From contig OZ244034.1 of the NCBI GenBank assembly GCA_965215185.1, positions 64,001-128,000 of the forward strand: a stretch of 64,000 nt of DNA. The letters run 5' to 3'. Shown piece by piece: positions 1 through 64,000 of this stretch. The stretch is from Acidimicrobiia bacterium. GTDB taxonomy: Bacteria; Actinomycetota; Acidimicrobiia; Spongiisociales; ZC4RG35. Every line of letters starts with the position of its first letter. The stretch's first letter is position 1. Under the pieces are notes generated by a model, which had not been told where the DNA came from, did not search any database, and worked only from the letters and a program-made list of their open reading frames with translations. The position numbers and the translations under genes are program-made.

Positions 1-14
1 CCCAGAACGAGTCG

Positions 15-983
15 GTGGTCGTCCCGTCCCCCGACTTTGTGGACACCGGCGAGCCGGTGGCGGATGTGGCCGACCGCTTGCTGCCCTCTGTGGTCCATCT
101 TGAAATCAGCAGCGACATTGTTTTTGAGCAGGGGGCGGGCAGCGGGGTGATCTTCGACAGCAGCGGATATATTCTCACGGCCGCCCATGTAGTGGAGACG
201 GTCGTGGATGGGGCGGCGGAGGTGACCGTGCGACTCTCCAACGGCGACCGCCTCCCGGGCGAGGTGGTGGGAACCGATCCCGCCAGTGACGTGGCGGTGG
301 TGAGAGTGGGCCGTTCCGGTTTGACTCCCGCGGAACTTGCTTTGGATGACGCACCCCGGGCCGGCCAGTTGGTGGTGGCGGTGGGCAGTCCCTGGGGTTT
401 GGAGTCATCCGTTACCTCGGGGGTGATCAGCGCTGCCGATCGGATGGTGGATGGGAAAATCTTGATTCAGAGTGACGCGGTGCTTTATCCGGGCAACTCC
501 GGCGGGGCTCTGGCTGATAGGCACGGCCGGTTGATAGGCATTAACGTCTCCATCTTCTCCAATTCCACCTCCTTGGAGCAGGTGGAGTTCCAAGGGGTGG
601 GTTTTGCGGTACCCGTCGATATCGCCTATCGGGTTGCGCAGGCTCTGATAGCCGGGCGGCCCGTTCACACCGCTTTCCTAGGGGTGAGCGGACGCGACAC
701 ACAAGGGGACGCCGGCGTGGAGGTCATGGAAATCTTCCCCGGTTCGGGCGCGGAGCAGTCGGGGTTGATGGTTGGGGATGTGGTGGTGGCGGTGGGAGGC
801 CGCCCAGTCACCGGAATAGCCGACTTGGCTGCCCGGATTCGTCACCTGGTGCCCGGTGATGTTCTCGTCCTGAGTGTTATGCGGGGCGAGGACGAGTTCA
901 CCTTGACTGCCGCTCTGCTTCCCAGAAGCGAAGTCATGCCGGACCAGCCAAGCGAGGACTCCCCGGAGGGCGAAACGCCGTAA
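15..983 (+). CDS. HtrA/DegP-family trypsin-like serine protease with C-terminal PDZ domain (probably 5'-truncated by the window edge)
   Basis: GAGSGVI, LTAAHVV (His), SDVAVV (Asp), PGNSGG (Ser); PDZ-like FLGVSG...GDVVVAVGG. The frame is open to the start of the window. Confidence 0.92.
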   Translation: MVVPSPDFVDTGEPVADVADRLLPSVVHLEISSDIVFEQGAGSGVIFDSSGYILTAAHVVETVVDGAAEVTVRLSNGDRLPGEVVGTDPASDVAVVRVGRSGLTPAELALDDAPRAGQLVVAVGSPWGLESSVTSGVISAADRMVDGKILIQSDAVLYPGNSGGALADRHGRLIGINVSIFSNSTSLEQVEFQGVGFAVPVDIAYRVAQALIAGRPVHTAFLGVSGRDTQGDAGVEVMEIFPGSGAEQSGLMVGDVVVAVGGRPVTGIADLAARIRHLVPGDVLVLSVMRGEDEFTLTAALLPRSEVMPDQPSEDSPEGETP

Positions 984-1060
984 CCGGCGCAGCGGAGCGT
1001 ATCCCCGTGGTGGGTCGTCTCTCGAGTCGGCGGTCCTTCCCTCGCCCGGGACAGGGGAGG

Positions 1061-1069
1061 TGCTATGCT
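1061..1069 (+). promoter_or_regulatory. Extended -10 promoter element for the cobalamin operon
   Basis: TGcTATGCT (TGn-TAnnnT) immediately upstream of the riboswitch. Confidence 0.5.
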
Positions 1070-1084
1070 TTTTGTCTGACCGCC

Positions 1085-1195
1085 GGGAGACAACGGTGGT
1101 CTTTCCCAGGGACGTAGCGAAGTCCGGTTGAAGTCCGGCGCTGTCCCGCAACTGTTAAGCCCTTCGAGAAGGGACAAGTCAGGACGCCTGGTCCC
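1085..1195 (+). promoter_or_regulatory. Cobalamin (B12) riboswitch aptamer
   Basis: Core GAAGTCCGGTTGAAGTCCGGCGCTGTCCCGCAACTGT, then a hairpin (CCCTTC-GA-GAAGGG) and AAGTCAGGA; directly upstream of btuFCD-cobO. Boundaries approximate. Confidence 0.92.
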
Positions 1196-1287
1196 GGGAT
1201 GACGGATGAACCTCGGATGAAGATGTAGTTCGTCGGCGGGTGTTCCCGTTTGACTCTCTCCCTTCATCCTCCTCAAGGAGGATGTTT

Positions 1288-2334
1288 ATGTATGCAACCA
1301 CCCGGCGGAAGGCTGGAAGATTGCTGGTCTTTCTGGCATTGATCTCGCTGATATCTGCGGCCTGCGGAGCAGACCAGGATGCTCCTTCCGCCGCCCCCAC
1401 CACGGCCGCGGCTCTCGCGACCACCCAAGCTCCAACTACTGCAGCGGCCCCTACCACGACTGAAGCCACCACGACTACCACCGCGGCGCCCGCCACCACT
1501 TCTACCCTGCCTGCGTTCCCCGTTGAGGTGCAGGACTCGCTGGGTACGGTGATGATCGCTACTCGCCCCGAGCGTATTGTTTCACTGTCGTCCACCATCA
1601 CCGAGATGCTGTTCGCTATCGGCGCCGGCCCCCAAGTGGCGGCAGTGGACAGCTATTCCGATTTTCCGCCCGAGGCGCCCATCACGGATTTGTCTGCTTT
1701 CACTCCCAACCTCGAGGCGATCGCGGCCGCCGCCCCCGATTTGGTGATCGCCTCCTACGATCCTGGTGATCTGATGTCATCCCTCGAAGCGCTGGGGATA
1801 CCGGGGATGATGATGCCAGCGGCCAACACGTACTTTGACGTGTGGCTCCAGATCGAGCAGTTGGGTCTGGCGACCGGTAATGCCATTGGTGCGACCGACC
1901 TCGTGCGCCACCTGCGGGGGAGAATCACGGAGATAATTGCGGACAGCCCAGAGGTTTCCTTCACTTATTACTACGAGTTGGATCAAAACCTCTACTCGGT
2001 TACCTCTACCACCTTTATCGGGCAACTGTTTGGTTTGCTAGGTCTGGAAAGCATCGCTGATCCTGCCGATGAATATGGCTTCGGCTACCCGCAGCTTTCT
2101 TCGGAATACATCATCGAAGTCGATCCCGATCTCATCTTGTTGGCCGACACCTTGTGCTGTGGGCAGAACGCCGAGACCGTGGCCTCCCGCCCGGGCTGGT
2201 CGTCGTTGACCGCGGTGACCAATGGGCGGGTGATCGAACTGGATGATGGGATCGCCTCCCGGTGGGGTCCGCGCATCGTCGAATTGTTGGAGGTGGCCGC
2301 CGCGGCCGTCGCCGAACTGGCCCCCAAAGGGTGA
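1288..2334 (+). CDS. btuF: Cobalamin ABC transporter substrate-binding lipoprotein
   Basis: Lipobox ISAAC, Thr/Ala-rich linker, PERIVSLS..TEMLFAIGAG, SRWGPRI. Start moved to ATG 1288 behind AAGGAGG; riboswitch context. Confidence 0.88.
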   Translation: MYATTRRKAGRLLVFLALISLISAACGADQDAPSAAPTTAAALATTQAPTTAAAPTTTEATTTTTAAPATTSTLPAFPVEVQDSLGTVMIATRPERIVSLSSTITEMLFAIGAGPQVAAVDSYSDFPPEAPITDLSAFTPNLEAIAAAAPDLVIASYDPGDLMSSLEALGIPGMMMPAANTYFDVWLQIEQLGLATGNAIGATDLVRHLRGRITEIIADSPEVSFTYYYELDQNLYSVTSTTFIGQLFGLLGLESIADPADEYGFGYPQLSSEYIIEVDPDLILLADTLCCGQNAETVASRPGWSSLTAVTNGRVIELDDGIASRWGPRIVELLEVAAAAVAELAPKG

Positions 2335-3392
2335 GAGTGTTCTCTCCATCCTCAGGGATTCTCCAGACCTCCCGGGTAGGGATTGGGCGACTGGCCCTAG
2401 CGATGGTGCTGGGCGTGGTGGTGCTGGGAGCGGCGCTGTTGATCGGCCCAGCCGGGTTGGATGCGGGCGGAGTGCTGGCTGCGCTATTGGACCGATTGCC
2501 GTTTCTGGAGTTGGAGAACTCGCTGTCGAATCGCGAGTTGACCATCCTCTGGGAAATCCGTCTGCCGCGGGCGGTGATGGGGGCGATGGTGGGGGCCACG
2601 CTGGCTTCGGCGGGGGCCGCCTATCAGGGAGTATTCCGCAATCCTCTGGCCGACCCTTATTTGTTGGGAGTGGCGGCAGGCGCCGGGTTGGGGGCAACCG
2701 TCGCGATCCTCTTGCGCTCCCGCGGCTTTCCTACTATCCCCCTGGCGCCCTTGGCCTTTCTCGGGGCGGTGGTGGGCGTGGCGCTGTCCTATGGACTGTC
2801 TCGAACCAGGGGACGGGACAGACGCAGCGGCAGCACCCTGGTACTGGCCGGGGTGGCGGTGGCATCGTTTCTTACCGCGGTGCAGACCTTCCTGCAGATC
2901 ACCAACGTCACCACCCTGCGGGAGGTTTACAGTTGGATCCTCGGCCGTCTGGTCACAATAGGGTGGGGTGAGGTGACGGCTGTGCTGCCCTATATGGTGA
3001 TCAGCTGGCTGGTGTTGCTCGTCTTTCGAAGAGCTCTTGATGTCATGGCGGTGGGAGATGATGAGGCTTCTGCTCTGGGCTTGTCTCCTCGTACCGTGCG
3101 GCTGATCGTAATTGCCGCCGCCACATTGGGCGCGGCCGCGGCGGTGTCGGTCAGTGGGCTCATCGCCTTCGTGGGGATCATCGTCCCCCATACCGTCCGG
3201 ATACTGGCGGGCTGGAGCTATCGAGTGATCATTCCCCTTTCCCTGCTGATGGGAGGGGTGTTCCTTACCGCCGCCGACCTGGTGGCGCGCACGGTGGTTT
3301 CTCCCGCAGAGCTGCCCATCGGGGTGGTGACGGCGTTTTTGGGCGGTCCATTCTTCCTGATGATCCTGCGGACCTCCGGGGACTTGGAATGA
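2331..3392 (+). CDS. btuC: Cobalamin/iron-chelate ABC transporter permease (FecCD family)
   Basis: IRLPR, FRNPLADPYLLGVAAGA, FVGIIVPH, ELPIGVVTAFLGGPFF; GTGA overlap with the upstream stop. Confidence 0.9.
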   Translation: MRVFSPSSGILQTSRVGIGRLALAMVLGVVVLGAALLIGPAGLDAGGVLAALLDRLPFLELENSLSNRELTILWEIRLPRAVMGAMVGATLASAGAAYQGVFRNPLADPYLLGVAAGAGLGATVAILLRSRGFPTIPLAPLAFLGAVVGVALSYGLSRTRGRDRRSGSTLVLAGVAVASFLTAVQTFLQITNVTTLREVYSWILGRLVTIGWGEVTAVLPYMVISWLVLLVFRRALDVMAVGDDEASALGLSPRTVRLIVIAAATLGAAAAVSVSGLIAFVGIIVPHTVRILAGWSYRVIIPLSLLMGGVFLTAADLVARTVVSPAELPIGVVTAFLGGPFFLMILRTSGDLE

Positions 3393-4213
3393 CTGCCCTG
3401 CAGGTGCAAAATGTCTCGGTGGTGCTGGGCGGATCGGCGGTGGTGGACCAGGTGAGCCTCTCGGTGGAAGAGGGCGAGTGGTTGGGACTGATCGGGCCAA
3501 ATGGCGCCGGAAAGACCACGCTGCTGCGGGCTATCACCGGCGCAGTTCGAACCGAGGCGGGCCAGGTGGTCTACCGGGGTGCCAACCTGGCCACCCTCAG
3601 GACTCGCCAACGAGCCCAGATGATGGCGGTTGTCCCTCAGCAGCCGGTTGTTCCTTGGGGGATGGCGGTGGCCGACTATGTGATGTTGGGTCGCACCGCC
3701 CATATCGGTTGGCTGAGCCGGGAGACACGTACCGATCTTGAGATCGCCCAGGAGTCGTTGAAAGCGCTGGCGTTGGAGGAGCTTTCGACTCGCCGACTGG
3801 ACGAGCTATCGGGGGGTGAACTGCAGAGAGCGGTGCTGGCCCGTGCGCTGACCCAGGCTGCCCCGCTCTTGATTCTTGACGAGCCCACCTCGTCGCTCGA
3901 TGTCGGTCACGGGCAGCAGATGATGGAATTGGTGGATCGGCTGCGTCGGGAACAGCGGCTGACGGTGATCAGCGCCTTGCACGATCTGACCCTGGCCGCC
4001 CAGTTCTGCGACCGCTTGGTGATGATGTCGGGAGGGAAAGCCATCCTGGAAGGGCCGCCGCGCTCGGTGATCACCGAACGCTCTTTACGTGACCACTACG
4101 GCGCTCAGGTTCGAGTGCTCACCGGTCCGGAATTCGGGATGGTCGTGATACCGCTGCGGACCAAGAAGGACCCCGATCCGGGAAACATCTCTCCGATCGT
4201 GGCCGAGTTATAG
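3389..4213 (+). CDS. btuD: Cobalamin ABC transporter ATP-binding protein
   Basis: Walker A GPNGAGKT, LSGGE signature, LILDEPT, LHDL. Confidence 0.9.
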   Translation: MTALQVQNVSVVLGGSAVVDQVSLSVEEGEWLGLIGPNGAGKTTLLRAITGAVRTEAGQVVYRGANLATLRTRQRAQMMAVVPQQPVVPWGMAVADYVMLGRTAHIGWLSRETRTDLEIAQESLKALALEELSTRRLDELSGGELQRAVLARALTQAAPLLILDEPTSSLDVGHGQQMMELVDRLRREQRLTVISALHDLTLAAQFCDRLVMMSGGKAILEGPPRSVITERSLRDHYGAQVRVLTGPEFGMVVIPLRTKKDPDPGNISPIVAEL

Positions 4214-4235
4214 GATTCTCGAAAGGAGACCATCT

Positions 4236-4805
4236 ATGACCACAAAGGAAACACCTCCCACCGAAAAGCCTGCGGTTGGCTCAGAGCGGTCTCCTTCATT
4301 GGTGCTGGTTCACACCGGCCACGGCAAAGGCAAAAGCACCGCCGCCTTCGGAACTATGTTGCGAGCGGTATCCCGGGGGTGGAAGGTCGCAGTGGTGCAG
4401 TTTCTCAAGTCAGGAAGCTGGAAAGTGGGGGAGGAGAAGATCGGACGGCAGCTAGGTGTGGATTGGTGGGTGCTGGGAGACGGATTCACCTGGGATTCCG
4501 CCAATATGTCGGAGACTGAGGCGGTGGCGCGGGAGGCGTGGTCCTTTACCCAGCGTCTGGTTTCCGAGGGGGCTCATCGGCTGGTGGTGCTCGATGAAGT
4601 CACCTATCCCCTCAACTGGGGTTGGATCGACGAGGCGCAGATGCGGGACATGATTCGCAATCGCCCTGCTCATGTCAGCCTGATCCTGACCGGCCGGGAT
4701 GCTCCCGCCACTCTGATCGAGGAAGCTGATACTGTGACCGAGATGGTGAAGGTAAAACATGCTTTTGATCAAGGGATCATGGCCCGCCGGGGGATCGACT
4801 ACTAG
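4236..4805 (+). CDS. cobO: Cob(I)yrinic acid a,c-diamide adenosyltransferase
   Basis: TGHGKGKSTAAFG, VVQFLK, VVLDEV, LTGR, ADTVTEM..VKHAF..G..ARRGIDY. Confidence 0.95.
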   Translation: MTTKETPPTEKPAVGSERSPSLVLVHTGHGKGKSTAAFGTMLRAVSRGWKVAVVQFLKSGSWKVGEEKIGRQLGVDWWVLGDGFTWDSANMSETEAVAREAWSFTQRLVSEGAHRLVVLDEVTYPLNWGWIDEAQMRDMIRNRPAHVSLILTGRDAPATLIEEADTVTEMVKVKHAFDQGIMARRGIDY

Positions 4806-4807
4806 CC

Positions 4808-5332
4808 GTGATCGAGCTCTGGCTGGTTCGTCACGGACAGACCGACTGGAATCTCAAGCGCCTACTACAGGGTTGGGTGGACACTCCTCTCAATCAGAAC
4901 GGAAGGCGCCAGGCGCGGGAATTGGCCGGGCGCCTGAGGGGAGGCAGCTTTTCGGGGGTGTGGAGTTCCGATCTGTCCCGGGCGGTGGAAACCGCCCGGC
5001 TGGCCTACGGTGAACCCACCCAGGCAGGCGCACTGCGAGAACTCGACTTTGGAGACATCCAGGGATGGAGTTGGGACGGTTTATCTCCCCAGTTGCGTGA
5101 TGAGATGATCGCCTTCGACGGCTTCGCCGCTCCCGGTGGTGAGTCCCATAAGCAGCTGGAGGACCGAGTTATAACATTTCTTGGCGAGTTGGCAGATGGC
5201 ATCCATCTCGTCTTCACCCATGGCGGGGTCATCCGCATGCTACGCCGCCTGTGCGGGGAAGAGCGTTACCCCGGCTGGTGCGAGATAGTCCGATTGGACT
5301 GGACAAACCGGCGGGTGCTGGAACTCGACTGA
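4808..5332 (+). CDS. Histidine phosphatase family protein (CobC-like by context)
   Basis: RHGQT, SSDLSRA.ETA, LRELDFG, FTHGGVI. Confidence 0.88.
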   Translation: MIELWLVRHGQTDWNLKRLLQGWVDTPLNQNGRRQARELAGRLRGGSFSGVWSSDLSRAVETARLAYGEPTQAGALRELDFGDIQGWSWDGLSPQLRDEMIAFDGFAAPGGESHKQLEDRVITFLGELADGIHLVFTHGGVIRMLRRLCGEERYPGWCEIVRLDWTNRRVLELD

Positions 5333-5388
5333 GGTGGCAGTGAGGGTGGATGGTTTCCCGTCCACGGCAGGGTTAGCCTGAGGGAAAA

Positions 5389-6102
5389 GTGCAGGAACAA
5401 GTGACCCAGGGCCGGTGGACGATTTCCGATTTGGCGATCATCGCCTTCGCCGGGGTGGTCGGTTCGATACTGGGTGCGGGGATAGGCGCCGAAGGGGATG
5501 TGATCCTGGGGGATGTGATCCTGGTTTTGCTGGGACAGTTCCTTTTGACCGTGGTTGCCATGGTCTTGGTTGGGAAAGCCCGTCAGCGGGATTTCGGGCG
5601 GCTCGCCTTCGTGGTGGAAACCCGGGACGGGGTGATGCTGCTATTGGGGATGGGTCTGCAGGTGCTGTTTGCCATTCTGTTCCAGCCGCTGGCCCTGCTG
5701 GTGGGGCTGGAGTCGGAGCCTCAGTCTCTGGTGGGGGAGGTCGCCACCATCGGGGGTACCTATGACCGGATAACCCTGATCCTTCTGATTGGTCTGATCG
5801 GGCCCATCTTGGAGGAAACCATGTTCCGGGGGATTCTGATCGACGCTCTGGCGGCTCGGTTTCAAAAACGAGGGATCGTTTTGGGCTCCTCGGCCGCCTT
5901 CGCCGCTTTTCACCTGGCGGGGATATCCACCGTCCAACCCTTGGAGTCAGCGGCAGTGCTGATACCCCAGTTGTTCTTGTTCGCAGTGGTGTTGGCCCAT
6001 CTTCGCCTCTCCCGTAAGCGACTGGGAGCGGTCATCTTCACCCATGCCGGATTCAACCTTTTGAGCCTGATCGTGATTCTCTTCTACCCGCAGGTGTTGT
6101 AA
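5389..6102 (+). CDS. CPBP (CAAX/Abi) intramembrane glutamic endopeptidase
   Basis: EETMFRG, FAAFH and HAGFN motifs; multiple hydrophobic helices. Confidence 0.88.
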   Translation: MQEQVTQGRWTISDLAIIAFAGVVGSILGAGIGAEGDVILGDVILVLLGQFLLTVVAMVLVGKARQRDFGRLAFVVETRDGVMLLLGMGLQVLFAILFQPLALLVGLESEPQSLVGEVATIGGTYDRITLILLIGLIGPILEETMFRGILIDALAARFQKRGIVLGSSAAFAAFHLAGISTVQPLESAAVLIPQLFLFAVVLAHLRLSRKRLGAVIFTHAGFNLLSLIVILFYPQVL

Positions 6103-6337
6103 CTTCGGCAGAGCTCAAAACCTGGCAGTCGCCTCCGCGTCAAAACTTCGTAGGGGTCCTCTCCCCTCAAAGATGGGCGCTGGGCACGGATTTTGTCCCA
6201 AACCGCGCGCAGTGCGGGATTGGCCCGGTAGCGACGTCCTCACTTTTTTCCGACAGCACCCAGGAATCCGGCTTCAGTGCATTGCCAAAAGGTTGCGGGT
6301 TCCTGTCATGACCCACCGACACGGTAACTTCCTTTCT

Positions 6338-7246
6338 ATGCGCACAGGCCGACTTGACAAGGGCAAGACCGGCCTGAGTTATGTGAGGCCACAGGCGCGG
6401 CGGGGGACGTTGTTGGCCGTGCTGGTGGTGTTGTTGTTCGGGTTCTTCGCGGTGGTGGTCATCGATCTGCTCGACTATCACGCGTCGATAGAACTGGCCC
6501 AGCGTCATCTGTTCATTGCTGGGGTGGTGCTGGTTGCCGCGGCTGCTCGAAGGGGGCGCCTGCATCCTCGTGGTCGGCTCGGCACCTTGGCCGCGATGAG
6601 CGGGTGTACAGCGGTGATGGCCATGTTGTTCTTCACCGCCCTGGAAAGACTGGGCGCCGGTCCGGCTATGACGTTGCAGTTCGTTGCGGTGCTGGTGGTG
6701 ATGGTCTGGGCGCAGGTGGTGGGAGGGGTCCGTGTGCCCGCGGTTGCCTGGTTGTCGGGACTGGTGACCATGGTGGGTATCTCTCTGGTGGTGGAGGCCT
6801 GGGAATGGGAACGGGTGGACTTGATCGGGATAGCCTCGGGTATGGGATCGGCGGTGTTCTTGGCCGCATATTTCCTGTTGGTCGACCACTTGGGTGGGCA
6901 TCTGCCTCCGCTGACGATCTCCGCCTACGCAGTGGGGATAGCCGCTGTGGTCTTGTTTCCCGTGGCTGGGTTGGGTCCCATGGATCTGCCCGTCTCCAAG
7001 TGGTGGTGGCTACTGGCCCTCGGTGTGTTGGGGACGGCTCTCCCGGTGCTGTTGGAAGTAATCGCCATCCGCTACGCGGGTCCTGGTCCGGTGGGGATGA
7101 TCATCCTCGCCCAACCGGTGGTGGGAGGGTTGGTGGCATGGCTTTTACTTGGACAAGCCCTCAGCCCGGTCCAGATCTTGGGAATTGTGATTTCACTGGC
7201 GGGGGTGCTGTTGGTTCAGGTCAAGATCGTCGAGGCGCGTTCATAG
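6338..7246 (+). CDS. EamA/DMT family transporter
   Basis: About 10 hydrophobic segments; QPVVGGLVAWLLLGQALSPVQILG. Start chosen at the ATG 7 nt after TAACTT; uncertain. Confidence 0.8.
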   Translation: MRTGRLDKGKTGLSYVRPQARRGTLLAVLVVLLFGFFAVVVIDLLDYHASIELAQRHLFIAGVVLVAAAARRGRLHPRGRLGTLAAMSGCTAVMAMLFFTALERLGAGPAMTLQFVAVLVVMVWAQVVGGVRVPAVAWLSGLVTMVGISLVVEAWEWERVDLIGIASGMGSAVFLAAYFLLVDHLGGHLPPLTISAYAVGIAAVVLFPVAGLGPMDLPVSKWWWLLALGVLGTALPVLLEVIAIRYAGPGPVGMIILAQPVVGGLVAWLLLGQALSPVQILGIVISLAGVLLVQVKIVEARS

Positions 7247-7264
7247 CCCACCCGGGTTGATGTA

Positions 7265-8512
7265 TCAGGTGCCCAGGCGCCAGCCCGACATGTATTCGCG
7301 CTGAGAAGCGGTGAGTTGCTCCAGGCTCCCCCCCAGAGCGGCTATCTTGGTCCGAGCCACCATCTGGTCGATCTCCTCCGGCAGCACGTAGACCCTTGGT
7401 TCCAAGGAATCCTGGTTTTCGATCAGCCATCGAAGCGCCAGCGCCTGGTTGGAGAACGAAAGGTCCATCACATCGGCGGGATGGCCTTCGGCGGCGCCCA
7501 AGTTGGCTAGGCGTCCCTCTGCCACCAGGAACAGGCGACGACCGTCGCTCATGCGGTATTCCTCCAGATTGGGTCGCACCGTTCTTTTCGCCACCGCTTG
7601 ATCGGCAAGGGACTCCACGTCGATCTCCACATTGAAATGACCGGCGTTGGCCAAGATCGCCCCGTCCTTCATCACGCCCAGATGGTCTTCGGAAATGACA
7701 TGACGGTTGCCGGTGACTGTGATGAAGATGTCGCCCCTGGGCGCTGCCTCCCGGGCAGTGAGCAGCCGGTGTCCATCCATCAAAGCCCGAAGCGCTCGGA
7801 CCGGGTCTACTTCCACCACGATCACCTGTGCTCCCATTCCCTCGGCTCGCACGGCCACGCCCTGTCCGCAGTGGCCATAGCCGACCACCACTACCGTGGA
7901 GCCGGCCAATAACACATTGGTGGCGCGGACGATCCCGTCCATGGTCGACTGGCCGGTGCCGTAATAATTGTCGAAGAGATGTTTGGTGGCCGAGTCATTG
8001 ACCGCCACCACCGGCAGCCGAAGCGCCCCTTCCCGCTCCATGGCTCGCAACCGGTTGATCCCGGTGGTGGTCTCCTCGTTGGCGCCCAGGGGAGACAGAT
8101 GGGGATGGTTTCGATGCAGGGCCGAGATAAGATCGCCTCCATCGTCCACCAGCAGATGGGGGCGACGACGAAGCACCTCGTCGATGTGACGGTGATATTG
8201 CTGTGAATCCTCCCCCCGGACGGCCAACACCTGCACTCCTTCCGAGGCCAGCGCCGCCGCCACGTCGTCCTGGGTGGAGAGCGGATTGGAGGCGCACAGA
8301 GAAAGTTCCGCACCCGCCTCGCGCAGGGCGAGCATCAAATTGGCGGTCTCCGAGGTCACATGTAAACAGGCGCCCACCCGCATTCCAGACAGCGTCTGGT
8401 CTTTGGAGAGTTGTGTTCGCACGGAGGAGAGCACCGGCATGCGGCTTGCTGCCCATTCCACCCTCAACCGGCCTTGGGAGGCCAAGCCGGGATCGGCGAT
8501 GTCAGATGGCAC
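7265..8512 (-). CDS. ahcY: Adenosylhomocysteinase
   Basis: ACLHVTSETA, SNPLSTQDD, EETTTG, KHLFDN.YGTGQS, NAGHFNVEI, EGRLANL..AEGHP. Confidence 0.97.
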   Translation of the reverse strand: MPSDIADPGLASQGRLRVEWAASRMPVLSSVRTQLSKDQTLSGMRVGACLHVTSETANLMLALREAGAELSLCASNPLSTQDDVAAALASEGVQVLAVRGEDSQQYHRHIDEVLRRRPHLLVDDGGDLISALHRNHPHLSPLGANEETTTGINRLRAMEREGALRLPVVAVNDSATKHLFDNYYGTGQSTMDGIVRATNVLLAGSTVVVVGYGHCGQGVAVRAEGMGAQVIVVEVDPVRALRALMDGHRLLTAREAAPRGDIFITVTGNRHVISEDHLGVMKDGAILANAGHFNVEIDVESLADQAVAKRTVRPNLEEYRMSDGRRLFLVAEGRLANLGAAEGHPADVMDLSFSNQALALRWLIENQDSLEPRVYVLPEEIDQMVARTKIAALGGSLEQLTASQREYMSGWRLGT

Positions 8513-9557
8513 TGGGTCGGTCCCGTGGCGAATCGGTGGAGGTAGCCATCTTGTCCTTGAGACGGTCGATCAACTCCACTTGCATCGGGTCGGCGCCTGA
8601 GTGGCGGGCCAACTCCAATGAGAAAAGGTCACCCATCGCCACCAGGCTAATCAGTCTGGCCAACGGGGAAATCCCCTGCGACCACACCTCTCCCAACCAG
8701 GCCACCCGATCAGCGGTGAGGCCTTCCTGCACCTCGAATCGGCGGGCTACGCCAGGGTGCTCCTGCAGGTCGCGCAGCGCCACCAACCCCACCCGATGTC
8801 GGGCCAACTCATAGGGCAGATCCCATCCCACGATCTCGTTGTGAGTGGCTTCGGGCAAGGCGCCCCAAAACGCCATCCGCTTGGCGTTCTCGTTGATCTG
8901 AGTTTTCCATCGATAGGCGGCGACCTGGGTGAGAGGAAGCGAGCCATACACTCCCACCATCCGGTCGGCCATTCCCGACGCCAACTCCGTGGCCAAGGCG
9001 ATTCCCTCTCCATGGTGTCCAGAGATGCTGTCCGCTATCTGCGCTGCTTCTTCCAGAGAGGGGCGAGAGTCTACTATGACTCCAGCCGCCTCCGCCACTC
9101 TGAGAAGCGCCGCCAGCCCAAACCCCAGAGCCGAGCGAGGCTGGTATCCCCCCGGGATGATCACCAGTTGGTCACCTCCCAGCGCGGCTCGCTTCGCCAA
9201 CGCCCCTCCGGAGGTGATCACTGTCACAGAGAGTCCCAAGTCCCGAGCGGCCCTCCAGGACGAGATCGCCTCGGCGGTGTTTCCCGAATAGGAGACCACC
9301 ACCACCGAAGGGCGTTGTCGGGCGGCCCATCCGGGCAGTCCGTAGTGCTTGTGAACGGTGGTGCGGCGACCCTCAACGGCCGCCACGGCCGCCAGGAAAT
9401 CACCGGTAATCCCCGATCCTCCCATCCCGCACACCAGCAACTCCTCTTCGCCTCCCTTTCTCGACCGAAGCGAAAGGTCCGTGCCCCACCGCAACTGGGC
9501 GCCCAGCGCAGTCATCTGGAATCTCATCTCGGCCAGTCGGGAGGTATTGCTAGTCAT
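8502..9557 (-). CDS. Bifunctional phosphoglucose/phosphomannose isomerase (SIS domains)
   Basis: GMGGSG, SYSGNT.E, QPRSA, RWKTQINENAK, PEATHNEI. Confidence 0.92.
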   Translation of the reverse strand: MTSNTSRLAEMRFQMTALGAQLRWGTDLSLRSRKGGEEELLVCGMGGSGITGDFLAAVAAVEGRRTTVHKHYGLPGWAARQRPSVVVVSYSGNTAEAISSWRAARDLGLSVTVITSGGALAKRAALGGDQLVIIPGGYQPRSALGFGLAALLRVAEAAGVIVDSRPSLEEAAQIADSISGHHGEGIALATELASGMADRMVGVYGSLPLTQVAAYRWKTQINENAKRMAFWGALPEATHNEIVGWDLPYELARHRVGLVALRDLQEHPGVARRFEVQEGLTADRVAWLGEVWSQGISPLARLISLVAMGDLFSLELARHSGADPMQVELIDRLKDKMATSTDSPRDRPSAI

Positions 9558-9714
9558 CTTCCACCGTCATTATGGGAACGCCTGCCGCGTTAACCAAGTA
9601 GGTCCGCCCGCAGGCATCACAGACAAGCGCCCGATCGGAGTCCAAAAGGCGGAGTTCACCCTTGCAGCGGGGGCAGACCAGGATGCTGTGGAGTTGGGGA
9701 TCGATCCACGACAT
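9550..9714 (-). CDS. Trm112-like zinc-ribbon protein (54 aa; not in the ORF track)
   Basis: Manual translation MSWIDPQLHSILVCPRCKGELRLLDSDRALVCDACGRTYLVNAAGVPIMTVEDD; fills the manB-PMI gap, a typical actinobacterial position. Confidence 0.9.
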   Translation of the reverse strand: MSWIDPQLHSILVCPRCKGELRLLDSDRALVCDACGRTYLVNAAGVPIMTVEDD

Positions 9715-9715
9715 G

Positions 9716-11044
9716 TCAGCCACTCACCAGCGCCTTCACCCGGTCCACCAACCGGTCGACAGAGGCGGAATCGGGTCCTTCCACGTTCAAGCGCAGTAGG
9801 GGTTCGGTGTTGGAAGGGCGCAGGTTGAACCAGCGGTCCGTCCAGGAGACGGTTAGCCCGTCCAGCCGATCCTGATGCGCCGACGAGAATGCTGCCCGTA
9901 CCGTCTCTAGGGATCCCTCCCGATCCACCACGGTCAGATTGATTTCACCGGACGTGTGGTAGGGCATCACCTCGGCATGCAATTCCGAGAGCGGTCGGGC
10001 CTCCTCGGAGAGAATCTGAAGCAGGGCCAGCGTCGCCAGCATTCCGGAGTCGGCTCGATAGTGGGCGGCGAAGTAGTAGTGCCCGGAGTGCTCTCCTCCG
10101 AAGACCGCCCCGGTTTGGGCCATCACCTGTTTCATGAATGAATGGCCCACCCGTGAGCGGATAGGGGTTCCTCCACCGGCGATGATGGCTTCGGGCACCG
10201 ACCGGGAACAGATCAGATTGTGCACGACTTTGGCGTGTGGCTCAGAAACCAGCATCCAACGGGCGATCAAGGTGGTGATGGCGCTTCCCGACAGCGGGCC
10301 ACCTTGGTCGTCCACAAAGAATGCCCGGTCGGCGTCTCCGTCGAAGGCGACTCCCAGATCGGCGCCGGAGGAGACCACCTCGGTGGTGAGGTCGATGAGA
10401 TTGGCGGGGTCGATGGGGTCGGGAGGATGGTTGGGGAAGGATCCGTCCGGGGTGAGGTATAGACCGGTGAGGGAGACTGGCAGACGGGCGAAGACCGGCA
10501 ATACCACGGTGGCAGCCATGCCGTTCCCGCCGTCCACCACTACCCGCAAGGGGGCTATGTTGTGGGGCTCAATGATGGAGAGCACATGATTGACATATCC
10601 CTCGGTTACGTCGCACACCTTCACGCTTCCCCGCGGGGAGGAGTCGGGCATCCCTGTGGTCGCCATCCGGCGGATCTCCTTGAGCCCGGAGTCGATCCCC
10701 ACCGGAGCGGCGCCCGGCAGGCACAGCTTGATCCCGTTCCATTGCGGCGGATTGTGGGAGGCGGTGACCATCGCGCCGGCCACGGATCGGGCGCCCGAGA
10801 CGTAGTACACAACTTCGGTGGCCACCTGCCGCAGATCCAACACGTCCGATCCCGTCGAAGTGATCCCATCGATCAGGGCGGAAGCCAACTGGGGAGAACT
10901 CGCCCGGCAATCCCGTCCCACCGCCACGGTCCCACCGCCGGCGAAGTGGGCGAAGGCGGCGCCGATTCGGCGGGCATGATCGGGTGTGAAATGACCGGAC
11001 TCCACGTCCCCCCTTATGTCGTAGGCCTTGAACAGCTTTTCTAT
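9716..11044 (-). CDS. manB: Phosphomannomutase/phosphoglucomutase
   Basis: FKAYDIRG (upstream of the track start), TASHNP, DGDADR, GEHSGH, RPSNTEP. Start extended to ATA at 11044. Confidence 0.93.
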   Translation of the reverse strand: MEKLFKAYDIRGDVESGHFTPDHARRIGAAFAHFAGGGTVAVGRDCRASSPQLASALIDGITSTGSDVLDLRQVATEVVYYVSGARSVAGAMVTASHNPPQWNGIKLCLPGAAPVGIDSGLKEIRRMATTGMPDSSPRGSVKVCDVTEGYVNHVLSIIEPHNIAPLRVVVDGGNGMAATVVLPVFARLPVSLTGLYLTPDGSFPNHPPDPIDPANLIDLTTEVVSSGADLGVAFDGDADRAFFVDDQGGPLSGSAITTLIARWMLVSEPHAKVVHNLICSRSVPEAIIAGGGTPIRSRVGHSFMKQVMAQTGAVFGGEHSGHYYFAAHYRADSGMLATLALLQILSEEARPLSELHAEVMPYHTSGEINLTVVDREGSLETVRAAFSSAHQDRLDGLTVSWTDRWFNLRPSNTEPLLRLNVEGPDSASVDRLVDRVKALVSG

Positions 11045-13374
11045 GGCGCCTCTCCCGTCCTATTTCGCGGCGAGACAGAGGTTGCCCACTCGCTGAGCCG
11101 CCGCCTTACGCCCGGGACGATCAGCGCGATCAACCCAATCAGGGTCAGAGTCCATCCCAACCACTCTGCCCAGGTGTTTTCAAATTCGATGACCACTTCG
11201 GAGTCGGTGGGTACCACCAACATCAGGGACGGCGCGACCAGATAAGGACCCTCAGCGCCGGTGGCCTTCCAGTTGGGAAAATAGGAGACCTTGACCAGGT
11301 GAGGAACCCCCACCGCATCGGTGATAAATGAGATCCGGTGATCTTCCACCACGATGTCCTTCACCGTCCAATCCTGAGCGGGGAGAAGGGTGGGGCGCAG
11401 CAGGGAAGGGTTGGAGACGATCGGCCATCCGTATTCGGTCGGCGCATCGGCCACCACCCACAGGTCGGCATTATTCAGCGTCTCGAACCACGACAAGGAG
11501 AAGTTGAAAAAGTCAAGATCTCCGTCAGGACCCTCTTGGAAGACCGAAGGCTCATAGCGGGCCACCTCCACCAACTCGGTGGGGGGCGCCTCGTATATGT
11601 GGAAGGGCCCGGCCACCCCCACTTCCTGCAATTCGGAGAACTTGGCGGCCTCCTCCGTCGCTTCGGGGGTGAAGGAGATGTAATAATGCACTCCGAACAT
11701 GTCGAGGTGGCGAAGTCCCCTGGTCATGGCGAGGTTGTGATAGCGCAGCCCCGGTACCGGATTCGAACCCTGTTTGCTCATCTCGGAGATGGCGATGAAG
11801 ATGAAGGGCATGCTCATGGAGGACTCGAAGAACAGCCCTTCCATGGAAGGATGACTCCACCCCGACCAATAGGGGATCAGCATGGGCGCCATGGGGGTCC
11901 CGTACTGGTCTATGTCCCGGTTGTTTTCCCATAGCACCCGGCCTGGTTCGAGTGCCGCCACCAGCGCGTTCATGTCCCGGTATTCATTCCAGCCGGCTTT
12001 GGCCTCATAACCCGAGTAGTTCCATCTGGACCAGCCCGCCAGATATGAGACTCCCGCCAGTGATCCGATCCCGACTCCCACCGCGACGATTCCCGCCAGG
12101 AGTTGTTTGACGGAAATCCGCTGTTGGCGGACATACAGCGCTGTTACCGCGATGATCGCCAAAATAACCGCGCCGAAGAGTATCGCCCATTTGGCCCTGG
12201 CGTTGGAGGAAGGGATCAAAACGGCGCCGATCACAACCACCGCGGTGGCGGTGGTCATAAGGGCCGCTTTGGGGGACACCGACCGGGGCAGGCGTCGGGT
12301 GATCGCCATCAAGGCAGCCCCCACCGCCAGCATGGCAAAGAACACCACGCCGAAATACCAATAGGGGAGCAGCCGTCCGTTGTAGAGCTTCCACCGGTCA
12401 TCCAGGAACAACTCCGGGAATTGACGGGTGAGCCGGATGGGAAGGGGGTAGTAGATGATTGGCGCAACGGTGGTGATCAACAGCGGGACAATCTTCCAAG
12501 TCTGCCCGATCCGCCTGGCGCGGCGCAGGGCCCAGACCAGCCCGACCAGGCTCAGGGGCAGCAGCACCCAGATTTCAGTTGGGAAAAACTCTCGCCATTG
12601 GGTGAGCGGACTCCAAGCCAGATCGGAGCTGTAGGCCAGATTGGCCAGGAATGGAATCGACCAGAAGCCCGTGAGGGCGAACGCCCACGCTGAGGTCACC
12701 AACAGAGGGCGACGAGACTTCCTGAGAGCCAGTAGTGCCAAGGTGCCGAACACCAACAGCAGGGTGGTGAGCAGATGGCACAAAACGGTGACGCAGAAGA
12801 CAGCCGCGGTGGCAGGGAGCAAGCGTGATTCTCCGTCTACCACCCGGATCAAAAGCCCCAGGTAGATGAAGCCCAAACTGAAGGACCATGCGTAGGTGAA
12901 CTCCCCGGCCAGGGTGGAGGCCACGTTTCCCCCGTAGATGGTGAAACTCTCCATCAAGGCGTACACGGTCCCTCCCGCCGCGGTCAACAGGGCTAAAAGT
13001 CGATGGAACCCCAGCGCCCTGGTGAAGTAGTAAACGGCGGGGGGAAGCAATAGGAGACCACCCACCGTGACCAGCTTGAAGGCCACTCCGTAGGGCAGAA
13101 ACACATCCAGCAGCACGATGACCATCGAAGGGAGCGGGAAGTAGAAATAGAAAAGGGGAAATCCTGCGAACCAGGCATTGGACCAACCCAGCAGGCGGCC
13201 GGCCGGGAGCAACACGTCCCGCATGGCGGCCGGACCCAGGACGTGGGCGCCCATGTCTCCCCCGGAGGGGGTGTTGTCGACAAACAGCAGATGGGGGCTG
13301 AGCACGGCCAGCACCATCACGGAGAGAATGGCCAGCACCCAACCCGGGTACCAGAATCTAGCGAGCCTATTCAT
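11041..13374 (-). CDS. Polytopic membrane protein, 6-pyruvoyl-tetrahydropterin-synthase-related/YfhO-like (putative GT-C glycosyltransferase)
   Basis: GGDMGAH, W..GFPLFYFYFPLP, many TM helices, C-terminal VKVSYFPNWKA. Confidence 0.7.
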   Translation of the reverse strand: MNRLARFWYPGWVLAILSVMVLAVLSPHLLFVDNTPSGGDMGAHVLGPAAMRDVLLPAGRLLGWSNAWFAGFPLFYFYFPLPSMVIVLLDVFLPYGVAFKLVTVGGLLLLPPAVYYFTRALGFHRLLALLTAAGGTVYALMESFTIYGGNVASTLAGEFTYAWSFSLGFIYLGLLIRVVDGESRLLPATAAVFCVTVLCHLLTTLLLVFGTLALLALRKSRRPLLVTSAWAFALTGFWSIPFLANLAYSSDLAWSPLTQWREFFPTEIWVLLPLSLVGLVWALRRARRIGQTWKIVPLLITTVAPIIYYPLPIRLTRQFPELFLDDRWKLYNGRLLPYWYFGVVFFAMLAVGAALMAITRRLPRSVSPKAALMTTATAVVVIGAVLIPSSNARAKWAILFGAVILAIIAVTALYVRQQRISVKQLLAGIVAVGVGIGSLAGVSYLAGWSRWNYSGYEAKAGWNEYRDMNALVAALEPGRVLWENNRDIDQYGTPMAPMLIPYWSGWSHPSMEGLFFESSMSMPFIFIAISEMSKQGSNPVPGLRYHNLAMTRGLRHLDMFGVHYYISFTPEATEEAAKFSELQEVGVAGPFHIYEAPPTELVEVARYEPSVFQEGPDGDLDFFNFSLSWFETLNNADLWVVADAPTEYGWPIVSNPSLLRPTLLPAQDWTVKDIVVEDHRISFITDAVGVPHLVKVSYFPNWKATGAEGPYLVAPSLMLVVPTDSEVVIEFENTWAEWLGWTLTLIGLIALIVPGVRRRLSEWATSVSPRNRTGEAP

Positions 13375-13408
13375 CGGGGATTTAGGGGCTTATCCGGCCC
13401 GCCGATTG

Positions 13409-13642
13409 CTAGGCGGCTCCCGACTCCTTGGCGGATTGGAACATCTCGGTGACGTTGCGACGGTCGAATAATGTCCATTTTATGGGAGGCGTGAGACGAT
13501 CGGCGTGGTGTCGGCACAGGGGCGAAAGCACCTCATGAGAAACGGAGATGTTGACATCCCACAGCCAAACCCGCCGGTTTTGATAGTCGATCGCCATCAA
13601 CGAAGAGGCCGTTTTTCCACACCGATAGCAATTGGAGACCAT
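13409..13642 (-). CDS. DUF3499 family protein
   Basis: CxxC at the N-terminus and LCRHHADRLTPP.KW; typical neighbour of manB in actinobacteria. Confidence 0.75.
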   Translation of the reverse strand: MVSNCYRCGKTASSLMAIDYQNRRVWLWDVNISVSHEVLSPLCRHHADRLTPPIKWTLFDRRNVTEMFQSAKESGAA

Positions 13643-13662
13643 AACCTACCCACTCTAAAGCC

Positions 13663-14031
13663 TCATCGCCGGGGAACAAAGGATTTCCAGCGGCGGAGCA
13701 GGCGTACCGTAGGCATACCCTCCCAAACCAGGCCATCGCCGTTTTCCTCTACCGCCGCGGCGGTAGGCACCTGGTGAATCTTGTGGGTCGCAAAGACCTG
13801 TGGCTCCTCCGCCCACCTTATTTCGCGAAACCCCTCAATCCCTAGTACCTCGATGAAACGGGAGCGTACCGGGTCACATCCCGGGCACCGCTGGGAGGTG
13901 AACAACACCACTCCCGGTTCGAGTCCTCTCATAGGCCGACGGCGCGGACGGCACCGGTCGATCACCCTGGCCGCCACCGCCACTACCAGAGCCACCGCCA
14001 GTACCGCCAGAGGTACCAGCAACTCCAACAT
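13663..14031 (-). CDS. Membrane-anchored thioredoxin-like protein
   Basis: N-terminal TM helix, FTSQRCPGC, VPT cis-Pro motif. Confidence 0.7.
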   Translation of the reverse strand: MLELLVPLAVLAVALVVAVAARVIDRCRPRRRPMRGLEPGVVLFTSQRCPGCDPVRSRFIEVLGIEGFREIRWAEEPQVFATHKIHQVPTAAAVEENGDGLVWEGMPTVRLLRRWKSFVPRR

Positions 14032-14038
14032 CCCTTCC

Positions 14039-15511
14039 TCAAGCATCTGCCGTGCCCGTCTTTGCGGTGTTTCCGAACATCTGGTTACATAACGCGCGGA
14101 GACCGGGGCTTCGCTCCACGGGGTAGGGGGACGGGTCGATCAGATCCAAGTAATCCGGTGAGAGCCGGGCAATGTCTCGTCTACGCCTATCCCGGGCGGT
14201 CTCCAGGTCCTCCTGGATCATGGATCTCCCGTTCGCCCAGACTTGTTCCAGAAGATCTTCCCACGCTTGTCCTTCTTCGGGTTCCTCCTCCCTCAGCGTC
14301 ACCAGGTCTCCACCTGCGGTCCGGTCCTGCCGGTAGTTACGCCATAGGCCTTTCCTGCCGGGTAGAGAGCTTTTGGCCAGGTCATTGGTGAGCTTGAAGG
14401 CGGGTCGCCAGGTCCGGTCTTTTCTGATGGCAGCCAGTTTGTAGACACCGTCCAGGCTGGGAGCGCCCTCTGATGTGACCAGTCGGGTCCCCACTCCAAA
14501 CACCAGCCGCCCGATCAGGCGGTCGGGATCCTCGGCCCGCCGAGCCAATTCTTCGGTTATCCGGGCTATGGCTAGTTCGTCCAACCGATCGGAGAGAACG
14601 ATAGCCGTCTCTTCGAAACCAGCCTCATCTAGCATCCGTGCGGAAGCCAGGGCCAGATCCACCGGGTTTCCAGAGTCGAGGCGGATTCCCACCGGCCTGT
14701 GGCCCTTGCTGCGCAATTCTTCGAATACCAAGATGGCGTTGGGAAGGCCCGACTCCAGGGTGTCGATGGTGTCCACCAATAGCACGCAGTCATCCGGGTA
14801 AACGCTGGAGAAGGCCCGAAACGCGTCGAGTTCACTTCCGCCCAGGGCCATGAAGGCCTGTACCAGGGAGTGGGCGTGGGTGCCCTTGGCTGGCATTCCC
14901 AGTTTGTGTGAGGCCGCCACATTGGAGGAAAAATCGGCCCCACCCACCAGCGCCGCTTCCGTAGCCAAGTTGGCGCCCAGGCCCGCCGCCCGGCGCATCC
15001 CGAACTCCAGAACAGATCCCGATCGGGCGGCCTGTTTGACTCTTGCGGCCTTGGTGGCGACGAGAGTGGCGAAATTGCGATGGTTCAACAGTGAACTCTC
15101 CAGTAGTTGCCCCAGCGCCAAGGGCCCTTCCACCACGGTGATGGGGGTATGGGGATGGACCACCCGTCCATCGGGGACCGCCCGGACACTGAGTTGACCA
15201 AAGTCGCCATGGTGCTCCAACCAGTTCAGGAAACCCTTCCCGAACAGGGGAGCGCCCGAACCGGATCGCATTTCGGCCAAGGCAGAGCGCTCCGCATCGC
15301 CGAATCGAAATTCTGCCAAGCGTTCCAGCAGCACCTGGAGTCCCGCTGTGACGCAGTACCCCGCACGATGCTCGTCGTAGGACGGATAGGTGCGAAAGTA
15401 GTGTTCGTAACTGGCCTCCTGCTCGGCAATACCGTGGCTGAAGTAGACCTGAGCCATGGTGAGTTGATACAGGTCAGTGAACAACACGCCGCGGTGGAGT
15501 GGATATGCCAT
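14039..15511 (-). CDS. pncB: Nicotinate phosphoribosyltransferase
   Basis: FTDLYQLTM, EFGMRRA, GTHAHS, LVDTIDT, GIRLDSG, GVYKL. Start trimmed to MAYPLH. Confidence 0.94.
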   Translation of the reverse strand: MAYPLHRGVLFTDLYQLTMAQVYFSHGIAEQEASYEHYFRTYPSYDEHRAGYCVTAGLQVLLERLAEFRFGDAERSALAEMRSGSGAPLFGKGFLNWLEHHGDFGQLSVRAVPDGRVVHPHTPITVVEGPLALGQLLESSLLNHRNFATLVATKAARVKQAARSGSVLEFGMRRAAGLGANLATEAALVGGADFSSNVAASHKLGMPAKGTHAHSLVQAFMALGGSELDAFRAFSSVYPDDCVLLVDTIDTLESGLPNAILVFEELRSKGHRPVGIRLDSGNPVDLALASARMLDEAGFEETAIVLSDRLDELAIARITEELARRAEDPDRLIGRLVFGVGTRLVTSEGAPSLDGVYKLAAIRKDRTWRPAFKLTNDLAKSSLPGRKGLWRNYRQDRTAGGDLVTLREEEPEEGQAWEDLLEQVWANGRSMIQEDLETARDRRRRDIARLSPDYLDLIDPSPYPVERSPGLRALCNQMFGNTAKTGTADA

Positions 15512-15671
15512 CTGCTCCCAGATATTACGCTTGGTTTTCCTCTGGGTATTCCCGACTCGGAGGCTTGTCCACTCCCGCGACGGACGTCGGTGGATTCCTG
15601 TCCACTTCACTAGCAAATTCAAAACCTTGTTCCTTATCGATACTTTGCAACTGTTCGGCGCTAGCTTCCAA

Positions 15672-16926
15672 GTGATTGGCATCAGCATTGCTAATCAGGG
15701 GCCGGTGGTGGGTTGCTTTGAAGTTCCCCCCTCGAAGCCGGAGACTCAGAGGGCCCTGGCCATGGCTGCCCTGGCGGATGGAACTTCGACCATTCGCTCT
15801 CCGCTACACAGTTCGGAAACGCTCAGGATGATGGAAGCCTGCCGGGAAATCGGAGCGGAGATCATCCATGATGGAGCCGAAATTCGGGTGGTGGGAACCG
15901 GGATCGGAGAGCGCGTTTCCCCTACTTCCACGCGGCCGAATACCCGTTACGTTTGGGCCGATGGCTCTGCTCTTATTGGGCGCCTCTTTGCAACCATCTG
16001 TTCACTCATCCCCGAGCGGGTTGTGATAGATGGCAACAACGTCCTGAGAAACCGGCCTTTCGCGCCGCTCTTCTCAGCGCTGAGAGCCAAAGGCGCCGAA
16101 TTCGGGTTTTTCTAGGGTGTGGATGCTCTTCCTTGCATTGCGCTTTCCAGCCAACTGCCTGGAGGTCGATATCAGGTGGAGAGCTCCATTTCTTCACAGT
16201 GTCACGGCGTTGATGGTTGCCGCCCCGCTGGCTGACGCGCCCACCACCATCGAACTCATTGGCAAGCTCTACTCTCCTTCATACATCCGCCAAACCGCGG
16301 CCATGATGAGACACTTCGGCGTGGACATACCATCAGCGCCGACGATCGCGAAATCCTGATTCCCAACGACCAGTCGTATCGGAGCCGTGTAGTCGACATC
16401 GCCGGCGAACACGTCGGCTTCCTATCTAATGGGCGCTGCTTTCGCGAGTCGGGGGAGGATCACTCTATCGAATCTGGGGTCTGACAGTTTGCAGGGCGAA
16501 CGGGAGATCGTTGACATCAACGCGGCGTTAGGCGGGGAGGTGCAATGGTTGCAGACCAGCAATGAGCTCAAGATTGACTGCACCGACCTTCCCAAGCAGG
16601 TTGATATGGCCTTCGATCTCAGCGACAGCCCCAACATCCCGCCGACGGTGGCTGCAATGGCTGCCACTATTCCGGGGCGCGTACGCCTGACGGGCAGCCG
16701 CCTCACGCAGTTTCACAAGTCGGGGCGTATTGAAGCGATGGCGACGGAGTTAGCCAAGGCCGACATCGGGGTATCGCTGCTCCACGACGCTGAGGGCGCC
16801 GTGGACGACCTCGGAGCGGGCTCTCGTCGAGGCGGAGTGGAGTTCTCAACCTATGACGAACACCGGATCTTCATGTCCCTGGTGGTGTTCTCCTTGTCTC
16901 GCTCTGAGATCTTCAATGGCCATTGA
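15672..16926 (+). pseudogene. EPSP synthase (AroA)/enolpyruvyl-transferase-family pseudogene
   Basis: Reconstructed motifs PPSKPETQRA, LRNRP, LPGG..ISSQ, TSASYL, SLQGE, KSGRI, EHRIFMS. In-frame TAG at 16113-16115 plus frameshifts near 16199, 16328 and 16409. Confidence 0.85.
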
Positions 16927-17129
16927 AGATCTCCTTTCCTCATAGGGGAAGCACTGAGCAGTCAAGGCACAGTGCGGCGTCGGCTTACATCAGCACCAGA
17001 ATAAACATAGGGAGGGAAAGGGAGAGCACAAACCCGATTTACCTGGCCGGGATCCCATGTCCCAGGGTGTGTCCGTCCCTCCCCGGTAATGCTTGAGCTC
17101 GGGGTCCGGTGCCACTACGGTTCTCTCCC

Positions 17130-18323
17130 ATGAGCGCAGTGCTGTCGGTCATCAATGGTCTCGTGTTCAACGGCGTCTCCTTGGCGCCAACCGAGCACCC
17201 GGTTCACATGGAGGGAGGGAAGGTGGTCGGCCTCCATGGTCCTCCACCCGACGACGCCCGCGTCATCGATGCTCGTGGGCGCTTGGTCGTGCCGGGGTTG
17301 ATAGACGCCCACTTTCACGCTTATGGGATCGGCTTTGAAATGATTGAAGTCGAGAGGCTACCGATGAGCTACATCGCTCATAAGGCAGCCCGGCGGCTTG
17401 ATGCGGCGCTCCGCCGAGGCTTCACAACCGTGCGGGATCCGTCGGGGGGCGACATAGGTCTGCGCATGGCCCTTGACCAGGGGGTTATTCCGGGTCCCCG
17501 TTATCTCTATACCGGTCCGGCCCTCACCCAGACCGGCGGTCACGGCGATCCCCGCCCCGAACATCTGCTTGCTGAGCACTCCTGTGGCTACTTGAGCGAG
17601 ATCGTGGATGGAGTCGACAACCTTCGCCGAGCGGTCCGAGAGCGGTTCCGGACCGGGGCGCACGCCATAAAGCTGTTCACCTCGGGGGGAGTGATGTCTC
17701 CCACCGACCCCATCCGATTGGTGCAGTACGACCCGGAGGAGGTCAGGTCGGTGTGTGCCGAGGCCGCACGTCGGGATTCATACGTGGCTGCCCACGCCTA
17801 CTCACCCGAAGCGATCGTTCACTCTGTGGAAAACGGTGTGAGAACTATTGAACACGGGAACCTGCTGGATGCCGATTCCGCCTCGCGGATGGCCGAGCAC
17901 GGCGCTTTCCTGGTACCCACTCTCATTACTTACGATGCCATGCGACGCAGGGGAGACGATTTGGGTTTGTCTCCTGTCTCGCAACGAAAGAACCGCCAGG
18001 TGATGGAGGCAGGTCTTGCTTCAATCGAGATTGCCCGGGAGGCGGGGGTTCGCATTGGCCTGGGCACCGATCTGATTGCCGACCTGGAGGACGATCAATT
18101 ACAGGAGTTTCGGATGCGGTGTGAAGTCGAGGAGGTGGGGAAGGTGCTCCGGTCGGCCACATCGGTGAATGCTCGAATAATTCGCCGTCCGGATCTGGGA
18201 GTTATACAACCAGGGGCAGTTGCAGACGTGGTGGTATTGGCGGGCAACCCATTCCAAACGCCCGACGTGCTTTGGAATCCCGATCGAATAGTTGTGAAAT
18301 CGGGAAGAGTTATCCGCGCCTGA
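17130..18323 (+). CDS. Metal-dependent amidohydrolase (prolidase/carboxypeptidase-like)
   Basis: PGLIDAHFH, GFTTVRD, GGHGD, IKLFTSGGV, AAHAY, IEHG, LGTD. Confidence 0.92.
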   Translation: MSAVLSVINGLVFNGVSLAPTEHPVHMEGGKVVGLHGPPPDDARVIDARGRLVVPGLIDAHFHAYGIGFEMIEVERLPMSYIAHKAARRLDAALRRGFTTVRDPSGGDIGLRMALDQGVIPGPRYLYTGPALTQTGGHGDPRPEHLLAEHSCGYLSEIVDGVDNLRRAVRERFRTGAHAIKLFTSGGVMSPTDPIRLVQYDPEEVRSVCAEAARRDSYVAAHAYSPEAIVHSVENGVRTIEHGNLLDADSASRMAEHGAFLVPTLITYDAMRRRGDDLGLSPVSQRKNRQVMEAGLASIEIAREAGVRIGLGTDLIADLEDDQLQEFRMRCEVEEVGKVLRSATSVNARIIRRPDLGVIQPGAVADVVVLAGNPFQTPDVLWNPDRIVVKSGRVIRA

Positions 18324-18422
18324 TCAACGCAAGACCGGTTATCCCACCCCACGGGTCTAACCCCAAGTGGGAGTAAACCAACCGATCGAGACAATCCTGC
18401 CATCAATTGACGACATGACGGA

Positions 18423-18704
18423 TCAGATCACGGAGTTGAGCTTTTCTTCGATCATCGACGGCGTAACCGCTCCGGCGGTCCGGTGGCGTTCCTCCCCGTC
18501 GCGCAGGTAGATGAGTGTCGGCGTCCCCATAACCGACCAGGCTTCAGCCAGGTCGGGATTTTTGTCGACGTGCACGGCAACGAACCGCCAAACATCAGCG
18601 TGGTCTCCAGCTAGGCGCTCAAGATGGGGGCGGAGCACCCGGCATGGGCGGCACCAGGTACCCCAGAATTCCACTACAACCCCGCGGTCCTCTGAACGGA
18701 TCAC
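18423..18704 (-). CDS. Thioredoxin family protein
   Basis: VEFWGTWCRPC and GTPT; N-terminus slightly short. Confidence 0.85.
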   Translation of the reverse strand: MIRSEDRGVVVEFWGTWCRPCRVLRPHLERLAGDHADVWRFVAVHVDKNPDLAEAWSVMGTPTLIYLRDGEERHRTAGAVTPSMIEEKLNSVI

Positions 18705-18833
18705 AAACCTGGTCGGTACTGAATCGCAGGGAACTCCTAGTCCTTAGTCGGGGGTTGCCGGACAGTAGATTAGAGTGACCTCGGGCTGCGAAGGCCGGCC
18801 CCTTTTCGATGTCGACCACCTTGGGGGATTTTT

Positions 18834-19223
18834 ATGCTTACTGCCCGTGGACCCCTCGAAGTCACTGTCGAAGCCGAGCCTCCTTTCTTGGAACGCGACG
18901 GCATCAAGATCAACCGGAACATGGTCCGCAAGGAATTCTCCGGAGACATGGTTGGGTTGTCTGAGGCCCAGATGATCGCGGCCTACACGGCCACTCCGGG
19001 CTCGGCCGGATACGTGTCCATCGAGCACTTCACTGGGTCGGTCGGCGGCAAGTCGGGGTCGTTTGTCCTCCAGCACCACGGTTTGATGGAGAAGGGCGAG
19101 GCCGTGCTGACTGTGATGATCGTGCCGGACTCCGGCACAGGTGAACTGGTCGGGATCTCGGGCAACCTCGAGATTGACAACCAGGAGGGGAAGCACTCCT
19201 ACATCCTCAGGTTCGCGCTGTGA
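18834..19223 (+). CDS. DUF3224 domain protein
   Basis: SAGYVSIEHFTG..GGKSGSFVLQH.G and IVPDSGTGEL.GISG. Confidence 0.85.
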   Translation: MLTARGPLEVTVEAEPPFLERDGIKINRNMVRKEFSGDMVGLSEAQMIAAYTATPGSAGYVSIEHFTGSVGGKSGSFVLQHHGLMEKGEAVLTVMIVPDSGTGELVGISGNLEIDNQEGKHSYILRFAL

Positions 19224-19759
19224 TGACCGCGCGTTATCTTGTGTTGCCCCGCGGCATCAACGTCGGGCGTCGCAATCGGGTTCCGATGGCGGAGCTCAGG
19301 TCGAAGCTGGCCGAGGTGGGCTACTCTGCAGTAGCCACCGTCCTGCAAAGCGGAAACGTGATCGTTTCCGCCAGTTCGCAGGGTCTCGACGAGGTGGCTT
19401 GCGCCATTCAGCGGTTGCTCAGCGACCAGTTCGACGTCAACGTTCCCTGCGTCATCCGGACGGCGGACCAAGTTGGGGCGGTGCTCGAACGCAATCCGTT
19501 GCGGGAGGTTATAACCGACCCATCGCGTTACCTGGTGAACTTCTTCTCCGAGCAACCCGATCCCGAAGCGGTAAAGGCGTTGCTGGAAGAGGACCACAGT
19601 CCCCAGGCCATCGCCATCGACGGTACCGAGGCATACATCTGGACTCCTGATGGCGTCAAGGCGATGACCCTGTCGTATGCGTACCTCCAAAAAAGATTTG
19701 ATGTAGTCGCCACCGCCCGCAACTGGAGAACTCTTCAAAGGATTGCTGCCAAGCTCTGA
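19220..19759 (+). CDS. DUF1697 domain protein
   Basis: RGINVG.RNRVPMAELR, QSGNV, TARNWRT. Confidence 0.9.
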   Translation: MMTARYLVLPRGINVGRRNRVPMAELRSKLAEVGYSAVATVLQSGNVIVSASSQGLDEVACAIQRLLSDQFDVNVPCVIRTADQVGAVLERNPLREVITDPSRYLVNFFSEQPDPEAVKALLEEDHSPQAIAIDGTEAYIWTPDGVKAMTLSYAYLQKRFDVVATARNWRTLQRIAAKL

Positions 19760-20036
19760 ACGCTGGCGGTTCAACCCGGAGCCCGGTACCCATGGGAGGA
19801 AATAGGGTTCCTGACCCCTCGGCCAGCCTTACGACGGTCAACGTGATTTCGGTGGTCCCTCCGGGCCTGCTTGTACGCAAGGCCCGGCCAGTGGAAGACG
19901 CCTGTTTGGATGAGAAGTGCGGGACGATCAGCGACGGTAAGGGCAAAACCGTGGCGACTCCTGGCATTCCTGACCTGCCCGGACAGGAACTGGAGGTTGA
20001 TGAGAAGCATGAGCGCCGGTACGCTATTGTGAGATC

Positions 20037-20624
20037 ATGACGCAGTTGTCCTCTCGACCCGCGCTGGTGGTGGTGGATGTCCAAAACGACTTCGCCGACC
20101 CGCGGGGTTCGCTGTATGTGCAGGGAGCGGGCGCAGTGGTGGAGGCGGTGAACCGGTTGGTGGAAAGCGCCGGTGCCCAGGATTGGCCGGTGTTCTACAC
20201 CCAGGACTGGCATCCGCAGACCACTCCCCATTTCGCCAAGGACGGGGGGATTTGGCCGGTGCATTGTGTGGGAGGGTCGACTGGAGCGGCCTTTCATCCC
20301 GATTTGAAGGTGGAGGGGGTGTCGGTTAAGAAGGGCGGCGCCGGGGAGGACGGCTATTCGGGATTCACCATGCGAGACCTAGTGGAGGGCAAGGACCGGC
20401 CCACCGAGTTGGATTCGCTGCTGCGCCAGGACGGGGTCACCAGGGTGGTGGTGGTCGGGCTGGCATTGGACTATTGCGTGAAGGACACTGCCCTGGACGC
20501 GGTCCGGTTGGGATACGAAGTGGAGGTGCCGCTCGGCGCCACCGCGGCGGTCAATCTGTCTCCCCACGATGGCGACCAGGCTGTCGCGGCGCTGAAGGCG
20601 GCGGGGGTTTCGGTTACTGGCTGA
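20037..20624 (+). CDS. pncA: Nicotinamidase/pyrazinamidase
   Basis: VVDVQNDF, QDWHP, WPVHCV, YSGF, GLALDYCV. Confidence 0.93.
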   Translation: MTQLSSRPALVVVDVQNDFADPRGSLYVQGAGAVVEAVNRLVESAGAQDWPVFYTQDWHPQTTPHFAKDGGIWPVHCVGGSTGAAFHPDLKVEGVSVKKGGAGEDGYSGFTMRDLVEGKDRPTELDSLLRQDGVTRVVVVGLALDYCVKDTALDAVRLGYEVEVPLGATAAVNLSPHDGDQAVAALKAAGVSVTG

Positions 20625-22224
20625 GGGACGCGGCTCGACGCAGGAGTAGGCCGCGGTAGGATTTCCACAGAGGATTCTCGGTGGGCCGCAGGGTGGGAAA
20701 GAGTATCACATCCCGGATGTGAGTGCGGTTGGTCAGCAGCATCACCAAGCGGTCGACTCCCAGGCCCAGGCCTCCGGTGGGAGGCATTCCGTAACCCAGG
20801 GCCAGCACGAAATCGTCGTCGACGGGGTGCAACTCCGGATCGTCCGCTCCCAACAGAGCCGCCTGGTTCTCGAATCGGAAAAGTTGATCGACCGGGTCGT
20901 TCAACTCCGAGAAGGCATTGGCGAACTCCACCCCGGCGATGAACAATTCGAAACGTTCGGTGAGTCGGGGATCGCGGGGGTGTCGGCGCGCCAGTGGAGA
21001 GACTTCCAACGGGTATTCCGTCACGAAGGTGGGGTTACGCAGTTTGGGGACGGCCAGCCGGTCGAACAGCTCGTAAACGACCCGCCCGCTGGTCCATCCC
21101 TCTCGAATATCTAGCCCCAGTTTCTCTGCCTGTCCTTGCAGTAAGTCCCGGGGTGTGTCGAGGGTGACTTCTTCTCCCAGCACTTCGCTCACCAGTTCCA
21201 GCATGGTGACTTCCCGGTAGGGGGGTTCGAGAGAGAGGGGAGTCTCCAACATGGGGTGCCCGCCCAATGCCTCGCCAGCGGCCTCTTCTCCCACTGTCGT
21301 GGTCCCCGTCGCTTTGGCGGCCACCGCCGGGATGACCTCTTCTATGAGTCTCATCACGTCCCGGTAGTCGCAGAATGCCTGATAGGACTCCAGCATGGTG
21401 AATTCGGGGTTGTGGGAAGAGTCCACTCCTTCATTGCGGAAGATGCGGCCGATTTCGAACACCCGCTCGAACCCGCCGATGATCAACCGTTTCAGATGCA
21501 GTTCGGTGGCGATCCGCATGTAGAGCTCTAGGTCCAAGGCATTGTGGTGAGTGAGAAAAGGACGAGCGGCGGCGCCGGCTGCCCGGGAGGAGAGGATGGG
21601 GGTGTCCACTTCCATGAATCCCCGGCTATGGAACTGATGGCGCAGTTCCGCTACCACCGCCGAACGGATCTCGAAGGTCCGACGGCTCTGGGGATTTACC
21701 GCCAGGTCCAGGTGGCGGTGGCGGGAGCGTTGCTCGATATCCCGAAGCCCTTTCCACTTGTCGGGTAGGGGAGCAAGACATTTGGCAAGAAGCGATAGTT
21801 CGTTGACGTGGATGGAGAGCTCCCCCCGGCGGGTGGTGATCACCTCTCCGGTAGCGCCGATCCAGTCGCCCAGATCCAGTTGAGATAGCACCGGTCCGGA
21901 TTGGGGGCTCAATGTGGAGCGGGATATGAATAGCTGCAGGTCTCCGGCTTGATCGGAGAAAGCGATGAACACCAAACGGCCGAAGTCTCGGATCGACCGG
22001 ATTCGTCCAGCCACCGCCGCTTTCTCTCCGGTCTGGACATCGGGTCCCAGGCCACCGTAGGAGTCCCGAATATCCCGGGTGGTATGGGTGCGGTCGAAAC
22101 GGGTCGGCCAGGTTTCCAGTTGCTGGGAGGAGAGACTATCCAGGCCTTCCAGACGCTCTTGCACTACCTTTTCCCAAAGCCCGACCGATCCCGGATCTGC
22201 GTCGCTGGGTTGCTGGTCAGTCAT
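20614..22224 (-). CDS. lysS: Lysine--tRNA ligase (class II)
   Basis: OB-fold anticodon domain, LPDKWKG, RIFRNEG...HNPEFT, YGMPPTGGLGLGVDRL. Confidence 0.97.
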   Translation of the reverse strand: MTDQQPSDADPGSVGLWEKVVQERLEGLDSLSSQQLETWPTRFDRTHTTRDIRDSYGGLGPDVQTGEKAAVAGRIRSIRDFGRLVFIAFSDQAGDLQLFISRSTLSPQSGPVLSQLDLGDWIGATGEVITTRRGELSIHVNELSLLAKCLAPLPDKWKGLRDIEQRSRHRHLDLAVNPQSRRTFEIRSAVVAELRHQFHSRGFMEVDTPILSSRAAGAAARPFLTHHNALDLELYMRIATELHLKRLIIGGFERVFEIGRIFRNEGVDSSHNPEFTMLESYQAFCDYRDVMRLIEEVIPAVAAKATGTTTVGEEAAGEALGGHPMLETPLSLEPPYREVTMLELVSEVLGEEVTLDTPRDLLQGQAEKLGLDIREGWTSGRVVYELFDRLAVPKLRNPTFVTEYPLEVSPLARRHPRDPRLTERFELFIAGVEFANAFSELNDPVDQLFRFENQAALLGADDPELHPVDDDFVLALGYGMPPTGGLGLGVDRLVMLLTNRTHIRDVILFPTLRPTENPLWKSYRGLLLRRAASLSQ

Positions 22225-22282
22225 GAGGCTTCAACCTACCAGCCAGAGGCAACAGAAGAAAGACAGTGTCCTTGATGCCAAG

Positions 22283-22326
22283 AAAAAACCGACCCGCCCT
22301 CGGGAGGGGAGGGAGGGCGGGCCGGT
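22283..22326 (-). terminator. Intrinsic terminator (third hairpin of the putative sRNA)
   Basis: ACCGGCCCGCCCUC-loop-GAGGGCGGGUCGG followed by UUUUUU. Confidence 0.8.
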
Positions 22327-22426
22327 TGTATGCCTGCCGCCCCGGGAGGGGTGGAGGGCGGACAGGCTGCCCGCCGGCCTTCCGGGAGGGGACGGGGAAA
22401 GCCGGCAGGAGGAGTCGTCTTGTTCC
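22283..22426 (-). ncRNA. Putative small RNA with three C-rich stem-loops (6C/cuckoo-like)
   Basis: Three consecutive GC-rich hairpins, each with a CCCCUCCC loop; the last is followed by U6; consensus promoter directly upstream. Confidence 0.8.
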
Positions 22427-22431
22427 GCCGA

Positions 22432-22460
22432 ATGATAGACAGTTCCCAAGGGTATGTCAA
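22432..22460 (-). promoter_or_regulatory. Sigma70/SigA-type promoter
   Basis: TTGACA (22460-22455), 17-nt spacer, TATCAT (22437-22432). Confidence 0.85.
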
Positions 22461-22475
22461 CTCTTAGCGAAGGGT

Positions 22476-23234
22476 TTAGGAATTCAGTCGCAGCACTGCC
22501 AGCAAACCCCTGAGGGTGAGATTGTCTTCTATGTGGGTAATCGTCTCGCACACCGGCCCGATTAGCCTGGACAACCCCCCGGTGGCTACCACCGGCACGT
22601 CCTCGAGATGCTGTTCGGAGCAAATGCGTCTCACCAGACCGTCCACCAGACCCGCCCATCCGAAAACCAATCCGCTCTGAACAGCCTCGGTGGTGTTGCG
22701 TCCGGTGGCCTGTTTGGGGGCGGTGAGTTCCACACGCCGAAGTGCGGAGGCCGCTGCGGCCAGCGCGTCTCCCGCTACTTGCACTCCGGGGGCGATCGCT
22801 CCACCGCAATACGCTCCCGAGGAGTCGATCACATCCACCGTGGTGGCGGTTCCAAAATCAACGACTAGTACGGGCGCTCCGAACCGCTCCACGGCGCCAA
22901 TGGCGTTGACTACCCGGTCGGCGCCCACTTCGCGGGGGTTGTCGATGCGTATTTCCATACCGGTACGGGTTCCGGGACCCACCACCACCAAGGGACCGTT
23001 CACCATCTCCGCCAGCACGGGGCGCATCGCCGCGATGGCAGTGGGTACCACACTGGACAGCGCCGCGCCGTCCAGGGGTTTGGGAACTCTTGCGAGCAGT
23101 CCCTCAAAGAGAATGCGATATTCGTCAGTGGTGCGGGACACCTCGGTCGAGATCCGCCATCGGTGTTTGAGGAATTGACCTTGGTAAGCCCCTACGACTG
23201 TTTGCGTGTTGCCAATGTCGACAGCTAAGAGCAT
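22476..23234 (-). CDS. coaX: Type III pantothenate kinase
   Basis: LAVDIGNT, SSVVP, VGADR, VDFGTAT, GGAIAPG, ATGG. Confidence 0.96.
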   Translation of the reverse strand: MLLAVDIGNTQTVVGAYQGQFLKHRWRISTEVSRTTDEYRILFEGLLARVPKPLDGAALSSVVPTAIAAMRPVLAEMVNGPLVVVGPGTRTGMEIRIDNPREVGADRVVNAIGAVERFGAPVLVVDFGTATTVDVIDSSGAYCGGAIAPGVQVAGDALAAAASALRRVELTAPKQATGRNTTEAVQSGLVFGWAGLVDGLVRRICSEQHLEDVPVVATGGLSRLIGPVCETITHIEDNLTLRGLLAVLRLNS

Positions 23235-24157
23235 GCTTCTACCTGGTGAAGAAGACTAGGTTGCTCCAGTCGGGTTCCCCGGTCCACTGCTAATCCGTTT
23301 GGGTGCGCATCGAAGAAGAGGTTGTCGATCAACCGCACTCCTCCCACCGTAGCAGCCACCGCCAAAAATGAGGGGCGGTCGAGGCTTTTCAAGAGCGAGC
23401 AATCGTGTTGGTCGGCCAGTTCTACATATTCCCAGGCCACGCCGGTTTCCGCCCCGGTCACCAGTTGGCGGAGAGCCGCGGCGGATCTCTCGCCAGCTTC
23501 GACGGCCAAAGCGGTCCTCTCCAGACCCCGGCTTATCTGCAAGGCGGCCTTCCGGTCTTTGGGGGATATCAGGACATTTCGGCTGGACAGCGCCAACCCG
23601 TCACTCTCCCGCAAGGTCGCACAGCCCACAATTTGGATGGGCAAGCAAAGATCGCGGGCCAGTTGCCGAATCATGGTCAACTGTTGGGCGTCTTTTCGTC
23701 CGAAGTAGGCCCGCTGCGCTCCCAATCCGGCCAGCAGTTTGGTCACCACCATGGCCACCCCCTCGAAGTGGCCGGGCCGATGGGCTCCTTCCATCGATTG
23801 AGTGACCGCTCCGGGGTCTATGGAAGTGGATTCGCCTGGTTTGTACATCTCTTCGGTGGAGGGTGCGAACAGCACATCCACTCCCGCCTCGACGGCAAGG
23901 TGTTGGTCGTGTGGAAAGCTGCGCGGATAGCTTTCAAAATCGGAGGATTGGTTGAACTGGCGAGGATTGACATATAGAGACATGATCACCACCCGGCACT
24001 CTCGACGAGCCCGGGAGATCAGCGAAAGGTGTCCTTCATGGAGGAACCCCATGGTGGGCACCAACCCGACGGGGGTCAGTTCCCGTTCTCCGCTTGCCTT
24101 GGCGGCTGCTTCGGCGGCGGCCAACCTGGCCGCCTGGAAGGTAGAAACCACTCTCAT
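23225..24157 (-). CDS. panC: Pantoate--beta-alanine ligase
   Basis: VPTMGFLHEGH, VNPRQF, RPGHFEGV, FGRKDAQQ, GLALSSRN, RLIDN. Confidence 0.96.
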   Translation of the reverse strand: MRVVSTFQAARLAAAEAAAKASGERELTPVGLVPTMGFLHEGHLSLISRARRECRVVIMSLYVNPRQFNQSSDFESYPRSFPHDQHLAVEAGVDVLFAPSTEEMYKPGESTSIDPGAVTQSMEGAHRPGHFEGVAMVVTKLLAGLGAQRAYFGRKDAQQLTMIRQLARDLCLPIQIVGCATLRESDGLALSSRNVLISPKDRKAALQISRGLERTALAVEAGERSAAALRQLVTGAETGVAWEYVELADQHDCSLLKSLDRPSFLAVAATVGGVRLIDNLFFDAHPNGLAVDRGTRLEQPSLLHQVEACS

Positions 24158-24996
24158 GGATTTCCCCTGGTTTCGAAATCGCCTGTTGTTCCGGCGGTCG
24201 GGTCTTCGATCCCGGCCCGGTAGGCAGCCAAACGCCCAAGCAGTTGATACTGGTGGGCAAGCTGGGGCGAAATCGCCTCGGCGGCCTTCAGATGCCCGAC
24301 CAGGGTGCCGCGGTCTCCTCGGACAAACGGGCCGGTTACAGACTGATCAGGCCCCAATTGGAAGGAGTTCTCCATCACCTGCCTGGCCAGTACGCTGGCC
24401 TGCTTCAAGGGCACTCCCGCCGCTTTGAACAGGTCGGCGGCCACTCCCAAGACTGTTGGCAAGCCCAGGGCCACGGTGGCCGCTCCGGCGTGGTACAGGG
24501 GTTTGAATCTGTCTTCCAGATCAAACGTGGAGATGCTCAGGCTGTGAGCGAAAGATCGCAGTCGTTGGGCCGCGGCTTGGGATCGGGCGGTCACGGCTGC
24601 TGTGGATCCGGCCAGTACTTGAGCGCCCTGCTGGGGAGAGGGGAGGGTTTGCAGGGGATGAAGGCACCCCACTTCCATACCCACCCGCTCCAGCGCTTCC
24701 AGACGGTTGATCGAGGCGAACCCGGAAAGGTGAGCCACCGTGCGGGCTGCGGGTGGATCGGCGGCCAGTTGGCGGGCTGCTTCCTCTATGGCGTCATCGG
24801 GAGTTGCTATCAGCAACAGATCGCAGGCAGACAAACGGGCCGCGTTTTTTGTTCGGGTGGTTCGCAATTGCGGTGGGACGGATCCGGAAGGTCCGGGAAC
24901 GGTCTCCACCCGGTGTCCGGCCCACTGGGCGGCGATCGCCAGGGACCCTCCGGCCCGGCCTGGTCCGATTACCGCCAGGCTGATGGGGCCTTTCAC
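24154..24996 (-). CDS. Rossmann-like/DUF2520 protein (candidate PanG-type ketopantoate reductase)
   Basis: GPGRAG, TPDDAI, HLSG, LHPLQT, YHAGA, TGP.VRGD; adjacent to panC. Confidence 0.85.
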   Translation of the reverse strand: MKGPISLAVIGPGRAGGSLAIAAQWAGHRVETVPGPSGSVPPQLRTTRTKNAARLSACDLLLIATPDDAIEEAARQLAADPPAARTVAHLSGFASINRLEALERVGMEVGCLHPLQTLPSPQQGAQVLAGSTAAVTARSQAAAQRLRSFAHSLSISTFDLEDRFKPLYHAGAATVALGLPTVLGVAADLFKAAGVPLKQASVLARQVMENSFQLGPDQSVTGPFVRGDRGTLVGHLKAAEAISPQLAHQYQLLGRLAAYRAGIEDPTAGTTGDFETRGNP

Positions 24997-25484
24997 TCTC
25001 CGCCGAGATAGTTGGGTATAAGAGAACGTCCCCGGGCGCCAAGGGGGCGTCCCAGAATCTGCTCGATGATGGTTACTGCGTTGACCGGGTCCGGAACAAG
25101 ACCGGTAGCCACCAGAAACCCGCTCATCAGGCCTGCCACATTCTCATCGATGACATCCCCATGCACCAATACCCTGGAATCGGGGTTGCTCAACAATTCG
25201 CTCAGCTTGTCGTACAGGCAGCGACGTTCGGTCTCTTCCACCTCGGGACTGATGGGAACCCGATGAGTGCCGAAACCGGACTTCTGGTAGACCTTGATGT
25301 TTTGATTGTTGGTCGACAAGGTGACTACATCGGTGATTCCGGCTTCTTTTTGGAGCCAAACCACTTCTTGTTGGCGGCGTACCTTGCGGTGTGCAACACC
25401 CTGTCCGCCCAGCCGTTCACTCACCGCTAAGCGGGAGGTGATGATCCATTTGAATCCGCGGGGCTTGAGGACACCGGCTGGCAT
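24993..25484 (-). CDS. Hypothetical protein with a degenerate protein-tyrosine-phosphatase-like fold
   Basis: F.WII..RLAVSER.G, GITDVVTL and RVLVH pattern; no HCxxGxxR. Confidence 0.55.
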   Translation of the reverse strand: MPAGVLKPRGFKWIITSRLAVSERLGGQGVAHRKVRRQQEVVWLQKEAGITDVVTLSTNNQNIKVYQKSGFGTHRVPISPEVEETERRCLYDKLSELLSNPDSRVLVHGDVIDENVAGLMSGFLVATGLVPDPVNAVTIIEQILGRPLGARGRSLIPNYLGGE

Positions 25485-25490
25485 GGTGAC

Positions 25491-27425
25491 TTAGGAAGAG
25501 TGAGTTTGGTCGCGTCGGGTGGCTGCGGCTACCCGCTCACGTCCAGGATCACTGACAGTGATTCCCGGGGGTGGATGAAGGCGCATCTCGTGGGTGTCGG
25601 TGGCGTGCCACTTTGGCACGTCGTGGAGTACTTCCTCGATGCCCTCCATATCGAGTGTTTCTTTCTCCAACAGGGCCTCCACCATTCTGTCCAGGGCGGG
25701 GCGATGGGTCTCAAGTATCCGCCTGGCCTCGGAATGGGCCGCCCTGATCAGCTTGCGAACCTCATCGTCGATATCGGCGGCCATCCGATCGGAGTAGTCA
25801 GGCTGTCGGGTGTAGTCTCGACCCAGGAATACCTCAGCTCCCTGCTTGCCGTATGTCATGGGTCCGAGCTGGTCGCTCATTCCGTATTCCATCACCATCC
25901 GGCGGGCTATGGTGGTGGCCTTATCGATGTCGTTGGTCGACCCGGTGGTGGGATCGGCATAGATCAGTTCTTCGGCGCTCCTGCCTCCCAGCAGCATGGC
26001 TAGCTGATCCAGCAACTCCGAGCGCCTAACCAGGTATTTGTCGTGAGTGGGGAGGGCAAGAGTGTGACCGAGCGACCGGCCTCTGGCAACGATGGTTACC
26101 TTGTGCACCGGATCGGCCATGGGAAGCGCCCAGCCCACCAGGGCATGACCGGATTCGTGGAAGGCGATCAGTCGCCTTTCGTCGTCGGACATCACTCGGG
26201 CCTTCCGTTCCGGGCCGGCTATCACGCGGTCGATGGCCTCCTCCAGTTCGTCCATTCCCACCCGATCTTTGCTGTGGCGGGCGGAAAGCAGGGCCGCCTC
26301 GTTGATTAGATTGGCCAGATCGGCACCGGTGAATCCGGGAGTGCGCCGCGCCAGAACTTCCAGATCGATTTCGGGTTTGAGGGGTTTGCCCCGGGCATGA
26401 ACCTCCAGGATGGCTTGGCGACCCTTGATGTCCGGAGAGTCGATTACGATCTGACGATCGAATCGGCCAGGCCGGAGCAGGGCCGGATCCAAAATGTCGG
26501 GACGGTTGGTGGCGGCGATCACGATCACCCCGGTGTTGGTTTCAAAGCCGTCCAACTCCACCAGGAGTTGATTGAGGGTCTGCTCGCGTTCGTCGTGCCC
26601 GCCTCCCATTCCGGCTCCCCGATGACGGCCCACCGCGTCGATCTCGTCTATGAAAATGATGGCCGGACTGTTCTGCTTGGCTTGCTCGAAGAGGTCGCGT
26701 ACCCGGCTGGCGCCGACTCCCACGAACATCTCCACGAAGTCGGATCCGGAGATGGAAAAGAACGGTCGGCCAGCTTCTCCGGCTACTGCCTTCGCTAACA
26801 GGGTTTTGCCGGTTCCGGGAGGGCCGAACAGCAGGACGCCCTTGGGTATCCTGGCGCCCATGGCCCGGAATTTTTCGGCATCGGCCAGGAAATCTCTGAT
26901 CTCACCCAGTTCCTCAATGGCTTCCTCCAAACCGGCCACATCCTTGAAGGTGACATCGGGGTGGTCTTTCTTGACCATCTTGGCCCGGGTTTTTCCGAAC
27001 TGCATTATCCGGTTGCCCGATCGCTGCATCTGCATGAAGATGAAGACCATGAATCCAATCAGAAGCAGCCAGGGGAGCATTCCCACCAGCACACTCCAGG
27101 GTCCGGGAGGCTCATGATCAGTGTCGTATGGCACTCCCCGCTCTTCGAGCATCTCGGCCAGTTGTCCTTCATAGCCTTCCGGGTATTTGGCAGAGAAATC
27201 GTATTGTCCGGATGGCAGAACAGAGCCCTCGTAGCGTCCCCGGGCCTCTAGGGAGCGGGTGAGGATCAGTACCGACTCGATCCTGTCTTCTCCCACGGCG
27301 TTCAGGAATTCTCCGGTGGTAATCCCCGTAGTGGGGGAATCGTCGCTCCCAAAATTCTGAAATAGGAGAGCCATCATGACGATCAAGAGACCGTATACCA
27401 AAAGAATTCGGACGCTGCGGCGCAA
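25491..27425 (-). CDS. ftsH: ATP-dependent zinc metalloprotease FtsH
   Basis: Two TM helices, [26 protein letters not shown]. Confidence 0.98.
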
Positions 27426-27520
27426 AATTTATTCCTTAGATGACAATCGGTGCGGACAGGGAGTAATAGGGAATAAGAGTCATGGTAGGCCAACTGGGTT
27501 CTTGTAGGTTAAATGTTAAT

Positions 27521-28042
27521 CTAAGCTTGGGACAGAATACCCACGTAGGGCAGATTCCGGTATTTTCCGTCGTAGTCCAGTCCGTACCCCACCACGAATT
27601 CCGGTCCGATCCAAAAGCCCACATACTTCGCGTCCACCGGAACCCGTTGGATGCCCTCCTTGTAGAGCAGAGCGGCGATTTCCAAAGAGGCGGGTCCGCG
27701 GACCCGAAGACTCTTGGTCAGATAATTGAGGGTGAGTCCCGAATCGACGATATCTTCGCAGATCAGGACATGTCTTCCCGATATCTCGTGGTCGAGGTCC
27801 TTGAGGACCCGAACCACCCCAGAGGTCTTGGTGGCGGCGCCGTAGGAGGAAACTGCCATGTAGTCGAACTGGGCCGGCAGTTTGATCTGGCGCACCAAAT
27901 CGGACATAACCATGAAAGTGCCCTTCAGCACCCCCACTATCAGCAGATCCTGCCCGGCGTAATCGTCGGTGATTCGCCTGCCCATTTCCTGGAGGCGGGC
28001 GGCTATTTGCTCGTCGGAGATGAACGGGGCTATCGAATCCAT
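27521..28042 (-). CDS. hpt: Hypoxanthine phosphoribosyltransferase
   Basis: GVLKG, VSSYG, EDIVDSGLTL, FVVGYGLDY...YRNLP. Confidence 0.97.
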   Translation of the reverse strand: MDSIAPFISDEQIAARLQEMGRRITDDYAGQDLLIVGVLKGTFMVMSDLVRQIKLPAQFDYMAVSSYGAATKTSGVVRVLKDLDHEISGRHVLICEDIVDSGLTLNYLTKSLRVRGPASLEIAALLYKEGIQRVPVDAKYVGFWIGPEFVVGYGLDYDGKYRNLPYVGILSQA

Positions 28043-28055
28043 CTATACCAAAACC

Positions 28056-29039
28056 TTAGCCGTTCATGATCATCAACAGCCGGTCACCGGACCGTTTCAC
28101 GACTACCCCACCCGAAAGGTCGGTGCGAGGAATCTTTCCGTGTGCCACCGCCAGCACTCTCGCCACTTCGGCGCTCACCCCGGCATGGGGGCCCCTCACC
28201 AGTCGCAATGCTCTGCGCACCACCCGCGAGGCAATCGGCGGGGAGAGCTCTACCAGCCGGGAGGAGGAAACCTCCATCGACCCATCGGGCGACACAGAGA
28301 TTGGGATGCTGGAGGCCGTCTCCTCCAAATAGGCGAGGTCGGCCCGGGCCAGTTCCGACAACCTCACCAGGCCCTCTCTGAGCCGGGGCTGATACTCCGC
28401 CTCCAGTTGGGGAAGCAGGCGGCGCCTGATTCGATTCCGAAGATACCGAGGGTCGTCGTTTTGGGGGTCGTCTTCCCAAGGGAGCCCGGCCAGGGTGGCT
28501 AGTTCGCGGGTCTGCGACCGCCATACTCCCAGCAGGGGGCGGTGGAACCGGCCACGGCTGATGGGTATGCCCGCCACTCCGTCCAGGCCCGTTCCACGCA
28601 GCAGGTTATGGAGAACCGTTTCGGCTTGGTCATCCGCGGTATGGGCGGTGATAACCACTTCATCGGGTTGGCTGTGTTCGGCCAGTGCTCTATAGCGGGC
28701 GGTTCGTAAGGCGTCTTCTGAACGGTCCGGTCCGGTGTCTATCACAACTTCCGCGATTTCTATTCCCAGGTGTTGGCAGATGGCGCCAGCTGCCTTGGCC
28801 ATCTGGACCGAATAGGGGAGGGAGTGGTTAACGTGCACCGCTCGGCATTTCCTCCCGGCCCGGATAGCCAGCCAGGCGGCGGCCGCCGAGTCGGCTCCTC
28901 CCGAAAGGGCCACCACCACAGGTCCACCGGGCAATTCGACGCGGCGGGAGATGTCACTGAACAATTGGGCCAAGCGTCTGGCGCCGGTTCTTTGAACAGC
29001 GGACTCATCCATCCCGGGAGGGGACGAGGGTATTTTCAA
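28056..29039 (-). CDS. tilS: tRNA(Ile)-lysidine synthetase
   Basis: ALSGGADS, AHTADDQAET, LLRGTG, RPLL, RNRIR; tilS-hpt-ftsH synteny. Confidence 0.95.
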   Translation of the reverse strand: MKIPSSPPGMDESAVQRTGARRLAQLFSDISRRVELPGGPVVVALSGGADSAAAAWLAIRAGRKCRAVHVNHSLPYSVQMAKAAGAICQHLGIEIAEVVIDTGPDRSEDALRTARYRALAEHSQPDEVVITAHTADDQAETVLHNLLRGTGLDGVAGIPISRGRFHRPLLGVWRSQTRELATLAGLPWEDDPQNDDPRYLRNRIRRRLLPQLEAEYQPRLREGLVRLSELARADLAYLEETASSIPISVSPDGSMEVSSSRLVELSPPIASRVVRRALRLVRGPHAGVSAEVARVLAVAHGKIPRTDLSGGVVVKRSGDRLLMIMNG

Positions 29040-29314
29040 CTAACCGACTTGTAGCGGGATCTGACCACTTTGGTGAAGTAGAGCACCACCGTCAGGACAC
29101 AAAAGATCAGGGCCAGAGCCAGGCAGGTCGGCACCAGAAAGCGGTATGTCCAGTCGGCTACCGGCTCGGCCAAGGAAGATTCCTCCACTACCACCGCCGG
29201 GACGATCTCCGCAATGTCCTCCGGTGTTTCTTGGGCCAAGGCGGGCAGGGCCACCCCCAAGGCCAGTGCCGCAGCCGAAGCCAGGATCACCCACCGTCGC
29301 CAGTTCATGGTCAC
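29036..29314 (-). CDS. Small exported/membrane protein (signal peptide plus C-terminal TM helix)
   Basis: ALA-Q signal cleavage pattern, C-terminal hydrophobic helix with basic tail; 4-nt overlaps on both sides. Confidence 0.65.
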   Translation of the reverse strand: MTMNWRRWVILASAAALALGVALPALAQETPEDIAEIVPAVVVEESSLAEPVADWTYRFLVPTCLALALIFCVLTVVLYFTKVVRSRYKSVS

Positions 29315-29580
29315 AATAGATTACCCGATGGTTCTCCAAAACCTAAGTGGTGGGTCTCTTGGGCCAGCCTTCCAATAAGTCGCTCCATAAACACTTCAGG
29401 CACCTCCTCTGTGAGGTGGTGCCTGATGGTGTAGCGGACTCGGCGCTCCACGATTTCTATGTTCTTACAGGGCGGACAGTAGTCGATGTGCTGGACCAGA
29501 CGATGGGCGGTCTCGATTTCCAACTCACCATCGACGTAGCCGTACAAGTGGGTTGCGACCTGACGGCACTCTTTAGACAT
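29311..29580 (-). CDS. Zinc-binding anti-sigma factor (RshA/RsrA-like)
   Basis: N-terminal Cys, YVDGEL, HxxxCxxC (HIDYCPPC); overlaps the ECF sigma gene. Confidence 0.88.
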   Translation of the reverse strand: MSKECRQVATHLYGYVDGELEIETAHRLVQHIDYCPPCKNIEIVERRVRYTIRHHLTEEVPEVFMERLIGRLAQETHHLGFGEPSGNLL

Positions 29581-30178
29581 GCGGTACCTCCGCGGGGGTC
29601 AGTCCCCTCTTGCTTGCATACTCCCACAACGCTTTTCGGAGCGTATTTCTTCCCCGATGCAACCGCGACATTACGGTTCCCATGGGAAGATCCAGCGTTT
29701 GGGCTATCTCTTTGTACGACAAACCCTCCACATCGGCCAGCAGCACCGGTATGCGATAGATGACCGGGAGGTCCTCGATCGCGTCTACAATGTCGGATTC
29801 GAAGATCTGCTCGATGATCTGATCCTCGGGCGCTCTGGCCCAGGATCGGACTTGCTCATAAGCGTTTGACCGGTAGGCCGTCAGTTCCCCGCCCTCATCA
29901 AATTCCGTTTCCATAGGGCGCCGGGAACGGCGGCGGTACTCGTTGATAAAGGTATTGGTGAGGATGCGAAACATCCACGCCCTGAGATTCGTTCCTTCTT
30001 GGAAAGTGTGATACCCCCGGAAGGCTCTCAACAGGGTCTCCTGCACGAGGTCTTCGGCATCGGCGCGGTTACGAGCCAGGCGAAGCCCCATTCCGTAAAG
30101 TTGAGGCACCAACCCCGCTACGTCATCCTGAAAACTGTCGCGATCCGCCACACCACCAACGGTAGCGACTCTCGACAT
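29573..30178 (-). CDS. ECF RNA polymerase sigma factor (SigH/SigR-like)
   Basis: DAEDLVQET, GTNLRAWMFRILTNTFINEYR, ADVEGLSYKEIA...GTVMSRLHRGR. Start uncertain. Confidence 0.92.
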   Translation of the reverse strand: MSRVATVGGVADRDSFQDDVAGLVPQLYGMGLRLARNRADAEDLVQETLLRAFRGYHTFQEGTNLRAWMFRILTNTFINEYRRRSRRPMETEFDEGGELTAYRSNAYEQVRSWARAPEDQIIEQIFESDIVDAIEDLPVIYRIPVLLADVEGLSYKEIAQTLDLPMGTVMSRLHRGRNTLRKALWEYASKRGLTPAEVPHV

Positions 30179-30666
30179 CCCCGACTCCGCTTTATGCGCC
30201 TCGGCGAGCGGCCAGAGGCGGCAGGTCCCCGGAGGTTCTTGATCCGGCGCCAAGCGCTTCAACTCCTGCTCCAAAGGGAGCCGAGGCTTTCAGCGAGACT
30301 GCCTTTGTTCACAAGACAACGGGACAACTACCGGTCATAAATGGATGATGAGGTACGGCAGAGCATCAGTTTTTGACCGGTGTTTCATTGAGCGACACAG
30401 GAAAAGGATCGCGAAAAGTTTCCTTGCGGGCTCTTCCCCACCGCCACTTTTCCATGGGTTGAACAAGCTACGCCCAGCCGGGTACAGGGCTTGTTTCATC
30501 AGAAAATATGATCCCTCAACGCGGCCCGAACGACGTCGGAACGAAACGCTCTTGGTGTTTGGCTTCTACCAATGTGCACTATCTGTGGGACAGTGTCAAT
30601 CCCCTGGCCGCCGGTTTCTTCCCAGTTCGGTGACGAAGTCGGCAGGAATAGCCGGAAAAAACACCC

Positions 30667-31464
30667 CTACCGATTTGGCCAGTTCTCTGTTCTCTCCAAC
30701 CTGTCCAGCAGCTTTCCCAGCGTCGCAATGGAGTCCACCACCGCATCAGGCGCGGGGGAGGAGGGGGGAGTTGCGGTGACTCCGGTGAGGGCCAACACCG
30801 AATACCAGCCCGCGTTGGCGGCCATTTGCAGATCCGTATCGGGTCGGTCTCCCACCATTATCACTTTGGAGGAAGAGAGGTGTTCGCTGATCAGGCGGAT
30901 CATGGATGGATAAGGTTTGCCCGCTGCCTGGGCACGCTGACCGGTGGCGTACTCGACGGCCGCCACCACCGCTCCGGCCGCTGGCCAGATTCCATCGTCG
31001 GTGGGAAAGCTGCGGTCGGTGTTAGTGGCGATCAGCCTGGCGCCCGCCCATACCGCCCGGCAGACGTCACGCAGCCGTTCGTAGGAAAGGTTTGGCGGGA
31101 AACCCACCAAAGCGGCGCCCGCTTTCCGCCAGTCTTCCACTACTTCCACGCCGATTGCTTCTAGAGCCTCCACTATTCCTTGCCCGCCCAGAATCACCGA
31201 AGGAGGGCGGTCCGGAAGCAAAAGGCGGGCGGCTGCCATCGCCGAGGTGAATACCTGGTCGACCCGGGCCGAATAGCCGGTGGCGTGAAGGATTTTCTGG
31301 GCCACTGCCGAACGGGTACGACTGGAGTTGTTTGTGCAGAACAGCACCTGATAGCCCCTCTGCTCTATCTCGGTCAAGGTCTTCCCTGCCCCAGGTACCC
31401 CTTTGTTGCCGAGGTAGACGACACCGTCGAGGTCGAAGATCACCGTGCCGGCTGCGGTGTTCAC
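30667..31464 (-). CDS. HAD-IIA (NagD-like) hydrolase
   Basis: FDLDGV, TNNS, ATNTD, GKP, MVGDRPDTD; start at the GTGA overlap with the NUDIX stop. Confidence 0.92.
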   Translation of the reverse strand: MNTAAGTVIFDLDGVVYLGNKGVPGAGKTLTEIEQRGYQVLFCTNNSSRTRSAVAQKILHATGYSARVDQVFTSAMAAARLLLPDRPPSVILGGQGIVEALEAIGVEVVEDWRKAGAALVGFPPNLSYERLRDVCRAVWAGARLIATNTDRSFPTDDGIWPAAGAVVAAVEYATGQRAQAAGKPYPSMIRLISEHLSSSKVIMVGDRPDTDLQMAANAGWYSVLALTGVTATPPSSPAPDAVVDSIATLGKLLDRLERTENWPNR

Positions 31465-31883
31465 AAGGTATTCAGCAGGCAGATCATGGAAGGAACCAAC
31501 GGGTAATCTCGGATTGTCTCCAAAGGGACCCAACGAATGTCGGCTGCGTCGTCACCGGCTTGGAGTTTTCCTCCCACCACTTCAGCCCAAAAGTCGACCA
31601 AGGCGAAATGCCAGGCCGGTGGCGACCTCGGATCCACCGCCTCACCGGCCCAGGCCACCGGGCCTATTTTCACCTCCAGGCCGGTCTCCTCCCGAGCTTC
31701 CCGCCGGGCCGCTTCCCGCCAAGTTTCCCCCCACCGGACTTTGCCGCCCGGCACCGCCCACTGTCCGATTCCCACCCCCTGGCCGCGCTGCACGATCAGC
31801 AATCTATTCCGGTCATCCACGATCACCACCCCCACCCCCGGTATTGGGCTACGCGTCTTCGATCTCCCCACAGGCGCCATCAC
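31461..31883 (-). CDS. NUDIX hydrolase
   Basis: Nudix box PGGKVRWGETWREAARREAREETGL; AGDDA. Confidence 0.92.
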   Translation of the reverse strand: MMAPVGRSKTRSPIPGVGVVIVDDRNRLLIVQRGQGVGIGQWAVPGGKVRWGETWREAARREAREETGLEVKIGPVAWAGEAVDPRSPPAWHFALVDFWAEVVGGKLQAGDDAADIRWVPLETIRDYPLVPSMICLLNTL

Positions 31884-31947
31884 CGGACCGGTTGGGTGAT
31901 GGCGCGACCCGGATTGCCGCCTACCAGAGAACGCATGGGGGCGCTTG

Positions 31948-32316
31948 TCAAAGACAGTCGGTGCAGATGCTGGACCTGGGAGAGGATTTTTGGGTAATTC
32001 TCTTCACCAGAAAACAATTGTTGCACAGGAACTCGTTTTGGCGAATGGCATGGTCGTCGGGGTTAATGGAGAGTTCCTCGCGACGAAAGTGTGCCACTTC
32101 CCTGGCCTGTTCGGAGGTGAGGATCTTTTCGTTCACCCCTTCTTCCACCATGTTCAGTTCTTCGACCTCTAAGCCGGAAAGCTCGTCGTCGTCTTCGTCG
32201 TCGTCTTCCGAGACGATGTCGTCTGTGAACTCGTCTTCCGACTCGAGCTCGTCGTCGAGGTCAGAGTCGAGTTCCTCCTCCTGAAAATCTTCTTCAAATA
32301 CCGAAGCTTTGCTCAC
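31948..32316 (-). CDS. DUF4193-like acidic protein
   Basis: Asp/Glu-rich N-terminus, EFLCNNCFLVK and C-terminal CTDC. Confidence 0.8.
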   Translation of the reverse strand: MSKASVFEEDFQEEELDSDLDDELESEDEFTDDIVSEDDDEDDDELSGLEVEELNMVEEGVNEKILTSEQAREVAHFRREELSINPDDHAIRQNEFLCNNCFLVKRITQKSSPRSSICTDCL

Positions 32317-32463
32317 AGTGATAGCGAACTCCTATTAATTAAGAACGGTTGAGCCCCTTGGAAACGGGGCGAAAGTATAGACCGGCGGATTTGTCATTGG
32401 TGGAATATCTCCTTGTTTTTTGCAACTCGCGTTGATCAGAGGTTTATTCCTCACTTTGACCCG

Positions 32464-35013
32464 CTAATGGTGGAGGTGAGAGGCTACCACGCCTCGGTCG
32501 ATGCGACTCAGGGCGGAGTGTGCGGAATCCGACATGCCGGGGAAGGCATCCCGAAGCTGCTTCAGCAGGTCGACCAACTGACGAGCGGTTCTGACGAAGT
32601 CTCCGGGGGTTTGTCCGCTTTCCACCATATCCGCCAAGGAGGAGCCTTTTGCCCACCGGTACATATCCCCGGCGCAACCGGGTTCGGGAAACCCGGTGGG
32701 CCCGATTCGGTGGGCCAACTCGGCCCGGTTCAGATTCTCTGAAAGTTCAAGCAACCTTTGCCAGCGGTTGGCCAATCGGGCGGTGGGCCAGGGAGTTGAA
32801 GGAGGAGAGGACTTGCGTGGATCGTAGACAAAGACCGATCCGAATGCGGCGGTCTCCTCGGGGCTTAGGTTGAGAAAAAGTCCTCTGATCACCGACTCGG
32901 AGACCAGTATGTCCCGTTCGTTGTAGATCAGTCGGAGCCGTTCTCCGGCGGGGGTGACGCTCCATCCCATCAAATAGCCCCATTCTTCCATCAGGCTGCG
33001 TACTGACGCGAACCGTCTCTCCATGCCGATCGTGGCCCAAGCCCCGTCCTTCTGCAGATGGGTTAGACGACGTCGGGCGCGGATCGCTTTTCGGGCATGG
33101 CGAAGATGCCAATCCAGTTCGGGACAGTTTGCAACTGGATGGTCATTCAGTTCGATCCCGGGTGTGGACCCGGAAGGGGCCCGGGCGTTGGCCGGTAAGC
33201 GGCGCAGCCGAGCCGACATTTCTCGTTGAAGAGCCCGGCGGTCGGAGTGGCGACGTTTGGGGACAGCGATGTGACCCGACCGGGCGGTTCCCTCCACCAT
33301 CTCCCGTGATCCCAGTGAGAGAGTACCGCCCGACTCCGACACGGCCAGCACCCTGGGCGACTTGGAGCGCCGGGCGACTCTGTGCAAGACGACGTAGCGA
33401 CCGGATCGGGGACCGGAGGGGATCTCGAACACGTCCCCGGCCTGCAACGTGGTGACCATGGATCCGGCGGATTGCTTACCCTTGCGTTGCATCTCAAGGT
33501 ATTCGAAGACCGACCCCAGCTCGCATTCACTGTTTCGCTCTTCCTGGTCGAGTCGTTGGGCAAGCTCTGCCGACAGTCGTTTTTCCGCCTCCAGCCGAGC
33601 GGTCTGCTGATAGTTGGCGAAAGAAGCCGACAGCAGGTCGCCGGCCCTCTCCTCCGGATAATTGGCTACCAGGTTGGCGACCATGTTGTAGGTAATGCGG
33701 AAGCTGGATAAGAGCGGATGGGCGCCGGTCCCCGCTGCTTTCACCACTTCATGAAAGGGGACATACCGGGAATACAGCACCACTCCGAAGCCTTCGGTAT
33801 CTATGCCCCGTCGACCCGCCCGACCGGTGAGTTGGGTGTAGTCTCCCGGGTCCAATGCCTGATGGGTTTCCCCGGTGAATTTGGTGAGCGATTCGAGCAC
33901 CACGGTCCGGGCGGGCATGTTGATACCCAACGCCAGAGTTTCGGTGGCGAAAACTATTCCCAGAAGACCGGCCGCGAACAGTTTTTCCGTCGCCTCCTTA
34001 AAGGCAGGGACCATTCCGGCGTGGTGGGCTGCGATGCCCGCTTCCAATCGATTCACCCAACCCGGATAATCAAGGGCTTCCAGATCTTGCTCGGAGAGAT
34101 GAGCGGTGTGAGCCTCGGCCACTGAACGGATGGTATGGACGTGCTCCGGCGGTGTCAGCCGGATTCCGGCATTGGCTACCATGGCGGCAGCCTGTTCACA
34201 ACCGGCCCGGGAGAAAATGAAATATATGGCAGGGAGAAGGCCTTCTGCGGACAATGTCTCCACCACCTGGGTCCGGCGCGGCGCGGCGAATCTTCTTCGG
34301 TTGCGTCCGCTCGACAACAGCATCGAAATGCGCGGATTAGGTTTTTTCCTCCCTTCCAGTTGTACGAAGGTGGGCAATAGCCGCAATTGGTCAGGGCCCC
34401 AGCGATCACGCAGCGCGTAATAGTCGCGGAGAGGAACGGGTCGCTGTTTGGCCCGCACCAGCCGGGTTTCCCCTCGACATTGAGTGACCCATTCTGCGAA
34501 TTCGGAGGCGTTGGAGACTGTCGCGGAAAGACACACGATCTGCAAGGATGGGGGTGCGTGAATCATTATTTCTTCCCACACCGCCCCTCGAGACCGATCA
34601 GCCAGGTAATGCACCTCGTCCAAGATGGCCACCGCCACCCCCGACAGACGCTCCGGATCGGTGTAGAGCATGTTGCGCAGTACCTCGGCGGTCATCACAA
34701 CCACCGGGGCGTCCCCTCGTATGACGTTGTCTCCGGTTAGTAGACCTACTTTGTCCTTGCCATAGAAGTTGCATAAATCGCTGTACTTTTGGTTGGAGAG
34801 AGCTTTGATCGGAGTGGTATAGAAGGAGCGAAGCCCTTTGGTCAACGCCAGGTGGATGGCAACTTCGGCCACCAGGGTTTTACCCGCCCCGGTGGGAGCG
34901 GTTACCACGATGCTCAATCCTTCTTCCAGCGCCCAGGCCGCCTCGGTCTGAAATGGATCCGGTTCAAAGGGCAAACTATCCAAAAACAGGCGGCTGACCG
35001 GCGCCCGGCTCAT
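32464..35013 (-). CDS. helY: Ski2-like DEAD/DEAH-box helicase
   Basis: APTGAGKT, PIKALSNQK, DEVH, LSAT, HHAG, GINMPA, QLTGRAGRRG; next to tatC. Confidence 0.92.
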   Translation of the reverse strand: MSRAPVSRLFLDSLPFEPDPFQTEAAWALEEGLSIVVTAPTGAGKTLVAEVAIHLALTKGLRSFYTTPIKALSNQKYSDLCNFYGKDKVGLLTGDNVIRGDAPVVVMTAEVLRNMLYTDPERLSGVAVAILDEVHYLADRSRGAVWEEIMIHAPPSLQIVCLSATVSNASEFAEWVTQCRGETRLVRAKQRPVPLRDYYALRDRWGPDQLRLLPTFVQLEGRKKPNPRISMLLSSGRNRRRFAAPRRTQVVETLSAEGLLPAIYFIFSRAGCEQAAAMVANAGIRLTPPEHVHTIRSVAEAHTAHLSEQDLEALDYPGWVNRLEAGIAAHHAGMVPAFKEATEKLFAAGLLGIVFATETLALGINMPARTVVLESLTKFTGETHQALDPGDYTQLTGRAGRRGIDTEGFGVVLYSRYVPFHEVVKAAGTGAHPLLSSFRITYNMVANLVANYPEERAGDLLSASFANYQQTARLEAEKRLSAELAQRLDQEERNSECELGSVFEYLEMQRKGKQSAGSMVTTLQAGDVFEIPSGPRSGRYVVLHRVARRSKSPRVLAVSESGGTLSLGSREMVEGTARSGHIAVPKRRHSDRRALQREMSARLRRLPANARAPSGSTPGIELNDHPVANCPELDWHLRHARKAIRARRRLTHLQKDGAWATIGMERRFASVRSLMEEWGYLMGWSVTPAGERLRLIYNERDILVSESVIRGLFLNLSPEETAAFGSVFVYDPRKSSPPSTPWPTARLANRWQRLLELSENLNRAELAHRIGPTGFPEPGCAGDMYRWAKGSSLADMVESGQTPGDFVRTARQLVDLLKQLRDAFPGMSDSAHSALSRIDRGVVASHLHH

Positions 35014-35729
35014 TTTCTCAACACCAGCCGGACTAGCCAGTAGGTGATCTCATAGAAGGCGTAGAGGGGTACCGACAACATCGCCAGGGTGAGTACGTCC
35101 CCGGTGGGGGTGATGATGGCGGCCCCTGTCACCACTAACAGCACCGCCCATCTGCGTCCCCGGGCCAGCTGCTTGGAAGTCACCAGATTGGCGGCCGCAG
35201 CTGTGAACAGAAATACCGGATAAAGGAAGGAAAGGCCGAAAGCCAACAGGAAGCGAATGACGAAAGAAAAGTAGTCGGTGAGCCGGAGGTTGTTCGCCAC
35301 ATCTTCGAAAATCCCCAGCAGAAATGCCAGTCCCCGCCCCATGGTCTGATAGCCAACCGCCACGCCCGCACAGAACAGGACCGTGCATGAGATCACGATC
35401 GGAATTGCCCACTTCTTCTCCCGACGGGTCAGGGCGGGAGTGATGAACATCCACACCTGGTAGATCACTACCGGGGTGGCCAGAACCCCCCCGCCGAAGA
35501 AGGCGATCTTCATCAACACGGAGAACTCCTCGGTGGGAGCCAGCACCTGCAGGGTGTTATCTTCTCCGGGAAAGGCACGGTCATAAGGGATCTGAAGGAT
35601 GTCCTTTATATAGGTGCCGAAAATCAGGGCAATAGTCGATCCGATCAGAATTGCGACGGCCGATTTGACCAGTCTCCACCGTAACTCGTTGAGGTGGGTG
35701 AGAAGGGGTTGGCGACCCTCCTCGCTCAT
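35010..35729 (-). CDS. tatC: Twin-arginine translocase subunit TatC
   Basis: HLNELRWRL, YQVWMFITPAL..REK, AIITPTGD, LYAFYE. Confidence 0.95.
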   Translation of the reverse strand: MSEEGRQPLLTHLNELRWRLVKSAVAILIGSTIALIFGTYIKDILQIPYDRAFPGEDNTLQVLAPTEEFSVLMKIAFFGGGVLATPVVIYQVWMFITPALTRREKKWAIPIVISCTVLFCAGVAVGYQTMGRGLAFLLGIFEDVANNLRLTDYFSFVIRFLLAFGLSFLYPVFLFTAAAANLVTSKQLARGRRWAVLLVVTGAAIITPTGDVLTLAMLSVPLYAFYEITYWLVRLVLRK

Positions 35730-36223
35730 GATTCCGTATCCGGACGGGACGTCTCATCGGACACCGTGGACGACCCTTCATCAGGGGAGGCCGTGCTCGA
35801 GTCGAGCCGGGTCTCGGTTGGGACCGAGGCTGCTGACTCGACCTGGCCGGTTTGTTCGGCCTGCGGGGGATCTGTGTCCGGTTCCGGATGGTCGGGTGAC
35901 TTGGAAGCGGATCGCTCCGCTCCCGGTTTGGTGTCGCTGGGCTGGGCCAGTGGCGGAGGCAAACGCAGAGCCTGTTCCGATTCGGCGAGAGATTTGTGCA
36001 GATCCTGGCTGGCTTCCTTGGTGGAGGCCATCACATCCTTGGCCGCCTCTTTCATTTCTTCCAAAGCCAATTCCTGTTCGAGTCCTTGACGCAACTCCCG
36101 GGCGGCCAGCCTGAATTCCGCCATGATCTTTCCAGCCTTGCGGGCCATGGTGGGCAGCCGGTGTGGACCGAATACCACCATGGCTACTACCAGGATTACA
36201 AAGACCTCACTCCACTCAGGCAT
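35726..36223 (-). CDS. tatB: Twin-arginine translocase subunit TatB
   Basis: EVFVILVVAMVVFGPHRLP, amphipathic helix, long disordered tail. Confidence 0.85.
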   Translation of the reverse strand: MPEWSEVFVILVVAMVVFGPHRLPTMARKAGKIMAEFRLAARELRQGLEQELALEEMKEAAKDVMASTKEASQDLHKSLAESEQALRLPPPLAQPSDTKPGAERSASKSPDHPEPDTDPPQAEQTGQVESAASVPTETRLDSSTASPDEGSSTVSDETSRPDTES

Positions 36224-36360
36224 CGAATTCCCAATGGTATAGCATCTGGGGAGCCGTTCTGGACTGTGCCGCGGGGCCCGCCGGGCATTTTTTGTTCATC
36301 GGTTGAGGACGGCCTCCTATCACCTATGCGATAGGGAATGGCTCTGTTGGCCAGGCCCGG

Positions 36361-37128
36361 TTAATGCCCCGACCACACCGCGGCTCGCTTCCCAACGAAG
36401 GCGCTGATACCCTCCTGGGCGTCATCGGTGAGCAGGGTGGCGGTCAGCCCGCCGGCAAGATAGTCCAGTGCTGCGTCGATTCCCAGATCGGTCACCATCC
36501 AGAAAGTGTCCTTTCCCAGTTGCAATGTGGCTGGGCTCTGGGCGGTTAGGGCTTTCACCGTCTCTGAGACGGCATGGTCGAGCTGATCCTTTTCTACCAC
36601 CCTCGAGACCGCTCCCAATGCAAACGCCTCGGTTGGGGTCAGCAGTTTTCCGGTCATCATCATCTCCAGCAACGGCCGGCGGGGAATAGTCCGGGCCAGC
36701 ACGGCCGAAATGAGCATCGGCCATACCCCTACTCGCACCTCGGGGGTCCCCAGCTTGGCCCCTTCCACGCATATGACTATGTCACAGGCGCACATAAGTC
36801 CGAAACCTCCTCCCAGCGCATGCCCGTTCACCCTGGCGACGGTTGGTTTTCCTCCCCGGATCATCAACCGGAAAAGGTCAGCCAGAGCCCCCCGCTGGCG
36901 GTGCATGCCCACCGGATCGTCGAAGATTCCCCCGTCCAGGTCCGCCCCGGCGCAGAAAGCCCTTTCTCCCGCCCCGGTATAGACCAGCACCCGAACTTGG
37001 GGATCTTCCACAGCCTTGCGGGTACCGGTCAGGAGAGCTTCCAGGGTTTTCACCGAGAGCGGATTCATGCGATGTGGTTGGTCGATGGTGAGGGTGGCCC
37101 GCCCGTCGCTCACTTCATATCGGACCAT
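36361..37128 (-). CDS. Enoyl-CoA hydratase/isomerase family protein
   Basis: AFCAGADL, KPTVARVNGHALGGG, GTPEVRVG, DAQEGISAF. Confidence 0.92.
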   Translation of the reverse strand: MVRYEVSDGRATLTIDQPHRMNPLSVKTLEALLTGTRKAVEDPQVRVLVYTGAGERAFCAGADLDGGIFDDPVGMHRQRGALADLFRLMIRGGKPTVARVNGHALGGGFGLMCACDIVICVEGAKLGTPEVRVGVWPMLISAVLARTIPRRPLLEMMMTGKLLTPTEAFALGAVSRVVEKDQLDHAVSETVKALTAQSPATLQLGKDTFWMVTDLGIDAALDYLAGGLTATLLTDDAQEGISAFVGKRAAVWSGH

Positions 37129-37356
37129 GATGCGCCTTTCCGGTAGGTATTTTGGACTACGTGTCCTCAGTATGCCCTGTTGAAGTCGAAGGCGGGAACT
37201 CCACGGCCGGCGGGAAGGGAGGGTTGCCCGATGACGGTAGTCTTAATCGCAGTGGGTAAGGGGAAAAGGCCAACAGGCGGGGCGGGAGCGCTTCGGTCAT
37301 GAGCCGTACTTGTGAACCGCCGCTGTAAACGATCATATTGGAGGTAGCCGAGTCAA

Positions 37357-38016
37357 ATGGCATTGATAATGCTGGTCAGACATGGTCGGACATCCGGCAA
37401 TTCGAGCGGCCGGTTCGTAGGGCAGTACGACGAAGGTCTCGATGAGGCGGGACGGCAGCAGGCTTTGTTGTTGGTTCCCAGGCTGATGGGATTTGGACCG
37501 GATCGAGTGATCTCCAGCGACCTGGGGCGATGCACTCAAACCATGGAGCCTTTCGCAGCCGAGGCGGGGATGCAGATCGAAACCGATCCCCGTTTGCGGG
37601 AAGTGAGCGATGGGGAGTGGACCAACCGTACCCAGGAAGAACTATGGCAGGGTTGGCCCGATTTGATGAGGCGCTACAGCCAGGGCGAGGACGTACCCCG
37701 TCCGGCAGGCGAACGGTGGGGGGATGTGCGTGGACGGGTGATGGCGTCCCTGAGTCAGATCATCTCTGACATGGGTTCTGAGCAAAAAGTGATTATCTGC
37801 ACCCACGCCGGCCCAATCCTCCTGATTTCCTCCTGGGTAGCCCGCATAGATCTACCCGGCAACATCTTCCTGGGGCCCATCCAGCCTCCGGGTAATGCTG
37901 CGGTAACCCTTTTCGACCCCCACCGGCCCACATTGGTCAGCTACAACGAAACCTGCCACCTCTCACCGGGATACCGCGTTCTGGATCAACAGTCTCGAGT
38001 GACTCCCATCCGTTGA
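37357..38016 (+). CDS. Histidine phosphatase family protein
   Basis: RHG.T, SSDLGRC.QT, LRE...GEW, THAG, N...HL. Confidence 0.9.
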   Translation: MALIMLVRHGRTSGNSSGRFVGQYDEGLDEAGRQQALLLVPRLMGFGPDRVISSDLGRCTQTMEPFAAEAGMQIETDPRLREVSDGEWTNRTQEELWQGWPDLMRRYSQGEDVPRPAGERWGDVRGRVMASLSQIISDMGSEQKVIICTHAGPILLISSWVARIDLPGNIFLGPIQPPGNAAVTLFDPHRPTLVSYNETCHLSPGYRVLDQQSRVTPIR

Positions 38017-38017
38017 A

Positions 38018-39043
38018 TCAGCCGGAGGACTCTTTGATTTCGGCGGCCAGTCGCGTCCACTCCTCATCGGTGAAGATGGCGTCGCCCGCCATGCTGTAGA
38101 TCCCCACTCGCTGAACCTTCCCCTCGTAGCGGGAAACTATCCGGGCGGCCAGTTCATCCAGAGGAGCCACCACCGCTACTTCGTGAAGGACCTCGTCGGG
38201 GATGACGTCCGCCATTTGCTTCCACTCTCCCCTTTTGCTCATGGCGTTGAGGGTGGGACCGAACTCCCATCCGTGGCTGTCCAGGATCGGCGCGTAGCTG
38301 GGCGTGGAGGCATAGAAGGCAATCTGCTCTTTCACCGGGCGAACGAGACGTTCCATCTCCCGCTCATTGCGCCCGGTCACCACGAACACCGGGGCGGCCA
38401 ACTCCACGTCGTCGATGGAGCGTCCATTGGCTGCCGCGCCTTCCGCCATAGCGGGCATCACCACCTTGTCAAGATATGTGAGGGTGTGGAAGGGATGGAT
38501 ATGAAACCCGTCACAGATTTCGCCCGCCAGTCTGCTCAGCATTGGCCCAACCCCGGCGATATACACCGGAATCTCCGGTTGTTGGTTGGGACCGGGAGTA
38601 AAGAACGGAGTCATGAGCGTTAGTTGATAGAAATCTCCCTGGTACCGCAGCCTGGTCCCGTTCTGGAAACAATCCCACACCGCGCGGACCGCCCCGATGT
38701 AATCGCGCAGCCGGGCGGTGGGGTGGAACCATTCCGTGGAGAATCGGCGGGTTATGTGGGGCCTGATCTGGGTGCCGAGTCCCAGAAGGAACTTGCCGTT
38801 CGCCACTATTTGCATGTCCCAGGCCAGCTGCGCCATCACCATCGGCGACCGCGGAAAGGCCAAGGTGATAGCGGTTCCCACCTCCAACCCGGCCTCGGCC
38901 TGGGATGCCAGGCACATGGACAGAAACGGCTCATGGCCGGTTTCGGCGGTGAAAAACCCCTCGTATCCGATCCGAGCTGCCCGGCGGGCGAATTTGGGGG
39001 CGGCCGTGGGCGGAAGGTTGGGAAAGTAATAGTCGAATTTCAT
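38018..39043 (-). CDS. LLM-class F420-dependent oxidoreductase
   Basis: AETGHEPF, AFPRSPM, LGLGTQIRPHI.RRFS, FYASTPSY. Confidence 0.9.
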   Translation of the reverse strand: MKFDYYFPNLPPTAAPKFARRAARIGYEGFFTAETGHEPFLSMCLASQAEAGLEVGTAITLAFPRSPMVMAQLAWDMQIVANGKFLLGLGTQIRPHITRRFSTEWFHPTARLRDYIGAVRAVWDCFQNGTRLRYQGDFYQLTLMTPFFTPGPNQQPEIPVYIAGVGPMLSRLAGEICDGFHIHPFHTLTYLDKVVMPAMAEGAAANGRSIDDVELAAPVFVVTGRNEREMERLVRPVKEQIAFYASTPSYAPILDSHGWEFGPTLNAMSKRGEWKQMADVIPDEVLHEVAVVAPLDELAARIVSRYEGKVQRVGIYSMAGDAIFTDEEWTRLAAEIKESSG

Positions 39044-39100
39044 GGTCTGTGACTTTCTCCGGTTGATTGCACCAGCATTGACATTAGACTGACACTTGTT

Positions 39101-39355
39101 ATGAGACGAGCCTTCAAACTAGCGGTGATGGTGGGAGGAATTGGTGCGTTGGCTTGGGGTATGCGCAAGAAGGTCCGCATCGCAATCGGCAGAGGGGATG
39201 GGTCCGACCCCGATTACCGCATTATCAACCCGGCACCGGATACTGCTGTTGGCGAGGGGGGCGACGAAGCGGAGGCGGATGGGAGTCCGGCCCCGTCGCA
39301 GGACTCGGATCTCGATCAAGACCTAGAGCCAGACGCCAAAAACGGCGTCGACTGA
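39101..39355 (+). CDS. Small membrane-anchored hypothetical protein
   Basis: N-terminal hydrophobic stretch and acidic tail; fills the gap before rlmN. Confidence 0.5.
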   Translation: MRRAFKLAVMVGGIGALAWGMRKKVRIAIGRGDGSDPDYRIINPAPDTAVGEGGDEAEADGSPAPSQDSDLDQDLEPDAKNGVD

Positions 39356-39375
39356 TCTCCGACCCGACTGCCGTC

Positions 39376-40509
39376 GTGGAAGGGCAGGGCTCAGGGGAGC
39401 GGGGATCGACTGTCTCCTCAACGCCAGCCATCTCTCCTTATTTGGTTCACCCTGACGGCTTGGAGGAAGTGGTGGGGGCGGAGGAGCCCGCTTTTCGCTC
39501 CAGGCAACTGCGGGAGTGGCTCTACAAGAACCCGGTGCTCCATCCCCGGGAGATGACCAATCTGCCCAGCGACCTTCGGGGTTCCCTGGAAGATCGCTTG
39601 TGGCCCTTCGAAGTGGGGGAGCACCAGGTTGCCGACCAGGGGGCCACGCACAAGTGGCTGTTCACTATGCCGGACGGCGCCGCGATAGAGGCGGTGGCAA
39701 TGGGCTATGGCACACGCACCACTTTGTGCGTATCGTCTCAAGCTGGGTGCGCTTTAGCGTGCACCTTTTGCGCCACGGGGCAGTTTGGCTTCGAAAGGCA
39801 CCTGCAGGCGGGGGAGATCGTGGCCCAACTGACCTACGCCAATGCCTTTCTCCGCGCTCACCCTATGCAGGGTTCCCCAGCGAGGGTCACCAATGTGGTG
39901 TTCATGGGAATGGGTGAGCCCTTGGCAAACTATCCCCGCCTGAGAGAGTCAATCAGACTGATGGTTGAGGAAGTAGGCATGTCGGCTCGCTCTTTGACCG
40001 TTTCCACGGTGGGTGTCGTTCCTGGAATACGTCGCCTGGCCGAGGAGCCTTGGCCTGTCAACTTGGCGGTGAGTCTGCATGCCGCCGATGACGAACTGCG
40101 CTCCCAGTTGGTTCCGCTCAACCGGCGCTATCCCCTTGCCCAGGTGGAGGCGGCTGCCTCCTACTACTTCCAGAGGAAGGGGAGAAGGGTTTCTTTGGAA
40201 TGGACCATGATCAAAGATGTGAACGATGGCCCTTCCCAGGCCGAAGGTCTGGCCTTGATCGCCCGACGACTTCGGGCTCACGTCAATCTGATCGCACTCA
40301 ACACCACCCCGTTGAGCACCGATGTGCCCTCCAGTCCGGCAGCCATCAAACGCTTCGCGGCCACCCTGCGCAACAGGGGGGTGAATGTGACGGTGCGGAA
40401 TACTCGGGGAACCAAGATAGATGCCGCCTGTGGCCAACTTCGGGTGAAGTCTCTCCCAGCCAAGCAACGAAGTTCGGCCCGGCGCCGGGTCCTGGTCCAC
40501 GTCGAGTAG
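39376..40509 (+). CDS. rlmN: Dual-specificity 23S rRNA/tRNA methyltransferase RlmN
   Basis: CVSSQAGCALACTFCATG, VFMGMGEP, SLHA, IDAACGQL. Start uncertain. Confidence 0.95.
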   Translation: MEGQGSGERGSTVSSTPAISPYLVHPDGLEEVVGAEEPAFRSRQLREWLYKNPVLHPREMTNLPSDLRGSLEDRLWPFEVGEHQVADQGATHKWLFTMPDGAAIEAVAMGYGTRTTLCVSSQAGCALACTFCATGQFGFERHLQAGEIVAQLTYANAFLRAHPMQGSPARVTNVVFMGMGEPLANYPRLRESIRLMVEEVGMSARSLTVSTVGVVPGIRRLAEEPWPVNLAVSLHAADDELRSQLVPLNRRYPLAQVEAAASYYFQRKGRRVSLEWTMIKDVNDGPSQAEGLALIARRLRAHVNLIALNTTPLSTDVPSSPAAIKRFAATLRNRGVNVTVRNTRGTKIDAACGQLRVKSLPAKQRSSARRRVLVHVE

Positions 40510-40527
40510 GTTGGTACTGTGGCGGTG

Positions 40528-41607
40528 ATGGACAGTCAGACCGGCATCCTCCCCGAACTGATGGAAGTGAGGGTTGACGAGCAATTCAAGGAGGGGAGGC
40601 TCGCCGAATATCTGCGTGATCGTCTTCCCGGCAGTGACCAAACGCTGGAGGTTCGACAGTTTGCGCGGGGTAAGGCCAACCTTACCTATCTGCTCAGCTA
40701 TGGTGACCCCGAGTCGCCTACAGAGTACGTACTCAGGCGTCCGCCGCTCGGCCCGGTTGCGCCCGGCTCCCACGATATGGAGCGCGAGTTCCGGGTGCTC
40801 TCCACTCTGTGGCGCGGCTTTCCCCTGGCGGCTCGCGCCTACCTCTTTTGTGACGACGATTCCGTGATCGGAGCTCCCTTCTTCGTTATGGAGCGTCGGC
40901 GGGGAGTAGTTGTGCAGGGAGCGGTTCCTCCCAAGTTTGGAGGTGGGGAGGATGTCGAGAGCAACCGCAAGTTATCCGAGGTGGTGGTGGATACCTTGGC
41001 GCAGTTTCACGCGGTGGCGCCGGACTCGGCGGGATTGGCGGATTTGGGTCGTCCGGAGGGTTTCATGGAGCGTCAGTTGCGAGGTTGGATAGGGCGTTGG
41101 AATCGGGCTCGACACGAACCCAATCCGTTGGTGGAAGAGTTGGCTGGGTGGCTGGAGAAGACCAAACCCGTTTCCCCTCCCGCCACCCTGCTCCACAATG
41201 ACTGGCGTTTGGACAACATGGCCGTGGACCCCGATGATCCGGGAAGATGCGTAGCTGTCTATGACTGGGACATGTGCACCCAAGGTGATCCGTTTGCCGA
41301 CGTCGGAACGTTGATGGCTTGTTGGTTCGACAATGATGAACAATCGATTCTTCTCGATCCCATGCCCACTCGTTCCCCGGGATTCATGACTCGCCGGGAG
41401 GCAATCGACCGTTACGGACGGAAGTCGGGTCGCGATATATCCGGCATGGATTGGTATTTGGTGTTCGGCACCTTCAAGATGGGCGTGATTCTTCAACAGA
41501 TATACATCCGCTGGTTAAGGGGCCAAACTAAGGACGACCGGTTTGCTTCGATGGGAAGAGACGCAACCCGGCTCTTCGAGTTGGCTGCCACTCGCCGGTC
41601 CCCATAA
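40528..41607 (+). CDS. APH-family phosphotransferase (ACAD10/11-like kinase domain)
   Basis: G.ANLTY, VLRRPP, HDMERE, LHNDWRLDN, DWDM. Confidence 0.9.
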   Translation: MDSQTGILPELMEVRVDEQFKEGRLAEYLRDRLPGSDQTLEVRQFARGKANLTYLLSYGDPESPTEYVLRRPPLGPVAPGSHDMEREFRVLSTLWRGFPLAARAYLFCDDDSVIGAPFFVMERRRGVVVQGAVPPKFGGGEDVESNRKLSEVVVDTLAQFHAVAPDSAGLADLGRPEGFMERQLRGWIGRWNRARHEPNPLVEELAGWLEKTKPVSPPATLLHNDWRLDNMAVDPDDPGRCVAVYDWDMCTQGDPFADVGTLMACWFDNDEQSILLDPMPTRSPGFMTRREAIDRYGRKSGRDISGMDWYLVFGTFKMGVILQQIYIRWLRGQTKDDRFASMGRDATRLFELAATRRSP

Positions 41608-41771
41608 AGCCCTATTTGACGAGATCAATCGGTAGGGGAGTTTTATTAGTCACAAAGGGTTTACGTAGGTGTGTTAAATCCTATGATGCCCTGTAGTATA
41701 TCATTTCTCCCGATATGTCCTATTAGGAATAGAAAACCGATTCTATTTCAGGTTTGTCTGCTAAAGTAGAT

Positions 41772-42189
41772 ATGAGGGAACAAAGTCTTTCCGCAAAGAA
41801 AGAAAGTTTCGCGGCTTGGCTGAACAGTTTGCCGGCGTCCGGTGTTGGAATAGCGGTGGACTACCAACAGTCCTATGGGATGAGTTAGGTAGACGCCAAG
41901 GCCATGGAGTTTCTTTATGGCGCTCCCCTGGGCCCCCGACAACTTGCTGAGAAGTTGTCGATGAGTCCGGCGGGGATTGGTAAAGCGTCGCCGCCATCCC
42001 GCTGATCGGCGTCGTTCGCTGGTGTTCATTACCGACAAGGCTCTGGTCTCGAGCTTTCAGCGTGAGCAGGTTCGAGAACTCATAGACAGGGCGGTAGAGG
42101 ATGCCACCGAATGCCAATTGGAGGTCCTCTACGAATTCCTTGAGGAACCCGGGCGCGAACTCTTGAGCGAGGGCCTGATCAAAACGTAA
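41772..42189 (+). pseudogene. MarR-family regulator pseudogene
   Basis: Frame 1 reads ...YGMS*VDAKAMEFLYGAPLGPRQLAEKLSMSPAGI (TAG at 41886-41888); after a deletion/frameshift near 41976 it continues LVKRRRHPADRRRSLVFIT (MarR wing DRR motif). Confidence 0.75.
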
Positions 42190-42198
42190 TTGTTATAG

Positions 42199-43716
42199 GT
42201 GTTTGAACCGGTAGCCTCTGCAACTGTGGCGATTCTGGCGGTTTCTGGACCTTCTCAAAAGTGTGTTGAGGCCGGGGCCGGTATGGCGCGGGCGGGTGGT
42301 AACGCGGTTGATGCCGCGCTCTCTGCGATGATGGTGGCTCTGGTGACTGAGGTGGCCGTGATAGGTCCGGGTGCAGGCGGGTTTGTGACGGTGGGGGGCC
42401 CCAGCCAACGCCCGATTGTGTATGACGGGGCGATGGCCATGCCCGGTTTGGGATTGGATGCCGACCGGTTGGGGGGCGGCGGCGTGCCGGTGCACATCGG
42501 TTATGGAGGAGGGGTGGACACGATAGTCGGTCCGGGCAGTGTGGCGGTGCCCGGGGGATGGGCGGCGATGGACGCCGTGTGGCGCGATCACGGCACCGCA
42601 CCCTGGCGAGAAATAGTGGCGCCGACTCTCGACTACGCTCGCCGGGGCTTTCCCCTGGGGTCGGTCGCTGACTACTACCTGCAGTACTCTTTTGATCCGA
42701 TCTTCTCGCTTGATCCCATATCCCGGGCGGCGCTTCACAATGGGAATCGTCGACGCACCACCGGCGAGTTGATGTGGTTGCCAGGCTTGGCGGACGCATT
42801 GTCGGCCATATCTTCCGACGGGGCCCAAGTCATGTATCAAGGCGAATTGGGAGAAGCCATCTCTTCGGACATACTCGATCGGGGAGGGATCATCACTCGC
42901 CGGGACCTGGCTGAGTACCGGGTGAAGAAACGATCCCCGATCATCCTTCAGTTGGGTGAATGGACGGTGGTTCTAAATCCGCCGCCGGCGGTGGGAGGGG
43001 TAGCACTGGCCGGTATGTTGACCAAAGTCGGATACCACCCGCCTCTGTGCTCCCGACGCCTGGTCGAGGCGCAGTTAGAGGTGCTGAATTCCCGCCGTTT
43101 GAATGTGAGCGGGGTTGAGGATTGGCGGGAAGGCATTGGAATCATGTCGGCTGATATCTTGGCCGGGTTGGGCTCTCCCTCCACGGTGAACATCTCGGCG
43201 GTTGATGCCTCCGGTCTGGCCTGCGCCGTCACCTTGTCATGTGGATATGGTTCGGGAGTGGTGGCGGGGGGAAGCGGGATGTGGATGAATAATTCGCTGG
43301 GGGAGATAGAACTGACCGGTGGAAGGTTTCACGGGCAGCCTGCCGGGCAGCGTCTGATGTCGAACATGGCTCCAACGGTGATGTGGAAGGACACCGGAGA
43401 GGTAGTGGCAGCTGGATCGCCCGGGGCGGACCGGATCACCACCGCTCTCCAGTCGACCCTTCTGTCGGTGATCGTGGAGGGATCCTCCTTGGCGGAGGCG
43501 GTCGAGCGTTATCGAGGTCATGTCGAACACACCGCGCAGGGGTGGAGTCTTTGCCATGAGGAAGGTTTTCCTGTGGAGGGACTGCACATGCCCCGGCGCT
43601 CCTTTGCGGGTCGCCACATGTTCTTTGGCGGGGTCAGCGCCGCCGCCCTCAACCGCGAGGGTTCCATGGAGGCGGTGGCGGACTCCCGGCGGGTGGGGAA
43701 GGGGGCCGTGGTTTGA
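42199..43716 (+). CDS. Gamma-glutamyltransferase family protein
   Basis: GGNAVDAA, GAGGF, SVAVPG, T nucleophile in STVNISAVD, NN, SNMAPT, GSPGADRI, DSRR. Confidence 0.9.
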   Translation: MFEPVASATVAILAVSGPSQKCVEAGAGMARAGGNAVDAALSAMMVALVTEVAVIGPGAGGFVTVGGPSQRPIVYDGAMAMPGLGLDADRLGGGGVPVHIGYGGGVDTIVGPGSVAVPGGWAAMDAVWRDHGTAPWREIVAPTLDYARRGFPLGSVADYYLQYSFDPIFSLDPISRAALHNGNRRRTTGELMWLPGLADALSAISSDGAQVMYQGELGEAISSDILDRGGIITRRDLAEYRVKKRSPIILQLGEWTVVLNPPPAVGGVALAGMLTKVGYHPPLCSRRLVEAQLEVLNSRRLNVSGVEDWREGIGIMSADILAGLGSPSTVNISAVDASGLACAVTLSCGYGSGVVAGGSGMWMNNSLGEIELTGGRFHGQPAGQRLMSNMAPTVMWKDTGEVVAAGSPGADRITTALQSTLLSVIVEGSSLAEAVERYRGHVEHTAQGWSLCHEEGFPVEGLHMPRRSFAGRHMFFGGVSAAALNREGSMEAVADSRRVGKGAVV

Positions 43717-44468
43717 AGCGGGCTAACTATTCATTTCTGGCCAGATGGCAATGGTCGGTTGCGCACTTGGCGGTGCTGATGTTGGTATTGCTGCTGATCA
43801 GCCTGGGCTTTTGGCAACTGCGACGTCTGGAGGAGAGACAACTCTCCAACCAGGTGGGTCTGACTCGTAATACCGCCGCGCCCGTGGATTTGGAGTCGAC
43901 GGTGGCGGGCGCCGGGTCGGAGGTGGATTCTCTCGAATACCGCAGGGCCGCAACCCGGGGAGAATGGGACCCCGCCTATGAGATATATGTTCGTTCCCAA
44001 GTTCGGGATGGCCGCTCCGGGCTGTGGGTGGTCACTCCTTTGGTGTTATCCGATGGTCGGGCGGTTATGGTGAATCGGGGCTGGATTCCAGTCGGGTTGG
44101 ATCGCAGAGAAGCCTCTCCTCCTTCAGGGGAGGTGGAGGTGATCGGGGTGATCAAAGCCTCACGGTCCCGGTCCGCCTTGGGCCCCGAGGACCGGCCCGG
44201 CATAGAGGACACCGTCGCCCGGGTGGATTTGGTCATCCTCGATGATTATGTGCCGTATTCCTTGCTGGAGGTTTACCTAGAGGAATCCTCGATTAATCCT
44301 GATCCGTGGCCGCTGAGGCTCGACGAGCCGATCTTTGATGACGAAGGATCACATCTGATTTACGCTGTACAGTGGTTCTCCTTCGCCTTGGTCGCGCTGG
44401 TGGGCTACAGCGCTTTGATCAGGGCCAAAGCCCACCGTCGCCACCAGCCCGCCGCGGCAGCGGAATAG
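43713..44468 (+). CDS. SURF1 family protein
   Basis: LGFWQLRRL, VVTPL, VNRGWIP, HLIYAVQWF. Confidence 0.93.
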   Translation: MKRANYSFLARWQWSVAHLAVLMLVLLLISLGFWQLRRLEERQLSNQVGLTRNTAAPVDLESTVAGAGSEVDSLEYRRAATRGEWDPAYEIYVRSQVRDGRSGLWVVTPLVLSDGRAVMVNRGWIPVGLDRREASPPSGEVEVIGVIKASRSRSALGPEDRPGIEDTVARVDLVILDDYVPYSLLEVYLEESSINPDPWPLRLDEPIFDDEGSHLIYAVQWFSFALVALVGYSALIRAKAHRRHQPAAAAE

Positions 44469-44497
44469 GGGTTTGCCTCATCAGGGGGATCTCGATA

Positions 44498-45397
44498 TCA
44501 CGGTGCCCTACACCCATCGGCCTCTGATGCAGGTTCGTCGGCGACTATTCGGGCACACAGCCAGGTGCGTTCGATGCTCTTGAGGGTGAACCCTTCACCA
44601 CTTTCGTGAACATGGGCGAACACATGAAGACGAAAACCGATGAATGCGTCTCCGGATGGATTGGTGACATCCATTGTGATCTCGCCGAGATCACCAACCA
44701 CCGGGGCACCTGCGATGGCGATCCTCGACAACGGATCATCGGCCGCCACCGCCTCGGCGACAATCTGACCGAGATCGATCATGGTCTCGGTAGTCGGGGT
44801 CTGGCCCATCGACGTGATTATTTGCCACGTGACGTCGTCGGTGGAACCCAGATATGCCAGATGGAGGCTGTTCACCCATCCGGTCGCTTCGCCCACTGAC
44901 ACTTCATACCACAGGTTGGCTTCCAGGACGCGGATGTTCCCGGTGGCCACGATCTCCTGGGCCAGGGAGTCAAGGGTGGCGACGACTTCTTCCCCGGCCG
45001 GCTGCCCATAGACACTCACATGTTCGGCGTGGTTTATGCCCACTGTGGCAAGCGCCGTACCTTCCGCCGGCCCTCCGCCTAACGGCAATATCGCCACGCT
45101 CTCTTCGTTGGGTCCCGACGGCTCGGCGCTCTGTTCCTCCGGGCCGGAGATACTGGAGAGGAGGGGAGCGGTGGTGGATGTCGTGGTGGGTGTGAAGTGG
45201 GTTGTCGAGATAGAGGTGGTGGAAGGCGCCGATGCCCTGCCGGAAACGGATGTGACTACCGGCGCGGATTGCCTTCCGGTCGTTACGGTCACCGAACTCT
45301 CAGGGAGGGAACCGTCGGAGGGTTGCGGGGGGCTTTCTCCGCAGGCAGACAGCAGGATCAACGCCAAGGCCGTCGAGGTGAGAACTCGGGCGATCAC
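44498..45397 (-). CDS. Lipoprotein with Ser/Thr-rich linker and SH3-like domain
   Basis: Lipobox LSAC; WYEV...ATGWVNSLHL resembles bacterial SH3. Confidence 0.6.
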   Translation of the reverse strand: MIARVLTSTALALILLSACGESPPQPSDGSLPESSVTVTTGRQSAPVVTSVSGRASAPSTTSISTTHFTPTTTSTTAPLLSSISGPEEQSAEPSGPNEESVAILPLGGGPAEGTALATVGINHAEHVSVYGQPAGEEVVATLDSLAQEIVATGNIRVLEANLWYEVSVGEATGWVNSLHLAYLGSTDDVTWQIITSMGQTPTTETMIDLGQIVAEAVAADDPLSRIAIAGAPVVGDLGEITMDVTNPSGDAFIGFRLHVFAHVHESGEGFTLKSIERTWLCARIVADEPASEADGCRAP

Positions 45398-45449
45398 TGG
45401 GGAAACTACCTGTCCCTGGTTGTGGCTGGTCCTTTCCGCAAAAGCTGCA

Positions 45450-47329
<1,880 letters not shown>

Positions 47330-47634
47330 TCAGGCGGGGTCAGTCACACCAAATTGAGCTAAGCCTGACAAACTGCCCGAGGGCCGGTAGTCATTCGCAT
47401 TCGATGACGACCGCACCAGACCCTCCAGCGAGGAGATGGCCTGCGACTGTCGGACAGATATATCATGATGGCCCGGCGCATTATAAATAAGGGAGGCGTC
47501 TGCCTGCAATCTCTGCTGGTACGCACGGCCCAGTGGAAGGTGTCGCCATCCCCGGCATCCCCCCTTTGAGCCACCCCCCCACAGTCAGGGTGTCTACGGT
47601 GTGAATCTCAGTCGGGGGATTTCTTCGGTAATCC

Positions 47635-49641
47635 TCATTGGTTTAAGGCTTGCTTCAGATCTGTCAAGGTATCCAGTGGGGCGTCACAGGTGAAACCGCG
47701 GCAGACGTAAGCCAGGGTCCTTCCCTGAATACCGCGGCCTCTGAGGAGGGGGACGGTTTCTTCCTTCGGTGACTGTGCGGGGCCTGGTCCCCGGGTGTGA
47801 GCCAGTACCAGCCCCGGTCGGTAACCAGCCTGCACCTCCTGCGCCCAGCGGGCCGCCTCGGGGCCCACCAACGCCACTTCCACGGGTCCGTTTCCCAGAC
47901 CTTGTGCCATGGACAGGAGGCGCCCCACCGCCGATGGCGCCTTCTCCATCAAGAGAGCGCCATCCTCAACCGCCTCTTGCGCCAGTGACCACCATTGTGC
48001 TTCCCCCGTGTACTGACCGAGAGTCAAGAGGGCCTGGGCTGCCAGGGAATTTCCGGACGGGGAGGGATTGTCCATCAGATCCTTGGGACGGGATATAAGC
48101 CTGTCGGCATCCACGCCAGTGGCGAAGAATCCCCCGGATGGATCCCTGAACAGGCGAGGTATCTCCTCGGTGAATCGGGCGGCTTCCTCGTACCACTGGC
48201 TCTCGCCGGTGGCCTGGTAGAGGGAGAACAGGCCCGTAGCCATTGCTGCGTAGTCCTCAAGGAAGCCCGGACCCCCTCTCCGGCCCCTGGCCCACACCCG
48301 GGACAGGCGCCCCGAATCAGGAGCTCGCATCTCATCGAGAACGAACCGGGCGGCCGAGCGGGCTTCGGCGAGGTAGTCGTCGCGGCCCAAGAGGGCCCCG
48401 GCCTCGGCGAAAGCCTGAATGGCCAGACCGTTCCAGGCGGCCACGATCTTGAAATCCAGTCCCGGCCGCACTCTTTGGGAGCGGTGATCCAACATACTTT
48501 GGCTGGCGCGTTTGATGGCCGGGGGGGTGGACGCCAGGGCGCTCTTACGGGTCAGGATGTTGGCCCCCTCGAAGTTTCCCCCCTCGCTAGCACCGAACCA
48601 GTCGGCCACCTCCGGGCCAACGGTCGGTCCCGCCACCTCCAGTATTTCCCGCAGTGACCAGACATAGAAGAGACCCTCGACGCCTTCGGAGTCGGCATCT
48701 TCGGCGGAGTAGAAGCCTCCCCCGGGATTTCGCATGTCTCTTACCAGATAGTCGAGAGTCTGGATGGCGATTTCTGTGAAGGCCTGCTCTCGCAGTACCT
48801 TGCCCGCCCACAAATAGATCCTGGCCAGAGGGGCGTTGTCATACAGCATTTTTTCGAAGTGGGGCACCAGCCATTTCTCGTCCACCGAATAGCGGGCAAA
48901 TCCTCCCCCCAACTGATCGAAGATGCCGCCGGCTGCCATTCGCTCCAGGGTCAGACCCAGCATCGAACCCGACGTCTGAGCCCAAGGTTCCCCGGAGAGG
49001 GCCAGTAGGAATTCCAAGAGGGGCTGCTGGGGAAATTTCGGAGCTCTGCCAAACCCGCCGTGCACCGGGTCGAAGGAGGACCGGATACGTTGATACGCCT
49101 GCTCCAGTTGCTCGGTTTCGGGGAGTCCTTCCCCCGATGGAATCCTTCGCCCGATCAGAGAAGAGAGTTTGGAGGCATGTTCCGCCACCTCGTCTCCTCT
49201 TTCCCTCCAAGCCTGAGAGATGGACTCCAAGACCTGGGTGAAAGAGGGCATTCCCCCTCTCGGGCGAGGTGGGTAATAAGTGCCTGCATAAAAGGGCTGG
49301 CCGTCGGGGTTCATAAACACGGTGAGGGGCCACCCCCCTCGGCCGGTGAGCATCTGGCAGGCTTCCATGTAGATGGCGTCGACGTCGGGTCGTTCTTCCC
49401 GGTCCACCTTGATATTCACAAACAGGCGGTTCATGATGTCGGCGATCGCCGGGTCCTCAAAAGACTCGTGCGCCATGACATGACACCAGTGACAGGCCGA
49501 ATAGCCCACCGACAGCAAAACGGGGAGGTTGTTGGATTTGGCTTGCGCAAAGGCTTCCTGTTCCCACTCCCACCAGTGGACCGGGTTGTCGGCGTGTTGC
49601 AATAGGTAGGGTGAGGTTGAAGAGGAGAGTCGATTAACCAT
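47635..49641 (-). CDS. Thioredoxin-domain protein, YyaL/SSP411 family
   Basis: NRL....[40 protein letters not shown]. Start trimmed to MVNRL. Confidence 0.94.
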
Positions 49642-49759
49642 TTGTCCCCTTAGAGGATAAGGAGCGGCGATACCGGTGCGATCGGGATAAGTTCGCAGTT
49701 GCTTATCTGCGCCGTAATATCTGTCTAGTGAGGATGCCATCAATCGGCTAGCCCTTTTT

Positions 49760-51706
49760 TTGGGATTTTTCAAGGGTTTTTTGGGAAAACATCTGCGGGT
49801 GGCGCCCGTTTTTGTCTTGGTCGCCGTACTTGCGTGGGGGGTGAGCTTTCCCGCCAGCGGGGGAAGCGGATTTGGCATAGCAGGACCGGCGCCCGCCTTG
49901 GCGCAGGAGGCCCCCAACCCTCGGGGGGACGATCCTTTGAAAATCGTTCCCTTTGCCAACACTTCCCACCGGGTGTATTCACTGTCTGAGGATCTGTGGG
50001 AGGTGTGGGTGTGCAGGGTGCCCGGCTGGGATACCCAGGTTGATCTCGGGGAGGTTGTGGGTTTTCTCAACACCTCTGTCGGCCCCTATTTCCGGGAATT
50101 GTCCGATGGGAGATACCGGCCCATTTTCAGGGAGGGAGGACGAGTGGAAAGCTCCGACGAGGTGGCGAGCGGTCCTGGTTTGGAGGAGGGAGTTTTCGCT
50201 CCCGGCTGTGCCGAGGCTGTCCGTCGGGAGGCTACTGCGCGGGAGAGTGAGAGGTTTCCCGAGGAAACCGGGCCGGCCGGCGCTCTGATTGTGGTGGAGT
50301 TCGAGGGATACCGGACCGGCTACGGGACCTTTGGGAACTTGTGCCCCGAGGTCTATCAGCCAGGATGTGAGCCTTCCTATCCGTCCAACCGGCGGCTGGT
50401 GGTCGTGGGCGCGGGAGCGGTGGTTGCGCAGCCGCCCCTCACTAATCCTTTCTGGTCGTTGGTGGTGCATGAGATGGGTCATGCCTTGGCCTGGCCACAT
50501 TCCTACAGTGGCAAATTCTCCACCACCCGGCCGGGAGCCCTGGGGTTTTACGACAATCCCATGGACATCATGAGCAATATCCCCCTTACCGCTCCCCAGG
50601 GAACTACTGTTTACAACCGCTATGTATCCGGGTGGGTGGCCCCCGATTCGGTGGAGATCTACTGGGGCGGCAAGGACGTTTACCGCCTTCATCGGGAAGG
50701 GGCGGCTCCCGGGCTGGCGCAGATGGTGGTGATACCGGAGCGAGTGATCGAAGGGCAGCCCGCCGAAGGAGTCAACCCGGCGGGGGAAGGTCTTTTCTAT
50801 GTATTGGGAGTAAGGAGATTGTCGGGTCTGGATTCAGGCGTGCCCAAGGTGGGAGTGGAGGTCTACAAGATAGACCAGCGCCGGGAGGTCTGTGGGTCGG
50901 TCCGCAGATCATGGCCTGATCACTGGCCTTGTTTCGCGGTCTGGACCAGAGTTGCCCAAGCGGTGCTACCTGATTTCTTCGGAGGGGTGGACCATGTGAT
51001 CTCCATTGATGAGCAGATAAAGTTGGGCAATACCCGGATAAGAGTGTTGAGCGCCGATTCGGTCTCGTTTGAGGTGAGCATCGAAACGCGGCTCTCCGGT
51101 CGCTTTCTTGACGATGACGGGCTGGTTCATGAGCCCGACATTGAGACCATCGCCTCTCTGGGAATAACTCTTGGATGTGAGGATCGTATGTTCTGTCCCG
51201 ACCGGGCGGTCACCAGAGCGGAGATGAGCGCCTTCTTGGTGAGGGCGCTTCGGGACTCACTGCCCATCGCTCAGGGGGGTCTGGGTGCCGAGCCACCCTG
51301 GGACGGACTCACTGGGTCTGGGGATCCGGTGTTTTTGGATGTATCTTCTCAGGACTGGTTCGCGGCCTATGTGGAACAGTTGGCTGCGGGAGGAATAACC
51401 CTGGGGTATGGGGACGGCACCTACCGACCCAACCGACCGGTAAGCCGAGGGGAGATGGCGGTCTTCTTGACTAAAGCCTTCAACATTCCTGTTGCGGACC
51501 CGATCGGGATATTCGATGACGTAGCGCCCGACGTTTTTTACGCAGGTGCGGCGGAGGCTCTGTACCGAGCCGGCGTCACTGTTGGCTGTGAAGTGTCGTT
51601 AAGTGATGATCAAGCGCCGGCACTTCTCTCCTACTGTCCCGACGAGGAAGTCTCCCGCGCTCAGATGGCGTCGTTTCTGGCTAGCCCCTTGCGAGATGCT
51701 CGGTGA
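49760..51706 (+). CDS. Secreted zinc-metalloprotease-like protein with three C-terminal S-layer homology (SLH) repeats
   Basis: Signal peptide, [11 protein letters not shown] (HExxH....H), DIMS Met-turn; SLH-like [30 protein letters not shown]. Confidence 0.8.
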
Positions 51707-51819
51707 ACCTTCATACTGCCCCCAATCACGAGTTGGCCTGAGGCGAAATCGGTTCGACTCGCCGGGCTATTTATCATGGCCGACATCACTTTGGACAATC
51801 ATCGATAAAGGGGAGAAAT

Positions 51820-52779
51820 ATGGGACCACGCGAGAGATTCTTGGTAACCGGCTCGGCAGGTTGCATCGGGTCGTGGGCAATGTGTCTGTTGTCGCGGGAG
51901 GGAACAGAGGTGATGGGCCTTGATCTTTCCACCAACCACCGTCGGCTGCGACTGCTCACCGATGAGCAGGGGTCCATGAGCTTTTTGCAGGGCGATATAA
52001 CCGACACCGAATTTGTCCAGGCAGTGGTGGCCAGCGAGGGAATAACTCACATAGTGCATCTCGCCGCTCTGCAGATTCCGTTTTGCAAAGCCGATCCGAT
52101 CGGCGGGGCCCGGGTGAACGTGGTGGGAACTGCGAACGTACTGGAAGCGGTCCGGCGGTCGGCAGTAGCAGGACTGGCCTACGCCAGTTCGGTGGCGGTG
52201 TATGGACCTCCTGAACTCTATCCGGATGGGGTGAGGGACGACTCACCCTTGGCCCCCACCACTCTTTATGGGGTTTACAAGCAGGCCAACGAACGGTCGG
52301 CAAATGTATACGCAGCCGACTACGGTGTGTCATCGGTGTGCCTGCGTCCTTGTACGGTGTACGGCCTGGGCCGCGACCAAGGCGTGACCTCGGCGCCCAC
52401 CCAAGCGATGGTGGCGGCCGCGTCCGGTACGCCCTATCACATTCCCTTTGGCGGCGCCACGCAGTTTCAACACGCCGGTGACGTAGCTCGCCTTTTCATA
52501 GCTGCTGCCCGAGCCGAGGTGGAGGGCGCTCATGTATACAACATGGGTGGCCCCTCAGTCTCCATGGCGAAAGTGGTTTCGCTCATATCCACCCAGATTC
52601 CCAGATGTGAGATCACCTTTGACGATCAGCCGCTTCCCCTGCCCGATTACTACGACGGATCGGGTCTGGATCGCTTGTTGGGAGGGGTCGAGTACCTCTC
52701 CATGGAGGAGGGCGTCAGCAATTCGATCAGCCAGTTCCGGGAACTCCTGGCCCAAGGTTTGGTCAAGCCTCCCGCATAA
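51820..52779 (+). CDS. NAD-dependent epimerase/dehydratase (extended SDR)
   Basis: TGSAGCIG, HLAA, YASSVAVYG, YGVYK. Confidence 0.92.
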   Translation: MGPRERFLVTGSAGCIGSWAMCLLSREGTEVMGLDLSTNHRRLRLLTDEQGSMSFLQGDITDTEFVQAVVASEGITHIVHLAALQIPFCKADPIGGARVNVVGTANVLEAVRRSAVAGLAYASSVAVYGPPELYPDGVRDDSPLAPTTLYGVYKQANERSANVYAADYGVSSVCLRPCTVYGLGRDQGVTSAPTQAMVAAASGTPYHIPFGGATQFQHAGDVARLFIAAARAEVEGAHVYNMGGPSVSMAKVVSLISTQIPRCEITFDDQPLPLPDYYDGSGLDRLLGGVEYLSMEEGVSNSISQFRELLAQGLVKPPA

Positions 52780-52783
52780 AGAG

Positions 52784-52813
52784 TTGGCGAGCGCCCCGGA
52801 GGACGCTCGCCAA
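52784..52813. terminator. Hairpin between convergent genes (probable bidirectional terminator)
   Basis: TTGGCGAGCG...CGCTCGCCAA. Confidence 0.65.
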
Positions 52814-52835
52814 TCTAGCGGTTGAGTTCTTTGCT

Positions 52836-54779
52836 TTAGCAGCTGTAGTTCATGAACTCGTAGTTGTGGACGTAGTACGCTACCGAGCCCGGCAGGCTGT
52901 CCCATTCCAGACACGGATCCTTGGCGTACAGCAGATCCGCGAAAGCGATGGGAAGACCGAGGCGGTTGTCGACTGCATAGTCAAACAGCGCCCGGGCGGT
53001 TGTTTCCTTTTCTTCATCGCTTCCACCTTCGCCGGTCAGAGCTTCGTTGATTAACCGGTCCAGTTCCTCTGACTCTCCCGAGTAGGAGAGGCGGTCGGTG
53101 GTCCGGCTGTAGAAACTCCACAACTGTGTACCTGAGTTATACACGGGCGGTGGATAGCAGAAGGCGAAGTTGGCTTCCCGTCTGCTGGTCTGCCCTTCCA
53201 GCACTCCGTACTCGGTGAACTGGTTGTTCACTGTGATACCCAGGTTGGTCCACTGCTGGGCGACGGCTTCTGCCACCTTGCCGCACCAGGGCCGCCCGGG
53301 ATGCTGAGCGGAGTCGATGGTGATTTCCAGGTCGGCGGGGCTGGCGTAACCAGCTTCGGCCAACAGCGCCACCGCCCGGTCGGGTTCAAACGGATCGGGC
53401 TGGCAGTCGGGGTCGAAACCGGGGAAGTGGGGCCACCAGGAGTGCACGCAGGCGCCTTCGGTGGTTCCTCGGCCCGCCAGCACGAAGTCAACGATGTCTT
53501 GGCGGTTAATGGCCAATGACAGGGCCTCGCGGACCAACTTGGCATTGCCGGGATTAGTGTGATCGCTCCACGGTGGCGGGTTCTCCAACGCCGGACCCGT
53601 GGGGTTCACGTAGTTACCGGTCAAATAGATGGTGGGCATGCTCTGGTTGGGAAGAGATTGGATCCCCAGTTTTGCCGCTTGCGCGGTGGTAATCTGCTCG
53701 GCGCTGAGCGTCATCAGATCGGCGTCGCCCACCGCCAGCATGGCCAACCGGGTGCTGAACTCGGGTACGGCCTTCCTGACCACCTCTCTAATGGAAGGTG
53801 GCCGGGCGTAGTGGTCGTCAAATGCTTCAAACACGACCTCCACCCCCGGAGTGTGGCTCTTGAACTGGTAGGGGCCGGCTCCGATCGGCCACAGGGAGGC
53901 TGCATCTTCTCCCACTTCCTCTATGTATTTGCGGGAAGTAATCGGGAAGCTCAAGGACATTTCGCTCAGGGCGGGCACCAACTCTGGCACCGGTTTGCCA
54001 TCAACGGACACCAGTTTGAAGTTGTAGTCGTCGATGACTTCCACCGCAACCCTGATCAAAACCCCGCTGGACGGGTTGTTGGTGCCTTCCCGGATGGCGA
54101 GTTCATGACTGAAGAGGATGTCGTCGGTGGTAAGTTCTCCCCAGCCCTGGTGGAATTGGACACCCTGGTGGATCTCGAAAACGAACTCGGTGAAGTCGTC
54201 GCTCCTCGACCAGGATTTGGCAAGCCGGCCCTCTCCCTCCACTATCTCTCCGCTGTCGAAGTCGTGGTAGATAAGCGGCTCGTAGAGAGGCTGCACGTTC
54301 AGAATTGCGCCCAGGCTGCAGTTGGGGCAAAGCCAGTCTTCGCCGCGCAACGCTGGCAGCAGCACCACCATCCGGTCCTGAACCATTTCAGGCGCGGCCG
54401 CCACAACCTCTGCTTGGGCGTCCGCCAGAGCGGATTCGGCTTCGGCGGCTGCGGCCTCGGCTTCCGCCAACGCGGCCTCGGTTTCCGCCAAAGCAGCCTG
54501 AGCCGCCTCGTCACCCTCAGCGGCCGCCTGCATGGTGGCTTGCAACTCCGTTTGGGCTGCGGTCAAAGCTTCCTGCGCGGCATCTGCTTCGGCTTCGGCT
54601 TGGCCTGCTGCCGCGGCGGCGGCATCTGCTTCGGCTTGGGCTTGGGCTGCCGCTGCTTCTGCGGCTGCCGCGGCGGCTGAATCTTCAGCCGAGGTATCGT
54701 CGCCTCCGCAAGCGGCGGCCACCATCGCCAGCACGAGAGCCACGGCCCATATGCGCCGTTTGAACACGGAGATAAACAT
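52836..54779 (-). CDS. Family-5 (Opp/Dpp-type) ABC solute-binding lipoprotein with Ala-rich N-terminal stalk
   Basis: Lipobox AAAC, about 105-aa Ala/Glu/Gln tract, GVQFH.GWGELT.DD..FS, PIGAGPY, VREALSLAINR. Confidence 0.88.
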   Translation of the reverse strand: MFISVFKRRIWAVALVLAMVAAACGGDDTSAEDSAAAAAAEAAAAQAQAEADAAAAAAGQAEAEADAAQEALTAAQTELQATMQAAAEGDEAAQAALAETEAALAEAEAAAAEAESALADAQAEVVAAAPEMVQDRMVVLLPALRGEDWLCPNCSLGAILNVQPLYEPLIYHDFDSGEIVEGEGRLAKSWSRSDDFTEFVFEIHQGVQFHQGWGELTTDDILFSHELAIREGTNNPSSGVLIRVAVEVIDDYNFKLVSVDGKPVPELVPALSEMSLSFPITSRKYIEEVGEDAASLWPIGAGPYQFKSHTPGVEVVFEAFDDHYARPPSIREVVRKAVPEFSTRLAMLAVGDADLMTLSAEQITTAQAAKLGIQSLPNQSMPTIYLTGNYVNPTGPALENPPPWSDHTNPGNAKLVREALSLAINRQDIVDFVLAGRGTTEGACVHSWWPHFPGFDPDCQPDPFEPDRAVALLAEAGYASPADLEITIDSAQHPGRPWCGKVAEAVAQQWTNLGITVNNQFTEYGVLEGQTSRREANFAFCYPPPVYNSGTQLWSFYSRTTDRLSYSGESEELDRLINEALTGEGGSDEEKETTARALFDYAVDNRLGLPIAFADLLYAKDPCLEWDSLPGSVAYYVHNYEFMNYSC

Positions 54780-55059
54780 CGAACACTTTCTCCTTTTAGT
54801 AACCGGGTGGGTTTCTTCTTCTGTACGTGACAGAATGTCCTCTCATCCTAGTTGGTCGGTTTTTTGGGGGGGGATTGTCTGGCACACAGATTGACTCCTG
54901 TCAACTCGGCGTCCTCTGCGGTCTTGCTCGCCCAGTCGCCGGTACAAATGAAGAAACCCGGCAGGGTGCGGGAGGGTTCAAGTGGAAAGGGCCAGGCGAA
55001 TGCCGCCCGGCGACTTTGTTGTCAGCCTGTTTGGCGTTCCCACCACTAGTTTGTCTTAG

Positions 55060-55920
55060 ATGTTTGATTTGGCGGGCCGGACGGCGGTGATTACCGGAGC
55101 GGCTTCAGGGATCGGCCGGGCTATGGCGCGGCGCTTCTCTAGGGAGGGAATGACAGTGGTGGCCGCCGATGTCGACACCGTCGCATTGGACAAGTTGGTA
55201 GCCGATTCGGGGTTTGGTTCTCCTGTCCGGGCGGTCCCCACCGACGTGTCTGATCCGTCCTCGGTGGATGCGCTTGCGGACCTTGTCTACCGGGAATTTG
55301 GTGAGGTGGGCATTCTGTGCAACAACGCGGGGGTTGGGCCGATGGGGACCGTTTGGGAAGTGGGGGTCGCAGAATGGGAATGGGTGCTGGGGGTCAATCT
55401 GTGGGGGGTGATCAACGGCATCCGCTCTTTTGTCCCCCGAATGCTGGAAAGCGGCAGGGAGGGCCATGTGGTGAACACGGCGTCTATGGCGGGGCTGATC
55501 GCCGGGCGGGAGATGACTCCCTGGCGGCTGGGCGCCTATGCCGCCTCCAAGCACGCGGTTGTGGCCATCAGCCACACCCTCTATGCGGAACTGCGCACTG
55601 CCGGGGCGCCCATCGGAGTCTCGCTTCTGTGCCCGGCGGCGGTGAACACCCGTATCTGGGACACCGAGCGACTTCGGCCCTTTTCCTCCGGCGCTGAATC
55701 CACGGATCCCTCTTCACCGCAAGATGAACGGCTCCGAGAGCAACTACGGTCCGGGGTGGAAATCGGGTCCGCTCCCGAGGAAGTGGCTGAGCTAGTCCTG
55801 GAAGCTGTACGTCAAGATCGCTTCTACGTCTTCACCTCCCCCGGATCTGCGAACCAGGTCAGACATCACTATGACGACCTGGTCAATCTGCGTAATCCCC
55901 CGGTCCCGGCCCTGGATTAG
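55060..55920 (+). CDS. Classical short-chain dehydrogenase/reductase
   Basis: TGAASGIG, NNAGV, NTAS, YAASK. Confidence 0.93.
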   Translation: MFDLAGRTAVITGAASGIGRAMARRFSREGMTVVAADVDTVALDKLVADSGFGSPVRAVPTDVSDPSSVDALADLVYREFGEVGILCNNAGVGPMGTVWEVGVAEWEWVLGVNLWGVINGIRSFVPRMLESGREGHVVNTASMAGLIAGREMTPWRLGAYAASKHAVVAISHTLYAELRTAGAPIGVSLLCPAAVNTRIWDTERLRPFSSGAESTDPSSPQDERLREQLRSGVEIGSAPEEVAELVLEAVRQDRFYVFTSPGSANQVRHHYDDLVNLRNPPVPALD

Positions 55921-55931
55921 CTGTGCATAGA

Positions 55932-55963
55932 GAAGAGGGACCGGGAAATCCCGGCCCCTCTTC
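55932..55963. terminator. Hairpin between convergent genes
   Basis: GAAGAGGGACCGGG-AAAT-CCCGGCCCCTCTTC. Confidence 0.7.
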
Positions 55964-55983
55964 GTCAAGCGAATTGAGTGAAC

Positions 55984-58023
55984 CTAGCTGGTGTAGCGCA
56001 GGTACTCGTAGCGGGTCATGTAGGGGTTGAAGGGCGCGGGAAGGCCGATCCAGTCGAGGTTGGAGGCGAAAGCCAGCACCGAGTCCACGTAGCCGATCGG
56101 GATGCCAAGCATCCGGTCGTATATGTAGTCGAACACCTCACCTGAGGCCGCGTCGACATCATCGGGGAAGACCTGTGCGACACAAGTGTCTACCAGGTCG
56201 TTTAGTTCCTCCGATTCACCGGTGTAGCTAGCCCAGTCGCCGGTGCGCGTGTAGTAGCCCAACAGGGTGCAGGGGCTATCCAAGAAGGGAGAAGCGTACA
56301 CGAACGCCGCGTATGCCCCTTCTTCACCCGACAGTCCCTGATAGGTCCGGAAGTCGGTCTTGGAGGTCTCCAGCTGGACACCCAACGCCGCTTGCCATTG
56401 CTGGGCGACCGCCTGCATCACCTCGTCGGTGTAGGTGGTGTTGGGGTTCTCGGCAAAATCGACGGGGATCACCATCTGGGAAGGATCGGGGTAACCGGCC
56501 TCGGCCAATAGTGCCTTGGCGGCTTCCGGATCGTAGGAGTCGACTTCGCAGCCATCGTTGTACCCGGGGCTAACCGGCCAGAAGGTCTGTACGCAGGCAC
56601 CCTCGGTGGTTCCCCGTCCTCCGAAGATGAAGTCGATGATCTCCTGCCGGTCGATGGCCAGCGACAAAGCTTTCCGAACCTTGATGTTGCTCTCATCATT
56701 GTCTGTGGCCCACGGCGGCGTGTTCTCGGGGTCGTACTTGGGTTCCAAGTACTGACCGGGTAGATAAACGGCCGGTAGCCGCGTTCCCGACAGGGACACC
56801 ACCTTCAGGTTGGGATCGGCTTCCAAGCGGGGGATGTCGTCGAAGTTCGTCGAGGACATCTGAGCGTCGCCGGCATCAATCATGGCCGTACGGGTGGCCT
56901 CTTCCGTCACCACGCGGAACTCAATAATCTCGATCCCGGGAGTGACCCGCCAGTGGTTGTCAACCGCCTCGTAGGCAACCGACACGTCCAGTTCGTGACT
57001 GTGGAACTCAAAGGGCCCGGTGCCGATCGGGCGGAAGCTGGCTTCGTCCCGTCCCACTGTCTCCACATATTTCTTGGAGACGATGGGCAAGACCGAGATC
57101 ACCTCGTTCAGAATGTTAGGTATCTGCACGTCGGACTCTGACAAGTTGAGGATCACCGTATAGTCATCGGGAGTCTCGATACTCTCGATCCGGGAAAAGT
57201 TCGGCCTGTTGGGGTTCTCGCTGTCATCCAGCACGGACAGTTCAAAGCTGAACTTCACATCTGCGGAGGTCATCTCGCCCCAACCGTCATGGAACTGGAT
57301 TCCCTTGCGCAGATTGAACGTGAACTGGGTGAAGTCGTCGTTGTTAGACCAAGTCTCTGCCAGTTGACCGGTCCCCTGGGCCACCAGGCCGGTCTGGTAA
57401 TCGCGACAGAGCAGGTACTCGTACATAGGCATCGCGGTGGCCCCACTTTGGTAAGAAGCGGTTGGGCCAAGAAAGTTCTGGTCACCGAGGGTGCTGATGG
57501 CGTAGATAACCGTGCCTCTGGCGGTCTGGTCTGCCACGGACGGCGGAATGCAAGGATGGCCTTTCTGGGCAAGATTGGTCTTGCTGGCCGCTTCAGCGGC
57601 TGCCATCGCTTCCTCGGCTTCCATGGCGGCCACTTCGGCTGCCATTTCGGCTTCTTCCAACGCCATAGCTGCCTCGTCGGCTGCCATTTCGGCTTCCGCC
57701 AGTGCCGCTTGGGCTGCCTCGTCACCTTCCTCTGCGGCTTGTCTGGTGGCTTCCAACTCAGCTTGGGCTTCCGCCAGCGCCGCTTGGGCATCGGCTGCTG
57801 CGGTTGCTGCGGCTGCTTCCGCTTCTGCGGCCGCGGCCTGTGCTACGGCTGCTTCCGCTTCGGCCGCGGCTTGCGCCGCTTCTGCGTCTGCTTGGGCTGC
57901 CTCGGCTTGGGCTGCGTTGGCCGCAGCCGCATCTGCTGCTGAGGTGTCCTCGCCTCCGCAAGCCGAAGCAAACAGGGCTAAGGCGGTCAGCACTGCCAGA
58001 ATCGTCAGCCTGTTTTTCTTCAT
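55984..58023 (-). CDS. Family-5 ABC solute-binding lipoprotein with Ala-rich stalk (paralog A)
   Basis: Lipobox FASAC, LRKGIQFHDG..MTSADVKFS, PIGTGPF, VRKALSLAIDR. Confidence 0.9.
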   Translation of the reverse strand: MKKNRLTILAVLTALALFASACGGEDTSAADAAAANAAQAEAAQADAEAAQAAAEAEAAVAQAAAAEAEAAAATAAADAQAALAEAQAELEATRQAAEEGDEAAQAALAEAEMAADEAAMALEEAEMAAEVAAMEAEEAMAAAEAASKTNLAQKGHPCIPPSVADQTARGTVIYAISTLGDQNFLGPTASYQSGATAMPMYEYLLCRDYQTGLVAQGTGQLAETWSNNDDFTQFTFNLRKGIQFHDGWGEMTSADVKFSFELSVLDDSENPNRPNFSRIESIETPDDYTVILNLSESDVQIPNILNEVISVLPIVSKKYVETVGRDEASFRPIGTGPFEFHSHELDVSVAYEAVDNHWRVTPGIEIIEFRVVTEEATRTAMIDAGDAQMSSTNFDDIPRLEADPNLKVVSLSGTRLPAVYLPGQYLEPKYDPENTPPWATDNDESNIKVRKALSLAIDRQEIIDFIFGGRGTTEGACVQTFWPVSPGYNDGCEVDSYDPEAAKALLAEAGYPDPSQMVIPVDFAENPNTTYTDEVMQAVAQQWQAALGVQLETSKTDFRTYQGLSGEEGAYAAFVYASPFLDSPCTLLGYYTRTGDWASYTGESEELNDLVDTCVAQVFPDDVDAASGEVFDYIYDRMLGIPIGYVDSVLAFASNLDWIGLPAPFNPYMTRYEYLRYTS

Positions 58024-58026
58024 AGG
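57499..58026. repeat. 528-bp direct repeat, copy 1 (copy 2 at 60252-60779)
   Basis: Alignment by eye at offset 2753; only two mismatches noticed, both near the signal peptide. Confidence 0.9.
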
Positions 58027-58155
58027 CTCCTCCATGACTGTTACTAGCAACGCGGCTGATGAAGTTGCTAGGTCTTGCTGACCAAGACACTGACCGAACC
58101 AGACCGGGCACCCCTTAACGAGGCCTCTTTTCTTTGTACAACCAGTTTAAGGCGC

Positions 58156-58676
58156 ATGTTGAACCTACGAAACGGACAGCGGCGATCACGGGAGCGGCTT
58201 CGGGAGCCGGTCTGGCCATGGCGCGCCGCTTCTCACGGGAAGGGATGACGGCGGGGGCTGCGATGTCGCTGCCTCCGCCCTGGAGAAGCTGGTGGCCGAT
58301 CCCGGGTTTTGTTCTCCTGTCCGGGCGGTTCCCACCGACGTGTCTGATCCGTCGTCAGTGGAGGCGGTGGCAGACCTCTTTTTCGGAAATTCGGCGAGGT
58401 GGGGGTGCTGTGCGACAACGCCGGGGTTGGCCCGATGGGGACCATCAGGAAGGTGGATGTCGCAGAGTGGGAGTGGGTACTGGGGGTCAACTGGTGGGGG
58501 GTGACCAACGGAATCCGTTTTTTCATACCCCGGATGCCGGCCAGATGCTGGTTCTGGAGGCGGTGCGGGAGAACCGATTCTATGTGAGGCTTCGCCCAGG
58601 ATCGCCCGGCCAGGTCGGCCATCAATATGAGGACCTCGTCAACCGGGGGAACCCTCCGGTGTCCGGTTTGGATTGG
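58156..58676 (+). pseudogene. Decayed duplicate of the SDR at 55060-55920
   Basis: Pieces in different frames: TAAITGAASG, SPVRAVPTDVSDPSSV, LCDNAGVGPMG..EWEWVLGVNW, LVLEAVRENRFYV. The segment carrying YxxxK is deleted. Confidence 0.9.
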
Positions 58677-58687
58677 CTCAGCATAGA

Positions 58688-58720
58688 GAAGAGGGACCGG
58701 GAAGGTCCCGGTCCCTCTTC
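58688..58720. terminator. Hairpin between convergent genes (paralog of 55932-55963)
   Basis: GAAGAGGGACCGGGA-AGG-TCCCGGTCCCTCTTC. Confidence 0.7.
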
Positions 58721-58739
58721 GTTAGAGCTTTGAGTGAAC

Positions 58740-60776
58740 TTAGCTGGTGTAGCGAAGGTACTCGTAGCGGGTCATGTAGGGGTTCCAGGGCGCAGGTAGG
58801 CCTACCCAGTCGAGGTTGGAGGCGAACGCCAGCACCGAGTCGACATAACCGATCGGGATGCCGAGCGTCCGCTCATAGATGTAGTTGAACACATCCGCAT
58901 GCGCGTTGGCTACATCATCGGGGAAGAACTGTGCTACGCAGGTGTCCATCAACTCGTTGAGTTCCTCGGATTCTCCTGTATAGCTGAAGAAGTTACCGGT
59001 AGCGGTGTAGTAATTCAGCAGAGTGCAGGGAGCGGGGAAGAAGGGAGCGGAATACACGAACGCCGCGTATGCCCCTTCATTGCCCGACAACGCCTGATAG
59101 GTCCGGTAGTCGGTCTTTGACGTCTCGACCTGGATACCGATGGCCTGCCACTGCTGGGCGACTGCCAGCATCACCTCGTCGGTGTAGGTGATCTGGGGGT
59201 GTTCCGCAAGATCAATGGGGACCACCAGATCCGAAGGATCGGCATAGCCGGCTTCGGCCAAGAGCGCCTTGGCGCCTTCCGGATCGTAGGCATCGACTAC
59301 GCAGTCCGGGTCGTATCCGGGAGCGACCGGCCAGAAAGACTGCACGCAGGCACCTTCTGTGGTTCCTCTGCCTCCGAAGATGAAGTCGATGATCTCCTGG
59401 CGGTCGATCGCCAACGACAGGGCTTTACGGACCTTGATGTTGTGTTCTTCGTCATCGGTAGCCCACGGTGGGGTGTTCTCCGGGTCGTACTGGGGTTCCA
59501 CATACTCACCGGGCAGATACACCGCTGGGAAACGCGTTCCCGACAGGGATACCACCTTCAGGTTGGGATCGGCTTCCAGACGAGGTATGTCGTCGAAGGT
59601 CGTGGGGGACATTTGGGCGTTGCCGGCATCGATCATGGCTTGCCGGGTGCTCTCTTCCGTCACCACGCGGAAGTCGAAGATCTCGATCCCGGGAGTGACC
59701 CGCCAGTGGTTGTCGACGGCCTCGAATGCGACAGAGACGTCCAGTTCGTGACTGTGGAACTCGAAGGGCCCGGTGCCGATCGGGCGGAAGCTGGCTTCCG
59801 TCTGTCCCACTGTTTCCACATACGTTTTGGAGACGATGGGCATGGCCGGGATTACCTCGTTCAACAGGCTGGGGATCGCAACATTGGGTTTTACCAAGTT
59901 AAGGATCACCGTGTAGTCGTCGGGAGTCTCAATGCTCTCGATGTTCAGCCAATCCGGCTTGTTGGGGTTGTTGCTGTCATCCTGTATGGAGATTTCGAAG
60001 CTGAACTTCACGTCGGCGGAGGTCATCTCGCCCCAACCGTCATGGAACTGCACGCCCTTGCGCAGATTGAAGGTGTACTGGCTGAAGTCGTTGTTATGAG
60101 ACCACGACTCGGCCAACTGCCCGGTGCCTTGGGCAACGTCGCCGGTCTGGTAGTCACGACACAACAAATACTCGTACATCGGCATCACGGTCGCCTGGCT
60201 CTGGAAGGGAGCGGTTGGGCCGAGCCAGTTCTGGTTGCCGATGCTGCCGAAGGCGTAGATAACCGTGCCTCTGGCGGTCTGGTCTGCCACGGACGGCGGA
60301 ATGCAAGGATGGCCTTTCTGGGCAAGATTGGTCTTGCTGGCCGCTTCAGCGGCTGCCATCGCTTCCTCGGCTTCCATGGCGGCCACTTCGGCTGCCATTT
60401 CGGCTTCTTCCAACGCCATAGCTGCCTCGTCGGCTGCCATTTCGGCTTCCGCCAGTGCCGCTTGGGCTGCCTCGTCACCTTCCTCTGCGGCTTGTCTGGT
60501 GGCTTCCAACTCAGCTTGGGCTTCCGCCAGCGCCGCTTGGGCATCGGCTGCTGCGGTTGCTGCGGCTGCTTCCGCTTCTGCGGCCGCGGCCTGTGCTACG
60601 GCTGCTTCCGCTTCGGCCGCGGCTTGCGCCGCTTCTGCGTCTGCTTGGGCTGCCTCGGCTTGGGCTGCGTTGGCCGCAGCCGCATCTGCTGCTGAGGTGT
60701 CCTCGCCTCCGCAAGCCGAAGCAAACAGGGCCAAGGCGGTCAGCACTGCCAGAATCGTCAGTCTGTTTTTCTTCAT
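58740..60776 (-). CDS. Family-5 ABC solute-binding lipoprotein with Ala-rich stalk (paralog B)
   Basis: N-terminal ~175 aa match paralog A; same SBP_bac_5 motifs. Confidence 0.9.
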   Translation of the reverse strand: MKKNRLTILAVLTALALFASACGGEDTSAADAAAANAAQAEAAQADAEAAQAAAEAEAAVAQAAAAEAEAAAATAAADAQAALAEAQAELEATRQAAEEGDEAAQAALAEAEMAADEAAMALEEAEMAAEVAAMEAEEAMAAAEAASKTNLAQKGHPCIPPSVADQTARGTVIYAFGSIGNQNWLGPTAPFQSQATVMPMYEYLLCRDYQTGDVAQGTGQLAESWSHNNDFSQYTFNLRKGVQFHDGWGEMTSADVKFSFEISIQDDSNNPNKPDWLNIESIETPDDYTVILNLVKPNVAIPSLLNEVIPAMPIVSKTYVETVGQTEASFRPIGTGPFEFHSHELDVSVAFEAVDNHWRVTPGIEIFDFRVVTEESTRQAMIDAGNAQMSPTTFDDIPRLEADPNLKVVSLSGTRFPAVYLPGEYVEPQYDPENTPPWATDDEEHNIKVRKALSLAIDRQEIIDFIFGGRGTTEGACVQSFWPVAPGYDPDCVVDAYDPEGAKALLAEAGYADPSDLVVPIDLAEHPQITYTDEVMLAVAQQWQAIGIQVETSKTDYRTYQALSGNEGAYAAFVYSAPFFPAPCTLLNYYTATGNFFSYTGESEELNELMDTCVAQFFPDDVANAHADVFNYIYERTLGIPIGYVDSVLAFASNLDWVGLPAPWNPYMTRYEYLRYTS

Positions 60777-60779
60777 AGG
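60252..60779. repeat. 528-bp direct repeat, copy 2
   Basis: Matches 57499-58026. Confidence 0.9.
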
Positions 60780-60896
60780 TTTCCCTTTCTGCGGGTAATC
60801 AACTAAAGGTCGAGGAAGTTCTCAAGTGGGACTTTTCAATGCCTGTTATATGGTAAACGGTGTTTTCTATTGCACCACCGGTCAAGAGTCAACGGT

Positions 60897-61394
60897 TTAA
60901 CCAACCGCATGGCCTTTCCCCATGGTGGAGAGATCATCCCCCACCAGGCCCAGCTGTTCCAACCAGCGCATGGAATCGAATCCCACCCAGTGTTCGACGA
61001 TCTTTCCGTTCTCCACCCGTTGCACCATAACGGCCTGCACTTTGACCTTCTTGCCGGTGGGGGCAGCCCCCATCACCTCCCGGCTGTGGGTGGCCTCCCA
61101 GGTCCAAACCATGGTGGCCTTGTCTCCTTCGGCGGTGAGCACATCGATGGTGGTCAGACCGTCCGAGAAGTTTGCTCCTACCGACACGAATCGATCGTAC
61201 CAGGGTCGTGATCCCTGGGTAAGTCCGGGGACGCCATGCAGGATGATGTCGGGATGTACCAGTTCTTCGAAGAGTTCCCACAAGCGGTCCTTCCAACTCT
61301 CATCGCAAGGATCGGGGAGAGGAAAGTCCTTTTCACAGTCGAGGGTGAAACGCTTGACGATTCGGCGGGTTTCTTCTGTCTGCGGGTCTGACAT
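60897..61394 (-). CDS. Ester cyclase/SnoaL-like (NTF2-fold) protein
   Basis: AEGDKA...WTWEATH...MGAAPTGKKV, RVENGKIVEHW...D...LEQLG. Confidence 0.88.
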   Translation of the reverse strand: MSDPQTEETRRIVKRFTLDCEKDFPLPDPCDESWKDRLWELFEELVHPDIILHGVPGLTQGSRPWYDRFVSVGANFSDGLTTIDVLTAEGDKATMVWTWEATHSREVMGAAPTGKKVKVQAVMVQRVENGKIVEHWVGFDSMRWLEQLGLVGDDLSTMGKGHAVG

Positions 61395-61408
61395 AGCTCG
61401 CTTTCTGT

Positions 61409-61879
61409 TCAGTTGACGGATAGGTCGCAAGAGATGACGCCCAGTTGCTGAAGCCAGCCGAGCTGGTCGATAACGGCCCAGTGTTCGACGATTTGGCCGT
61501 TGTGCACTCTCTCGATGGTCATTCCATGCACTGCCAGCTTGATACCCGTGGGCGGGATCCCCATGAGCGGCGCCGAGTGGGTGGCTTCCCAGGTCCAGTC
61601 GATTGCCGCCTTGTCATCTTCCACCACCATGACGTTGACGGTGGTGGCGGAATCGGGAAAAGCGATCCCGAGTTTTTCGTAGAAGTCGTACCAGATGTCC
61701 CTTCCCTGTTGCACGCCGGGCACACCGTGAAGGACTATGTCGGGGTGTACCAACTCTTCGAACAAGCCCCGCAGGTTGGTCTTGAAAACCTCCAGGTTGG
61801 AGTCGGTTAGGGGAAAGTCCCGTTCACCTTCGAGGACGAATCGCTCGACGATCGCTCGGGTCTCCTCTGTTCGGGACAT
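61409..61879 (-). CDS. Ester cyclase/SnoaL-like protein (tandem paralog)
   Basis: AFPD, WTWEATH..PLMGIPPTG, GQIVEHW..ID.LG.LQQLG. Confidence 0.88.
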   Translation of the reverse strand: MSRTEETRAIVERFVLEGERDFPLTDSNLEVFKTNLRGLFEELVHPDIVLHGVPGVQQGRDIWYDFYEKLGIAFPDSATTVNVMVVEDDKAAIDWTWEATHSAPLMGIPPTGIKLAVHGMTIERVHNGQIVEHWAVIDQLGWLQQLGVISCDLSVN

Positions 61880-61903
61880 GGTGCTCCTTTGGTTTTAGCT
61901 TTT

Positions 61904-63055
61904 CTAGGCGAAGGTAAGCAGGCGACGGGGGTTTTCGATCAAGATCTGGTCGATCAGCTTCTGGGAGAATCCTTTGTAGCGCATCAGTTGCTGAACGGTT
62001 TCGGGTATGTGCTGCCAGCCGAACCCCCCGTAGCGGCGGTACCAGTGCTGGAGAGCCAGATCATGGGAGATAAGCAGTTGCTCTTCGTAACCGGCTTCGG
62101 CCAGCGTCATCAGGTAGTTGAGTCGCACCGCGTCGTTGGGATCATCGATCGGTCCACGTTGGCGGTGGGAAGCCTCGCGTCCGAACCCGTCGAATAGGAG
62201 GCCCGCCCCGGTGGCGGCCAACTCCAGGAAAGGCGCCGGATCAAAGGAGTGGGGGGCCGGTCGGGAGGGAAGGCGGTGTTCGACATGGGAGAACGCGATC
62301 CTGGATAGGTCTCCTCCTTCTTCCTCTACGATGCGGATCGCGTCCCATACGGAGTCGGGGCTGTATCCGGGGTGGATGGAAATAGGAGCTCCTGTCTCTT
62401 TTTGGGACCGTATGGAAGCGCGCAGGGACTTTTCCTCGTTGGGACTGAGCGGCCACGACAGTCCCACCTCTCCGATGATCCCGGCTTTGATGCCCCCCGC
62501 CACGCCTTGGACTATGTCACCGGTTATCAATTCCTGCAGCCGGGAGATGCTCAACTCCGACATGTTGGAGGGATGGTGATGTTGGGAGTAGAAGCCGGTT
62601 CCCATGACTATGTGCACTCCGGTTGCCCGGGCGATCTGGGCCAGGCCCCTGGGGTCGCGGGCCAGTCCGCGGGGGGTCTGGTCGACGAGACATGATCCGC
62701 CGTGGCGTTTGAAGAGGTTGGCCTCGTAAATGGCGTCGTCGATGTCGGTGAGCCGGTAGTTGCCGTAGAAGAACCAGTAGCGTTCGATGTCAGCGCGGGT
62801 ATCCAGCGTGACGGGCTTTCCCCACCTGGTGGTGAATGAGGCGGCCACTCCCGGCCCGTGCTGTCCCGGTTCCAATCCCGCCTCGGGCTGCGCAGAGGCT
62901 CTTTCCACCGATTCGGTTGAGCCCAGCAGGGCCGCGGCCGAGGACTGTCCGGCGGTCATGTCGATCAGCACATGCTCGTGGGGGAGGGTGATGCCCAGAG
63001 TGTCGGGGGGGATGGTCCCCAGCACAGTCTGGATCTTGCCGCGGTGGGTAGTCAT
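61904..63055 (-). CDS. Phosphotriesterase-related (PTE/PHP) amidohydrolase
   Basis: IQTVLG, GITLPHEH, VDQT, GTGFY, IIGEVG, ISIH, SH, LISHD, ENPRR. Confidence 0.92.
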   Translation of the reverse strand: MTTHRGKIQTVLGTIPPDTLGITLPHEHVLIDMTAGQSSAAALLGSTESVERASAQPEAGLEPGQHGPGVAASFTTRWGKPVTLDTRADIERYWFFYGNYRLTDIDDAIYEANLFKRHGGSCLVDQTPRGLARDPRGLAQIARATGVHIVMGTGFYSQHHHPSNMSELSISRLQELITGDIVQGVAGGIKAGIIGEVGLSWPLSPNEEKSLRASIRSQKETGAPISIHPGYSPDSVWDAIRIVEEEGGDLSRIAFSHVEHRLPSRPAPHSFDPAPFLELAATGAGLLFDGFGREASHRQRGPIDDPNDAVRLNYLMTLAEAGYEEQLLISHDLALQHWYRRYGGFGWQHIPETVQQLMRYKGFSQKLIDQILIENPRRLLTFA

Positions 63056-63241
63056 GGCCGTTCATTGTAGGGAGCGATAGAAGGGGAGGGGAGCGGAGCG
63101 GAGCGATGGGTCCCTCGATGACAGGAGCGAGGCCCCGTTTTGAGACAAAAGGCATCGTTCCTCGTCTAATCCCACAAGGATTAGTGTTTCCGGAGGCCCG
63201 GGGGAGGGCCTGGCTCACGTCCCAGGGAGGTGACGGGAGAT

Positions 63242-63991
63242 CTATTCCCCGACCAGATCCCTACGCCTCAATAGCAACCCGGTGACGGCGACCGAGACGA
63301 TCGCCAGTACGGCGGCCTTGGCGACCGCCCCCCCGACGCCGACTTCCACCCGGCCCAGCACCTCGTTGACTGTGTCGAGATTGTCGGGTGTCGTCGCTGC
63401 CAGGTCCGCCCAGGCCGAAACGACGATACGGTAGATCGACGAGGCTTGGATCCCCTCGATCACGCTGCCGAGGGTCAACTCCCAGATCAGCAGGTAGCCG
63501 AGGCCCACCATGGCGGCGCGGCCGAGGACGAGGCCCAGGGGAACGAACAGGGCAGCCGATGCCACGCTCTGAACCGCCGCGGCCACCGTCGTGGAAACCC
63601 CGATCGACCAGTCCCCGGTCACGGCGCCAGCCACCACCCAGGATGCCAGCACGCCGGCTTCCAGAATCACGAAGGATGCCAGGACCGCGGCCGTGACGAC
63701 TCCCAGAGCGATCACCCATCGGGACACCGGTTTCAGCAGCAGGAACGGAAGGGTGTGAGACTTTCGCTCCTCGCCCAACGCCGCGGTCGATACGACGAGG
63801 GCGGCAACCGGGAACAGGATTGACAGCCCGAGGCCGACGGTGATGTCGTTGTAGAGGGTGGCCATCCGGTCGCCCGAGCGCCCCGGGGCCAGCACCAGGA
63901 GTATTGGAGCGAGGGAACCGGTCAGCACGAAGAGCCCGATCGACCGACGCAGGCCGAGCAGCCGGCCCATGACCGAGCGCGTGATCAGCAA
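63242..63991 (-). CDS. ABC-2 type exporter permease (start probably beyond the window)
   Basis: LGEERKSHTLPFLLLKPVSR, six TM segments, C-terminal LRRRDL. Confidence 0.8.
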   Translation of the reverse strand: MLITRSVMGRLLGLRRSIGLFVLTGSLAPILLVLAPGRSGDRMATLYNDITVGLGLSILFPVAALVVSTAALGEERKSHTLPFLLLKPVSRWVIALGVVTAAVLASFVILEAGVLASWVVAGAVTGDWSIGVSTTVAAAVQSVASAALFVPLGLVLGRAAMVGLGYLLIWELTLGSVIEGIQASSIYRIVVSAWADLAATTPDNLDTVNEVLGRVEVGVGGAVAKAAVLAIVSVAVTGLLLRRRDLVGE

Positions 63992-64000
63992 GAAAGCGCT

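Follow-up and report, generated by a model that had tools for sequence, protein, structure and literature searches.

A genus-restricted small RNA with three identical C-rich loop motifs between coaX and lysS in an actinobacterium

Introduction

Does the short gap between coaX and lysS in this genome contain an RNA gene of its own and, if so, which strand is expressed, which known RNAs does it resemble, and what could it do? The preliminary description of the locus had proposed an independent, strongly expressed minus-strand small RNA with three C-rich hairpin loops, possibly a new three-module family. We analyzed the locus in a window of 64,000 nucleotides (the whole stretch examined, part of a single 3.12-Mb contig; coordinates of the element and its neighbors are positions within this window), using related genomes, the Rfam profiles, RNA-library contigs and the literature. 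The element is a real, expressed and genus-restricted small RNA; the earlier interpretation was correct as to the type of RNA, and the claim of a new family was overstated. The lines of evidence and the alternative readings that they bear on are described below.

Results and Discussion

Genomic locus and host

The element occupies positions 22283-22460 on the minus strand, between coaX (22476-23234) and lysS (20614-22224), and lies 58 nt upstream of lysS, with which it shares the strand. The flanking genes, all on the minus strand, also include ftsH, two unassigned ORFs and panC. The genome carries four WhiB-family genes scoring above the Pfam cut-off, thus the host is an actinobacterium; the gene order ftsH...panC-coaX-lysS, which is typical of actinobacteria, fits this assignment too. 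Both the element and the motif of the 16S rRNA 3' end that contains CCUCC are present once in the genome. PF02261 (PanD, aspartate decarboxylase) was not found in the window's own genome, though panC and coaX are present in the window, and beta-alanine may come from another route in this host.

Promoter and hairpin architecture

The -35 hexamer TTGACA (22455-22460, minus strand) is located 15 nt past the coaX stop codon and is followed, after a spacer of 17 nt, by the -10 hexamer TATCAT (22432-22437). This putative promoter matches the consensus in 11 of 12 positions and is the sole sigma-70-like site in the region 21900-22900, where 0.1 such sites are expected from shuffled sequences. The transcription start is predicted from the promoter at about 22425. 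The promoter is followed by a variable, A/C-rich 5' tail (22413-22426) that contains CUCCUCC, by three hairpins, and by a U tail (UUUUU in this genome, 22283-22287).

Hairpin 1 (22370-22409) has a 14-bp stem and the loop CCGUCCCCUCCC (22395-22384). Hairpin 2 (22332-22367) has a 12-bp stem with one bulged base and the loop CCACCCCUCCC (22354-22344). Hairpin 3 (22288-22326), with a 14-bp stem and the loop CCUCCCCUCCC (22312-22302), doubles as the terminator, or 3'-end hairpin. The three loops are 11-12 nt long, contain 9 or 10 C each, and have CCCCUCCC in common. The promoter, the CUCCUCC tail, the hairpins and the U tail are thus all present in the sequence as the preliminary description had reported.

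The minimum-energy fold of the minus strand consists of exactly these three hairpins (-84.8 kcal/mol, z = -5.1, with none of 200 shuffles as good), whereas the plus-strand fold (-87.2 kcal/mol) has z = -2.35 and is equaled by 4 of 200 shuffles. Three CCCCTCCC motifs spaced 20-50 nt apart are found once in the window and in none of 100 shuffles. When the whole genome (3.12 Mb) was scanned for adjacent hairpins with C-rich loops, the element was the only clear place, with one weak pair elsewhere in the genome (600930-601013). A terminator scan of the locus returned no match; its loop limit of 3-8 nt excludes the 11-nt loops.

Conservation within the genus

Every one of the 17 genus genomes carries the element (the window's own plus, by blastn, 16 of 16 others), with the copies in G001 and G014 cut by contig ends. 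Contig C10 of G011 carries the element with its flanks twice, identical and in opposite orientation, at 8085-8315 (+) and 947965-948195 (-) (L024 and L004), which may be an assembly artefact or a large inverted duplication. The alignment comprises 12 distinct genus sequences; it omits both truncated copies, the second copy of G011, and G009, G012 and G016, whose RNA body is identical to that of G013.

All 34 loop columns of this alignment are invariant, including 12 of 12 in hairpin 1 and 11 of 11 in hairpin 2, and the stem arms are 89-100% identical; identity falls to 42-54% in both linkers and both tails (5' and 3'), where indels of 1-3 nt occur. For the 5' tail, the mean pairwise identity is 0.48, with 1 of 18 columns invariant; in all species this tail is G-poor and contains CA/AC repeats (ACAAC, CACAA), although its sequence is unconserved. 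The U tail reads UUACUUUU, UUACCC or UACC in the relatives, a good U tract being present only in the window's genome. The 1-3-nt indels in the linkers break any reading frame, and a coding function was rejected on these grounds. A plain intrinsic terminator was likewise rejected, given the three hairpins, the invariance of the loops and the element's own promoter.

Standard base pairs occupy 478 of the 480 pair cells, one pair being broken in two sequences. Variation is seen in nine pairs, in every case through one-sided changes (C-G/U-G, G-C/G-U, G-U/A-U). Seven of them belong to the stem of hairpin 1 (C-G/U-G, G-C/G-U); in hairpin 3, one pair is U-A, U-G or C-G and another is G-U or A-U; the stem of hairpin 2 is unvarying, and its bulge varies between U, C and A. 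The loops are therefore conserved, as had been claimed, and the stems tolerate only pair-preserving changes. Stem covariation, which the preliminary description had suggested looking for in relatives, was not found: none of the 40 pairs shows a compensatory double change among the 12 genus sequences, so that covariation in the strict sense is not statistically shown. The observed pattern did not surpass that of the shuffle control, although sliding of the partners lowers pairing to 34-57%. Support for the predicted structure comes from the one-sided, pair-preserving changes and from the folding energy.

TTGACA with a 17-18-nt spacer and TATTAT or TATCAT was found in 14 of the 17 genus genomes. 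The loci of G005, G006 and G008 (L015, L014 and L016) differ in that TTGACA-17-TACCAT is shifted upstream by about 25 nt and is accompanied by a second -10-like box (TAACAT or TACTAT), which suggests a longer 5' end or two starts in these genomes.

Downstream of the element, the extended -10-like box TGgTAGGTT (22233-22241, minus strand) lies 8 nt before the lysS ATG (22224), where it had been noticed previously. Of 15 full-length genus loci, 12 retain a TAGGTT box at a distance of 8-9 nt upstream of the lysS ATG; of the remaining three, the extract ends inside the box in two and does not reach it in one. Judged by its position and conservation, TGgTAGGTT is probably the own promoter of lysS, giving a leaderless mRNA separate from the small RNA.

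The pattern of variation also discriminates between the strands. Among the aligned pairs, reading the plus strand instead of the minus strand would convert G-U into A-C in 52 cells, and the reverse case is limited to 2 cells; accordingly, 99.6% of cells are paired on the minus strand versus 89.2% on the plus strand. The earlier argument that G-U pairs favor the minus strand thus holds for the genus alignment.

A discrete RNA in RNA libraries

At least half of the sampled words of the locus are contained in 16 runs from seven studies, and a small share of them in four RNA runs from two further studies, one study being labelled as a sponge metagenome. In all four RNA runs (26-35 million letters each), the main contig of the region 22100-22700 has a word depth of 55-148. 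It spans 22287-22414 in three runs and 22331-22414 in the fourth, where the alignment breaks at an indel. The layout is the same in all four runs, with adapter letters, the insert and adapter letters directly joined; the letters at the contig ends are those of two different Illumina adapter ends. The same runs gave no cover of coaX or lysS, an observation to which we attach no weight. The two matching letters at 22413-22414 may just as well belong to the start of the adapter, hence the insert ends at 22412. At the opposite end, three or four extra letters fit the sister species G007 (GGUUACC or GGUUACCC), and the four substitutions and one deletion of the contigs are those of G007/G015, i.e. 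of a G007-like sister species. The right end is identical in all four contigs, and the left end varies by 1 nt.

Such fixed ends are unlike DNA contamination, and we conclude that a discrete, stable RNA of about 130 nt exists, sufficiently abundant in two independent data sets to be assembled together with the adapters at its two ends. The mature RNA (about 128-130 nt, 22283-22412, minus strand) comprises exactly the three hairpins; the inserts end at the U tail and lack the 5' tail. A transcript of about 140 nt had been anticipated. The observed 5' end at 22412 is displaced downstream from the predicted start by about 13 nt, suggesting that the A/C-rich tail is trimmed back as far as the first stem or that a longer transcript is processed; the tail is probably trimmed off. 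The library evidence consists of contigs, from which level and strand are not read directly; contig depth and promoter quality give no more than a hint of the strong expression attributed to this RNA earlier.

In both sets of libraries, the adapter sides indicate that read 1 has the minus-strand sequence, which by itself is compatible with either strand, depending on the library protocol. In libraries of the dUTP type, the commonest stranded protocol, read 1 is antisense to the RNA, which here would mean a plus-strand RNA; some library kits give sense read 1, which here would mean a minus-strand RNA. The loops of a functional plus-strand RNA would be G-rich (GGGAGGGG); as Shine-Dalgarno mimics or as G-quadruplexes, they would have a protein or the 16S 3' end as their binding partner. 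The stable plus-strand fold agrees with such a possibility. We nevertheless regard it as very improbable, since the plus strand would turn the 52 G-U cells into A-C mismatches, its z-score is only -2.35, kits with sense read 1 do exist, and that side has no U tract. In addition, no plus-strand promoter was found by the scan of 21900-22900, and the sequence there is unconserved among species. The G-U asymmetry, the conserved promoter, the U tract and the lack of a conserved plus-strand promoter together favor the minus strand, to which we assign the RNA with high confidence.

Distribution beyond the genus

A search of 46 family genomes identified coaX in 24 of them, including the window's own. 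Outside the genus, it is represented by 22 loci from 20 sibling genomes, one of which (G186) is unpublished. In 13 of these 22 loci, lysS begins approximately 50-260 nt after coaX, and a run of C-loop hairpins follows coaX in none of the 22.

The sibling loci bear on two cis-acting explanations of the element. According to the first, it is an attenuator in the lysS leader with read-through into lysS. Its position on the lysS strand, 58 nt upstream of that gene, the weak U tail in most relatives and the assignment of 6C RNA to the Rfam class 'Cis-reg' are compatible with this reading. However, the RNA-library inserts end at the third hairpin, lysS retains its own conserved TAGGTT box, a T-box or other leader family was not detected with Rfam, and the sibling genera have lysS close after coaX with the element absent. 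A lysS leader is therefore extremely unlikely, and the element is an independent structured small-RNA gene, in agreement with the preliminary description.

The second cis-acting explanation is a 3' end element of the panC-coaX operon, i.e. a multi-hairpin terminator or stabilizer, of which a processed remnant accumulates and is inert in trans. The element starts 15 nt past the coaX stop codon and ends with a hairpin and a U tract, and the 5' end of the RNA at 22412 differs from the predicted start, as processing would give. A terminator, however, requires stems and not 34 invariant loop columns, a near-consensus promoter is conserved directly upstream, and the 13 sibling coaX loci with lysS close downstream do without the element. 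We consider this explanation quite unlikely and retain that of a separate small-RNA gene.

Searches outside the coaX locus covered the class, the order and metagenomes. A pattern search of the class for three CCCTCCCG motifs matched 15 of 401 genomes, namely three of the genus and 12 with tandem repeats or unrelated sequences; a control pattern matched 4. The covariance model R1, applied to 151 genomes of the order in a lossy search that scored 21 candidates per genome, identified only the window's own genome and a 27.6-bit match in apparent coding sequence. For the three-loop pattern in genome contigs, R1 matched one of the 80 listed loci (L064 from an unclassified MAG, 151 bits), among the matches listed. 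After folding of the 120 genome-contig stretches listed, L064 alone had the architecture, the rest being low-complexity sequences or tandem repeats. At least two homologs (L316 and L279) were found among the 118 metagenome-contig stretches listed. All homologs listed from genome and metagenome contigs are close to genus members. By these sequence comparisons, the element appears to be restricted to one genus, in that it was not found elsewhere in the genomes searched.

Several unrelated or partial look-alikes were encountered. Three CCCCTCCCGG motifs are common in metagenomes (L223, L291, L226 and others) as unrelated GC-rich tandem repeats with a period of about 20-60 nt. Contig C134 of the genus member G001 contains, as a second locus, a single hairpin with the loop UCCCCUCCC (L025, ~1497-1545, minus strand), of which R1 matches the hairpin-1 part only, at 16.4 bits. 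In G490, a member of another family of the class, three tandem 24-nt units with CCCCCUCCC and a fourth C-loop hairpin (L190, ~1485-1600, reverse strand) occupy the gap between convergent ORFs.

C-loop candidates linked to ychF in sibling genera

Hairpins with long stems and C5-C7 loops were identified near ychF in 5 of 14 relatives outside the genus (G021, G022, G029, G040 and G030). The 14 relatives include the unpublished genomes G027 and G038, both without such hairpins. No comparable hairpins were found by ychF in the 16 genus genomes. The candidates are located at ~1262-1462 of L329 (G021) and ~1340-1500 of L334 (G022), both on the plus strand, as well as in L330/L331 (G029/G040) and L187, which equals L328 (G030). 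Four of them face ychF in convergent orientation, and the fifth shares the ychF strand.

The G021 candidate comprises TTGCAA-18-TATGAT (with TTGCAA resembling TTGACA), several hairpins, a terminal hairpin with the loop UCCCCCCUU and a U-rich tail; it has z = -5.7 and scores 34.4 bits with the Rfam 6C model (threshold 47), a level similar to that of the window's element. The G022 candidate is similar (z = -4.7). The ychF-linked loci receive the best, albeit weak, R1 matches (20.4 bits for G022). Glycine riboswitch aptamers, all above the Rfam threshold, are present downstream of ychF in both genomes, in tandem at 1021-1201 (-) of L329 (67.6 and 48.2 bits) and singly at 1138-1239 (-) of L334 (61.5 bits).

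The ychF-linked candidates share with the element the family or order, long GC stems, C loops, a U-rich tail and a sub-threshold 6C score. They differ from it in the locus, the stems, the number of hairpins and the loop sequence, which is a plain run of C. Thus, C-loop RNAs seem to be common in the order but outside the Rfam 6C threshold. Few genomes underlie the comparison of the two loci, from which the genus may have exchanged the ychF locus for the coaX-lysS locus.

Comparison with known RNA families

The Rfam search of the whole window returned no match at the gathering level, including the 6C and cuckoo families named in the preliminary description. Below this level, the best-scoring family was 6C (RF01066; 33.5 bits versus a gathering threshold of 47, E = 0.0084 for 401 bases against all families), with hairpins 2-3 aligned end to end. 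It was followed by ar14 (RF02344; 28.9 bits, threshold 58.8), with all three hairpins aligned (22285-22412), CcsR1 (RF02791; 25.0 bits, threshold 65.3) and ar7 (RF02342; 23.8 bits, threshold 60). These four families share one design class, thus the scores show likeness of design and not descent. A search of genomes with RF01066 yielded none in the own genome and two weak 24-bit matches in 41 relatives; this search was insensitive, leaving the element itself unreported and the Corynebacterium control below the cut-off, and so says nothing about the absence of 6C.

6C RNA is a conserved feature of high-GC Gram-positives, and its name refers to the six conserved C of the stem-loops; of the three loops in the folded M. 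tuberculosis 6C, L2 and L3 alone are C-rich and conserved (PMC6486639). The element shares with 6C (B11/ncRv13660c in mycobacteria, scr3558 in Streptomyces) an actinobacterial host and adjacent GC-rich stem-loops with conserved C-rich loops, three here and invariant in 12 sequences, the last of which is the terminator. In contrast to 6C, it has a C-rich loop in all three hairpins, with CCCCUCCC and its fixed U in place of six consecutive C, is limited to the coaX-lysS locus of a single genus, and scores below the gathering threshold.

The closest counterpart of the three-module layout is alpha-r14, which forms three hairpins with the identical, ultraconserved anti-Shine-Dalgarno (anti-SD) motif CCUCCUCCC unpaired in each and with stems very different in sequence; the three motifs are redundant anti-SD seeds, and NfeR1 is Hfq-independent (PMC10746234). 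Like alpha-r14/NfeR1, the element consists of three hairpins that expose an identical anti-SD motif on stems of unlike sequence. It differs in the motif itself (CCCCUCCC versus CCUCCUCCC), in a score below 58.8, and in its host, which is not alphaproteobacterial as judged from WhiB. Since the phylum differs, the resemblance to the alphaproteobacterial alpha-r14 and alpha-r7 is most simply explained by convergence.

The CcsR1-4 ('cuckoo') RNAs of Rhodobacter and its relatives have hairpins with C-rich, anti-SD-like loops as well. CcsR units consist of two hairpins, several such genes being arrayed in tandem downstream of a gene for a small protein, whereas the element is present as a single copy in the genome and scores below 65.3 bits.

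By this comparison, the element is most likely a 6C-like regulator with the three-module layout of alpha-r14/NfeR1, and by their models it is a member of neither family. The possibility of a new three-module family, raised in the preliminary description, is unsupported in that form, as the literature already describes the layout for alpha-r14/NfeR1 (PMC10746234) and the C-loop mechanism for 6C (PMC6486639). A literature search identified no description of this element and no paper joining '6C RNA' and 'Acidimicrobiia', though supplements may contain wider 6C alignments.

Possible mode of action

The architecture suggests the following scheme. A separate small-RNA gene on the minus strand would be transcribed from its own strong housekeeping-type promoter, and the product would be trimmed to a compact RNA of three hairpins and about 130 nt. 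Each hairpin would display single-stranded CCCCUCCC, which contains the CCUCC core of the anti-SD sequence of 16S rRNA. Several mRNAs with G-rich stretches in their 5' regions (GGGAGGGG, ribosome-binding sites of the GGAGG type) could then base-pair with the loops, which would block ribosome access and probably speed decay, without a chaperone. The three loops may be redundant or may bind several sites at once.

A precedent is provided by 6C RNA: panD, dnaB and other mRNAs are bound by its loops at G-rich ribosome-binding regions, independently of chaperones (PMC6486639). With these mycobacterial targets as a lead, PanD was not found in the genome, and the dnaB upstream region was without such a site. 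Among the upstream regions of the neighboring genes, only that of panC has a G-rich box, AGGGGA before its ATG. Genome-wide, GGGAGGGG lies 3-12 nt before a start codon opening at least 80 codons for 61 of 333 sites, compared with 60 of 329 sites for the reversed control GGGGAGGG, which, on crude gene calls, means no enrichment of target sites.

The lack of target enrichment is one of the points that speak for a different mode of action, in which the RNA acts as a sponge for a protein or for the ribosome. The three C-rich loops would titrate a protein that binds C-rich single strands (e.g. of the KH-domain type) and would not pair with mRNAs, much as CsrB-type RNAs titrate CsrA. Identical loops on a very stable scaffold, with 34 of 34 loop columns invariant, and a high contig depth are typical of sponges. 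On the other side, we know of no global regulator in actinobacteria that binds C-rich loops, and the nearest characterized RNAs of such design act by base pairing. A sponge is, in our estimate, unlikely. On balance, and with modest confidence, we favor a mechanism in which the loops base-pair with translation start regions rich in G.

A bolder proposal concerns the scale of such pairing. The RNA would be a very abundant trivalent mimic of the anti-SD sequence, acting globally and not on few targets; by occluding strong GGAGG-type sites, it would shift translation towards leaderless mRNAs such as that of lysS. It would have arisen in one genus independently of alpha-r14 and replaced the ychF-linked C-loop RNA of the sibling genera. 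We regard this combination as a long shot.

Conclusions

The analysis adds an expressed and cleanly delimited small RNA to a little-studied actinobacterial lineage, with at least one of the RNA runs containing it labelled as a sponge metagenome. Since the Rfam 6C model misses both the element and the ychF-linked candidates, C-loop RNAs of such class are probably under-annotated. Three identical anti-SD loops on unlike stems, a design known from alphaproteobacteria, occur in actinobacteria too, beside the two-loop 6C design, which suggests repeated invention of multivalent blockers of ribosome-binding sites.
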